The notes under the pieces: model-generated
What the model was told of the DNA's origin: nothing
What the model saw: the letters and a program-made list of their open reading frames with translations, nothing else
The model's database searches: none
Shown here: positions 1 to 64,000 of the stretch, piece after piece
Layout: each line of letters opens with the position of its first letter
Position numbering within the stretch: the stretch's first letter is position 1
Program-made: the position numbers and the translations under genes
Source of the DNA: Carcharhinus amblyrhynchos
Taxonomy: Eukaryota
NCBI GenBank assembly: GCA_965287045.1
Contig: OZ336888.1
Coordinates: 10,602,001-10,666,000, forward strand
Direction of reading: 5' to 3'
DNA length: 64,000 nt

Positions 1-114
1 GAACAGAAGATTGGACAGAATGATTAAAGACAGAAAGAATGACAAAAAATGATCGAGGGAGAAATTAGAATTTGAGAGAAAGATAACTTGTAATATAAAA
101 ATAGGTAGTAAGCA

Positions 115-388
115 GGGGCGGCACAGTGGCATAGTAGTTAGCATTGCTGCTTTACAGCACCAGGGATTTGGGTCCAATTCCTGGCTTGGGTTATTGTGTG
201 GAGTTTGCACATTCTCCCCGTGCCTGCGTGGGTTTCCTCCTGGTGCTCTGGTTTCCTCCCACAAAGATGTGCAGGTTAGGCGCATTCGCCATGCTAAACT
301 CTCCCTCGGTGCATTAAACAGGCGCCGGAGGGTGGCGAATAGGGGATTTTCACAGTAACTTTGTTGCAGTGTTAATGTAAGCCTACTT
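115..388 (+). mobile_element. HE1-like tRNA-derived SINE, tail type A. Other copies: ~2520-2815(-), 12640-12884(-), 15970-16272(-), 16803-17000(+), 19915-20190(-), 21436-21712(+), 34030-34257(-), 39443-39720(+), 48778-49058(+), 58900-59210(-)
   Basis: tRNA-like head with A box (tggcacagtggttagc) and B box (ggttcgattcc), core gggtttcctccgggtgctccggtttcctcccacagtc, and tail ggattttcacagtaacttcattgcagtgttaatgtaagcctacttgtgacactaataaa. Confidence 0.85.
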
Positions 389-1832
389 GGAACTAAGAGA
401 TTCTACAAAAATTTAAAGGCTAGAGGCAAACAAGGAAATGGCAGGTGTGTTAAACAAGTACTTCTTCGTTGCACTTGTGAAAATCAAGATGTGAAGGGGA
501 GGAAGGAACCTAAAACAGTCATCATCACAGGAAAAAGATGCTGAGGAAGCTTTTAGACCTAAATGCTGACAGTCCCCATGACCAGATGGGGTCTGTCAGC
601 TTCCCTCTTAGCCACTCACTATCCTAGCTTGGAAATATACTGCCGTTTCTTTGCTGGTTCGAAATCCTGGAATTCCCTCCCTAATGGCATTGTGGGTCAA
701 CTCACAGTTCATGGACTCCTGTGTTTCAAGAAGGCAGCTCACCGCCGCCTTCTCCAGGGCAACTAGGGATGGACAATAAATGCTAAAGTTTATTTATTTG
801 TCACAAGTAGGCTTACATTTACACTGCAATGAAGTTACTGTGAACATCCCCTACATGCTGGCCCCAGCCTGCAAGCGACGCCCACGTACCACGATTGAAT
901 AAAAGAACATTTGCATGCCAAACAGTGGAAATGGCACGTGATAGGCACAGCTCACAGCCAACAACAGGTCAGGTCCGAGCTCTGCAGTCCTGCCACGTCC
1001 TATCGGAATAATGCTGAACAGTTCAGTAACTAACTGTATTAGGAGGCTCCACAAATGCCACAGCATATCACGGAGTGGCACATCGTTTGATCCCTGATTT
1101 ATCGATCATAGTGTTTAACTGAGGTTCAATCCGCTTGTTCAAGTGAAACTATAACAGGGACACAGGACGTAATTTTAAGTCCCCGCCGCAATGTGGACAG
1201 AGCTGTAAACGGCACAAACTGAGCAAAAGTCCATTGGCGCCGGCGGGAGTTGTAAAATTCTGCCCACGGAGTTCCTTCTGCATCCCTCATCCAACTCAAT
1301 CAAAAACACTAATGGATTGTGCATCTTGGTTGCTGTTTTTGCAGGCGGTGGTTACATACAAGCGGGCACAAGTTCAAGATAAGGAGGGGGGGGGGGGAAG
1401 GTTCAATGGAGGTGCGCGGGGGAAGATTTTATTTTGTACAGACAGTGGTGGAATACGCTGCCAAGTGAGGTGGTTGGGGCAGTTACGTTAGCCACATTTA
1501 AGACTTACCGCGATAGACGTACGAACAAACGGGGAAGAGAGGGATAATAAGTGGTTGGTTGAGATAGGTAAACGTGATCTGTGCAGGCTTGGAGGGCTGA
1601 AGGGCCTGTTCCTGTGCTGCACTGTTCTTTGACCAGTGCAATTAACTATAACGAGTGTTATAAGCAACTTGGGATGACCTGATACGTGTTAAAGGTGCCA
1701 TATGAATGCAGAATCTCCTTTTTCAGGCAAAGATCACTAAGCAGAGATGAAATCAAATGCGAGAAAACGAGCAGACCAACAAGTGCTGGTTTACATTAAA
1801 GGGTTTACATATATTGAAAAAAAAAATCATAC

Positions 1833-1927
1833 CTATTTATTGAATGGATGGCTTTCAGAGTGCAGAATATGGCATCTCTTACATCCGGCTGCAGAGTTCC
1901 CTTTGCCTTTAAGATCTCTATGAAATA
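1833..1927 (-). CDS. ARHGEF39: ARHGEF39-like Rho-GEF coding exon (DH domain), 95 nt, phase 0 to 2
   Basis: Translates YFIEILKAKGTLQPDVRDAIFCTLKAIHSIN(R), matching the YF-x-ILKAKGTL motif I recognise from vertebrate ARHGEF39. Acceptor ttctgttAG at 1929-1928 and donor AG|GTATG at 1832-1831. Confidence 0.9.
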
Positions 1928-2045
1928 CTAACAGAAGGCAAGTCTGTTATCCATCGATAAAAGGAAAAAAGTGAATTGAAGGGGAATCTGTATTCAAAGC
2001 ACGTATGTGTACACATTGCTGCAGTTTCCTCCATCACATGCTTAC

Positions 2046-2221
2046 CACTACAACCAGCTCCAGCTGTTCGAAGTACCTCTGCTCGGTCTCAACTAACTCT
2101 TTTGCTGTTCGGATCCTCTTTCTTTCCCAGCGTGCTCTCTGCTCCGCTATAGTGGCGTCCCCCACCGAGCACTTCAGTTGAGTCTCTCTTGCCTTTGGGG
2201 TAGAGAGTTGATCGCTGGCAG
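2046..2221 (-). CDS. ARHGEF39: ARHGEF39-like coding exon (N-terminal linker and start of DH domain), 176 nt, phase 1 to 0
   Basis: Encodes ...IAEQRARWERKRIRTAKELVETEQRYFEQLELVVV, compare human EQRARWERKRACTARELLETERRY. Acceptor ttgtttctcgcaacAG, donor GTG|GTAAG. A 118-nt intron joins it in frame to 1927. There is no ATG in the exon, so an upstream coding exon is required. Confidence 0.9.
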
Positions 2222-3570
2222 CTGTTGCGAGAAACAATTACACAAGGGTACAGATCACCACGCGTTAGGCAGAGGATTACTTAAAAGCAGGGCCTGAATT
2301 TCATCATCAACGGTTATAAAATAGGGCAACCGCTAGAATTCAGTGGCACCTTTTCACCCTTTGGTTACTGGAACATTTATTCAAGATTTGTTTTTAGTGA
2401 AACTAATCAATTAGTACTGTACATACCATGAGTTGCTGTCTCACAATACAGAGGTGAATGCAATTCTTTTAGGAAAGACAATCTTAGCTGCAAGCCAACT
2501 GATTTCAAAGACACCACATTTAAGCTTATTTATTATGGTCACAAGTAAGGCTTACATCAACACTGCAATGAAGTTACGGAGAAAATCCCTTAGTCGCCAC
2601 ACTGTTTGGGTACACAGAGGGAGAATTCATCATGGCCGATGCCACTAACCAGCAGATCTCTCTGACTGTGGGAGGAAACTGGAGCACTTGGAGGAAACCC
2701 ACGTAGACACGGGGAGAATGTGCAGGCTCCGCACAGACAGTGACCCAAGCCGGGAATCGAACCCGGGTCCCTGGCGATGTGAGGCAGCAGTGCTAACCAC
2801 TGTGCCACAGGGCCATCCCGTGAGACAAATCACAATGAATGCATTTTCGTTAAATGTCTGGCACCTAGCACACAGCTGACCAGTATTTTAAACTTGGCAT
2901 TTAATACAATTCAAGCAATCAACGTGAATTGTATTTGGGATTTTATTTTTGGGTTTTGCTGGGGGAGACTGGTGTTTGTAACTGGACCGGGGGGCACGTG
3001 AATGAAGCTCCTTCGACGTTGATTGAGATACTGCAGCTCAAGCTGTCACAAATGACTGTCTATTGATGTGCCTAATATCAACAGGGGCAGTACTAGAACC
3101 ACCACCTTCTGAAGAATTAACAGTTCAAAAAGTGACAGAAAGTAGCATGGAGAAACAAACGGTTTGTAACAATGTAAGGTCATAGAGCAAAAACAGGGGA
3201 TGAGGTTGAGAAAGATTGGAGGAAAATGTCCATGCATTTCAATACTGAAAATCCACTGCAAGGCTCAAAGCAAAAGAAAAATAATAGAAATAGTTTGCAA
3301 CAAAAAGTTTTGCAGAAGTAAAATTTAAGCAAGTGTTGCAATGTGATAATATTGTAATAACATTACAAATATTGTACTTATAAGGTATTATCATTCAATA
3401 ATAGCATGGCATGCAGTAAGTTATGTATGTTGCTTCAATAAATTAGTTGTACGATGATTGGCAAATCACAGTCATACTTGAGCTATGATAGATGAGGAAC
3501 CAGGTTCTCAGAGATATCCCAGGGGAGAGCAACCGTACCTGTACACAAAAACATGCTTCCAAAATATCGG

Positions 3571-3780
3571 TAAGAAGTCTCACAACATCAGGTTAAAATC
3601 CAACGGTTTTATTTGGAATCACAAGCTTTAGGAGCACTGCCCCTTCATCAGGTGAGTCTCACGTGATGAAGAGACAGCACTCTGAAAGCTCATGATTCCA
3701 AATAAACCTGTTGGATTTTAACCTGGTGTTGCGAGACGTCTTCCTGTGCCCATCCCAGTCCAACACCGGCATCTCCATGC
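3571..3780. mobile_element. Penelope-derived fold-back element, family A, with two decayed hammerhead motifs
   Basis: Inverted arms of ~85 bp plus the 3' tail cccagtccaacaccggcatctcc. TSD ccaaaatat(c/t)gg at 3559-3570 and 3781-3792. Confidence 0.8.
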
Positions 3781-4769
3781 CCAAAATATTGGGTTGGAGA
3801 AGTCATGAATCTTGGTAATCTGACAAGACGTTGTTATTTTGATATTGCCTGAGTTCCCAGAATATCCTTCACAGAGTCTGTCTTTGCGTCAGTTTGGTTC
3901 TTGTGCCCCTGACTCAAAAGGTCATGGGTCATAGGCCATTCCAGTATTTCAACACTTCATCGGGATTAACATCAAAGGACAATATTTGAAGGAGCACTCA
4001 GTCATTCATTACTATGTCACTTTCAAATATTGCTTTCCCCTACATAATAACCCTGATGGCATGTCCAAAGGAATGCACTTGAACACAAGAACTAGGAGCA
4101 GAAGTAGGCCATCTGGCCCCTCAAGTCTGCTCCACCATTCAATAAGATCATGGCTGATCTTTTGGTGGACTCAGTTCCACTTACCCACCTGCTCACCATA
4201 ACCCTTAATTCCTCTAACAGCTCAAAAATTTATCTATCCTTGTCTTAAAAGCATTCAATGAGGTAACCTCAACTGCTTCACTGGGCAGGGAATTCCACAG
4301 AACTGCTTGCACTGTCATTGCTCCACTGAACTGACTTTGGAGTCTCTGCATGTGCAGAATGAAGTGGAACTCCATGGGCTGCTACCAACGAATCTACGTT
4401 CCATCGTTGAATCCCGTGTTGAGATTCTCACAGACTGCACCCTCCCTTGCAATCATAAATTCATAACAACTTCCACCCCAACACTGTTAGTCTTATTAAA
4501 TGAGACGTAATTAGGTTTTTGTTAGAAACTAACTTCAAAATTACACCCTCACTGGTCTTGAAAAGCAAATCTTAGATCTGTAGAATGTCAAATTTTTCAC
4601 AATGGTTAAAAAAAATCCAGGTTTATTTAAAACCACTTTTTTCCAAAAAGTCCATTTTTGGCTTCGATTTTAATACATCTATTTAATTATTTGAAAAGTT
4701 AACTTGAAAGCAATGGAGTTAGAGTTCTTTTTAACTTCCTGGTTTGCTGTGTGGATGTAAGCACTCCAC

Positions 4770-4978
4770 TAAGAAGTCTCACATCACCAGGTTAAAGTCC
4801 AACAAGTTTATTTGGAATCACAAGCTTTCAGAGTGCTGCTCCTTCCTCAAGTGACTGACCTGATGAAGGAGCAGCACTCCAAAAGCTCATGACCCCAAAC
4901 AAACCTGCTGGACTTCAACCTGGTGTTGTGAGACACCTTGCTGTGCCCATCCCAGTCCAACACCGGCATCTCCACATC
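4770..4978. mobile_element. Penelope-derived fold-back element, family A
   Basis: Same inverted arms and tail as 3571-3780. Contains ctgatgaaggagcagcactccaaaagctc, a hammerhead-like motif with GAAA mutated to AAAA. Confidence 0.75.
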
Positions 4979-5659
4979 CTGTACTCTCCCCTGCCAGAAA
5001 CGTCTGGGGACAAGTCACTTCTGGACTTTGGAATTTTCTGGATTATAGAATGATGTTAGAAAGCTTGTGAACCTGAAAACACCAGAAACATTCACCTGCA
5101 GCATAAGGTTAAAAAAAATTATAAAGCAGTTACAAAAATTGTTTTGCTTATCCGAATACCGTAGCCAGAGTTTATCAGCAACCCCTCCCCCACCGTGGGT
5201 CTTCCTGTGGAGGAGGAGGTGACTCGCCATTGGCTGCCAGTAGGATCTTCCAGGCCCGTCAAACTCTACTGCGTTTGCATGGCTCGCCCGTCCCACCACC
5301 AGGAAACTGCAGTGAGTGCCAATTTTGGCAGGACTGGAAGGTCACACTGACAAAAAACGACTAGAAAGTCCCACCATATACTCTTCATATTTCCACCCCC
5401 AAATTATTGAACTAAAAAGATGCCGATAGTGTTGAAGTAACAGATGATTCCATGTGTTGCCTTATTTCACCAATAGTTGGACATCTGCTCTGCTTAGGCT
5501 TCAAAACTGTACAATAAAATAGACTATGCGCCACAGTAAGGAGTTAAATGCTCATGGTCTTTACTGAGCCCATGTCTTCTCAATTTATCACCAACAACCT
5601 GTCCTGGTCCCCCAACTCCTGACACTACAGTTAGGGAAACCCCACCAACGCCTCTACTT

Positions 5660-6190
5660 TTTCAGAAGACTAAGGAGATTTGTCATGTCAGCTATGACTC
5701 CCATCAACTTTTACAGGTGCACCATAGAAAGCACCCTTTCTAGTAGGATCACAGCTTGATATTGCTCCTACTCTGCCCAAGATTGCAAGAAACTACAAAA
5801 GGTCGTGAATGTCGCCCAGTCCATCACACAAACCAGCCTCCCATCCATTGATTCTGTCTACACTTCTCACTGCCTCGGCACAGCAGCATAATTGAGGACC
5901 CCACACACCCCACATATTCTCTCTTCCACTTCTTCTGTCGAGAAAAAGATAGAAATGTCTAAGGTCACATACCAACCGGCTCAAGAGCAGTTTGTTCCCT
6001 GCTGCCATCAGACTTTAGAGTGGACCTAGCTCGCGCTAACTTGATCTTTCTCTACTATGTCTCCAACACTACATTCTGCACTCTCTCATTTCCTTCTCTA
6101 TGAACAGTATGTTTTGTCTGTATAGTGTGCAAGAAACAATACTTTTCACAGTATGTTAATACATGTGACAATAATAAGTCAAATCAAATA
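5660..6190 (+). mobile_element. Rex1/Babar-like non-LTR retrotransposon 3' end; copies at ~17870-18590(-, split), 32020-32490(+), 40612-41017(-), 45595-45785(-), 45880-45975(-)
   Basis: Peptides across copies: VVNVAQSITQTS..SIIKDPTHP..GKRYKSL..TNRLKNSFFPAAIRLLN. Tail gtgacaataataa-tcaaatcaaa. Confidence 0.7.
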
Positions 6191-9100
6191 TAGCAGTGTC
6201 TGAACAGTCAAATAGTGAGAGCGTGCTTGGGTCTGCTCAAAATAATTCCCAATCAACAGGGCTTTCCAAACGATAGATTTCTGGTCCAGAGATGCGACAG
6301 ATCCCTACAATGTGATTGGTTCGCTGTTTGCTGATATCCCTGCTGCTGCATGCCAGGAAATCCCCTTAACTTGGTGCCAGTGGGAGAGCAGGAATTCCTG
6401 AACAGACTGCTAAACCTTTGCGGGGCAGTTTTAATCAAAGTCAACAACGACAGCTCCTGTTTCACTGCGAACTGCAAAATCCAGGCGTGAAGTTCAAGAT
6501 GTGAGAAGGTGACAAATGAATACAAGTACTTCATTTTCCATTTATTTTCTGTTTTCCTGTTTCTGTTGCTTTCTTCACTGATGCCAGTTATTCTTGGGAT
6601 TTCTTCCCACCCACTTGCAAGTATTAAAGTGCTAATATAATAAAACAAACACAACTTGGCAAGAAAAAAAACTTGAATTTACCTAAAAGATTTAAACAGC
6701 ACTAAGTGTTATTCCAATAATACTTGCTGGGACTTTTTCCCCTCGACTTAGGGCTGATCCACTTCAGATCAGCCATAATCTTATTGAATGGTGGGGCAGG
6801 CTCGAAGGGCTAGATGGCCTACTCCCGCTCCTATTTCTTATGTTCTTATGATCTTATAGAGGTCTACAAAATAACGAGGGACATAGATCAGCTAGAGAAT
6901 CAATATCTTTTCCCAAAGGAAGGGGAGTCTAAAACTAGACGGCATAGGTTTAAGATGAGAAGGCAGAGCTACAAGAGTCCAGAGGGGTAATTTTTTTTTT
7001 TAAACAGAGGATGGTGAGTGTCTGGAATGAGCTGTCAGAGGTAGTAGTAGAGGTGGGTACAGTTTTGTCTTTTGAAAAGTGTTTAGACAATTATGTGGGT
7101 AAGAGGGGTATACAGGGATATGGGCCAAATGTGGGCAATTGGGACTAGCTTAGTAGTTAAAAAAGGGCAGCACAGACAAATTGGGCCAAAGGGCCTGTTT
7201 CCATGCTGTAAACCTCAATGACAAATCAGTGGATTACTTTCGAAGTACGGTCATTCTTTTAGGCGCAAGCTCAGAGGGCTGAATGGCCTGTTCCTGTACT
7301 GTACGTTTCTTTGTTCTTTTGTGGTCAAGGCAGCAGCTATTTTACCACATACAGCAATTGAATGGGCGGCCAGATAATGCGTTTTGGTCATGCTGATTGT
7401 TAGGCCATCACAGGGCAAGCCATCTCTTTGCAAGACAGAAGGAAGCCACCAAAGATTGCTAGAGAAATGTTATTTGGAGAACTATTTGCAATATTGCCAT
7501 GGGTTCTTTTACAGCTGAGGTTTGATTTATTGTATCTCATTCAAAATGTGGCATCTGCACTTGGCAGCACTTCCTCAGTAATGCACTGAAGCCAAAATTG
7601 CAGTTAATATTACACCAGCCGTCAATATGTAATGCGTCAATACATACCCGTTCCCTTAAATGGCACCATGAGGGTGAATTCCCATGTCTCCGTCCCAGGA
7701 CCTGGATTTGATTCCGGCCTTGGATGACAGTCTGTGTGGAGTTTGGATGTTCTATGTCTGCATGAGTTTTCTCTGGATTTCTCTCACACTCCAAAGATGC
7801 GCAGGTTAGGTGGATTGGCCATGCTAAATTGCCCTTCAGTATCCAAAGATATGTAGGTTAAGTAGATTAGCCATTGTCAATGCATGGGTGTGGAAATAGA
7901 GCAAAGGGGAAGGGCCTGGGTGGGATGCTCTTTCCAAGAGTCAGCACAGACTCAATGGGCCTACGGTCTGCTCTGTAGGGATTCTAAGCTTCTTGAGCAA
8001 TTAAGAAAGCAAGCTGGAGAATAAAGTGAGTGTATTTTCCTGGATTAATGATTCATCATATCCATGGTATTCAAGAATAAAGAATGAAAAAGCTTTCATT
8101 CCATTCTGTCAGCTCAAAGATCAAGATTATCCATAGGAATGCCTCTACCCTCAGCATAACCTCCATCATCTGAGTCTCTGGCTCCTTCAGCTCTCAATAG
8201 TTCAGCATTTTTTCCTTCACCACCACTCATTCAGCCATCAGTAGACTGAGATCTTCAAGTACCTTCTAAGCCACTAACTTCTTCCCGACCTTCACAAACC
8301 AGTTTTCAGCCTGCTCTTGGCATTGAGGCCAATTAGTCAAAGTCGCTAATGACATTCTAAGGACAGAAGAAATAGGAGCAGGCTTTGCCTTTCGAGCCTG
8401 CGCTTTTATTTAATAAGATTATGACAGATCTCCTACCTCAACTGCAACTGTTGCACTATTCCGACACTCTTAGCGTACTAATATCTTTTGACCCGTCTTG
8501 AATCTACTCAGCAACTGATCATTGTCAGTCATCTGGGCTAGAGAATGCTGGAGATTCACAACAAAAAAAAACTCGCCTCAGTCTTATCCGTGACCGCTAG
8601 TTCTAGGTTCATCAGCCAGGGGAGACTGTGTCCCAAGGTCCATCCTGTCAAACCCCCAATGTGCTCTGTTACGACGAGATCACTTCACATTCTTCAGAAC
8701 TAACAAGGAATACAGGCCCAGTCTACTCAACTTCTTTCCGTAGAATTCCCTCATCAAGAATCAGTTCAGTAAACCTTCACAGCGTTCCCTCGAAGGGAAC
8801 TATATCCTTCCCCAGGGAAGGAGAGCAAATCTGCACACACTGCTCCAGGTGTTGTCTCACATAAGCCCTTTATAATTACAGCAAGATTTCACAACTCTTA
8901 TGTGACACTGATTTGTAATGGAATCTAACATCATTGTCACATAAATCTAAAACAGCTTTCCTAATTGATTGCTGCATCTGAATGGTAGCTTTGTGATTCC
9001 CGTATAATGGCAATTAAATTCTGCAAAAGGAAAAAACAATGTTTCCAAGTCTCTCACTATTGAAAGAATATTCAACTTTCCTATTTGCCTGAACACAGTG

Positions 9101-10244
9101 GAAAACCTCTCATTTCTCCACATTATATTCCATTTGCCACATTCCTGTCCACTCACTCACTTTGCCTACAGTTTTACAGCCTTCTCACAGCTCACTTCCC
9201 CAACCTATGTATCACGAGTAAACTTGGATACATTACAGTCATCTCATCCAAGCCACTAACATAGATTGTGAATAACTGAGACTTTGGCCATAAATCTTTC
9301 AGTGTTGACTAGCTGAAGCCAACCAACCTAAATTTTTGATCAGTCTATTCCTACTGTCCGTCTATTAATCAATCCGCGTTAATCGTAAAATCCCAACAGT
9401 GCAGAAAGAGGCCATTCTGCCCATCGAGTCTGCACCAATCACAATCCCACTCAGGCCCAATCTCTACATATTTACCCTGCTAATCCCCCTGGCATGGCCA
9501 ATTAATCTAACCTGCACATCTTTGGATGGTGGGAGGAAATCAGAGCACCCAGAGGAAATCTATGCAGACACAGGGAGAATGGGCAGCACAGTAGCACAGT
9601 GGTTGGCACTGCTGCTTCACAGCTCCAGGGATCTGGGTTCAACTCCCGGCTCGGGTCACTGTCAGTGTTGCACATTCTCCTCGTGTCTGCGTGGGTTTCC
9701 TCCGGGTACTCCAGTTTCCTTCCGCAGTCCAAAGATGTGCGGGTTAAGTTGATTGGCCATGCTAAGAGATTGCCCCTTAGTGTCCTGCGATGTGTAGGTT
9801 AGAGGGATTAGTGGGTAAAATATGTCGGGATGGGGGGTAAGATTATGTTCAGTGCAGACTCGATGGGCTGAAGGGCCTCTTTCTGCACTGTAGGGTTCTA
9901 TGATTCTATGAGAATGTGCAAACTCCACACAGACAGTGACCCAAGGCCAGGATTGAATCTGGGTCCCTAGCTCTGTAAGGCAGCAGTGCTAACCACCGTG
10001 CCACTGTGAGGTTAATATGTCATCTTCAATCCCATCAGCCCTAATTTTGTGCAATAACTTCTGCTGAATGCTCTTTGAAAATACAAATACGCCACATCTA
10101 TTGGTTCCCCCTTACTCATTATAATCTCAACAAAAATTTGTCGGACTTGATTTTCATTTCATAGATTTGTGTTAACTGCTGGCTAATCATATCATTTCCT
10201 CAGTGTCCTGTTATCACATTCCTAATCACAGACTCCAGCGAGGG

Positions 10245-10628
10245 GAGTCAATGGCGGAGTGGTATTTTCGCTGGATTATTAATCCAGGAACTCAGCTAAA
10301 GTTTTGGGGATCTGGGTTCGAATCCCGCCCCCTGTGACAGATGGTGGAATTTGAATTCAATAAAAAAAAACTGGAATTAAGAATACTGATGACCATGAAA
10401 CCATTGCCGATTGTGAGAAAAAAATATCTGGTTCACTAATGCCCTTTAGGGAAGGAAATCTGCTGTCCTTAGGTGGCCTGGCCTACATGTGACTCCAGAG
10501 CCGCAGCAATGTGGTTGACTCTCAACTGCCCTTCTGGAAAAGCCTAGCAAGCCACTCAGTTCAAGGGCAACTAGGGATGGGTAATAATTGCTGGCCAGCC
10601 AGTGAAAATGTCCCACAAATAAAAAAAC
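10245..10628 (+). mobile_element. Second tRNA-derived SINE family; copies at ~27335-27640(-), 31340-31560(+), 32505-33000(+, interrupted), 57098-57442(+)
   Basis: A/B-box head (gtggtatt..ctgga..gggttcgaatccc), shared body gaccatgaaaccattg..agggaaggaaatctg, and tail gggcaactagggatggg..gctggcc shared with the LINE 3' end at ~600-900. Confidence 0.7.
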
Positions 10629-13600
10629 ATTCTTGCTACTGAGATATGGCTGAATGTCCTTCACTTTTCATTTTCACACTCAGTACTTTCTCGAATAGTA
10701 CTGCATTTGCTACATTCCAATCCAATGCAGATTCTTCTAGAATCTAGGGAATTCCAGCAGATTGAAACCGGTGTATCCACAATCTCTGCAGCTGCTCCTA
10801 TTCCTAGAATGTCGGCCACTATTTCTTGCTTTTAGCCCCACGTCTTTCGCCAGGACTTTTCTTTACAGATGCCATTTTCTGTCAATTCCTCATTCCTACT
10901 AGACCATTGGCTCACCAATATTTTTTTTTAAGCCAGCATTTTCCAGCCTTGCCCGCAGTGGGTTTTCCCAAACCGGATGTGGCTTGCCATTGGCCGTCGT
11001 GGGGATTTTCCAGAGCTGCCAAAATCAATGCTGTTTTGCATGGCTTCATCCATCCCACTGCCAGGGAACGCATGGCGGGGTCAACATCAGCGGGATTAGA
11101 AGATCCCGCTAGTGGGAAGGGCCAGAAACTCTTGCATAAATAATTGTTTAATGCCCCTTCTGTTGCCTTATCCCCCCACTGTTTCCTTATTCCCTTTTAC
11201 GATTTTTGTTTCACTGTCTCCAAGAGAATCTCTAAGGGATATATATTTTTACTACTCTCCCTTTCTACATTCCGACAGAGCATTTGCAATCTGTTTCTTT
11301 GTCTCTTGCTAACTTAATTTTATTTCCCAATTTTTTATATGCATTTTGTGGTCCTCTTTTGCTGAATTCTGAAATCTTTACAGTCCACTGGGTCAATATT
11401 TGCTTTTCGCAACGTTATAAGCTTAATGCTTCAAACTAATGCGATCTTGAACTTGCGTTAGCCAATGTTAGACCACTTTTCCCATGGAGATTTTAATTCT
11501 GAAGGAAATGCACATTCATTTAAAATACAAATTAATTATTTAAATACTTGGCATTGCTTATCTACCGCCACTTTATCACCTAATTTCACAATCTACCTTA
11601 ACCAACTCACCCCTCAGTTTGTCTTGTTCACAATTATGACCCCAATTTCAGACTTAACTAATTACTCTCAATTCAATATAAAATTCCATGATATTATGAT
11701 CACTCTTCCCTCTGGGTATTGTGTTATCCCTCCTTGGGCTTTTCTACATTATAACTGACTAGGGGCTTTTCACAGTCACTTCATTGCAGTGTGAATGTAA
11801 GCCTATTATTAGTGACACTAATAAATAAACTTAAACTTAGCACTCCAAACTAAATGATTTTACCATTCTGAATCTGAAAGACTTGCCAGTCGTGAATACA
11901 GTGAAAAAAACAAAACAATGTGACGTTTTGCAAATTAAATGGATTGCAATCCTCCAAAATCCAAACATGACTTCTCCTCGAGTTAACCATTGCAACCGAA
12001 AACAAGTATTTGATCTTCTCAGTTCCAGCACTTAAAATACAGCCCTGTCCTGTATGAACACAAACCAAAGATGATTTTCATCCTTGAAGTCTAGGCAAAT
12101 ACACGTTTGTCGTTTAGAAAATTTATTTTGGCCTAACATTCCCCGCATTTCAAGGAATAGATCCCGAACATAAACCAGTGAATCCATTGAGCAATAAGTG
12201 ATTCTAAAGGAAAAGAAGTTGATGAAAATCTATCACCCGAAGTCCACAAATAGGTCACCAAGGCTGTCAATTTCAATCAGGTTTGTAATTAAATACATCA
12301 CTAATATAGATTTTCCTCAGATTGTCACTCGTTCTACAGACATCAAGACTGGGGCAAATCACAGTTTGCAGCCTTGAAAGTTTCAGCAAATTTACATTGG
12401 TAACCAGAAATTCAATGAACAAATACAATGCCATATCCATTCACAGTTGATAGTCTAAGATAATGTATTCTTTGGAATAAATTTTGAGCTAAATATAAAG
12501 TATGATGTGAAATTCTAGAGAACCATTTTGGTCACGAATAATTTCACTCACCCACTACTGACTATTCAGTTCTCAACCTTTAAAACAGCTCATTACATGG
12601 ACGTTTGCAAGAGAAGATTAGAAAAGTTATTGTGTCCCAAAGTAGGCTTACATTAACACTGCAATGAAGTTACTATGAAAATGCCCTAATCGCTACGCTG
12701 TTCAGGTACAGAGGGAGAATTTAGAATGGCCAACGCACCTAACTTTCTTTCAGACTGTGGGAGGAAACCCATGCAGACACGAGGAGAACGTGCAGACTCT
12801 GCACAGACAGTGAGCCAAGCTGAGAATTGAACCCAGGTCCCTGGCGCTGTGAGGCATCAGTGCTAACCACTGTGCCACCGTGCCAAATGGACAGCAAAAA
12901 CAGCACTCTTCACCAGAGAAATGAAAATTGTTCATGCATCCAGGCCCTTGACATATTCCTCAAAGTGTTTCTCCTTCAATGTATAGGGACCAGACCATCT
13001 TGCATATGTCATTGAACAAATTTATTCACAAATGGAACGCAATTCAGACGACAAGCAAGGCATTTAGCTGAGTCTGTAGCGAGTGCTGATTAGGGTTTCT
13101 GAATTTGGTTTTCATATCCTTTTACTTTACAGTTGACATCATCTCAATGCATTGGTTATTGTTTAGACAAATGGAAATTGGATATTAGCAGCAATTTAAC
13201 TAATAAAACTCTTCCATCAACTTAACCCCTCGTGGTTACTAACTTGTTAATCAATGATAATTAAGTTGAAATAGTGCCTCTATTATTAGACTGCACTCAA
13301 AAATTATTCGTCTCATCATGTGTGAAAGCTTGGTGCATTTCAGAACAGAGCAGTTTTGTTAATATTGTGTCAAATCACAAATAACAACATAAAGTTCTTA
13401 TCAACATGTTTGTAGGTCAGAATAGTTTCCTGCAAACAGGACTCTGAACACTTACCACGTAAGCTTTTGTTATTTGCTTCAAGGTTAGTGATGTGCTGCA
13501 CAGACAGGTGTGATGTCGCAAATACCCTTTTGGTGTGGCAAAGCTTTCATACCAGGACCTCACACGAGACTGTCAGCCAAGTAAAAATCAACTTGATCTC

Positions 13601-16600
13601 AAAGGATGTCACAGAAATTCATAGAAGCTTATAGAATCCCTACAGTACAGAAGGAGGCCACTCAGCCCATTGAGTCTATACTGACTGCAAACGCACCCAG
13701 GCCGTATCTCCCACAACCCACGCATTTACCCTGCTAATCCCTCTGAGCGTGGCCAATCAACCTAACCTGCACATCTTTGGAGCGTGGGAGGAAACCGGAG
13801 CACCCGGAGGGAACCACGCAGAGAAGCGGAGAACATGCAAACTCCGCACAGGCAGTGATCCGAGGCCGGAATTGAACCTGGGACCCTGGCGCTGTGACGC
13901 AGCAGTGCTAACCACTGTGCTACAATGTCGCCCAATTGAAGGCGAGCCTGTCTAGACAGAGGTTTCTAAACTGCATTCAAACAGCAATGCCTAGGTTCCA
14001 TTTACAGAATTACTCCTGCCTGAACTTCAGCAGCAGACAATTCAGCTCTTGGCTTTGTCTACTCTGGAAGACCACGTACTCCAGCTATGTGGCAGTCATT
14101 GTGATCTACCTGGAGCCATTCAGGCAGAGACACGCAGACATTTTGTGTTCTCTTGGTATCAGGATCAAACTGTAGGACGTAGGTATCTCCAGTGAGTTAG
14201 CTGGGGAAATGTTCCTCCACGCCCCACTTAATGCAGATTTTAATCCCCGAATCATCACCACCCCAGCTCCTCCCGCATTTCCTTTATTGTGCTCTGATTC
14301 TTCCATGGCAATTCTGAAAAGGTCATTACAATGGGCATGACATGCAGCATTCTTTCTGAAATAATTTCTCAGGTACAGCACCAACACAATGCAATGGGTT
14401 AAACCCTATCCCATCCCCTCAACACCGATCCGTGTACAGGCCAAGAATAGAATTTTACGAGAATGATTCTAAGTGTCCAGCTAGCGTGAAAATGGGAGAG
14501 TTCCGGATCTGCCCAATCTTACAGATTTAGACATTGAAAATATGGACTAGACATTTCTAGCTGCTGCAGGAAATGGACTGGGCTTAATTCACCAGCCAGT
14601 CTGCAGAGGGAGCTATTGCGCATGTGCAGAATCTAAAGTCTCATAGGAGGCTCTCCAGGTCCAAGATATCAGTTGCCCTACGCTCTCCACCACAATCCCG
14701 CCAAGATTTGTACTGCAGATTTTTAATGGGGGCAGGAGGGGAATGGTGGATGCCTCAACCATCATCCTCAATTCTTCCCCATCGCTGCACTCAGTATAAT
14801 ATCGCTCATTAATAACACAATGCACTTTTATCACATTATCCATGTTCTGTTGGAAAGCGGCCATTTGATGAGATCACATGGGAAGGAGAGGCATTTCATT
14901 GAAAATTAACCTGAAGAACTCGACCCAAGAGAGTGCCAAAGTATTCACATTGTTAACAGAACTTGTAAAGCTCTTTCAGCCAGAGACTCTGAGTTGGTAC
15001 CAGTCTGGTGACAAGCATCTGGTCAGCCTCAGAATTCAGGACCTTAAAACCAGCAGAGCTTTTGTGTAAAACAGAAAGCTAAACAGCAAAACTATAATTG
15101 GTCCCAGCACAGAAACTGAAGACATTTAGTGAGGCTTTAGTTCACAAGGCAATTTTAAGTGGAGAAGGTGGTGATGAAGGGGAATGAGAACAGCAATCTC
15201 ATCATTCCCAATGAACACTGAGCAAGTTACTGTGAACAACAGAAGACAATAACAGAGCTGGCAACATCTGTGGAGAGAGAGAACGGAGCCAATGTTTCAA
15301 GTCTGGATGAGCCTTCGTCAGAGCACTTATTGCATTTGTGTACTCCCAAGATGTCCCGATCCTCCTCTATTTGTTCCCACTTTCTGTCCATCTCCGCCAT
15401 TCCAACCCTCCTTCTCCCACCCCTATAGGGGAGCAACTGCACCCTGCCTGACCTGAAATACTACATTAACTCTGACTCTCCACATACAATGCCACAGAGT
15501 TAACCTAGCAATATTTTATAAATCTTGTACCTTCACGCACTCCCATTTAATTATAAATTCCAACAGAAGAAACCACTCGAAGGCTACAGCACTATTACTG
15601 GTATCAGGTCCAAATACCTCTGAGGTGATACCCTTTTCGTAATATTATCCATTATTATTTGTATTCTGTCTGCTTCGCCCCTCGTCCTTTATGAAAACCT
15701 GATATTTGATGTGGGCAGCTTTCCACCTTCTGTCGAGGTGAAGACAAATGTGAGTCAATTTTTTTAATTACTCTCAGTATTTCTTTGTCACTAGATCCCT
15801 TTCCATTATCACTTATAAATAGTTCAATACTTGCACCCTTTGTTTACTCCATATATACTTGCAAGATATATATAAAAAACATGGTCCTCAAGAAGTCCTC
15901 GACAATGCTACATTTAGGACAAAATCCACCGATCCCATCCGTGCCACTTTGGTGTTCCAGCCAGAACTAAAGTTTAAAATTTATTTATGTGTGTCACCAG
16001 TAGGCTTACATTAACACTGCAGTGAAGTTACTGTGGAAATCCCCTAGTCGCCATACTTGGCACTTGTTCAGATACACTGACTTTAGCATGGCCAACACAC
16101 CTAACCAGCACGTCTTTCGAACTGTGGGAGGAAACCGGAGCACCCGGAGGAAACCCACGAGACACAGGCAGAACGTGCAGACTCCTCACAGACTGTGTCC
16201 CAAGCCGGGAATCGAACCAGGGCCCCGGGTGTTGCGAGGCTGCAGTGCTAACCACTGAGCCACCGTGCCGCCCTGCTCTCCATTTCACTTCAGCAACACC
16301 AGAGAATCCCAGCACGAGAGAGGACGGAGGTTTTTGCTGTTTTTGTTTTAATCACTTCACAGCCTTTTCTTCACCCCGCACCCTTCGTGTTAATATTTCA
16401 CCATTATTCTTCTGCCTTCCAGATCCCTTGCTCACCTCATCCTAATAAATATTTTGTTGAAGAAATAGTTAATAAGCAACATGATTCAAAGGAGGAAAAG
16501 GATGTTCAATGCACCAAGGTTACAATTTTACTATAACATAGAGGAATAAAGTTATGATTATTCCAGATTTAAAAAGAACAGAATGGTGTTTCCAATCAAT

Positions 16601-18029
16601 AGGAATAGCTTGAAATTATCAATTGTAATTTGGCATTCCAGAACAAATGTTGTAAAAGCAAGATTATTCTGTATGATTTTCTTTTTTTGTTGGATAGTTA
16701 GTGGAGCAAGGAAATTCTCGTTGGCTGCTGGTGGGATATGATCTTTTGCATGCCTTTGGAGCCTCGCCTGCTATCTGTGAACCTTGAATGGCCCCCGATT
16801 ATTAGCACTGTTGCCTCACAGCACCAAGGACCCAGGTTCGAGCCCCTGCTTTGGGTCACTGTCTGTGTGGATTCTGCATGTTCTCTGTGTGGGTTTCCTC
16901 TGGGTGCTCCAGTTTCTTCCCACAATCTGAAAGACGTGCTGGTTAGGTGCACTGACCCGAACAAGTGCCGGAGTATGGCGACTAGAGGATTTTCACAGTA
17001 ATTATGACTCTGTGAAGCCACTAAACAAGTGGGCTGAAACTGGATGGAGCAATGGATTTCATAGCACAAGCCATTAAACAGTTAGTTTCCTGCACCGTCA
17101 ATTCAAAAAGGTTTTTTGTAGGATACAATTTCAGTTGCACGTGCCTTTCAAACACTCCTCGTGCCTCTTTATGCAATTCTTTCTGCAGGCTTCATAACAT
17201 GATGATTTAATCCACGTGCTGATTTGACTATCACATCACATTTTCCCTTCAAAATTAAGTTTAAGTTTATTTACTAGTGCCACAAGTAGACTCACATTAA
17301 CACTGCAATGAAGTTACTGTGAAAACCCCCTCGATGGGCTGAATGGTGTCTTTTTGCACTGTCGGGACTCTACGGTTCCAATAGTTACAGGAAACAGCTT
17401 GATCGGGAGGGGAAGGAAGAAGAAATAATCATCAAGGATCCCCATTCCCAATCGCTATTCAAACCATCATTCAAAGGAGTTCAGGAATGGGCAACAGTGA
17501 AATGACCTTTCCCAATCAAATAACATTCATCTGGAGGATTTGCGCTGGGAACAGGCTCGAGGTGGCTGAAGACAGACTGTAACCTTCTGAGAGTGACTGT
17601 CTTCTGAATGTAAGAGAATGGGCAAAAATTGGAAAGAAGATGAGCAAAATCAGGAAGAACTTAATTTTACGGAGCTCTTGTATGTTTTTAATTGCTAAAT
17701 TGACCCCAAGAAGAATTAAAAATCTGGCAAATAACCATTGATCAAAATAATGATCAAATATTTTGATCTGGAAAATTCATCTCAATTTTACATTGACACG
17801 AGTGGAAACAGAGACTTTTTTCAATTTGATTTACGCCTAATGCTACACAAATATCTTGAGAATATTATCATTGATTTGCTTTATTATTGTCACACGTATT
17901 AGTATACAGTGAAAAGTATTGTTTGTTGCGCACCATACAAAGCATACCGTTCATAGAGAAGGAAAGGAGAGAGTACAGAATGCAATGTTATAGTGATAGT
18001 TAGGGCGTAGAGAAAGCTCAACTTAATGA

Positions 18030-18554
18030 ACATAAGAAATCGGAGGAGTAGGCCATCTAGCCCTTCAAGACTGCCCTGCCATTCAGTAAGATCATGGCTG
18101 ATCTGAAGTGGATCAGTTCCACTTTCCCGCCCTCTCCCCATAACCCTTAATTCCCTTGTCTGTCAAAAACCTATCTACCCGTGACTTAAATATATTTAGC
18201 GCGGTAGCCTCCACCACTTCAACAGGCAGAGAATTCCAGAGATTCACCACCCTTTGAGTGAAGAAGTTCCTCCTCAGCTCCGATCTAAACTGTCCCCCCC
18301 TTATCTTGAGGCTGTGCCCTCTAGTCCTGCTATCCTTTCTAAGCGGGAAGAATCTCTCTACCTCTACCCTATCCATCCCTTTCATTATCTTATAACGTCT
18401 CTAATAAGATCCCCCCCTCATCCTTCTAAACTCCAACGAGTACAGACCCAGTCTATTTAGTCTCTCTTCATAGTCCAACCCGTTCATCTCTGGTATCAGC
18501 CTAGTGAACCTCCTCTGCACTCCCTCCAAGGCCAAAATATCCTTGCGCAAGTGT
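18030..18554 (-). mobile_element. Young 5'-truncated CR1 LINE (3' end of ORF2 plus 3' UTR)
   Basis: KDILALEGVQRRFTRLIP..LGLYSLEFRRMRG and RTRGHSLKI..RRNFFTQRVVNLWNSLP, with one frameshift in a G run, followed by tail ttcttatgttc. Confidence 0.9.
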
Positions 18555-18970
18555 GATGAAAGGTAAATCCATTCAGAAGTCTGATGGCAGTACATGTCTG
18601 AATAAAGAGAAAAGTTCAAAACAAGCAGAAGTCATGTCAAAAATCAGATACTGGGAAAGTATGGAACGTACACTGTCAGTCATCTTCAGCTCCTCTTTCT
18701 TTTCGCACATAACGAAAGTTAACATTTGAATTCATCAAACAATCATTCATGTGTACTAAGTACAGGGGCCGGGAGCTTCCACTCAGTTACACAGCGAGTA
18801 ACAGTCAATTTTTCAGGCTGGAGGAAGGTTTGTAGTGATGTTGTCCAGGAGTTGGTGTAGAGAGTGTTGTTTTCCCTGATATATATTAACGATCTAGATC
18901 TTGGTGTGCAGGGGAAAATTGTGAAGTTTATGGATGACAAAAAAAGGGAAATGTTGTAAAGTATGAAGAG

Positions 18971-19268
18971 GGTGGCACGGTGGCATGTAGGGCATTGGTT
19001 AGCACCAGGGACCCAGGTTCAATTCCGGTCTCGGGTCACTGTCTGTGTGGAGTTTGCACATTCTCCCCATGTCTGCGTGGGTTTCCTCCGGATGCTCCGG
19101 TTTCCTCCCACGCTCCAAAGATGCACGGGTTAGGTTGATTAGCTGTGCTAAATTGATCCTAGTGTTAAGCGGGGTAAATATGTGGGTTACGGGCATCGGG
19201 CCTGGGTGGGACTCTGGACTCGATGGGCCGAATGGCCTCCTTCTGCACTGTAGGGATTCTATGATTCT
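18971..19268 (+). mobile_element. HE1-like tRNA-derived SINE, tail type B (CR1-like). Other copies: ~7660-7987(+), 9385-10005(nested pair), 13620-13935(-), 20525-20792(-), 22630-22940(+), 35700-36016(-), 51074-51363(+), 52903-53200(+), 54495-54812(-), 55958-56125(+), 62002-62317(-)
   Basis: Same head and core as type A, but the tail gactcgatgggccgaatggcctccttctgcactgtagggattctatgattct resembles the CR1 3' ends in this window. Confidence 0.85.
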
Positions 19269-21046
19269 AGGACAGTATAGAATTTCAAAAGGACATTGTC
19301 CCTCCAACCAAAAATCGTCACCTCACGCTTCGCTCGCCACCTGTGCGTCCATTTTGCCCCAAATTTAATTCATCGCCATTGGGGGCTTGTTGACGGGCCC
19401 TCACATAGACAGTTAAAAATTAAGCTGGCTCCTTTGGCCATAAGGTCACCATTAGGAATCTTTTACACAAAATCTTTTGAATGATTTAAAAAAAAACAAA
19501 GAAACTGATCCCTGCAGAACTAGCAAACGGTTCTGCACCCTTTTTAAAAGTCATCTTCAGCTTTTTGGGATTGGATTACACACACCAATCAAAAATGTTT
19601 ATTTATAGTAACAAAATAACATGAAGCTGAAGTAAAATTAATACCACACCTAGTCAAAGTATCAAGGAATATTACTGTTAAAATAACTGGTCTTCTTTTG
19701 ATTTAAAATACAGAGATTCGTGAATTCTTAAATTAGGAATAACTGTTTAAAAATAACAGGCTGCTCATTTAAGAGAGGAGGAGAATTTTTTTTTCCTCAG
19801 AGGGATGTGCATCTTTAAATCTCTTCCTGGAAAGGCAGTGGAAACACAATCTTTGAATATTTGTAAGGTAGAGCTATATTATTGAGGGAGGGGGGCAAGG
19901 AAACTTTTCGGGGGTAATTTATTTATTGGTGTCATAAATAGGCTTGCATTAACACTGCAACGAAGTTATGTGAAAATCCCCTTGTCGCCACACTCCGGTG
20001 CATGTTTGGGTACACCGAGGGAGAATTTAGCCTGGCCGACGTACCTAACCAGCACATCTTTCGGACAGTGGGAGGAAACCAGAGCACCCAGAGGAAACCC
20101 ATGCAGACATGGGGAGAATGTGCAAACTCCGCACAAACAGCTGGGAACTGAACCTGGGTCCCTGGCGCTAACCACTGTGCCGCCATGCCACCTGCAGACA
20201 GGAGTGAACTGGGGTTACAATCAGATCGTATGATCTGATCATATTAATTGGCGGAGAGGCTTGATGGGCTGAGTGGCCTACCCCTGCTCCTAATGCATAT
20301 GTTCAGGTGGCATATTTTGTTTCAAAGAAATGCAAAAGGGTTTGAGCAAAAACTCATGACAGAAATAAACACTTTTCAAACTGGTGTAATTTTGGGTGTG
20401 CTCCATCAACTGAACCCAAAATGGAAACTTTTACTCCTAACCTGGAATCCCTACACTACAGAAGATCGTCTGTGAGGTGATAATCTTGAACTTTACCTCA
20501 AACTTTCCATTCAATCCTGTTCTGCAGAAGGAGGCCTTTTGGCCCATGGAGCCTGTACTGACCACAATCCCACCAAGGCCCTATTCCTGTAACCCCACAC
20601 ATTTACCCTGCCAATCCCCCTAACACTGGGACAATTTAGCATGGCCAATCCACCTAACCTGCACTTCTTTGGACTGTGGGAGGAAACCAGAGCATCCAGA
20701 GGAAACCCACACAGACACGGGGAGAATGTGCAGACTCCACACAGACAGTGACCGAAGCCGGAATTGAACCTGGGTCCCTGGAGCTGTAAGGCATCGTTTG
20801 GCCCACATTAAAGAGATAGAGCTGCGGAAAATTCTGATCCAATAAAGCATTGGAAGATATGGAAAACAGTACCTGTCTCAGCAAGGAACTTTAAACAAAA
20901 AAAGCTTTGTAAAATGACAGAATTAAGGTGCGAATGCAGGGGACTCATTCTCTGGTGAAAGCAAAATACCGTGGACGCTGGAATCAAACAAAAGCAGAAA
21001 ATGCTAGAAAATCTCAGCAGGTCTGGCAGTATCTGTGGAGAAAGAG

Positions 21047-21141
21047 GAGATGATGTGGATATGCCGGCGTTGGACTGGGGTAAACACTGTGAAAAGTCTG
21101 ACAACACCAGGTTTAAACCTGGTGTTGTCAGACTTTTTACT
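21047..21141. mobile_element. Minimal family-A fold-back element inserted into a family-B element
   Basis: Tail plus a perfect 46-nt palindrome at 21092-21137. TSD gagaaagag at 21038-21046 and 21142-21150. Confidence 0.8.
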
Positions 21142-24100
21142 GAGAAAGAGAAGAGCCAATGTTTCATGACTTCATCAAAGCGCATTTGCCATATTCTTTG
21201 GTATTTTGTATGGGGTGGGAGGCACTGTCACAAGTGGGAAAAATTAGTGCAGCGGTGCTTTGACATACAAGTGGTATAAATCAGTCGTAGTACATGCAAA
21301 TTTTCCCGGACAAAACTCCAATGCAACTGTGTGTTGTTACACTGGAAATACATCGAAACTTCGTAGGATGTTCTGAAAATGCTCATTGAGACTTTAGGAT
21401 TGAGCAGTTCACATCCATCTATACAATCTCAAGGAGTGTGGCACAGTGGTCAGCACTGCTGCCTCACAGCACCAGGGATCCGGGTTGGATTCCCGGCTTG
21501 GGTCACTGTCTGTGCGGAGTCTGTATGTTCTCCCTATGTCTGCATGGGTTTCCTTCGGGTGCCCCGGTTTCCTCCCACGCTTCAAAGTACATGCTGGCTA
21601 GGTGCATTGGCCATGCTAAATTCTCCCTCAGGCGTCAGAGTGTGGCGACCAGGGAATTTTCACAGTAACTTCATTGCAGTGTTAATCCTACTTGAGACTA
21701 ATAAATAAATAAACTGCTGTGCACTTTTCACATTTTCCAAAGCGACCTCTAAGATTGTTAATTAGTGGCAAACTGTCAGCTTTCGAGACACACAGTAACT
21801 CGGAACTCAACTGAGACGGCTTAAAATGATTGCATTAAGGACTCTCACAAGAGACACTGAAGGACAGAGACAGACTCATTGATTCAAAGCTTGTTATTGG
21901 GGCTTTTAGTACCCAAGCTTGTCTTCCACAGGGCTGCCACATTCAGGAACTCTCCGCTAGGCTGCCAAAGCCTATGAAAGCCTCCATAACTGATAGTAAA
22001 GTCAATTAACTCTCCACAGCCTCACAGAATTACATCCAAAAGCACTCCAAGCTCCCAACTATTTCTTCGTACATCCTGAACGCAACAAAAAACAGAAATT
22101 AGACACATGGCCAGATGGCCGTATAATAAAATGAACAAAATAATAACATAATCTAAGCCTTCAATTATAGTTTTCACGGAATCTGATCTCCAAAATAATA
22201 CTAAAAATCCCAAAATAAATGTAATATATGTTACAAATCAGTAGCCGTGATGCTACATTACTTATGAAATGACATAACACTCCTGTGATAATAGCATATC
22301 CACAACGCAATGAACAATAACACTTCCATTATAGAAGTGATCATTCGAGTCTGCATTTGTTGTCTGTCAAATCTCTCTGTTTTACTTCAAAGTGTAAGTG
22401 TACAGTCCCTCTAACAAGCCTCAGAGCTCACCCAACATTTATTTAACAGCAATTAGGCTTCATCATAGCCTGAAAGGGATACACGTCTACATTTTAGTCA
22501 AAACTTTGTGTTTTCTTTTACATGGAATAATATCTGTACAATATGGGGCATCTCCCTGACTCGGAATGGGCAATTTCTGGGGATATCACAAAAAGATTGG
22601 TCTGCAGTTACAGCAAAATTTGGGGGACTACAGCATCGCAGTGGTTAGCACTGCTGCCTCTCAATGCCAGGGACCCGGGTTTAATCTTGGCCTTAGGTCA
22701 CTGACTGTGTGGAGTTTGCACATTCTCCCCATGTCTGCATGGTTTTCCTTTGGGTGATCCAGTTTCCTCCCACAGTCCAAAGGTGTGCAGGTTAGGCAGA
22801 TTGGCCATGTTAAATTGCCCCTTAGTGTCAGGAGGATTAGCAGGGCAAAAAACATGGGGGTCACAGGAATAAGGTGGAATTGTTGTCAGTGTAAACTCGA
22901 TGGGCTGAATGGCTTCCTTCTGCGCTGTAGAGATTCTATGGGACTATCAAGTGTTTAGAAAGGCAGATAGAACGATGATGTTTATTGCGAAAACAATGGA
23001 ATACTGAGACTGTTCAGGGCCTTGGTGAGACCACATCTGCCAGACTGCATATAGTTTTGGTCTCCATGTTTGAAAAAAATATGTAATTGAAACAGTTAAT
23101 AGAATCCGACAGTGCAGGAGGCGGCCATTTGGCCCATCAAGTCTGCATCGACCACAATCCCAATCAAGATCCTATTCCCATAACCCCATAAATTTACCCT
23201 AGCTAGCCCCCCCAAAACTAAAGGACAATTTAGCAAAGCCAATCCACCTAACTCGCACATGTTTGGATACAGAAGGTTTTTTTGACTTACTCCTGGGACT
23301 GAGGGCCTATCTTCTGAATAAAGGTTGAACAGGTTGGGCTTGTAACCTTTTGGTGATTAGAAGAATGAGCTGTGATCTTATTGAAATATGTTAGGGTCTT
23401 GAGGGGATTGGATAGGGTGGATATCAGAAAGACGTTTCTCCTTGCTGGGGAGAGGTTTGAAATGGCGACACCGTTTAAGACTAAGATGGGGATGAGGAGG
23501 GAGGACTCTCTCAGGAGGTCATTAATCGTGGGATTCCCTCCCCCGGAAAGCAGTAAAGTCTGGATCATTGATTCTTACCATAGTTAAGTTAGGAATATTT
23601 TTGATGGAATAGGGTGAAGGTTATGGAGAGTGGCGGGGGAGACAGACATGAGGAGTTGAGACCACAACCAGATCAGCCATGAGCTTATCAAATGGCAGAC
23701 AAGGCTCAAAGGACTAAGTGGCCAACTCCAGCTCGTAAATCTGCTCCCATAATGCAAGTCTCTACATTTCCTGTCTATCAAATCACACCTGATGTGTCAC
23801 ATCCTTTTTATTATTCATGATTTTAAGCCAAGTAATCAAAACTTTCAACATCTTCCTTTTCCACTTGTAGGTAAAAGGCCATTACGTACACATCTTTGGA
23901 CACTAGAGGGCAATTTAGCATGGCCTATCCACCTAACTTGCACATTTTGGACTAACAAAAAAAAACTTAATTGTCTGGAGGTTTTTTTCCCCACACAAAG
24001 TTATATCTAAATCCTTGAATAACAATGTGTCCCCTCCCCGGCATCCACTTTGCAACAAGGGGTGAAAGCGGGTGACATGGTGCAACTGTTGGACCTACCG

Positions 24101-25990
24101 TGAGCAATGCCAGAGGAGACCCACTGCTCGCATTACATTCAGGAAGCAATTAGATAGAGCAAGGACCTGATGACCTTGAAAGAACACCAATTTTACAGGT
24201 GAAGCATGTGTCAAATACTTTCTTATTCATACCGCACAATACCAGCTGACAAAGCCAGCATCTAGTCATCCTAATTATGTGATAGCCTTCATAATATGAA
24301 CGTCAGTTCTACTCCAAGTCTCTGTCACTTTAATACCAGTTTCTTCCGAGTGCCATTCACCTCATGCTTTCCTTAGTAGTGTCATTTTTAATGTAGCACT
24401 AAGCCTGCATTGTTCATCGGCACTAAGAGTTTAACAGTAATTAACCCCTAGTCTATCCCCAGGGAACACTACATCAGCAACTTGCCAAAACACTGTAAAC
24501 AAGCAGCCTCTGATCAATGGAGAACTAGGCTGGCTCCAGAGCACAGTAATAATGGGAGCAATGTCTACTTGTATACACCTACGCAACTAATGATTCAAAT
24601 GTGACGTTATCTGCAGAAGTAAAAAATGCTGGAAATACTGAATTCCATTTTTCAATTTCCAAACGAGATCCGAGATTAGAATAAAAGATTTGAGCTTGAG
24701 TAAAAACCAGATGCTTTTGCTAATATAGATACAGTAAGTGGACTATTAACGTGGACACACTGCAAGCATTTTATTTGGTCAGATAACAGGTTTCCCTCCT
24801 ACACAATGAATCTGAGTGCTTAGTGGAGACGGCTTTAGAAATTTGAGGCACTCCTAAAGGTTTGCAGTCTCAAATTCTGTCACTTCATAAATTAAAAACT
24901 TAATTCCAATTTCACAAACCAGGAACCACTGTACCCAAGGGCTGAGGATTTTTATCTCCGTAAATCCCAAGCAACTCCTCTGACTCTTCGCTGACAGCCC
25001 CAAATGGTTTCTAAAAGCAAGATCAATCTTTACATTAATGGTGCCACTGCCATCAACCACGTGAGTCACGGGTAAATTTACTCTGAATGCCCTACATGGG
25101 ATGTCTTGCTATCGTTGGTGAGATCACGTCTGAAGCAGTGTGTAGAGGCTTGGTCACTCAAATAAAAGTTCTGTAGATGCTGGAAATCTGAAATGTAAAT
25201 AGAAAATGCTGGAAAAATGCAGCAGGCCCGGTAGCCTCCGTGTCTGACTGAAGAAAAGTCATTCAGGCTTGCAACGCTAACTCTGTTTCTCTCTCCACAG
25301 CAGCCACCAGACCTGCTGAGTTTTTCCAGCTTTTTTTTTAAGAAAAAGAGTATAAATGTGTTAGAATCAGTTCAGAGAAGATTCACTCGATTGATACCTG
25401 GGATGGGTTATTACCTTTCAAGGAAAGGGTGGATTGGCTGGTTGGATCTATATCCATTGAGGTTAGGAACAGCGAGAGACGGTCCTATTGAAATGTACAA
25501 GAGATCCTGAGGGGACTGGACAGGGTGGATTCTGAAACATGTTTTTCCAGTAGGAGAGACCACAACTAGGGGTCACTATTTAAGGCAGTGATGAAGTTTT
25601 TGAGGATGCTGAACCTTTGGAAATCTTCCCCAGGGAGCAGTGGAGGCAGGTGCAGTTTCTTTTAAAAGGCAAAGGTAGATAGATTCTGGACTAAGGGAAT
25701 CAAAAGTTGTTGAGGGGGGCGTGATATGGAGTTGAAGCAGCAGGCAGGTCAGTCTTAATCCTACTGAATAGCACAGCAGGCTCAAAGGGCCAAATGGCCT
25801 ATCCCCGCTCCTAATTCTTATATTCATAATTATCTATGTATATCTTCCCTCATCCGAAAAATACGTCGCTCCCAGGACTCTGCGTCACTTGAACGAGTTG
25901 CTAAGAAAGGCTCGTGGTTAATGGCTGCCAGTTTCGACACAGACATCAAGTTTTTACAGAGATGCAAGAAAGCAGACAAGTTTGCCTTAG

Positions 25991-26436
25991 TGACAGGCAG
26001 ACAGGCGAATATAGCAGTAAAGTACCAACTAAGGACGTTATGTGAGCTTGATGCAGAAACCTAACAGGGGCAAGTGGCAGTTGCACTTTCCTGACTTTGT
26101 AGAAAAGACGGGCTCTCAAAGCATGCAAGAAAAAACCACTACAACCCAGGAACCATTATAGGAGGATATCCCTGAGCTCCGAGAAGAGGAACCACTGCAG
26201 AAAGAAGACCCTGAACTCAGAGATGACGATGTTATCAGTATCGAGTGAGTGAAGCCTGCCAGCTCCCTCACAAGTGTGGGTCATACCTAGATCACAAGTG
26301 TGAGTCTGAATCATCTCTGTACTATATTCTCAGAAATCGCAATTAAACTAGTTCTTCTGAATAGAGTAGCGTTATCCTAAATTTTGCTGTCTTTATTGTG
26401 TCTAACCAAGCTGATCACGCAGGATCTCGGTCAACA
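25991..26436 (+). mobile_element. Candidate solo LTR
   Basis: TG...CA termini, flanks ccttag/cctttg (5 of 6 match), and AATTAAA at ~26341. Confidence 0.4.
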
Positions 26437-27641
26437 CCTTTGTGCACGTGGAAAAGCACCCCTTAGCCCAAATGCAAGCACAGCTTCTGACCAAATACCC
26501 TCCGCCATCGCCAAGTGGGTAGCATGCCAGCTGTATTAGCCACAGGTAAAGCCTGTGGAGGAGAGAACCTGGGCAAATCCACACGTACCACAGCAGCTGC
26601 AGAACAGTGGCTAACGCGCATACGAGAAGCACTGAGGTGACTGACAGCCGGCACTACGTCAGCTTCAACATGAGTTGCCCCAAGCTGGTCAAAATGCAGG
26701 GGGGTGGTGGTGGTGGTGGGTGGGTGGGCAGGGCAAGAATAGGAGGTCATCACACTTCTTTTTCCCCATCCACTCTATTTTTTTTTTCATTCTTCTTCCT
26801 TTCCCAGTTAGTATAATTGCAGAAACAGTATGGCACGATATTTGTTCCATCTGTAATGTCCTCGATTCTGCTGGAGGACAGAACAAGGCAACATTTGGAA
26901 AAAAAAATTACTTTTCTATGAGTCCAGAGGAGCATGGCTGTGGATTAGTCGAGGACTAATGGGGCACTCAGCAAAATATAAATTATAGTTATCAGCATAA
27001 CCAGCTGGCAAGAAGACCAAAAGAAATGAGATTTCACAGCATTTGTGTGGCCAGCGTTTGGAGAGTGGAATCCCACAGTTCTAATCTTCAGAATCCCTGT
27101 TCATTCATCTTGATTACTCCAACAGGGGGATGCAAAAGGGCCCTCAAGTATTTAACCCTTTGATGTGATCATCACAAGCGAACCGCAAAAGATTTAGTGC
27201 CGTCAAGAGCATGCTTTGTATCATTTAAAGACACAACCTCTTGGAGCATTCTTTTTTACTTAGTGGCAAAATAAGTGAATACATGGAACTAATGTAGGCT
27301 TTGTTGGTCCATCTGTCTTGTTTCAGACTTTTCCTTTTCATGGGACATGGGCATCACTGGCTGGGCCAGAATTTATTGCCCATCCTTCGTTGCCGAAGGG
27401 CAGTTGAGTGTCAACCACATTGCCGTGGCCTTGGAGTCACGTCAGCCAGACCAGGTAAGGACAGCAGATCTCCTTCTCTAAAGGACATCAGATGGGACAA
27501 TCGACAATGGTTTCAAGGACATAAGTTTATTCTTAATTCCAGAAATCTTTGGATTCAAATTTCACAATTTGCCATGGCGGGATTTGAATCTGAGCCCCCA
27601 GAGCAGCTGAGTTTGAGTTAATAGTCTTAGTGATAATACCA

Positions 27642-27843
27642 TCAGAGAAAATGCTGGAAAATCTCAGCAGGTCTGGCAGCATCTGTAAGAAGAGAAAAGA
27701 GGTGACGTTTCGAGTCCAGATAACCCTTTGTCAAAGCCTTTGTTTCCCTTCTCTCCTCACAGATGCCTGCTGAGACCTGCTGAGATTTTCCAGTATCTTT
27801 TCCTTTGGTTTCCGATTCCAGCAACCGCAGTAATTTGCTTTTA
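27642..27843. mobile_element. Family-B fold-back element (probably Penelope-derived) with a variant hammerhead motif on the minus strand
   Basis: Inverted arms aaatgctggaaaatctcagcaggtctggcagcatctgt / acagatg..agacctgctgagattttccag. Minus 27737-27701 reads GCU-UUGACAA-A-GGGUU(AUCUG)GACUC-GAAA-CG-UC. Confidence 0.7.
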
Positions 27844-28489
27844 TCCACTAGGCCAATGCCTTCCCTGGTCATTTACCCACACAAACAATCTAGCTATCTT
27901 AATAATGCACTTTGAGTTAAAGCTCCCCACGATGGTACTGTGCTGGTTGAGTACTCAATGTCAGGAGGCATGCAGATCCTTGAGCTGTTTATCCCAGAGC
28001 TCAATCAAAGGGCAAATCAGTGGCTTGTCCTCTTCGGAAACAAACACTTTGCACCCTTAATGTTGGAAGAGTTTTGACTTCTTCCTGACTGTGAACAGTC
28101 AGAGATAAAGCTAAATGCACGCACTGTTGACTGTTTGCAAACAGAACTCCATGGGCATCCAAGCAAGAGAACGCTGTGAAATCCCAGCTCTGACCCAATA
28201 TTGGATGACGGTGAGTTGTTTAAATTACGACGCTCCACTAGAATGTTAACTCTCGTCTTTGTACCAACACAACTAAAGTTAATCAGCTAACCCTGAACAT
28301 ATCTTTGACTCTGTACATATCCACATAAAGCTGCTTATGATTGACACTCAACTTGGCGTCATTTAGTACCAACTCAGTCTAAGTATAAGATTGATAAAAT
28401 ACTCCAGTTCAGGCTCCCGGCAGATTCCATTGTTACAGTCCAGGTGCTCTGTACCACACAGAGATATAGGGCAATGCATAGCAACTCAA

Positions 28490-29480
28490 CAACAGCATAA
28501 TATTTCCAAGTTCAGGGATGACACAAAGCTAGCTGGGAATGTGCATCATAATGAAGTTGCAAAGAGGCTTCAAGGGGATTTGGACCAGATGGAAAATAAG
28601 TTAGAAAAATCAGAGATGATCCACTTTGGCAGACAGAACAAATGCGCAGAGAACTTCTTAAATGGTGTTTAGAAAGTGCAGATGTACTAAGGGATCTGGG
28701 TGTCCTCGTCAATAAGTTACTGAAAGCTAACGTGCAGGTGCAGCAAACTGTTAGAAAGGTAGATAGTATGTTACTCTTTATCACAGGAGGATTTCAGTAC
28801 AGGAGTAATGAAGATTTACTTCAATTGTATGGAACATTGGTTAGACTGCACCAAGAATACTGTGTACAGTTTTGATTCCCCCTACCTCAGGGAGGATATT
28901 ATTGCCATAGAGAAAGTGCAACGAAGGCTCACTAGACTTGTGCCTGGAATGACAGAACTGTCCTATAAGCAGAGATTGAGGAAACTGGGTCTGTATTCTC
29001 TAGAGTTTGGAAGAATAAGAGGTAATCTCATTGAAATCTACAAAATGCTTACAGGGCCAGAGAGGGAAGATGTTTCCCTTGGTTGAGGAGTTCTAAAATC
29101 AAGTGGAAAAATTTTAAAAAATGGAGGAAGCCACCTAGGACCAAAATGAGGAAAAAACTTTTAAAGTGTTCCGAATCTTTGGAATTCTCTGCCCAAGAGG
29201 GCTGCGGAACCTGAAACTAAATAAGAAGTCTCCCAACACCAGGTTAAAGTCCAACAGGTAAACCTGTTGGACTTTAACCTGGTGTTGGGAGACTTCTTAC
29301 TGTGTTTACCCCAGTCCAACGCCGGCATCTCCACATCATGAACCTGAAACTAAAACAGAGTGACAGATTTCTGGAAAGGGATACGGGAAAAGGGTGGGAA
29401 AAAGGACACTGAAGAGAACAATCAGCCTCGGTCGTATTGAATGGCAGAGCAGGCTGAACGGCCTACTCCGGCTTCTATGT
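28490..29480 (+). mobile_element. Decayed CR1 LINE 3' portion. Other CR1 fragments: ~1-590, 1380-1630, 4085-4300, 6760-7220, 8360-9380, 10630-11760, 22950-23750, 25350-25825, 30005-30275, 43310-43615, 46110-47250, 51965-52315, 53680-54110
   Basis: ISKFRDDTKL (RT FADD region), LRDLGVLV, YCVQF and EKVQRRLTRLVPG..LGLYSLE, with stops and frameshifts. Confidence 0.8.
29222..29339. mobile_element. Short family-A fold-back element inserted in a CR1 fragment
   Basis: Perfect 38-bp inverted arms with a 2-nt loop (29222-29299) plus tail. Perfect 15-bp TSD gaacctgaaactaaa at 29207-29221 and 29340-29354. Confidence 0.85.
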
Positions 29481-29750
29481 TCCGAACTCCCAGAAAAGGC
29501 AGTTGCTTATACCACTTGTGGAACGGATTGATGCTATTTCTTACACAAATGTACCGATGGCTTAACACACTTGCCGCCTGAAAAGGGGAGCGGTTCTCCA
29601 CAAAAATGATATCGTTGGAGCTCTCGAGAATTTTGGTGGAAAATTTCAAGCGTCACGCATCTGTAACTCTCAGCGCACCGCACTGAGGTGTTAACAATAG
29701 TCACGAAAATAGGGTTGCATTAACCCTCGTAGACCAAAAAAAACACTTAC

Positions 29751-29793
29751 TCGGATGTCTCTTTGTGGGAGCGCGATACGAGGAGGCAGACAT
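29751..29793 (-). CDS. ARHGEF39: Probable first coding segment of the ARHGEF39-like gene (MSASSYRAPTKRHP + 1 nt), within exon 29751-29843
   Basis: Strong acceptor (ttctttctttttctAG at 29845-29844) and donor CGA|GTAAGT. ATG at 29793 has A at -3 and an in-frame TGA upstream. The phase-1 end splices in frame to exon 2221 (A|CT = Thr). The link across 27.5 kb is inferred. Confidence 0.65.
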
Positions 29794-32700
29794 GATCGCA
29801 TGGAGATATTTTCCTGAACAATTTCCCGGTCAAGAAAAGAAACCTAGAAAAAGAAAGAATGAATCTCAATTAAAATCAGGGCTCATTTTCGCTCCTTTTT
29901 TCACAAATAGTGGAAGTTTAAAACACAAGGTCGCGTAAGAGATAATTGAGCACCGAAGGATATTCAGAAATACTCAAAGTTGTGTTTCGAGAAATAAGCT
30001 TTTAGGATATAGGAACAGAATTGGGCCATTCGGCCCATCGAGTCTGCTCCACCATTCGATCATGGCCAACGTTCTCCTCAACCCCATTCCCTGTCTTCTT
30101 CCCAAAACCCATTACCACTTAAAAGTCTGTCTAACGCCTCCTTAACTCACCTGTCCCAGCACCCACCGCACTTTGAGATAGGGAATTTCAGATTCACAAC
30201 CCTTTGAGGGTAGTAGTTTCTCCTCAACTCTGTTTTAAATTTGCTACCCCTTATCCTAAGACTGTGACTGCTTGTCATGTTAACAAGGGAGAAGTAAGTT
30301 ATAAAGATTTGAAACAAGGAGGGAGTTGGACAGGTTTTGGGGAGGGAACTGCAGAAAATTGGAGCCAAGACAGCTGAAGACACGGCCACCAAAGATGGAC
30401 AAAGGAAGTACAGAGCAAGGAAGGAATTCCCGAACATGGGGACCAAGTGGCCGAAAGCACAATCCTCAGTGGCGTATACTGGGGTGATCAGACACCAGCG
30501 AGGGGGAAATGAAGACTCGAGGTGTGGAGATTGTCAGCCTGGAGAAGGTGAGCGAGATAAGGAGGAGGGGCGAAATCCTAAAGGGATTTAAACATGAGGA
30601 TGGGGATTATGAACTTTGTGGTTTGGGGAATGATTGAAGTTGGCCAGCAAGGTCAGGGATGGAAGGTGAGTAGGCATAGTCAACAGTGAGCTGAGGTCAG
30701 CTGAAGATAGAGGATTCAAGCTTTGGTAGTGCCCAGTCCGGCGGCAATGAAAACATGAAAAAGAACATGCTATTCTTTAGCAATATAAAGGACAGCAGAA
30801 ACCCAACTTAAATATGCCTCTTAGCTGTTACTCATTACAGTACGTAAATGATACAAAATGTAAACAGGTCATTTTCTGCAATCAAATTGTGTTTATTTTC
30901 AATGCAACAAATAGTTCTAATCACATTACCCACTTGATTCCCGTGTACTTTCTATCCCTTTCCTTCACCTGCATTTCCAATCTTTAATATAGTTTCAGCC
31001 TCAGTCACAACCCCCTTAAGTAAATTTCACATCTCACAATTTACTATTCGAGGACATTTCCCTGCTGTATTCTTAAATATCTATGGGTCCATATGCTTAA
31101 CCATTTAATTACTAAAAAAAAAGCCCACCTTGTCCCATCTTTCAAACATTAGAAATATCTCTATCAGATGGGCCCCGTAATTTGTCTTAGTGTCACGTAA
31201 AGTGGCTCAATTTTTCCACTGTCATTGTTGCAAGTTTCCCTTCTGGGAATTGATCAACTTGGCATTCACCATCAGCCGTGCCCTTAGCACTGTGAAGCAC
31301 CTCAGTGTACATTTGATTATATTAAAGGTTTTGGTTGTTATGATAGCATAGTGGTTATTTACTGGACTAATGATCTGGAGACATGAGTTCAAATCGCACT
31401 GTGGAACCTGGGAAATTTAGATTCAATTAATTAAATAAATGCAGAATTGAAAGTTTGTAACAGTCATGGTGACTGTGAAACTACCAGATTATCACAAAAA
31501 CACATCCTGATGTTCTTTAAGGAAAGAAACCTGCCGTTCTTTTTTGGTCTGACCCACAGATGTGGAGTGAAGGCAGGTTCAATCAAGGGGTGGCAAGATG
31601 GCACAGTGGTTAGCAACTAGAAACAACTGCAGGGTCACAGGGATTGTGGTCAGTGCAGACTCAATGGGCCAAATGGCCTCCTTTTGGACTGTAGGGGTCT
31701 TTTAAGTCAAACCAAGTAGACAAACTCAAATTAAAAGACAAGAGAATAGCAGTAGGTTATAGCGCTCATTCAGAGAGCCAGTACAACACAAAGGCCTTCT
31801 TTGATAATCATGTTGTAATGGCCCAGAGTACAAATCTTTCTCTTTTCTGTTCCCACATGCCTACTCTGAGGATTTGTCTTTTAGCAACACCCATTGTCTT
31901 GCAATTTACTGTTAACATGAGGTTGTTTCCAACTCATTTGAAAAAGTTCAAGATGGCACCGGAGCGTGACAACTTCTTGCGAGTTGTCACCAGCATTCTA
32001 TCTTTTATTCTCGTTCACCATAAAAAGCATTCTTTCTGGTTGTGTCACAGTTTAGTTCCTACTCTGCCCAAGACCTACAAGAAACTACAAAGGGTTGTGA
32101 ACATCACCCATTCCATCATGCAAACCAGCCTCCCATCCATTGACTGTCTACATTTCCTGCTGCCTTGGAAAAGCAGCCAACATAATTAAGGACCCCACGT
32201 ACCCTGGAAAATTCTCTCTCCCACCACCTTCTCTCAGGAAAAAATAGAAGAGTCTGAGATCACATACCAATCAACTCAAGAACAGTTTCTTCCCTGCTAC
32301 CATCAGACTTTTAAATGGACCTATCATATGTTAAGCTGATCTTTCTTTGCACCCTATTTGTAACTGCCAACACTATATTCTGTACCCTCTTCTTTCTTTC
32401 TCCACTGTGTACTCTATGAAGTGTGCTTTGTCTGTATAGTGCGCAAGAAACAATATTTTTCCCAATGTATGTGACGATAACAAATGAAATCATTTGGCGT
32501 CATAATGACATTGTAGTATCATTGGACTAGTAGTGAGGAGGTGAATGCCAAGTACTGCAGATGCTGGAATCTGAAACAAAAACAGAAAAAGCTGGAAAAT
32601 TTCAGCAAATTTGACAGCATCTCTAGATACAAAATAGGGAAAATATTTCAAGTCTGGGTGACTCTCTCTCCACAGATGCTGTTAAACCTGCGATTTTCCA

Positions 32701-33177
32701 GCATTTTCTGTTCTAGTCAGGGGACACAGGTTGGAAACATAGGTTCAAACCACATCAAGCTGATGGAATTTACATTCAGTTAGTAAAACCTGGAATAGAA
32801 AATTAAATTCAGTAACGGTGACTGTGAAAGCATCTGTTCTTGTCAAACCAATCGAGCCCATAGACGCTCCCTTGGGTGGAAATCTGCCTTCCTTTCCCAG
32901 CCTGGTCTATCTGTGAGTCCAGACCCACAGCAATGTGGTTCACTAGTGACTGCCCCCTGGGACAGCTTAACAAGGACGATGAGGGATGGGCCACACACAT
33001 ATATTAGCCTGAATATGATGAAAGAACAAACAAAGATATTACCCTGAAACACACATGCCCATTCTCAACAAACTGCTCAGCTCAGGGACAGGGAGACTCG
33101 GTGCCTCAGGAGAACAACTCGGTTGTGGCTCAGAGTGGCGACCCTACCCTCTGTCTGAGTGAGAGAAGCCTCCCCAA

Positions 33178-33527
33178 CCCCCGGACACCAGAGACAGGCC
33201 GCCCCACTCCGGACACTGGGACTGGGACTGACCCTGACCCGCCGCCCCACTCCGGACACTGGGACTGACCCACCGCCCCACCCCGGACACTGGGACTGGG
33301 ACTGACCCGCCGCCCCACTCCGGACACTGGGACTGACCCGCCGCCCCACTCCGGACACTAGGACTGGGACTGACCCGCCGCCCCACTCCGGACACTGGGA
33401 CTGGGACTGACCCGCCGCCCCACTCCGGACACTGGGACTGGGACTGACCCGCCGCCCCACTCCGGACACTGGGACTGGGACTGACCCGCCGCCCCACTCC
33501 GGACACTGGGACTGACCCGCCGCCCCG
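33178..33527. repeat. GC-rich minisatellite, 31/37-bp unit gccgccccactccggacactggg(actggg)actgaccc, about 9.5 copies
   Basis: Tandem units are directly visible and differ by presence or absence of a 6-bp actggg module. Confidence 0.95.
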
Positions 33528-33539
33528 GTCATTTTTTAC

Positions 33540-33700
33540 CTTTTGCTGCCGCCACTTCCGCAATTTCAATTCAAATTCCCGCTTCCGGCTCCGCACGGCG
33601 CCTGATTGGCTCCCGAAATAAACCCACAGTGCACCGGGCTTGGGGGCGGGGCCAGCGCAAAGGGGCGGAGCCAGGGCTCTGGGGGCGGGGCGCAGGTGAA
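33540..33700 (-). promoter_or_regulatory. CpG-rich TATA-less promoter and probable non-coding exon 1 of the ARHGEF39-like gene
   Basis: Three GC boxes (33643-33651, 33662-33670, 33682-33691), a CCAAT box on minus (33605-33609), and two ETS cores CGGAAG on minus (33553-33560, 33582-33588). CpG density is high, and a candidate donor AAG|GTAAAA lies at 33540/33539. Confidence 0.7.
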
Positions 33701-33788
33701 GTTGCTGGGGTTTGTGTGGGGAGTGAGTGAGTGAGGGCAGACCGCCCTCCTCCATCTCCCCATCCCCTGGCCCCTGTCCTGTTTCACA

Positions 33789-33920
33789 GTAAGAAGTCTC
33801 ACAACACCGGGTTAAAATCCAACGGGTTCATTTGGAGCCAACGCCACTAGCTTTCGGGGCTTTTGCCCCTTCACCAGGTGAGTGGGGGAGTTCTGATCAC
33901 AAACAGGGCATTTAAAGGCT
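33789..33920 (-). mobile_element. Single arm of a family-A Penelope terminal repeat next to the promoter
   Basis: Begins gtaagaagtctcacaacacc. The minus strand carries ctggtgaaggggcaaaagccccgaaagctagtgg. Confidence 0.7.
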
Positions 33921-34269
33921 TTAAGTAAAGTGCTGTTTCATCAGTTTATAAAGCACCCTTTCTGCTGAATCTCCATTGTGGTGAAGATTGATTCTTGTCC
34001 TTAGAAGCGAATAACAAACTGGAAAAAAATTAAGCTTTATTTATTAGTGTCACAAGTAGGTTGATATTAACACTGCAATGAAGTTACTGTGAAAATCCCC
34101 TAGTCACGCTCCGGCACCTGTTCGAGTGCACCGAGGGAGAATTTAGTATGGCTGATGCACCTAACCAGCATGTCTTTCAGACGGTGGGGGGAAATTGGAG
34201 CACCTGGAGGAAACCCATGCAGACACGGGGAGAACATGCAACCTCTGCATAGACACTGACATCCTCGCT

Positions 34270-34850
34270 TCACCCTCCACCCCCCTCCCACACACACACA
34301 CATACACACACACACACACACACACAAAACCTCCACCAACAAACACCCTCCTCCCACACCACACTCCTCCTTACCCCACCCTGCACACACTCCTCCCTAC
34401 CCCACCCTGCACACACTCCTCCCTACCCCACCCTGCACACACTCCTCCCTACCCCACCCTGCACACACTCCTCCCTACCCCACCCTGCACACACACTCCT
34501 CCCTACCCCACCCTGCACACACACTCCTCCCTACCCCACCCTGCACACACTCTCCTCCCTACCCCACCACCCTGCACACACTCTCCTCCCTACCCCACCA
34601 CCCTACACGCACTGCCCCCCCGCCACCACCCTACACGCACTTCCCCCCCTCCACCACCCTGCACACACTCACTCACTCCCCCCCCACCTGCCCTTCACAC
34701 ACTCACTCCGCACCCACCCACCCACCCTGCAAACACTCACTCCGCACCCACCCCCCCCCGCCCCACACACAATCCCCCCTTGCACGTCGTCCTTGCACCG
34801 CCATCCCCTTCCCTACAGGGTCAGCAGCCATCCTCCATCCCTCTTCCCTC
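34270..34850. repeat. (CA)n microsatellite, then a C-rich ~25-27-bp minisatellite (cacactcctccctaccccaccctgca) and low-complexity C-rich sequence
   Basis: Directly visible. It explains the Pro/His/Thr-rich 225-aa ORF at 34195-34872. Confidence 0.9.
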
Positions 34851-36509
34851 CCCGGAATTGAATATTTGTTGAATAAAAACGTAGCTCTCGGTCAATCTGG
34901 AAATGAATCAACCAAATTCATAGTAAGTGCACCGCGTGTGGCTGAGCTTGGCTGATGGCAACGGAGTACAGCTGTTTTACTAAATGAAACAGATCTCTTT
35001 GGACCTTTGCAATGGACCCCTTCAAGAACTAATTACTGAACAAATGTAGAAGGGAACTAAAAATAACTGCTTGAAGGACAGAGGCAGGTATGTATGAACG
35101 TATCCAAAGTAATTCCCGACATAATTACCTACCCTTTGATATTTACACAGTATGATCTCTGATTAGATAACAGAGTTAAATTGCGTACGAGCCAAAGAGA
35201 GTGAAAACAGTGGGCCATAATAAATGTAATTAATAGGAGCCTCCCAATGTAAACAATAAACTGATATGTGTTTAAAGAATAATTCTAGGCTGTTGAATGC
35301 CTTTTAGTAATGAAAGTCATAAAGAAGGTTAACAAGTGCATCACTACCTTATTTTATTAAACACTTTTTGGTGGTCTTTGATTAAACCGCAAATGTTCGA
35401 AAATGAGCTTTTTTTTGGACACCAGGATTGCTGTCATATAGTTTAAAGCTTTAATTTGTCTTATTCAGTGTTATTGAAGAAATAGAAAAAATAAATCTGA
35501 CAACTTTGGGTATCTTGATGCTTCTGCTCCATATCGAATAGCTGATTGGATTTCTGTACTTTTGGTTTTTGTATGTGTCTGAAGATGTCATCTACTTAAG
35601 ATGGAAGATGAGTCAAGAGATCAGGAGATCTCTGCATCTGTACATCCTCAGCTGACAGGAACAGACTGACCCAGTGTTCTTTCCGCACCCAATCCTGTAC
35701 TATAGAATACCTGCAATGTAGAATGAGGCCATTCAGCCCATCGAATCTGCACCAACCACAATCCCACCCAGGCCCCATCCCCATAACACCATGCATTTAT
35801 TCTAGCTAGTCCTCCCCTGATACTCAGGGGCAGTTTAGCATTGCCAATCCACCTAACACGCACATCTTCGGATTGCGGGAGGAAACCGGAGCACCTGGAG
35901 GAAACCCACGCTGACGTGAGGAGAATGTGGAAACTCCACATGGGCGGTGACCCAAGCTGTGAATCGAACCCAGCTCCTTGATGCTGTGAAGCAGCAGTGC
36001 TAACCACTGTGCCACTGGTCTGCCCGTATATGTCACATTCTGGCTTAGTAAACCTTGTTGCACCATTAAAACCCATGCTTTTTTTAAATTGTCCCAGCCT
36101 GCATTGCGCTTGAGAAGTTGGTACCAAGCCTCCTTTCTTGAACTGCTGCAGTCCGAGTGCTCTAGACGCACTCATGTTGTACCACTGTTTTTGAGCTAGC
36201 GACAGTGGAGGAGCAACATTGTAATTCCAAATCAGAATGCTGTTTGACTTGGAGGGAAACTTACAAATGGTGGCATTTCTATGTGCCTACTGCCCTTGAG
36301 CTTCTAGGTGGTAGAGGTCACAGGTTTGGAAGTTGTTGTCAAAGGAGTTTTGAAAAGCTTCTGCAGTGCATCTTATAGATGTTGCACAGTTTTACCATTG
36401 GGCAACAACGGTGAAGAGAATGAATGTATAAGGTGGACACATTATCCATCAAATAGGCTGCTTTATCCTGGATGGTGCCAAGTTTCTTGAATGCTGTTGG
36501 AGCTGCACT

Positions 36510-37380
36510 TACGATGTGGAGACGCCAGCGTTGGACTGGGGTAAACACAGTGAGAATTCTCACAACACCAGGTTAAAGTCCAACAGTTTATTTGGTAGGA
36601 AACACCACTAGCTTTTGGAGCGCTGCTCCTTCATCAGGTGAGTTCTGTTCACAAACAGGGCATATAAAGACAAACTCAATTCACAGAGTAATGATTGGAA
36701 TGCGAGTCTTTACAGCTAATCAAGTCTTAAAGGTACAGACAATGTGAGTGGAGGGAGAATTAAGCACAAGTTAAAGAGATGTGTATTGTCTCCAGACAGG
36801 ACAGTAAGTGAGACTTGGCAAGTCGTGGGGGCTACAGATAGTGTAACATGAGCCCAAGATCCCGGTTGAAGCCGTCCTCGTGTGCGGAACTTGGCTATCA
36901 GTCTCTGCTCAGCGACTCTGTGCTGTCGTGTGTCGTGAAGGCTGCCCTGGAGAACACTTGCCCAAAGATCCAAGGCCGAATGCTTACCCGAATCAGAGGC
37001 TGAGCAGAGACTGATAGCCAAGTTCTGCACATGAGGATGGCCTCAACCAGGATCTTGTGTCCATGTCACACTATCTGTAACCCCCATGACTTGCCTGGAC
37101 TTGCAACATCTCACTAACTGTCCTGTCTGGAGACAATACACATCTCTTTAACCTGTGCTTAATGCTCTCTCCACTCACATTGTCTGTACCTTTAAGACTT
37201 GATTAGCTGTAAAGACTCGCATTCTAATCAATATTCTGTAAATTGAGTTTGCATCTTTATATGGGCTGTGTGTGAATAGAACTCCCACTCACCTGATGAA
37301 GGAGCAGTGCTCCGAAAGCTAGTGGCGTGTGCTACTAAATAAACCTGTTGAACTTCAACCTGGTGTTGTGAGACTTCTTA
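36510..37380. mobile_element. 5'-truncated Penelope-like retroelement with inverted pseudo-LTRs and a GIY-YIG endonuclease C-terminal remnant
   Basis: Inverted arms of ~400 bp. Minus-strand peptide SVLQGSLHDTRQHRVAEQRLIAKFRT and plus-strand AEQRLIAKF..HEDGLNQDLVSMSHYL* resemble the Penelope ORF C-terminus. TSD tggagctg(c/t)act at 36498-36509 and 37381-37392. It interrupts a CR1-like LINE. Confidence 0.85.
37289..37325 (+). ncRNA. Minimal type-I hammerhead ribozyme motif (intact core) in a Penelope pseudo-LTR
   Basis: UCAC-CUGAUGA-A-GGAGC(AGU)GCUCC-GAAA-GC-UA-GUGG contains both core boxes, a 5-bp stem II, stem I UCAC/GUGG and palindromic stem III AGCU. Predicted cleavage is after 37321. Confidence 0.7.
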
Positions 37381-40300
37381 TGGAGCTGTACTCATCCAGG
37401 CAAGTGGAGAATACCCCATCGCACTCCTAGAAGGTACATTGTGGATGCTGGACAAAGCTTTGGGAATTCAGAGGGTGAACGAGTCACTGTGGGATTCCCA
37501 GCTTGTGACTGGGCCAGCATGGTAGCATAGTGGTTAGCACTTCTGCTTCCTTCATCCTTCATGGTGATAAAGGTTATGGCCCCATTCTCTCTCCATGGAT
37601 GCTGTAAAGCCTGCTGGGATTTTTGATTTATATCAATGGTCTTGTTATGTTTCTGGTCAACAGCAACCCCCAGCATGTTGGTAGTGGGGAATTAGCTTTG
37701 TTACCATCAATCATCAAGTGAAGATGGTTGGATTTTAGCTTGAGGCAGATGGCGATTGCTTTGCACTTCTGTGAAAGGATGAATGTTGCTTGCCACTTAT
37801 CAGCCCAAGCCAGAAAGACAGTCCGTATGTCTTGCTGCACATGAAGACAGATTGCTTTAGTAATTGAGGAGTTGTGAATGGCGCTAAACATTAGGTAATC
37901 ATCTGCGATCATCTCCACTTCTGACCTAATGATGGAGGGAAAGTCATTGGTTGGGTCTAAGACACCACCCTAAGTCAGCAGTGATGTCCTGGGACTGAGA
38001 TGATTGATCTCCAACAATTACAGCCATCTTCCTTTATGCCTGCAACCAGTGGAGAGCTTTCCCCCTGATTCCCATTGACATCAGTTTTGCTCGGGCTCCG
38101 TGATGCCATACTCAATGAAATGCTGCCTTGATGTTAATGTCAGTCACTCTCGCCTCTCCTCTTGGGTTCAGCTCCTTTATCCATGTTCCAACCGAGGCAG
38201 TAATGAGGTCAGGAGCTGAGTGGGCATGATAGAATTCAAATTTAACATAAATTAGCAGGTTACTCCTGAGTAAGTGCCATGAGATAGCACTGTTGACATT
38301 TTCCACCACTTTACAGATGATCAAGAGTAGGCCGATTCGGCAATAGTTGGCTGGGTTGGATTTGTCTTGCTTTTTTCGACAGGACTTAGCTGGACATTTA
38401 TGAGTAGATGCCAGTGTTGTAGCTGTACTGGAAGACTTTGACAAGGGGCCTGGTGAGTTCTGGAGCCCAAGTCATCAGTGCTATTGCCAGAATCTGGTCA
38501 AAGCCTTTGTGGTATCTAGGGGATCTCAGGAGGGCGTCTGTTTGGTTTATCCACACCATATGCTGGCTGAAGATGGCTACAAATGCTTCAGTCTTGTCTT
38601 TTGCACTGATGTGCTGGACTGCCCCATCATTGAGGATGGGGATATTTGTAGAGCCTCCTCGTCCAGTGAGTTGTACAATTGCCCACTGCTGTACACGACA
38701 GGATGTGGCAGGACTACAGAGCTTCGATCTGACCCAGTGACTGTGGGGGCGCTTAGCCCTGTCTGTCACGTTTTGCCTCCACAATTTGGTCTCTGGTAGT
38801 CCTATGTTATAGCTTCACCAAGTTGACATCTCGAGGTCGGCCCCGGACATCGGCACTCTCGACAAAACAGTTAATGAAACTCAAGGTTGATGTACCTTTC
38901 TGTAAATGGTTTAATTCAACAGGGCTTACTGTTTGAGACTTATTAATTCATTTTGGGCATTTAAAAGGGAAGGTTTTATTATTGGTCCTTCTTATTTTTA
39001 AATAATATCAGAAATTAATGCACTTTAATAAGTAACTTTCTCACTGCTTGGAATGACTATACAGAATAACAGCATTGTTGTAAACAATTACAGTTTGTTA
39101 TCCTCAAAATTATGTAAAATACTCAGCAGCTGACGTTTCAGTCAAATAGTACAATGAAGAAAGAACATGAACAGTCATTTTGACAATAGCCTTTCTCGGG
39201 TGTTTTGTTTATAGGTTTAAAATGAATGGTGTAATTGCTCACGGATAGGCAAATTAAAAGATAGTGACAGCAAATTAGTCTTGTTCGTGAAAATAGAGAT
39301 TAAAGTACTTAACTGTACTCAAAGCTATTCCATGCTGCATTTGAAAGTTATGTTTGTTGGCTAAGGCTTAAAGAGATACCAAAATAATAAATGTAGAATT
39401 ATTGATAGTATTCATAGGAGCAGAAGGTCATTCAAACCTTGGTGGGTGGCACTGGGGCACAGTAGTTAGCATTGCTGCCTCACTGCGCCAGGTTCCAAAT
39501 TTGATTCCTGACTTGGGTCACTGTCTGCATGGAGTTTGCACATTCTCCCCATGTCTGTGTGGGTTTCCTCTGGGTGTTCCTCCCACAGTCTGAAAGATGT
39601 GCTGGTTAGATGCATTGGCCCAAACAAAACTGGAGTGTGGTGACTAGGAGAATTTCACAGTAACTTGATTGCAGCGTTAATGTAAGCCTTATTTGTGACA
39701 CTAATAAATTAACTTTAACTTTACTATTCAATTAGAAATTTTAGTCACCTGTACCTTAACTCAATTTACCCACCTTGATTCTATATGCCATAACACTCTG
39801 ATCAAAGTAAAATCTACCAATCTCAACTTTGGAATTTGCAAATGACCCAGGCTCAACAGCTTTTGGGTGAGTGAGTTCAGATTCCCCTTACCCTTTGTAC
39901 AAAGACAATTCAGCTGACTGTGTGTCTTTTTAACTTTCAGGATATATCTAATAATTATTTAAAAGCATGTCTAACTAACCATGCAGTTTTTTGCCATTAC
40001 CTTCCAAGCTTCAACCATTCACAGGTGTCTCAAAATACTTAGTCCAATTCCCTTTCCTACTCTGCACTTTGGCTTCCATCTATCCCAACTCTCCCAAGTT
40101 ATTCATTTCCAACATTTTCATCTCCTGCTTCCTTGGTCCTTTCATTCCATTCTTGCTCAAGTCTTTCTTTTGGCTCCCATGCCAGTGGAAAGCTTTGCTT
40201 AACTTCTTGAAAGATTGCAGTTCTGTTTTGCAAGCCTGCACTCACCAACCTCAGGATAATGACCTTTGATCCATCTAGTCTCTCCAACTCCTACCTCGTC

Positions 40301-43300
40301 TGACTTTCCTTCCCTAACTGTCATTCATTCCTCCCAGCTCCGTGCCAATCTTAGGTCCTCCAAGCACAGTTTCGCAGCATTGAGGACTATCACCCTCTGT
40401 GACTGAAATGGGTAATTCATTATTTTTCTTATAGCGAAACGGTGAAAAGCTTTATTTGATATTGATTTTGCCACCTTCCTCCCTTTGCCCGGTTTCATGT
40501 GACTAATGCCACTGCGTGTCGCTACTCCGACCTATCTAAATTCAGCATCCTACCTTTGACCTGCTGTTTGGGGCAAATCTCTCAGCTGCTTCCATTGTAA
40601 TCTCTGAAATTTTTGATTTGATATGATTTATTATTGTCACATATACTGGGATGCAGTGCAAAGTATTGCTTGTGTGCTACACAGACAAGACATACCATTC
40701 AGACAGTACATAGGGGAGAAGGAAAAGAGAGGGCGCAGAATGTAGTGTTACGTCATAGCTAGGATGTAGGAAAAGATCAGCTTGATATAAGGTAGGGCTA
40801 TTCAAAAGTCTGATGGCAGCAGGGAAGAAGCTGTTCTTAAGTCGGTTGGTGTGTGAACTCAGACTCTTGTATCTTTTTCCCAATGGAAGAAAGTTTGTTC
40901 GGGATGCGTGGGATCCTTGATTATGCTGGTCGCTTTTCCGAGGCAGCGGGAAATGTAGACAGAGTCAGTGGATGGGTAGCTGGTTTGCGTGATGGACTGG
41001 GCTACATTCACAACCGTTCTCCCTTCAAACCCCTCGACCTTCAACATTTCTTTCACCTTCGCACTTTCACCCTTCAAAAAAACCTTCTTTTCAACTGGCT
41101 TTACAGTGATCCCTCTCAAAGTTGCCATTCGTTGGGTTGGCTGTCATCCCTTCCTCTATCCCATTTCTCAATATCAGCATCCATAAACTAGCTAAGCAAA
41201 GATTTTGATTCAATCGCTACTATTTCGTCAACTTTGATCTCCGCAGCTCAACGTTTAAAATATAAAAAAAAGAAATCCATGTGCAAAGCTATTCTTAATC
41301 CTATTGCATTTTATTATGCAGGAGTTTGATTTTATAAATATAACTCCAATTCAAGATTAAACTTTAGACCATAATTTAAATCCAGAAACCTTTAAGATTA
41401 AATTTCTGTCCACCTTCTCGATCAATAAGAGTCAATGCATTAGATCTCTGACACCTGTCCAAATGAATTGATATGAAATTTATGAAGGATACAAGTACTA
41501 CCATGCTAGTGTTGAATGAGTTTTCAGAAAATGCTGGCATTCACACAACTACCACTCTGGAAATGGACATTCTGTGGGAGACACCTTAATGTGCCACCCC
41601 ACACAGGGCATTACGGGGAAATCTATAGAGTGTAATTTCTGCATAAATTGTCTGTTTTAAGGCTTCCTCGAGCCAATAGTTTCAAAGCACAAAATGGTAG
41701 TTAGGATGACTCGATGACAAGTTGAAGCTGCAGATGATTTAATGACAACATACCAACATGGTAGGGTCTTACTAGACATGAGGCAGGGGTCAGAGATAGG
41801 ACATCAGGACCCGGATTCTGCACCCCCACATTGATAGCCTTGCAATCATGTCTTTAAGTGTGTGGATCTGTGCCCTTATAACATTCAAGACGTGGCTCCC
41901 TGTTTAGAGAAAATTCCCAGAAGATCAATTTTTCTTCAGCAAATTGAAATTGATTTAACGGGGGCTTCTCTGGATTAGCATTTCAGCTCCTGGCTGCTGT
42001 GGGCCATTGTTGGATAGACTTTTAACAGGCCCTGGAATTGCTGTTCCAAGTTGTCAATATAGCTTACTTTGTATGAATATTGATACCCAGCTACACCTGA
42101 AATTGGTTTCAGTGCATTGGTAGTCCGTTGCTTAACACATGATTAATACACAGTGTTGACAATTTAAAATTATAAATGCAAGTTACTCGAGACCTGCAGA
42201 GTAAAGACGTGATTTATACTCCAGTGCGATCTATCCATGGGTTTCACACAAACATCTGAGAGACTGCCCATTGAAAAAGAATCCATTTTAAATATTTGGC
42301 AAACAATCAGAAAAGAATAGACTGAGCTATTTAATACATAGTGGGTATGCCTGTTGCTATAGAAACCAGGATTGGAATGTTAGTGATTGATAAATTATTG
42401 CACACGTTTCAATAATTGGTCCACCACTGCTTTGAATCCAATGCAAAGAGAGCATTTCAATTGCTCCTTCTCACCAGCTACTGTGCGTACCGTTCTCTCT
42501 ATGGGGGGACAAGTTTGATCTTGGTCCCTGGCAAGCGAGTGTTCTCGATTCATTTCCTCAAATCAAAAAAGGTGGGCGGGGGGGGTGGTAGTGGAAATGT
42601 AAACCTTCCTCCATTCAGATGAAGCAAAACTGCCTACATTTATAAAACATCTTTTACAGTGGAAATATCCCAAGGTTGATGCATGTTTATGCCAAGGAAT
42701 GCAGGTGGAAAATGGGCATCGAACCACAAGCAAAGGTTAGGCAGCGTGACGGACTGAAAACCTTCGGTGAAACAAGGTGCTTTAAGGACAATTTAGAACC
42801 GAGCAGGGAGGGATGGGGAGGTTTAGCGTTGTTACTGCAGACAGTAAAGCCCCAGTGGCTTAACGTCCTGCCAGCAGTAGTGGGCAGGATGTTGGGGAGT
42901 GGGTGAGGATGCACAAATCACCAGGGTCCAAGGAAGAAAATTGTTGGCATAAAAGGCTGGAGGTGTTTTTGCAGAGACTGGATTGGGTGAAGCCGTGTAG
43001 AATGAGGCTCGTATCTTATATTTAAGATGTTCGGAAACCTAGCGAAGCTCGTGTATTTGAACGGAGCAGGACAGGGCTGGCACGGAGTTTTAAATAAGCC
43101 TGAGCAGCCAGCCAGCACAGCACTGCAGTAGTAGAGTCTGCAAGGTGAAAAAGACACACCAGGATTTGAGTAGCAGCCAGGCAGAGGTAGAGAGTGTTCT
43201 AGTCCAGGTAGATTATTGGGTCTGAAACTCAGCTCATTACAGTAACAGTGAACATCATAACAGCAAAGAACTTGCTTCCTTTTTCGAATGCCTTTCACAA

Positions 43301-43629
43301 TTGTAGGATGTAGAGCAAATATTTCCCTTGTTGGACATTCTAGGTTCAGAGTCCATAGTTTTAGATTAAGGGGTGGCAGATATAAAACAGAAATGAGGAG
43401 GAATTACTTCATTCGTGAATCTGTTCTGTATCCCACAGTGCAGTGGATGCCAGAGCATTAAGCAAATTTGCAGAGGAAATAGGTTTTTAACACTAAATAG
43501 TAGCGGGAGTTATGGGGAGCTGACAGGAAGGTGGAGATGATGCTAAGATGAGATCATGATTGCATTGAATGGCGGATCAGGCTTGAGGGCCCCATCCCTG
43601 CACCTAGTTCTGAAGTTCCATCGCCCTGT

Positions 43630-43990
43630 TACTGCCAGTGAAGCACTTCTTGATGTGTAAACATTGTCATAAAGGAAACACAGTACCTGTTTGTGCTTAG
43701 CAAGTCCCACAAACAGGTGATGCCGGAAAACATGCTTTAGTGTTGTTGGTTCAAGGGCCAGTATTGGCCAGGATGCCAGGGTAAACTGCCCCTGCCATGG
43801 GATTGTTTACATCCAAGCAGCAGGGCTGGTGGGACTTTGGCTTAATGGTCTTTCTGGAAGATAGCACTTCTCAGTGCAGCACTCCCTCAGTACGGCATTG
43901 GAGTGGCAGCCCAGATTGTTTGCTCAGGTTTCTGTGAACGGACTTGAACCCACATCCTATTCTGTCAGCAGTTGGAGTGTTACCCCCTAA
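43630..43990 (-). mobile_element. Old Deu-domain SINE (SacSINE1/AmnSINE-like); more decayed copies at ~7320-7600(-) and 3890-4040(+)
   Basis: Motifs cagtgcagcactccctcagtac, gccatgggat..ttacatcca and tattggccagga recalled from the DeuSINE central region. Confidence 0.55.
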
Positions 43991-44029
43991 GCCATTGCTG
44001 ATCCTTGATAAGGGAAAATGGGACATAAA

Positions 44030-44250
44030 GGCAAAATACTGTGGATGCTGGAATCTGAAACAAAAACAGAAGATGTTGGAGAAACTCAGCAGGTCGGACA
44101 GCATCTGTGGAGAGAGAATTAAGCCAGTACTTGCAATCTGGATGACCTTCCAATAGAGCACTGACGAAGGGTCATCCAGACTGGAAACATTGCCTTTCTC
44201 CACAGATGCTGTCAAACTTGCTGAGTTGCTCCAACATTTTCTGTTTTGTG
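44030..44250. mobile_element. Family-B fold-back element; related copies at ~15245-15325, 20965-21180, 25165-25330, 32540-32712, 44310-44395, 53270-53395
   Basis: Shared arm aaatactg-ggatgctggaatctgaaacaaaaacagaaaatgctgga and its inverted copy. Hammerhead-like ctgacgaagggtcatccagactggaaac starts at 44161. Confidence 0.7.
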
Positions 44251-44582
44251 CTATGAAAGGAAAACAGAGGCTGTATACAGGTCTATTCCTCATACTTCTA
44301 TTCCAAAGAATGGTGTTGGACCTGAAAAATGAACTTGCCCCTTCTCTTCACAGACACTGACTGACCTGCTGAGTATTTCCAACAAGTTCTATTTTCTCTT
44401 TGGGAGTAGTTATTGTAATCCTATACACAGTTTCCCCCTCAAGCTTTTAAAACTTTAGAATTTTATTTATTAGGCACAAATAACCTTACATTCACACTGT
44501 GAAGAAGTTACTGTGAAAACCCCCTCGTTGCCACACTCCGGTGCCTGTTCGGGTACACTGAGATATGTATTACGAGGATATT

Positions 44583-44722
44583 GGGCAGGATTTGCTGGTC
44601 TCTTCCGTGGTCAGATCTATTGCGAGCAAGAATGGAAAATTTGGATCTCCAGCCAAAATTTCATTCACTCTAAGCGGCATCGGAAAATCCCAGCCACAAA
44701 GGAGGACGGAAGATTCCGGCCG
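44583..44722. mobile_element. Short non-autonomous element with gggc(a/g)ggattt..aaatcc(t/c)gccc-type ends (MITE-like); similar ends at ~1165-1267, 5163-5375, 10930-11125, 51560-51658
   Basis: Recurring imperfect terminal inverted motifs. The superfamily is not determined. Confidence 0.35.
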
Positions 44723-47700
44723 TAGCCTTACTGTTTTGAGAGATTCGGCTGAATGTTTCACATTTAAGTCATTTTATTGCCTAGAACTAAATGAGTAAAA
44801 AGAAGCTCCAGTTCGTTATTTACAATAACAAGGCTGTATCTCCGAGCACCTTTAAGGAAGGTGTGAAATATAAGGTTGACACTAATCATTGTTAGTGATC
44901 TGTGAAGCATTAAGATTACACTTTTTAATTTAACATATTGTTTGCACTGCAAATTCTGCATCTGACAGCTGCACTTAGAATGTGAGAAAATCTGTCTTCT
45001 CTGCGGGAATGAGTTTGTTTCCTGTTAAGACTATGGAAATTCTTCAATAAAAAGTTACCCACGAGAAAAAACAGATATGCAAAAGGGAAAATTGCAATTA
45101 ACTGGCTGATGAATGCGACTAGTTTTTTTTTTCGACCTTTGCACATGTTAATTCATGGGAAGAGAAAAGTTAGAGAGGAACCTGAATTTTCTGATTGGTG
45201 TTGTCCCGTTTAATGTAAGTCAGTAGCTGCCAGCAGCAAAATGATGCCAATTGGAAAACCTATACTATTATTCATGAATACGCTCCTATTATTCTAACCC
45301 AATTCCGCTCTCCCCCCCCACACAACCTTTCGTTAGTGCTGACTCTTTACTGGGATAGACTTTAGTATCAACAGTTTGTCAGATTTTCTGTTTTGAGTTG
45401 GGAATGTCTATAAGCACTTTGTTCGTAGAGGACATTACAGCTGAGCCAGATTCTGTCCCCACTCATTGTCCTCACCAATCTATATTCCAGCAGGAAGCTC
45501 TCAGTTGCAATCAGGGTGAGACTACAATGTTGTCAGTATTTTCGCTAACCCTATTTAGTTAAATTCACTGGCAGTGAGCACCCGACTCGGGGGATTTGAA
45601 TTTGAATTTGATTTGTTATTGTCACATGTATTGGGTTATTGTGACAAGTATTGTGTGCTGCACAGACAAAGCATACCATACATAGAGAAGGAGAGAGGGC
45701 AGAGTGTAGCATCACAGTCATAGCTAAGGCGTAGAGAAAGATCAACTTAATATGAGATAGGTTCACTCAAAAGTCTGATGGCTAAAGATTTTATAAGAGT
45801 TAGAATAGAGTTTTAGAAGAAAGAAAATGAGGATTGAAGGTTGAATTAGAGCGTACACTGGGCACAGCTCACACAAAGTCGTCACGCTTCAGCATCATAG
45901 CTAGGATGAAGAGATAGATCATCTTAATATATGTTAAGTCCGTTCAGAAGTCTGGTGGCAACAGGGAAGAAGTTACTCTTCATGCCCCATTCGAACCAGA
46001 GAGTGGTTTTGACCGTCCAGCATCAATGTAAATGTAGTGCAATCTGCAATCCAACAGAAAACTCTTATCCCTGTATTTCTACTTACTAGAATATATCAGA
46101 TCTCTTCCTTGTTTTCTGTGGATGGATTGAAGAATAACTCTTTGTTGGTAGAAATGTCTCCTAATCTCTTGCCTGAAAGATCTGACTCTAAGATTTAGGT
46201 GATGTCCCTCTGCCTGACCCTCCTCAAATGGTTTTTCTTTGTCCCCATCAAACCTTAAATAGTCAAAATAATCATCCCTTCTTCTAATATCCAGGTAACT
46301 CGACCCCAGTTTGTGTCATTTCTTCTTGGAGGTATCATTCTGGTAAATCTACATCCTTCCTTTGGTGTGGTGCCCAGAATGGATGAGCCTATTCATGTCC
46401 GGGGTCCTGAAGAGCCGTGGCATAACTTACACCACTTTGTATTCCAACCCTCTGAACATAAAGAACAACAGTCCAGTAAACATATTAATAACTTTGTTGA
46501 TATTGGAATGCTCTGTGTCAATGGATTCCTAGATTTCTTTGGATCTCCACTAATTCTAGTTTTAAATCTTTCAGAGAACATTCTATGTTTTTTTAGGTCC
46601 AAAGTGGAGGACCTCTCAACTGACTACATTGAAATCTATTTACCACAGTTTGACTGTTCACTTAATCTACTAATATTCCTTTGTAATCTTATGCTCCCAT
46701 CTACACAGTTTGAAATGATGCCTATTTTTGTGTTATGTGCTTATGTGGCTTTCTATCTCATCATCTAAATCTGATGCATTGTTAAGTCCCAGTACAGTTC
46801 AATGTGAGAACACCTAGTTACATCCTGCCAGTTGCAGTATCAGCACATTAACCCAACTCAGTATCTTGCCCTCAGCTAACTTTCTAACCTGATCAATAAT
46901 TTTCCTTCAGTTCCATGAACCTCATCTTCATCTAACTGTCTCTTATGACGGAGTTTACTGAACGCTTTCTGAAAGTCCATATAATTAACATCCGTTAATG
47001 TTCCCTGTTCGCTATCTCAGTAACTTCTTCAAAACATTTAGTTAAATTTGTCAGGTATGACCTAGCCTTTACAAATCCATGCTGGCTCTCTCTGGGTGAA
47101 AACTTTTCAAGGTGTCCAGTCATTCTATCCTTAATTATAGACCAGTCATTTCTCCAAAGTAAACGTTGGACTTGCTGGTCTAAATTCTCTGGTTTCCCTC
47201 TCTCACCTTAAATGATGAAATAACATGTGCAAGGAATGGTTCCTGAATTGTTAAAATCCTGACTGCCTCTTTGCAAAGACATTGCTTGTCCAATTCCTCC
47301 TACAGCAGGAGGACCGAAGCCAAAAGTCAATCTTCAATGCCTACCGCAAACCAGCTCCCTTATCACTGTTTCCATTCCTCAACCCCTGGGAGTTCTCAGA
47401 CTAAAGTTGGTAGTTTGCAATGCCAGTCATGTTTGTTGCTGTGCTTCTTTTTGCCTTCACAAAGACTGCTCACTTCCACTTCCCCAGCATTAAGTGTCTC
47501 TGTCCTGTTCTTTAGCTACCAGCCACTGAAACCCTCATGCATGTCTTCATTACCTCTAGACTTAATTCTTCTAATGTTATCCTTGTAGGGTCCCCATCAC
47601 TATTCTACCATTTGTCCCAACCTCTGCGACCATATCCTGTCCTTCAGTAATTCTCCTCACTCTAACTCATGTTCTTGCTAAACCTACATCCATCTCCCCA

Positions 47701-48247
47701 ATGCCTCAAGCTTAAAATCGTTTCACCTTCATGTTCACCCTGAATTCACTTCACATTCTCTCCGTGGTCTCTTCTAGTCCCTTACGCTGTCTGCACTTAA
47801 CTACCACACCTCATGCTCTCCATTATTTGTATCCCTTTGTCTCAGCGTTATCAGCACAGCTTTCAGCCATCTGGTTAGTATTTTACATGTTGCCTGCCAT
47901 ACCATCTTCTTCCCGCAAGTTAAAAGTTTTCTCATCTTTATTTCCCCAACAAAGCCTTTGGTCACCTCTCAAATCCCTCTCTTCCTGGCTTGGTGCTGAT
48001 TTTCCATATCATTATCTGTGGACATGTCTGAGTTCGAGGTATGAAGTAATTGTGTGCTCGTCAGGTAGATAAATGATCTGTCTTCAGTAAAAACTGAGGG
48101 TGTGATCTTACCAGCTCGCTGCGTCAGTTAATCGTTGCGCCCTCGCATGATGTTCCCGGCACTGTTTGGCTGGTGCAATTGGCTTGGTGCCCAGAAAGGG
48201 TGCAAAGCTGATTTTAAAAAGTCAAGCCCTGTTTTGCATTATATCAC

Positions 48248-48414
48248 GATGTGGAGATGCCGGCGTTGGACTGGGGTAAACACAGTAAGAAGTCTCACAA
48301 CATCAGGAGACCAGAACTCTCCACTCGCCTGACGAAGGGGCAAACCCTGAAAGCTTGTGGGTTTACTATCAAATAAACTTGTTGGACTTTAACCTGGTGT
48401 TGTGAGACTTCTTA
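48248..48414. mobile_element. Family-A fold-back element with asymmetric arms
   Basis: Tail, short left arm and longer right arm. Perfect 14-bp TSD ttgcattatatcac at 48234-48247 and 48415-48428. Confidence 0.85.
48325..48360 (+). ncRNA. Minimal type-I hammerhead ribozyme motif (intact core)
   Basis: UCGC-CUGACGA-A-GGGG(CAAA)CCCU-GAAA-GC-UU-GUGG. Confidence 0.6.
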
Positions 48415-50152
48415 TTGCATTATATCACCAAGTGCCATAGCCACACTAGGGGCATTGGAGACCGTTGAAGGCCCTTGTTGGGCAGGGGTGTGGTGAGGCA
48501 CTGCCCATTGGGTACCATAACTGCGCCAGGGCAGTGCCAAGGGGCTGGGCCCTGAGAAGGGCTGGGACCTTAGTGGGTGTGTGGCTATGACTGTGGGGGT
48601 ATGCAGAGGGGGGGGGTGATGGTCAAGGGGGAGCTTCTATTCAGGGTGGGGTTGCGAGGGGAAGAGCTCTACAAGGGGATGTGATCGGCAGGCAGTACGT
48701 GATGGGCAAAGGGTGGGGCATGGGGTGGTGGTTGGCTGCGGAGGGAATTGTGACAGGGCGCACATTGAGAAGATCCATAGCACCGCTGCCTCTCAGCACC
48801 AGGGAGCTGGGTTCGATTTCCAGTGTGGGTCACTGACTGTGTGGAGTCTGCATGTTCTCCCTGTGTCTGCGTGGGTTTCCTCCGGGTGCTCCAGTTTCCT
48901 CCCACAGTCTGAAAGGTATACCAGTTAGGTGCATTGGCTATGCTAAATTCTGTCTGTGTACCCAAACAGGCGCTGGAGTGTGTCAACCAGAGGATTTTCA
49001 CAGTAACTTCATTGCAGTGTTAACGTAAGCCTACTTGTGACAAAATAAAATAAACTTTAAAAGCTTTGATGCCCTGATGCTGGCAACCTGATTTGCTGTG
49101 GTGGTGGGGGGGAGGAGAATAATTCACTACCACAGATAATGAAGAGCTAGGCAGGGGTCCAATGTCTGTGGACAGGGGGTGACAGGCAGTCACCCAGTGC
49201 TCTCGAAGATTGGTGCACCGTGCATGAGTGCTCTGAAGCTGGTTTTAGTCTGGTTTTCAGACTTGTACAGTATCTAGAACTCTAGTAAGATCACACTCTT
49301 AATGTTCACTCTAATTTCACTGTCTTCCTCAAGATGCTGAAAAGGGTAAAGCCTCTTTCTCTGTGATACCTTAACACAGAATTGACATGAGAAGTATAGG
49401 CGGTGACTTCTCTCCGCTGACTTCAAGCTGATGTGAGTATAGCACAGGCACATTACTGTCCATCTTTTGAAGATATAATGAAACATGATGACCTTAGAGA
49501 ATGGTATCTCTTGTGATTAAATTAGATGAACAGCCATTCACAGGTTGTCAATTATCTGGGATGTTTGTCCACGCAAGTACGGATGCCATTTACTGAAAAG
49601 TTCAAAGACATCCCTCAGTCTCTGGCATCCAATGTCAAACTGACCAAATTAAATAGATTGGAATGGCTTGATTCATTGATCTTGTCAAAGACTTTGACCT
49701 ATCAGATGGGTCCCCATCCCGCATAATGACAAAATAAAACCATGAAGTACTTCCTAAACAATGCGTGCTTCCACTATGTGTTGAGTTGTCTTAATTAACC
49801 AGATCGTAACGTGTACTTCATACAGTTTATAAAATGGTTCATCTTAGTCACAAAGATACCCCACCCCCACCCCCATCAGCGCAATTAAAATTCCACAGCA
49901 CCGAGTGGAATGCTGCGACAGGATGGAGCGAAGCTCTGAAACTAATAGTAGCGTCAGAGTGTGATCAGCGAACTCTTATATTAACCACATATCAAATCTA
50001 GAATGTTCTGCTCTTTTCAACTTAGCACGTCAGCACGTGATGCATTTGCCGAGGGAGGCCGTGCTTTCGTTTGATACTCAGCGATAAATTGATTCTGACA
50101 AACAAACAAACAAAAAAGGAAAAAATAGATAATATGAATTAATGTAGACAAG

Positions 50153-50229
50153 ATGGAAGGAACACTCGGGATTCAGAGAATGTCTCTCTCCCTCGCAGCA
50201 TCGCATAACAATATTGTTTCTTTAGATAG
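50153..50229 (+). other. Candidate first coding exon of an unidentified plus-strand gene (MEGTLGIQRMSLSLAASHNNIVSLD-R)
   Basis: aagATGG Kozak context, in-frame upstream TGA, and donor TAG|GTATGT in non-repetitive sequence. No homology recognised. Confidence 0.25.
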
Positions 50230-53200
50230 GTATGTAATTGGTTTATTGAAAAATCATCACAGAAGCATGAGTTGAATTGTGATGACAATACAAATATAAC
50301 AAGTGTTTAGAAACAACATAGTTACTGACAACCATTAAAATAAAAAATAAAGTGTAAAATAATAAAAGGATTTATCAAAACATGAACACACACTTAATTA
50401 CAATATGTTGCAAAATGCAGGTCTCTTTAATTTACAAGAATGAAAATGAAAGGTCTACTGCGTTTTGTATTGAAGTTATAGATCATATGTGTCACACTGA
50501 ATTTGTTGAGTTCTCAATCATTTGCATACTATTTATGAGTTTTATAAAGTAGGGAATTTAGTTTTGGTATAGCTGTGTTAATGGGCTCCTCAATATTATA
50601 ATAACAAAACCATTGTACTTTCATCATAGTTATTGATGTCAATATTTTTTTGAAGAACATGTTGATATCCCATGGCAATCCAGCATGAGCAATCAAACTC
50701 ACGTGAAAACAGTAGCTTTCACATCTCACTGTGAGCATGATAAAACATCACAAAAGCAAGATCAAACAAGGGAGATATTAGAATAGATAACTAAAAGTTT
50801 GTAGGGTAGATTTTTACCTTGATGGATGACAGAGAGGCTGAGAGAGGTGAAGAGGTTTAGGGAGAGAATTGTAAAGCTTAGGGCCGAGGAAGCTGAGGCA
50901 GTGGTAGAGTGATTCAAGTGCACACGAGGCCAGAGTCGGAGGAGAGCAGAGATCTCAGAGGACTTCGAGCTGGAGGAGGTTAGAAAGAAATTGATAGACA
51001 AAGTCATGGAATGACTTTGAAATAAGGAGAAGAATCTCAAAATGGCTCATTTTCTTAACAGCATGACCTTCATGGGTGGTATGGTGGCACAGTGGTTAGC
51101 ACTGCTGCCTCACAGCGCCAGCGTTCCATTCCTGGCTTGGATCACTGTCTGTGTGGAGTCTGCATGTTCTCCCCATGTCTGCATGGGTTTTCTCTGGGTA
51201 CTCCAGTTGCTGCCCACAGTCCAAAGGTGTGTGGGTTGGGTGGATTGGCCAAACTAAATTGCTTGTTAGTGTCAGGGGGATTGGCTTGGGTAAATGCATG
51301 GGATTACGGGGATAGTACCTGGATGGGATTGCAGTCAGCCTCCTTCTGCAGAGTGGGATTCTATTATCCTATTTGCTAAAACTTTGCTGAAGGAATATCA
51401 TTTTTGTTTGGTGCTTTTCTCACTCCGTCCTGTCGCAGCATTACGCTCGGTGCTGTGGAATTTTAATTGTACTGATGAGAACGTCACTGCCTTTATGAAC
51501 AGAAATGGCCATCCATAGCTGAGTGCCCAACACATGGCCACAATGGAAGCAGCTATAATGAGTCTTTCTGTCCTGCCCAGCCACGGGAATCGTGGTGGGT
51601 GGGACACGGACACGGGATTTTCCGGTTTCGATGCAAGCGCGGCTGCAAAATCCTGCCCTTTCAGTTACACCAGTTTATCATTCTTCCCCCCCCCCCCCCC
51701 ACTTCCTGCTATAGGGTATGTGTTACAGTTCGGTAGGTACAAAGAAGTCTTCATAGCAATACATAAATAAATAGTAAGTCTTTATTGACTCTTGGAACTA
51801 TTTACAAATATAAGTAAATGGTACAAACTGGGAGCTGCCTCCATGCTTGCTGCTACACACATCTCTGTCCAACAGTAGACTGACCTCCAGGTGCGGGTCA
51901 TTTGCTGTCATATGTTGTATTGTATTAGGTCCCACATGAACCACATATGTACCAGAGTCTTGTAAGATCATAAAATATAGGAACAGAGTGAGGCCATTTG
52001 GCCCATCAAACCTGCTGTTCCATTCAATCATGGCTGATATGATTCTCATCTCCATTCTCCTGCCTTCTCCCTATAATCCTTCATCCCCTTATTAATCAAG
52101 AATCTTTCTATCTCCGTCTTAAAGACACTTAATGACTTGGCAACCCTCTGTGGCAATGAGTTCCACAGATTTACCAGTCTCTGGCTGAAGAAATTCCTCC
52201 TCACTTCACAGTTAAAGGAGTGTCCCTTCACTCTGAGGTTGTGCCCTCGAGTTCGAGGGCACTAGTGGAAACATCCGCTCCGCCTCCACTCTATCTAGGC
52301 CTCTCAGTACTCGGTAAGTTGCTTTCCTCAACAGTGTTTACTTTTGAAGCTTGATTTCATGGTGGTTTAGGGTTGCCCTCTGGAGCGGTCGCCATTAGCT
52401 ACCCGTTTAATGAGGCACACACGCTGCTGTCTGTCTTTGTGATTGAGGAGGTCATGGAGGAAGAGGTCATGCCATTGACAGCTGCCTGGCATTCAGAGAC
52501 AAGCGCACCTTCAGCTAAATCAAATCTGTTCAATGTAAAATGAGTCTTTCTTTGGCAACTGCATCAGTTCATTTATTTGTTGGCGTGCAGTTCTTTCTCC
52601 ACAACTGATAGTGCTCCCACCAGGAAAATATTTCACTCCTCCTCACAGGCATTTCCCCCCCTTGCCCAAATCACACCACAGACGTCAAATCAGTCATGAA
52701 AAAAATTTAAAGGAAATTGGGCTTTGCTGCTGTTTTTTAAAACTTATCTCCTCCCTTTCGATATCTACGGTTGTGTGTCCTTCCAGTCCAAACCTCCAGC
52801 TCCTCCTCATTTCACCATCAGAGGTCGGAAGTTCTGAACTGGCTGACAGATGCTTTCCAGCAGGAGAATTGGTCCACCTTTAAGCAGGCAAGCCTTTGAG
52901 CATGCACAGTGGTTAGCACTGCTGACTCTCAGCACCAGCCACCCAGGTTCAATTCCTGCCTCGGGTCACTGTCTGTGTGAAGTTTGCACATTCTCCCCAT
53001 GCCTGCGTGGGTTTCCTCCTGGGGCTCCGGTTTCCTCCCACAGTCCAAAGATGTGCGGGTTAGGTTGATTGGCCATGCTAAATTGCCCCTTAGTGTCAAG
53101 GAGATTAGCAGGGTAAATGTGTAGAGTTATGGCAAGTGGATCTGTGGTGGGTACAGACTTGATGGGCCGAGTGGCCTCCTTCTGCACTGTAGGGATTCTA

Positions 53201-56200
53201 GATTCCAATTATGAGGTCACACTGCTTATCTTGATACAGAATGCAACCCACTTGTGTGAGAGCAGCCTCTGCAGAAGAATAATGTTGGATCAAAACATTT
53301 ACTGCGTTTCTCTCTCTGCAGATGCTGCTAAGTCTGCTGGGTTTCCTTTCTGCTTTTACTTTAGATCTCCACCATCTGCTGCTGTTTTTGCTTTTCTGTT
53401 GGTGACCAAACGGAGATCTTGGAGCTCTCTGGTCATACTCCAAACTTGCTACTCTGCCTCCTCAACACTTCCTGTGCCCAATCTCACATTCCAACTATTC
53501 CATAGCATTTTTTAAAGAAGGCTAACAAACACACTGTTGGTCATAGGGTGCCAAAAGTCCATGTACGCATCATCAACCCTCTCTATTCCTTCATTAAAGA
53601 TTTCAGTGAAGTTCGTCAAACAAAGTTTGCCTTTAACAAGCCAGTCATTATCTTTACAGGTGACTAATTTTATCTTGTATTCCCACTAGTGGGAGAGACT
53701 AGAACTTGAGGGCACAACCTCAGACTGAAGGAATGCTCCTTTCAAACTGAGACGGGTAGGAGTTTCTTCAGCCAGAAGATGTCAAATCTGTGGAACTCAT
53801 TGCTACAGAGGGCTGTGGAGGCCAGGTCATTGTGCCTCTTTAAGAAGAGGTAGATAGGTTCTTGATCAACGAGGGGGCCAAGGGTTACAGGGAGAAGGCA
53901 GGAGAATGGGGATGAGAATCATAGCAGCCATGATTGAATAGCGGAGATGGGTAAGTGGCCTAATTCTGCTCCTATGTGATATGGTCTAAGTCCCCCCACC
54001 ACTGCCAGTAGGCTTATAGTTGCTAGGTTTATTCCTCTCCCATTTTGTAAACAGGAATGTAACATTTGCAAACCTCCAGTCCTCTGGCCCTATCCCTTAT
54101 CCAAGAAGAATTGCTGTTTTATTAATGTCTTGTCAGAATGCCAAATATAAAAATAATGATGTATTTGCTATCCAAGTATCTGGCTTACAAATCCTACTTG
54201 CCTGATTTTGGCACACAGGCTAATTTTATCTCTGGAGTAAGAAGCTGAAGGTTGCAAGATTCACCAGAACCATTGCTTAATGTCACATTCACATAAGATC
54301 ATATCTGCATGTTCTTTTGATTCCCTTCCAGCTAGCCTGGTCTTTCTGGGTTATGAAACCAAGTGTACATTGTAAAAGTTATTCTTTTTTTTGTGTTCAC
54401 CTAAGTTTCTAATCCTACTAGTATGGTTAATAATAAATAACCAAAAAACAACTGATATTTATATAGAAATATACACAGCTTCATGCAATTACATAGATTC
54501 ATAGAATCATTACAGTGCAGAAGGAGGCCATTTGTCTAATCGAGTCTGCAGTGACTGAACCAGGCCCAATCCTCAGAACCCACATATTTACCCTGCTAAT
54601 TCCCCTGAAACTAAGGGGCAATTTAGCATAGCCAGTCAACCTAACCCGCACATCTTTGGAGTGTGGGAGGAAACCAGATCACCCAGAGGGAACCCACGCA
54701 GACACGAGGAGAACATGCAAACTCCACATAGACAATCACTTGAAGCTGGAATTAAACACGGATCCCTGGCACTGTGAGGCAGCAGTGCTAACCTTGTGCC
54801 CCCGTGCCACCCATGTAGCTCCCTTCCTGGAGAATAAAATCCAGAAAGGATCTGGATACACGTGACATTTTTATACAGCATTAACTCCAAACAGCTATAT
54901 GCAATTTGTTTTTAATCAACTGTTATGTGTGAACAGTTTTAAGTATTTCTACAGATAATTGGATGATTTAAAATGTTCTAATTAAGATTTAAATGACAAA
55001 ATTCTTCCCTGGCTCCCCTTGCGCCCTGTTCGTTCCTCATTACACTCTAATGAGAGCAGTTATTATTTTCATGTTTAGAGCCATCTTGGTTATTTTAATC
55101 TTAAACTTAATTATTTTCAACCAACTCCAGCCTGGGCTTTAGGTTGTCTAATGAGACCCTCGGCCATGTACTGCAATTAAACTTGTCTTAAATATTTCCT
55201 CCAGTTATCCTGTCTTGTAGCTTCCGCAATTGCTGCCCCAACCTTCCCTCATCAGTCCCTGTATAGCAAGTGAGAATCTATACTGATTCAGAGTTCAGCT
55301 GCCTCGCTTTGTAGCCCTGCTCAATTACCACCCCTTCCTGACTGCAACCAAACCACCACCCAGGACTTGTTGATTCAACTCCTTAATTTTGTTCGCTCGT
55401 TTGGTTAGCAAGTCTGTTGGTTATTTATGGATCAGCTGCCAGAGGAAGTCAGCAGTGCTCCAGCCAACCTCATTCATTCATTGGGAGTTCTTGCAATTTG
55501 TCTCTCCTGCCTCCTTGTGATCAATAAGCGGTAAAGTAGGAGAGGTTGTGAATCACCTGCTTGTATCATTGATTTCATCCTAAGCAGAAGTACTTACACT
55601 TTCACCTGGTCAGTTAGTGTCACCCACTGAGAATCAATGGGAACCACAAATGGGACCATCACAAATACCTGTCCTCTAATTAGAGGTTGCTACTTGTAAT
55701 CAATAGATTGTAAAATCTCAAGAAATAGAATTCTTGACTCAGTCAATGGTTCCTATATATCAGTAGCAAATTGAAAATATGTGGCAAGTGGGAATCTTGG
55801 TTGAAATCCTTTCTTTAAAAGGCTCCTTGGTGACAACCAGGCTTCTTATTTAGTTTGTTCCTCCTTTTAAATAAGGAATTTTAAAAAAACATTTCAGGAC
55901 ATGTGCACCACTGGCAAAGCCAGCATTTATTGCCCATTCCTAGTTGCCCTTGAGAAGTGATGTGCAGGTTGAGTTAATTGGCCATGCTAAATTGACCCTA
56001 GTGTCAGGGGGATTAGCAGAGTAAATGTGCAGGGTTACAGGGATAGGGCCTGGGTGGGATTGTGGTCGGCACGGACTTGATGGTCCAAATGGCGGCCTTC
56101 TGCACTGTGGGGATTCTATGATTCTAAGTGCTGGTAAGCTGCCTTCTTGAACCATTGCCGCCTGTGTGGCGAATATACTTCCACTGCTCTGTTTGGTAGA

Positions 56201-57577
56201 GGATTTTGATCAAGAAGGAATGGAGGAATAGCAATGTATGTGCAAAGTCAGGGTGCTGATGTTTTCCCCATTGCTGTTGCCAATGTCTGTTTAGGTGCCG
56301 GAGGCTGTGGATGTGGAAAGTGCTGCCAAAGAAATTGCGAACACAGTTGACGTACGCAACGCCTTGTGCAGTCAGGTAAATTTAGGAGGCTCTCTAAAAA
56401 TGGAACCAAAAAGTTATTTTACAAAACAAAGCATTTTACTGAGAGTGTACTGCATTATTGTTTCTGCTTCTGACACTCAAGGTCCTTTATTTGTGAATCT
56501 GCCTCATTGAGAGCAGTTTTGGGAAACACTGCATTAAAATTGTCCAAAATAAAAAATGCTACGTTTTAAAAAGCACAGTTATTTTATACTATCATTCTTC
56601 AAGCTTCAAAGAAAATATATTTTTTGTCCAGTCAGAAAATTTGATGCCTCTCTAAAGAATGAGTTTGTTAATAATCTCTAGCTTATAGCCAAAACGCCCT
56701 GGTTGCAAACTCTAGCCTCCCCTTTGGATGCTCTGGTTAAGAGTCAAGATTATCCATCAATAGAATATGGTAGCATTCTTCCCCACACCATTCACTCTAT
56801 GGCAAACTGTGACTTCCCAGTGTTAAAATCTCCACACATACCTGCAAAACATACCTGTAACTATGAGCTTTTGAGCCACTAGATGGCTCTGTATTACCTT
56901 TTAACCTTTCTTCACAAATCGCAGAAAAGGCTTTATGAAAGTTTATTACAACACCGTTGTTTCCTCAATAACTGATATTTCTAATGGCCAAAATGAGGTG
57001 CTGAACAAAATGGAATGGGTAGAATTTACAATGGAGTTATAATGTTCCAAATTTGAATTGTCCTTGGTGCTTTTTAATACCTCTATATTTCTGGACAAGG
57101 CGATGGCCTAGTGGAATTATCACTAGATTATTAATCCAGAAACTCAGCTAATGTTCTGGGGGTCCAGGTTCGAATCCCACCACGACAGATGGTGGAATTT
57201 GAATTCAGTTTAAAAAAAAACTGGAACTAAGAATCTAGTGATGACCAGGAAACCATTGTTGATTGTCGGAAAATCCCATCTGATTCACTGATGTCCTATA
57301 GGGAAGGAAATCTGTCATTGTTACCCTACGTGTGACTCCAAAGCCACAGCAATGTGGTTGGCCCTCAACTGTCCTCGGGCGACGAGGAATGGCAATAAAT
57401 GCTGGCCAACCAGTGATGCCCACGTCCCACGAATGAATAAAAGCAAACTCTAAGGCCTTAGCCTGAGTCCAGAGTTTGAACATTGATGAGATAGGTTTAC
57501 TTTACAACAGCTGAAAACTCCCTTTCAGCATATGCATTTGGCAACATTTTTCAACATGTTAATTTGTGTATCAGCAG

Positions 57578-58295
57578 TGTTACAAGTCAAATCAAATACT
57601 TCAAGGTGTTCTATGAAGTTTGCCTGACCTGTTGAATTTGGCTAGGATGAGCATGAGAGGTTTCAACTGATGCATGAGGAGCTTTTATCAAAACTAAAGT
57701 TTAATTAAGAATATTGCTGACATGCATTGTAAAGACAACTAACAATAACTTTTAACAATTACAAACAAGAAACACAACAACCATGATAATGTGTAACTCT
57801 TAAGAAATATTTCCAATGTGTTCCAACAAAAGCCAACATCCCATACAAAAGCTTCCAAATAAGCACAATATAGCATAGGTTAATGCACTCTTGTTACAGG
57901 AGTCCAGCCTCCTGGGTTGAATGCTGAATATCCCTTGTGAAGAAACTCAGAAAAGATTGTAGTCGAATCTGTTTCCCAAAACACAGCTTCTTTAAGGCAG
58001 GGTGACAGTAAGCCTCTCCTTTAGCTACCTGACAATAGTTTCAGAACCAAACAAAGAGAAGATTAAAGAGAGAGAGAGACTGCTTTTTAGCTTGCTGCTA
58101 AACTGCTTTCCAACACACTCCCCAAAAAAACAGTGAAAGCCCAAAGGAAAAAAACTCCTATCATCTGACTGCCACAAATAAAAATGAAAGCCTATCATCT
58201 GATTGCCACAGCTTAACTCCACCCCAATGACATCACTGAAGCTGTAAGATGCATGATTTTAAAAAAAACTTTTTTAAAGGTACACTCACATGACA
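57578..58295 (-). mobile_element. Solo LTR (~720 bp)
   Basis: Minus strand starts TGTCATGTGAGTGTACCTTTAA and ends TTGTAACA. Flanks gcag/acag (3 of 4 match), a polyA-like attaaa, and an internal duplication cctatcatctga(c/t)tgccaca. Confidence 0.6.
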
Positions 58296-58661
58296 ACAGA
58301 GATTGAATATTCGAAGTACTGTGCACTCACCTCATGAGCATTTGAATTTACAAAGTTTTTATTTCACGCGAGTGATGACATTTGCATAGATGTTTCAATG
58401 TTTTATTATGTTTTATTATTATGGAATCTTCAGAGGCAATTACCACTTGCGAGAGGCAGTATCCTGACTAATTTAATCTCTACCCTCCCTTGCCTTCACA
58501 AGATGCCAGAACAGCTCATTATCACCATTGAGTTGACAATGAACTTCCAAATCCGGAAGATATGATAGACTTAGCTATGTGTAGAATGTACAATCCTATG
58601 GTCAACTGTTGTGGATCACAAACATGCTAAAAACGCTGCCTTCTAATTGAAAAATGTACAC

Positions 58662-61600
58662 TGTTATATATTTAACTGGTTGCAAGATTGCTTTAAGACC
58701 TGTTCGCTTGATTTGATGGTGATGTAATTAGAGTATTCCAGAGGCTCCTGCTTTTAGTTTATGTTTGTGTTCTGTGCAGAGAATTACTCTTTCAGTAAAG
58801 CTGTTGTATTTTTGAACCGACACATGGAAACTACAGCTTATTCTTTTTATTTAAAAGCCCACAACCACTAATACAGTTAGGACATTACAAAAAAGAAGTA
58901 AAGTTAAAAGTTTATTAACTAGCCACAAGTATGCTTAGCTTAACACTGCAATGAAATTACTGTGAAAATCCCCTAGTCGCCACATTCCAGCACCTGTTTG
59001 GGTACACAGAGGGAGAATTTAGCACAGCCAATGCACCTAGCCAGCACGTCTTTCAGACTGTGGGAGGAAACCAGAGCACTTGGAGGAAAGTCATGCAGAC
59101 ATGGGGAGAATGTGCAGACTCTGCACAGAGAATGACCTAAGCCAGGAATTGAGCCCAGGCCCCTGATGCTGTGAGGCAGCAGTGCTAACCACTGTGCCAC
59201 CATGCCGCTCGAATTGGTGACAAGTCAGGATTTTGTTTTATTGAGAATTTCGAGGAAAAATGCTAAGTAGAAGAAAAAAATCATTGTGGAGCCTCACACT
59301 TCGAATGCGAGAAGGCTGGAGAAAAGAAACAACAGGATTGAAGATTAAAATGCCAGTGAAGGAAGACCAAGTAATGTAAAAAGGGTGTAAGCTTTCCCTG
59401 TGGTTTTAAATGAGCATTTTTGTTTCCTATTAGAGAAGAGTGAGATTTCAGATTCCTGGCCGTATTTGGCATATTTGAAAAGAAAGGATGTGTTGTTGTA
59501 CAGTTGGGGGTCACATGAAATAAAAAGTATGTCTCCAGTCTTGAATTGCTAGTGCTTGCAAGAGAGATGGTGGGACAATTAGGATTCATGGGTCCTTTTA
59601 AGGAAGAAATTGAGTCATGGAGTTCTTCTGCCAAGTGTTTTCAGTACTTTACACAAATGAATAAAGTTGCAAATGAGGTGTGTGTACCAGCTTTTTAGTA
59701 CAATAGAAAATAAAACCTTTGCTCAGGAACTTTGTTCATCCAATAAAGCCAGGAACAAAACATACGATGACTTGACAAAATCCTTGAAGAGCATTACTCT
59801 CCGAAGCCACGGATTATTAGGAATGGTTCAGATTCTACCAAAGGAATTGGGGAAAGCTTTGTGCAGTTTGTGGCAACATTAAAAAGGCTGGCACAACACT
59901 GAGAAGTTTAGTGAGTCATTAAAAGATAGTCTTCAAGATCACCGAGTTTGTGGCTCGTTATCCGAAGAGATTGCTTAGTGAACAGGTTTTGACTTTAAAG
60001 AGAGCAGTAGCTCTCTTTAGCGTCAATGGGACTGGCTGCTAAAGAGACTTCACAATTTGGTGCAGGAATAAAGATCCACAAGCTGGGAACTGCCCATCAA
60101 ATGTCAAAACAGCAACAAGCATATCACAGAAGTGCCAAAATGGACCATTCAGCGAGTGATTGCTGGAGCAAGGATAATCAATGCAAGAACTGTGCCAAAA
60201 TGGGCCACATTACAAAAACTTATTAGGCTGCTTTCTGAGAGACTAATCAGAAGAAGAATCTGGGCACCTTCAAGAAGAACAAGTTGCAACCTACAAAAGT
60301 AATTTACAACATGGAGGAAAAGAATTAGGACTGCAAAGAAAAGAATGTCCAGAAATATGGTGAAGAGCCACAACTGAATGTCTCATCCAGACAGGGTGTA
60401 TCACATAAATTCTGGGTGATTCCAATGTTAATTGGACGACATATTAGGATGGAGGTCAATACTAGTGCTGCTGTACGTTTAATTCCTGAGATTACATACC
60501 AACAAAAATTGAAGCATCTTTCCTTAAAGCCAGCTGATGTGATTTGAAGGACATTAATGGAAGAGATTGTTCCATTAAAAGGTTGCATCGTGGTCAATGT
60601 AGAATTGAATGGACTAACAGTCCATTCCATTAGGTCCATGGGAATTCTCTATCTCTAGTTGGATATCATGATTGAAGAAGATGAAGCTTAACTGGAGTGC
60701 TGTCAACAGATTTGTCAATGTCAAAACAGACCTAGAGCAGTTTTGGATAAGTACAAGAGTGTTTTGTAGACACACTTGACTCAATGAAGGGACTTCAAGT
60801 AAAAATCAAGGAAAAGCTTTAGAGTCAACCAAAAAATCTGAGTGGTGCCATATGCAATTTGTCCTTAGGACGAAGAATAATTAGCACTGCTTGTGATTAA
60901 CTGGGCTACCCCCATCATACCTGTCATGAAATCTGATAGTTCAGGTGGTATTTGTGATCATTTTAAAACAACCAGAAACCCAGCGTTATGTGCTTATTAA
61001 TATCAGTTTTCACTAATTAAAGATTGGTTTGCTGAGTTATTAGGTAAGCAGTAATTTCGCAAGTTTGATCTTTTGCAAGCATATTTACAGATGAATGGAG
61101 CTGCTGAATCTCAAACATTGTTATTCATAAAGTTTTTTTGTTATTAAAAAATTACCTTTTGGAATAAGATCCTCATCAGCGTTATTCCAAAGACCTGTTG
61201 ATCAGTTTTAAGTGGTCTCTCTGGTTTACAATGTTATCTGGATGATATTGGAATTATAATGTCTGGTAAACAAGAACACTTGAATAATTCAGAAGCCACA
61301 TTGAAACTTTTTCAAGCACATGGTCTGAAGCATCATGTCTGACAACTGTGATGCAATTGAAGTCCTTTCTGGGATTAGTAAATTATTATAGAAAATTTGG
61401 TCCTAACTTAGCTATATTACTGAAATCATTGTACAATTTTCTATGTGTGAAACAGTCATCATGTTGGACAAGAAAATGTGAGGAAGCATACAAAAATGTC
61501 AAAGGTGCTTTGCAGAAGCCTGAAGTATTGGTTTAATTCAAAGCTATCATCACTGTTTATTTGTGATGTTTCAACTTACGAAGTTGGTGCAGTAGTTTCA

Positions 61601-63120
61601 CATGTTTGCTTTCAGGAGAAGAATGACCAATAGCTTCATGTACTGTGGTTAGTGTTGAATTTAAAAATGTTCAGCTAGACAAGTAATTTGTTTTTTTTGC
61701 AGTAATTTGCTTTTATTCAGCTGGAAAACTCTTACCTTTACTGATTGAGCAGATGCCATCAACCGTTGCTAATATTCTTTACTTTTTGCTAGTAAATCAT
61801 TTGCCTATGACAGCTTCTTAAGTTGAGAAACATACCAGAATGCAATGGGGAAGATGATGTGTCTGGTATTGAAAGTAACAATAGCTGTAAAATCCACATC
61901 CTAATTTGAAACCATATGTGTCAAGAAAGCTGGTAGTTCAAGGTGGGTACATATTGTGGGGAATCCAAGTGATTCATCCTCCTTGTCTGCAAGGAAGAGT
62001 TCATAGAATCAGAAAATCCCTACAGTACCGAAGGAGGCCATTTGGCCCATCGAGCCTACATCAACAACAATCCCATCCAGGCCCTATCCCCATAATCCTC
62101 ACATTTACCTTGTTAATCTCCCAGATACTAAGGGTCAATTTAGCATGGCCAGTCAACCTAACCTGCAAAGGAGGTGGGAGAAAACCAGAGCACCCGAAGA
62201 AGAGTCACACAGACGTGGGAAGAATGGGCAAACTCATTGGAATTGAGCCTGGAATTGAACCCAGGTCCTTGAAACTGTGAGGCAGCAGTGCTAACCATTA
62301 TGTCACCATGCCACCCCTTGTTTTTGAACAATTACATGAAAGACATCCTGGATGAAGGAATTGATGTGTAGATATTTTTGATGGCCAGGTCTGGATGCCC
62401 AGATTGAAGAAAAGGTGGGACAGTGTCAATTCTGCGCATGAATAAGAAAAATGCCACGGTCATCTCTTTTACATCCTTGGGAGTCGCCTAGAATGCATTG
62501 AAATGATAGCATTAGATTCTGCTGGTCTCTTTGAGAATTACAAGTTTTTAGTCATAATTGATGCACACTCAAAGTGGCCAGAAGTTGTTAACGTGGGATC
62601 TGCTACTGCTGAACATTGAAAACATCGATGATAGTTTGGCAAGGTTTGGTACATCAGAACAGATTGTAAGCAATAATGATTCACAGTTTACTTCACAAGA
62701 GTTTGAGGATTATCTCAAAGTAAATGGTATTCAGCATATAACATCTACATCTTATCATCTGTCAACCAATGGATGCGCTGAAAGATTTGTACAATCATTG
62801 AAACATCCTGGAAAAGCTTCCAAAGAGCAAAGTTCATAATCACATAGTGTGAATAGCTTTTTGACATCTTAAAGAAACACTATTCATGACTACGCAAAGT
62901 TCATCTGCGTTACTGCTCTTAAAGAGAAAGTTGGGAATAACACTTGATTTGTTATTACTGCCAAAATCTTCAGAGATAGTAATCAATAAGAATCTCAAAT
63001 TGCCAGATGAGAAGCGAGGGCAAATCAATCTCAGTTCAATAGAGATTGAGTAATTTTGCCATAAGTGAGAAACAGGTCCAATTTCTTACACGGTTCAAAC
63101 TAAAGATGAGTTCTGCATGA
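58662..63120 (+). mobile_element. Degenerate Ty3/Gypsy LTR retrotransposon (putative 5' LTR 58662-58889, PBS at 59215, gag-pol remnants ~59567-63000)
   Basis: Gag start MVGQLGFMGPFKEEIESW, zinc knuckle CKNCAKMGH, protease MEVNTSAA, RT WATPIIPV and YLDD (61235-61246), LKSFLGLVNYYRKF, RNase H CDVSTYEVGAVVSH. Integrase HPG..WPGL..CQFC, IDAHSKWPEV, QFTSQEF..NGCAERFVQSLK. Domain order PR-RT-RH-IN with many stops and frameshifts. No 3' LTR recognised. Confidence 0.9.
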
Positions 63121-64000
63121 TTTCCATATAAGTTTGAAAGACTATAGGGGCAACCTTATCATCTTATCCTTCTCACGATACTACTGGCACTGTGAAGGGC
63201 AAGCCTGATTATAATACTTAAATCTCTATTAATTTGGACTCACTTGCCTTAATGGCCTTGCTGTGCAGGTCCTCACTGACGAGGAGCGTGTAGAACTGCC
63301 AGCAGTGGGGATCAGAAATGATGGCTTTGCCATTGAGGCCTCTCAGGGGCTGGAGGCAGTGTCACTCTGGCATGCCAACCTGTCACTGCCTACCGGTTAC
63401 CCTCCCACTGCCTATTGGGCACCAGTACCTGAATGGGGCAGGGCCCAACGGGAGTCGGTGGGGGGTCAATGCACTCTGCAATCAGAATTGGGGATGGCTG
63501 GGGTGATGATTGGCCGGAGGGGTTGAGGAACAGGGGCAGCAATCATCATCTGGGGAAATGAGGGTGGTAATTGCCTGGGGGGGGGGGTGGTTTTGGGGCA
63601 GTGGGTGGTGGTGTGATGTCTCGTGGAGTGGGGTAGGGGGTGAGTGCATTAACTGTGTATTCTTGTAAACCGCTTGTGCACTGGGAGATGGGTGCATATG
63701 CAATGGCACCCTCCAGCAGTCATCAGCCGGCTTCCTGGCAAGAACACCCTCCTGATGAGAATCACATTTTGCCCCTTTTTTTTCTCTAAGTGGCATAAGA
63801 TTGTGTCTGAGAACTTGCCCAAAAATGGACGTAATTCTCTTCTGTTTTCAATCTCATTTTGCACTTTGAATTTTTTTGGTATCACTTCCGCAAACCCGCC
63901 CTCTCCCCCTCCTTTGAAAGACTAAAAGCTCAATGGTTCCTATCAAATATTCTCTATGTACTGGATACTATTGTGGTCAAAATCCATAAAAAGCGATACC

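Follow-up and report, generated by a model that had tools for sequence, protein, structure and literature searches.

What kind of element is the inverted sequence at positions 36510–37380 of the 64,000 nt of Carcharhinus amblyrhynchos DNA analysed here (the window), and can the hammerhead motif in each of its arms cut RNA? Both arms are 5'-truncated 3' ends that face outward and are joined head-to-head on opposite strands, being 82 % alike over 855 columns, gaps included, and 91 % over the best 163 nt. A 12 bp duplication is present on both sides (36498–36509 and 37381–37392, both + strand, the left copy with one mismatch compared with the right), and the sequence is therefore a single insertion; in the control for the finder of such target-site duplications (TSDs), a match was obtained in 1 of 295 shuffled flank pairs. 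The left arm (36553–36983, − strand) carries the C-terminus of a GIY-YIG endonuclease (36872–36982, −), a pseudo-LTR, a hammerhead (36605–36641, −) and a conserved end block, and is prolonged by a 'tail' of approximately 40 nt (36510–36552, −) that only this arm possesses and whose end falls on the start codon (ATG) of the long ORF of full-length copies. The right arm (37000–37380, +) has the short, tail-less end and contains the second hammerhead (37289–37325, +). A junction with about 10 nt of filler (36984–36999) separates the arms, the left of which extends approximately 60 nt further 5' than the right, and the endonuclease remnant presents a frameshift in a CA run in both. Loose contig ends from three DNA runs were found at 36513, the tail end (557–776 contigs), and at 37380, the short end (628–829 contigs), and contigs of two DNA runs entered the element from the flank by 22–28 nt only, below the bridging rule. 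The insertion is very probably a single decayed Neptune-type Penelope-like element (PLE) copy consisting of two head-to-head truncated 3' ends, in which the hammerheads are passengers and likely inactive. By itself the locus is unimportant, as it is one among tens of thousands of decaying copies.

The Penelope origin and the link between the motif and a GIY-YIG ORF remnant, both put forward in a preliminary description of this DNA, were borne out by a near full-length relative at locus L107, which contains RT, linker and GIY-YIG, and by the TSD. The remnant in the window is identical to the L107 copy at 29 of 34 residues (E 5e-17), and the latter has a 630-aa frame with an RT domain (Pfam RVT_1, E 7e-10) and the C-terminal endonuclease block VYLIRC...WYIGET. 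A single ORF with RT and C-terminal GIY-YIG, as expected of endonuclease-bearing (EN+) PLEs, is recognizable in this family, the examined copies being split into several frames. The order pseudo-LTR, ORF, pseudo-LTR was found at L107, where element ends lie at 2544(−), 5204(+) and 8218(+) and two same-strand pseudo-LTRs are 3 kb apart, and the accompanying inverted 5'-truncated copy with its one-sided tail is seen in the inverted pairs. Between RT and endonuclease the L107 linker reads CHSNLCKTC (C-x4-C-x2-C), and we call the element Neptune-type from this CX2-5CxxC linker, not from a tree; the linker marks Neptune and is also found in Nematis and Naiad (PMC8557442). A non-LTR retrozyme was discarded as an identity: retrozymes of this kind, whose type-I hammerhead is related to that of PLE pseudo-LTRs and which were found in the one cartilaginous fish sampled (bioRxiv 10.64898/2026.07.22.740005), are same-strand tandem repeats lacking coding remnants, whereas 36510–37380 is an inverted two-arm insertion with an ORF remnant.

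The insertion belongs to a known class, that of standard inverted PLE copies with minimal hammerheads, and the element class, the inverted layout, the one-sided tail and the second motif on the opposite strand are all already in print. As in the EN+ PLE insertions described elsewhere (PMC3846280, PMC8557442), the copy is inverted head-to-head, 5'-truncated and flanked by a TSD, has a tail at one end only (30–40 bp in those elements) and presents TATA/Inr-like motifs; TSDs of the shark family are mostly 12–15 bp, compared with 8–10 in rotifer PLEs. The TATA-like TTTATAT of the right arm (37256–37262, +) is followed approximately 30 nt downstream by an initiator-like CCACTC, which is also the 5' side of hammerhead stem I, and from these letters we infer a candidate promoter role for the pair, a comparable TATA/Inr pair having been described in rotifer pseudo-LTRs (PMC3846280). 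This particular family may be undescribed in sharks: a literature search for shark reports of it gave nothing relevant, and sharks are absent from the examined text and supplement file 2 of PMC4209133, a paper whose supplement file 1, like the supplements of the 2026 retrozyme preprint, may bear on the point.

Read letter by letter, the right motif is intact, as had been claimed. Stem I comprises 4 bp (UCAC, 37289–37292, with GUGG, 37322–37325), and the core consists of CUGAUGA (37293–37299), an extra A at 37300 following A9, GAAA (37314–37317) and then GC-U-A. Stem II comprises 5 bp (37301–37305/37309–37313) and includes G10.1–C11.1, while a palindromic AGCU stands where helix III would be and the cut is predicted after CUA at 37321. 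The motif presents the core (CUGANGA, GAAA and UH) and stems I and II of a minimal type-I hammerhead, together with the extra base after A9, G10.1–C11.1, palindromic 15.1–16.1 and covarying stem II of PLE minimal hammerheads. With those of metazoan PLEs (Cervera and De la Pena 2014, PMC4209133) it shares the absence of a helix III loop, palindromic 15.2–16.2, the extra base between 9 and 10.1, G10.1–C11.1, a short stem I, high variability of stem II (4–5 bp in the shark) and opposite-strand copies 100–700 bp apart; for the metazoan motifs a dimer requirement and low activity are described, which may also apply to the shark motif. In agreement with the earlier view that a monomer could not close helix III, the intramolecular A15.1–U16.1 pairing probability was 0. 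None of the 25 Rfam matches at E≤10 was to a hammerhead family, the minimal form being devoid of helix III. The mirror copy with G12A was located at 36641–36605 (−), its mutation being a CpG transition at 36616; G12 is the general base of the hammerhead (PMC6155905), and this motif is predicted to be inactive as an enzyme.

The same group is represented elsewhere in the window. A hammerhead at 48325–48360 (+), previously listed as another intact core, lies in an inverted insertion (48246–48415) with no hammerhead in its left arm, and its core letters are indeed intact, but a G–U replaces the conserved G10.1–C11.1 pair (C11.1U). The decayed copies noted at 3.6 and 4.9 kb correspond to short inverted insertions with two decayed hammerheads each (3571–3777, with a 12 bp TSD, and 4770–4978), and a solo element end at 33785–33917 (−) carries a hammerhead with A6G. 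Two further inverted insertions are tail-only, at 21052–21139 (arm of 24 nt plus tail, 13 bp TSD) and 29221–29337 (arm of 33 nt plus tail, 15 bp TSD); in Rfam they gave miRNA-like hairpin scores below gathering thresholds. The preliminary count of about ten traces from two families has to be replaced by eight traces in five insertions plus the two tail-only palindromes, all window copies belonging to a single related group in which stem II occurs in many variants, and only one of the eight traces, that at 37289–37325, is a fully intact hammerhead. A loose CTGATGA-N-GAAA pattern matched the window three times, with 2.14 matches expected, and was no better than chance.

Dense seeding of the genome with the motif, proposed from the window, was confirmed over 2.92 Gb. 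The intact-core pattern was found 38,610 times (approximately 13 per Mb) and once in the control, an exact 29-mer of the element end 65,837 times, and an exact 35-mer of the window's intact motif in 364 copies (control 0). A profile built from the window copies had 27 matches in evenly spaced stretches totalling 400 kb and none in the same control after reversal, and 0.8 Mb of such stretches contained 60 ends, of which 35 extended to the motif; the core was intact in 13 of these, and the stems as well in 8. Young stem II types that recur numbered at least 14. Compared with the approximately 4,000 motifs published for coelacanth and 9,000 for Xenopus (PMC4209133), the density is several times higher, the descriptors being different, and we found no sign of an effect on the host. 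The family is a large natural data set with near full-length copies, with which two questions become testable, namely the role of the PLE hammerhead and how PLEs build inverted, one-tailed insertions. Its sequence is also present in sequencing-run contigs of other organisms. Motif pairs recur at approximately 52–76 kb spacing at G000 C1 5.34–5.53 Mb and C1 0.5–1.6 Mb, and insertion flanks are duplicated between loci L074/L094, L079/L102, L081/L103 and L078/L098, a pattern that points to recent segmental duplications.

Selection on the motif was evaluated by covariation and by inherited variants, both counted over related copies rather than independent events. In 113 insertions, the stem II pair 10.2–11.2 was Watson–Crick in 107 (GC 83, AU 24; shuffle maximum 87) and the pair 10.3–11.3 in 97 (GC 53, AU 44; shuffle maximum 73), while stem I showed one-sided changes only and no two-sided change in the same set. 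A variant occurring in both arms of one insertion was taken as inherited from the template. In 60 pairs, the 16 core positions had 7 such variants out of 905 and the 12 free positions 175 out of 666, core conservation being inflated by a parser that kept only arms with a recognizable core. In the deep pairs (25 of 35, those passing an identity filter), inherited variant cells numbered 3/385 in the core and 249/3321 in the upstream pseudo-LTR, and variant columns 0/16 and 45/142, respectively (p 0.006); the core is more conserved than its flank, the opposite of one outcome that the preliminary description had named as refuting its reading. A near-invariant core together with compensatory changes in stem II indicates that the motif is selected at the level of the source elements.

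After insertion the pattern is different. Alongside the 364 intact copies of the window's type we counted 162 with G12A and 203 with C11.1U, the lethal change being no commoner than the milder one in the other half of the same CpG, and changes private to one arm fell on G12 (15), C11.1 (12), G8 (10) and N7 (16) in 42 pairs. These counts indicate that inserted copies decay neutrally, with symmetric CpG loss. The same lethal change was present in both arms for A6G once, G8A once and G12A twice in 60 insertions, for which dead templates that are still mobile, double CpG hits or conversion are alternative explanations. One young recurrent lineage (L035, L073, L110, L123 and L209) has an A–C mismatch in the second pair of stem I, beside the cut site, and is widespread despite it.

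In a read-through RNA of the insertion the motif is predicted to be buried in a hairpin with the other arm, with a mean pairing probability of 0.99 and 0.00 for stem II. With the right arm alone, the probability of stem II was 0.05–0.16, and it rose to 0.99 if the RNA started 6 nt upstream of C3. Nearest-neighbour energies, which omit tertiary contacts and protein, gave −19.7 kcal/mol for the double hammerhead, compared with 2 × −13.5 for the monomers and −38.6 for a different dimer, a low predicted stability that would agree with the low activity described for motifs of this type (PMC4209133) and with the lizard PLE hammerhead, which cleaves only with protein (PMC11167929). Since the arms lie on opposite strands, one RNA holds one sense motif only and no dimer can form in cis.

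These results bear on the proposal that intact copies scattered through the genome could form pairs and cleave host pre-mRNA. The genome-wide number of intact cores, the 13 (8 with stems) found among 35 motif-bearing ends in 0.8 Mb and the in vitro dimer cleavage reported for such motifs (PMC4209133; review PMC6765202) would provide the material for it; however, among 120 intact cores the intact pairs within 5 kb were opposite-strand in 29 cases and same-strand in only 3, one of them inside a single element, and the dimer interface would consist of only 4 bp and two stems of 4–6 bp. Neither the burial of the motif, nor the G12A in the left arm, nor the missing excess of the lethal CpG half supports host cutting, the reported activity is low and in the lizard requires the element protein, and no exon of a host gene was recognized around the element, Pfam having given no match for the 8 of 36 long window frames scanned. 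We consider host cutting very unlikely. Processing of the element's own RNA by the hammerhead is plausible, and we propose that the ribozyme would be a working, dimer-dependent and probably protein-assisted part of the active element's RNA, with the partner motif supplied by the 5' and 3' pseudo-LTRs of a full-length copy or by two RNAs in one particle; selection on source elements would maintain it, the RNA template for cDNA would be mostly uncut, and the inserted motif would then decay neutrally through CpG sites. A motif kept chiefly for structure or pairing, as an RNA dimer contact or a 5'-end fold that rarely cuts, would also be consistent with uncut templates and with a palindromic AGCU that is invariant among the inherited variants, and in the lizard, hammerhead mutants insert normally in vitro and RNA-seq shows no read ends at the cut site (PMC11167929). 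Nevertheless, the unpaired catalytic C3, U4, G5, A6, G8, A9, G12, A13 and A14 are as conserved as the palindrome; catalysis is therefore favoured, and a chiefly structural role appears rather improbable.

The state of the template was assessed by nested counts, genome-wide, in one young subfamily, distinct from the older ones to which the window's own copy belongs. The pattern that begins 4 nt on the 3' side of the cut matched 14,026 copies, that beginning at the cut itself 13,493, and those beginning 4 nt and 10 nt on its 5' side 13,072 and 12,620; the loss is 3.8 % in the first step (4 nt), 3.1 % in the second (4 nt) and 3.5 % in the third (6 nt), with a background loss of 3.6 % over 13 nt. 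At least 93 % of the young-subfamily copies reaching within 4 nt of the cut site cross it. Because the counts are smooth across the cut, the RNA copied into DNA was mostly uncut, and an accumulation of 5' ends at this site was rejected for the subfamily; a mild excess in a small sample, where 12 of 177 arms begin within −1 to +4 of the cut, was unconfirmed by the genome-wide count. Further upstream, 37 of 111 and 25 of 61 5' ends, in two sets of loci, lay within 30 nt upstream of C3, but they were spread out, and a sharp transcription-start spike was likewise rejected. The 5' ends of arms are approximately four times denser in these 30 nt than further up, with a local peak 4–8 nt upstream of C3 and some 30 nt downstream of the TATA-like motif; this enrichment may reflect RNA starts or microhomology joins.

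The geometry of the inverted insertions was determined from 98 unique inverted pairs, of which 93 had one tailed and one short end, 5 had two tailed ends and none had two short ends. All 81 TSD-bounded pairs had exactly one tail, with a TSD of 12–15 bp in 72 of them, while none of the five two-tailed pairs had a TSD and two of these are internal pseudo-LTRs that continue into the ORF. Arm lengths could be compared in 71 of the 81 pairs, 10 having been dropped for a junction gap outside −40 to 60 nt, and they were correlated (Spearman 0.79); the short arm reached further 5' in 35 pairs and the tailed arm in 19, and the two were equal, that is within 3 nt, in 17. Among 39 young pairs, the two arms agreed in stem II type in 31, compared with a mean of 3.1 after shuffling; of the eight discordant pairs, three combine types that are each found again at other loci.

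Since either arm may be the longer and 93 of the 98 pairs have exactly one tail, the simplest inference is that two cDNAs arise from one double nick. The element protein would nick both target strands 12–13 bp apart and each nicked 3' end would prime its own cDNA, one starting at the short site and the other at the tail site approximately 40 nt further on, after which both cDNAs would stop early and be end-joined head-to-head. The protein of Poseidon PAc from the lizard Anolis (Frangieh et al. 2024, PMC11167929) cuts and extends both target strands, as would be the case for the shark element, starting at two adjacent sites that define the tail; the two systems share these start sites, a hammerhead slightly upstream and an uncut RNA template, while the shark element is Neptune-type and its ORF starts at the tail end and not inside stem II. 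A search on twin priming and Penelope found no title dealing with PLE mechanism, and the inverted layout has been ascribed to self-priming or to endonuclease resolution (PMC3846280, PMC8557442). Self-priming by fold-back, either of a single cDNA or of an antisense template, has been proposed for rotifer PLEs (PMC3846280) and would explain the strong correlation of arm lengths, the many junctions that overlap by 1–4 nt and the private variants usually common to both arms, and it still fits the 36 pairs in which the tailed arm is equal or longer. Simple fold-back is unable to give both length orders, however, because a tail-less cDNA cannot be the template for a tail, and the tail-less arm is the longer in 35 of 71 pairs, in some by hundreds of nucleotides (for example 47 vs 335 and 528 vs 2976). 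Furthermore, three TSD-bounded insertions (L110, L189 and L215) hold two different recurrent motif types, and we regard fold-back as unlikely. Several short copies with a common junction just 5' of the motif could suggest a hairpin family of the MITE or retrozyme kind, non-autonomous and mobile as a whole, but junctions range from 24 nt to 3 kb across the 71 pairs, the genomic relatives of the window copy run on into the ORF without its junction, and 36510–37380 contains no tandem monomer array; such a family was rejected as extremely improbable.

Returning to the two cDNAs from one double nick, a protein dimer might hold two element RNAs and copy both at once from the two start sites, their palindromic hammerheads pairing into the double hammerhead inside the particle, so that every inverted insertion would record a two-RNA particle, a speculation to which we give little weight. 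If it were true, the ribozyme would mediate genome dimerization in the manner of retroviruses and, under the control of the protein, would also cut, but only after priming, and the one-tail rule, the matched arm lengths, the occasional mixed arms and the uncut templates would therefore follow. The residual interest of the family lies in the counted geometry of its inverted pairs and in this two-RNA model. In one full-length copy (L100:1529, L101:1510) the 5' and 3' pseudo-LTRs differ in stem II type and the inverted arm matches the 3' type, in keeping with a template switch or a chimeric source. The junction of L194:473–686 contains three tandem copies of a 10-nt sequence that in the element immediately precedes the hammerhead, which suggests repeated re-priming by the RT.

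The window has further features. A GC-rich segment at 33520–33700 (−) has what we take to be two ETS-like sites (CCGGAAG/CGGAAG), a CCAAT box and three GC boxes, and presumably resembles the TATA-less promoter of a leftward gene. Next on the − strand come a putative splice donor of a first exon, near 33540, and a 31/37-nt tandem repeat (33190–33526); the solo PLE end at 33785–33917 is located approximately 100 bp upstream of it and the insertion at 36510–37380 approximately 3 kb upstream. Frames near 46–47 kb presumably derive from a LINE, of which they look like a remnant. A tRNA-derived SINE family is abundant in the window (for example at 18977–19187, 22639–22849 and 52907–53117), and we assume its copies to be similar to shark HE1 / V-SINE, of the cartilaginous-fish type.
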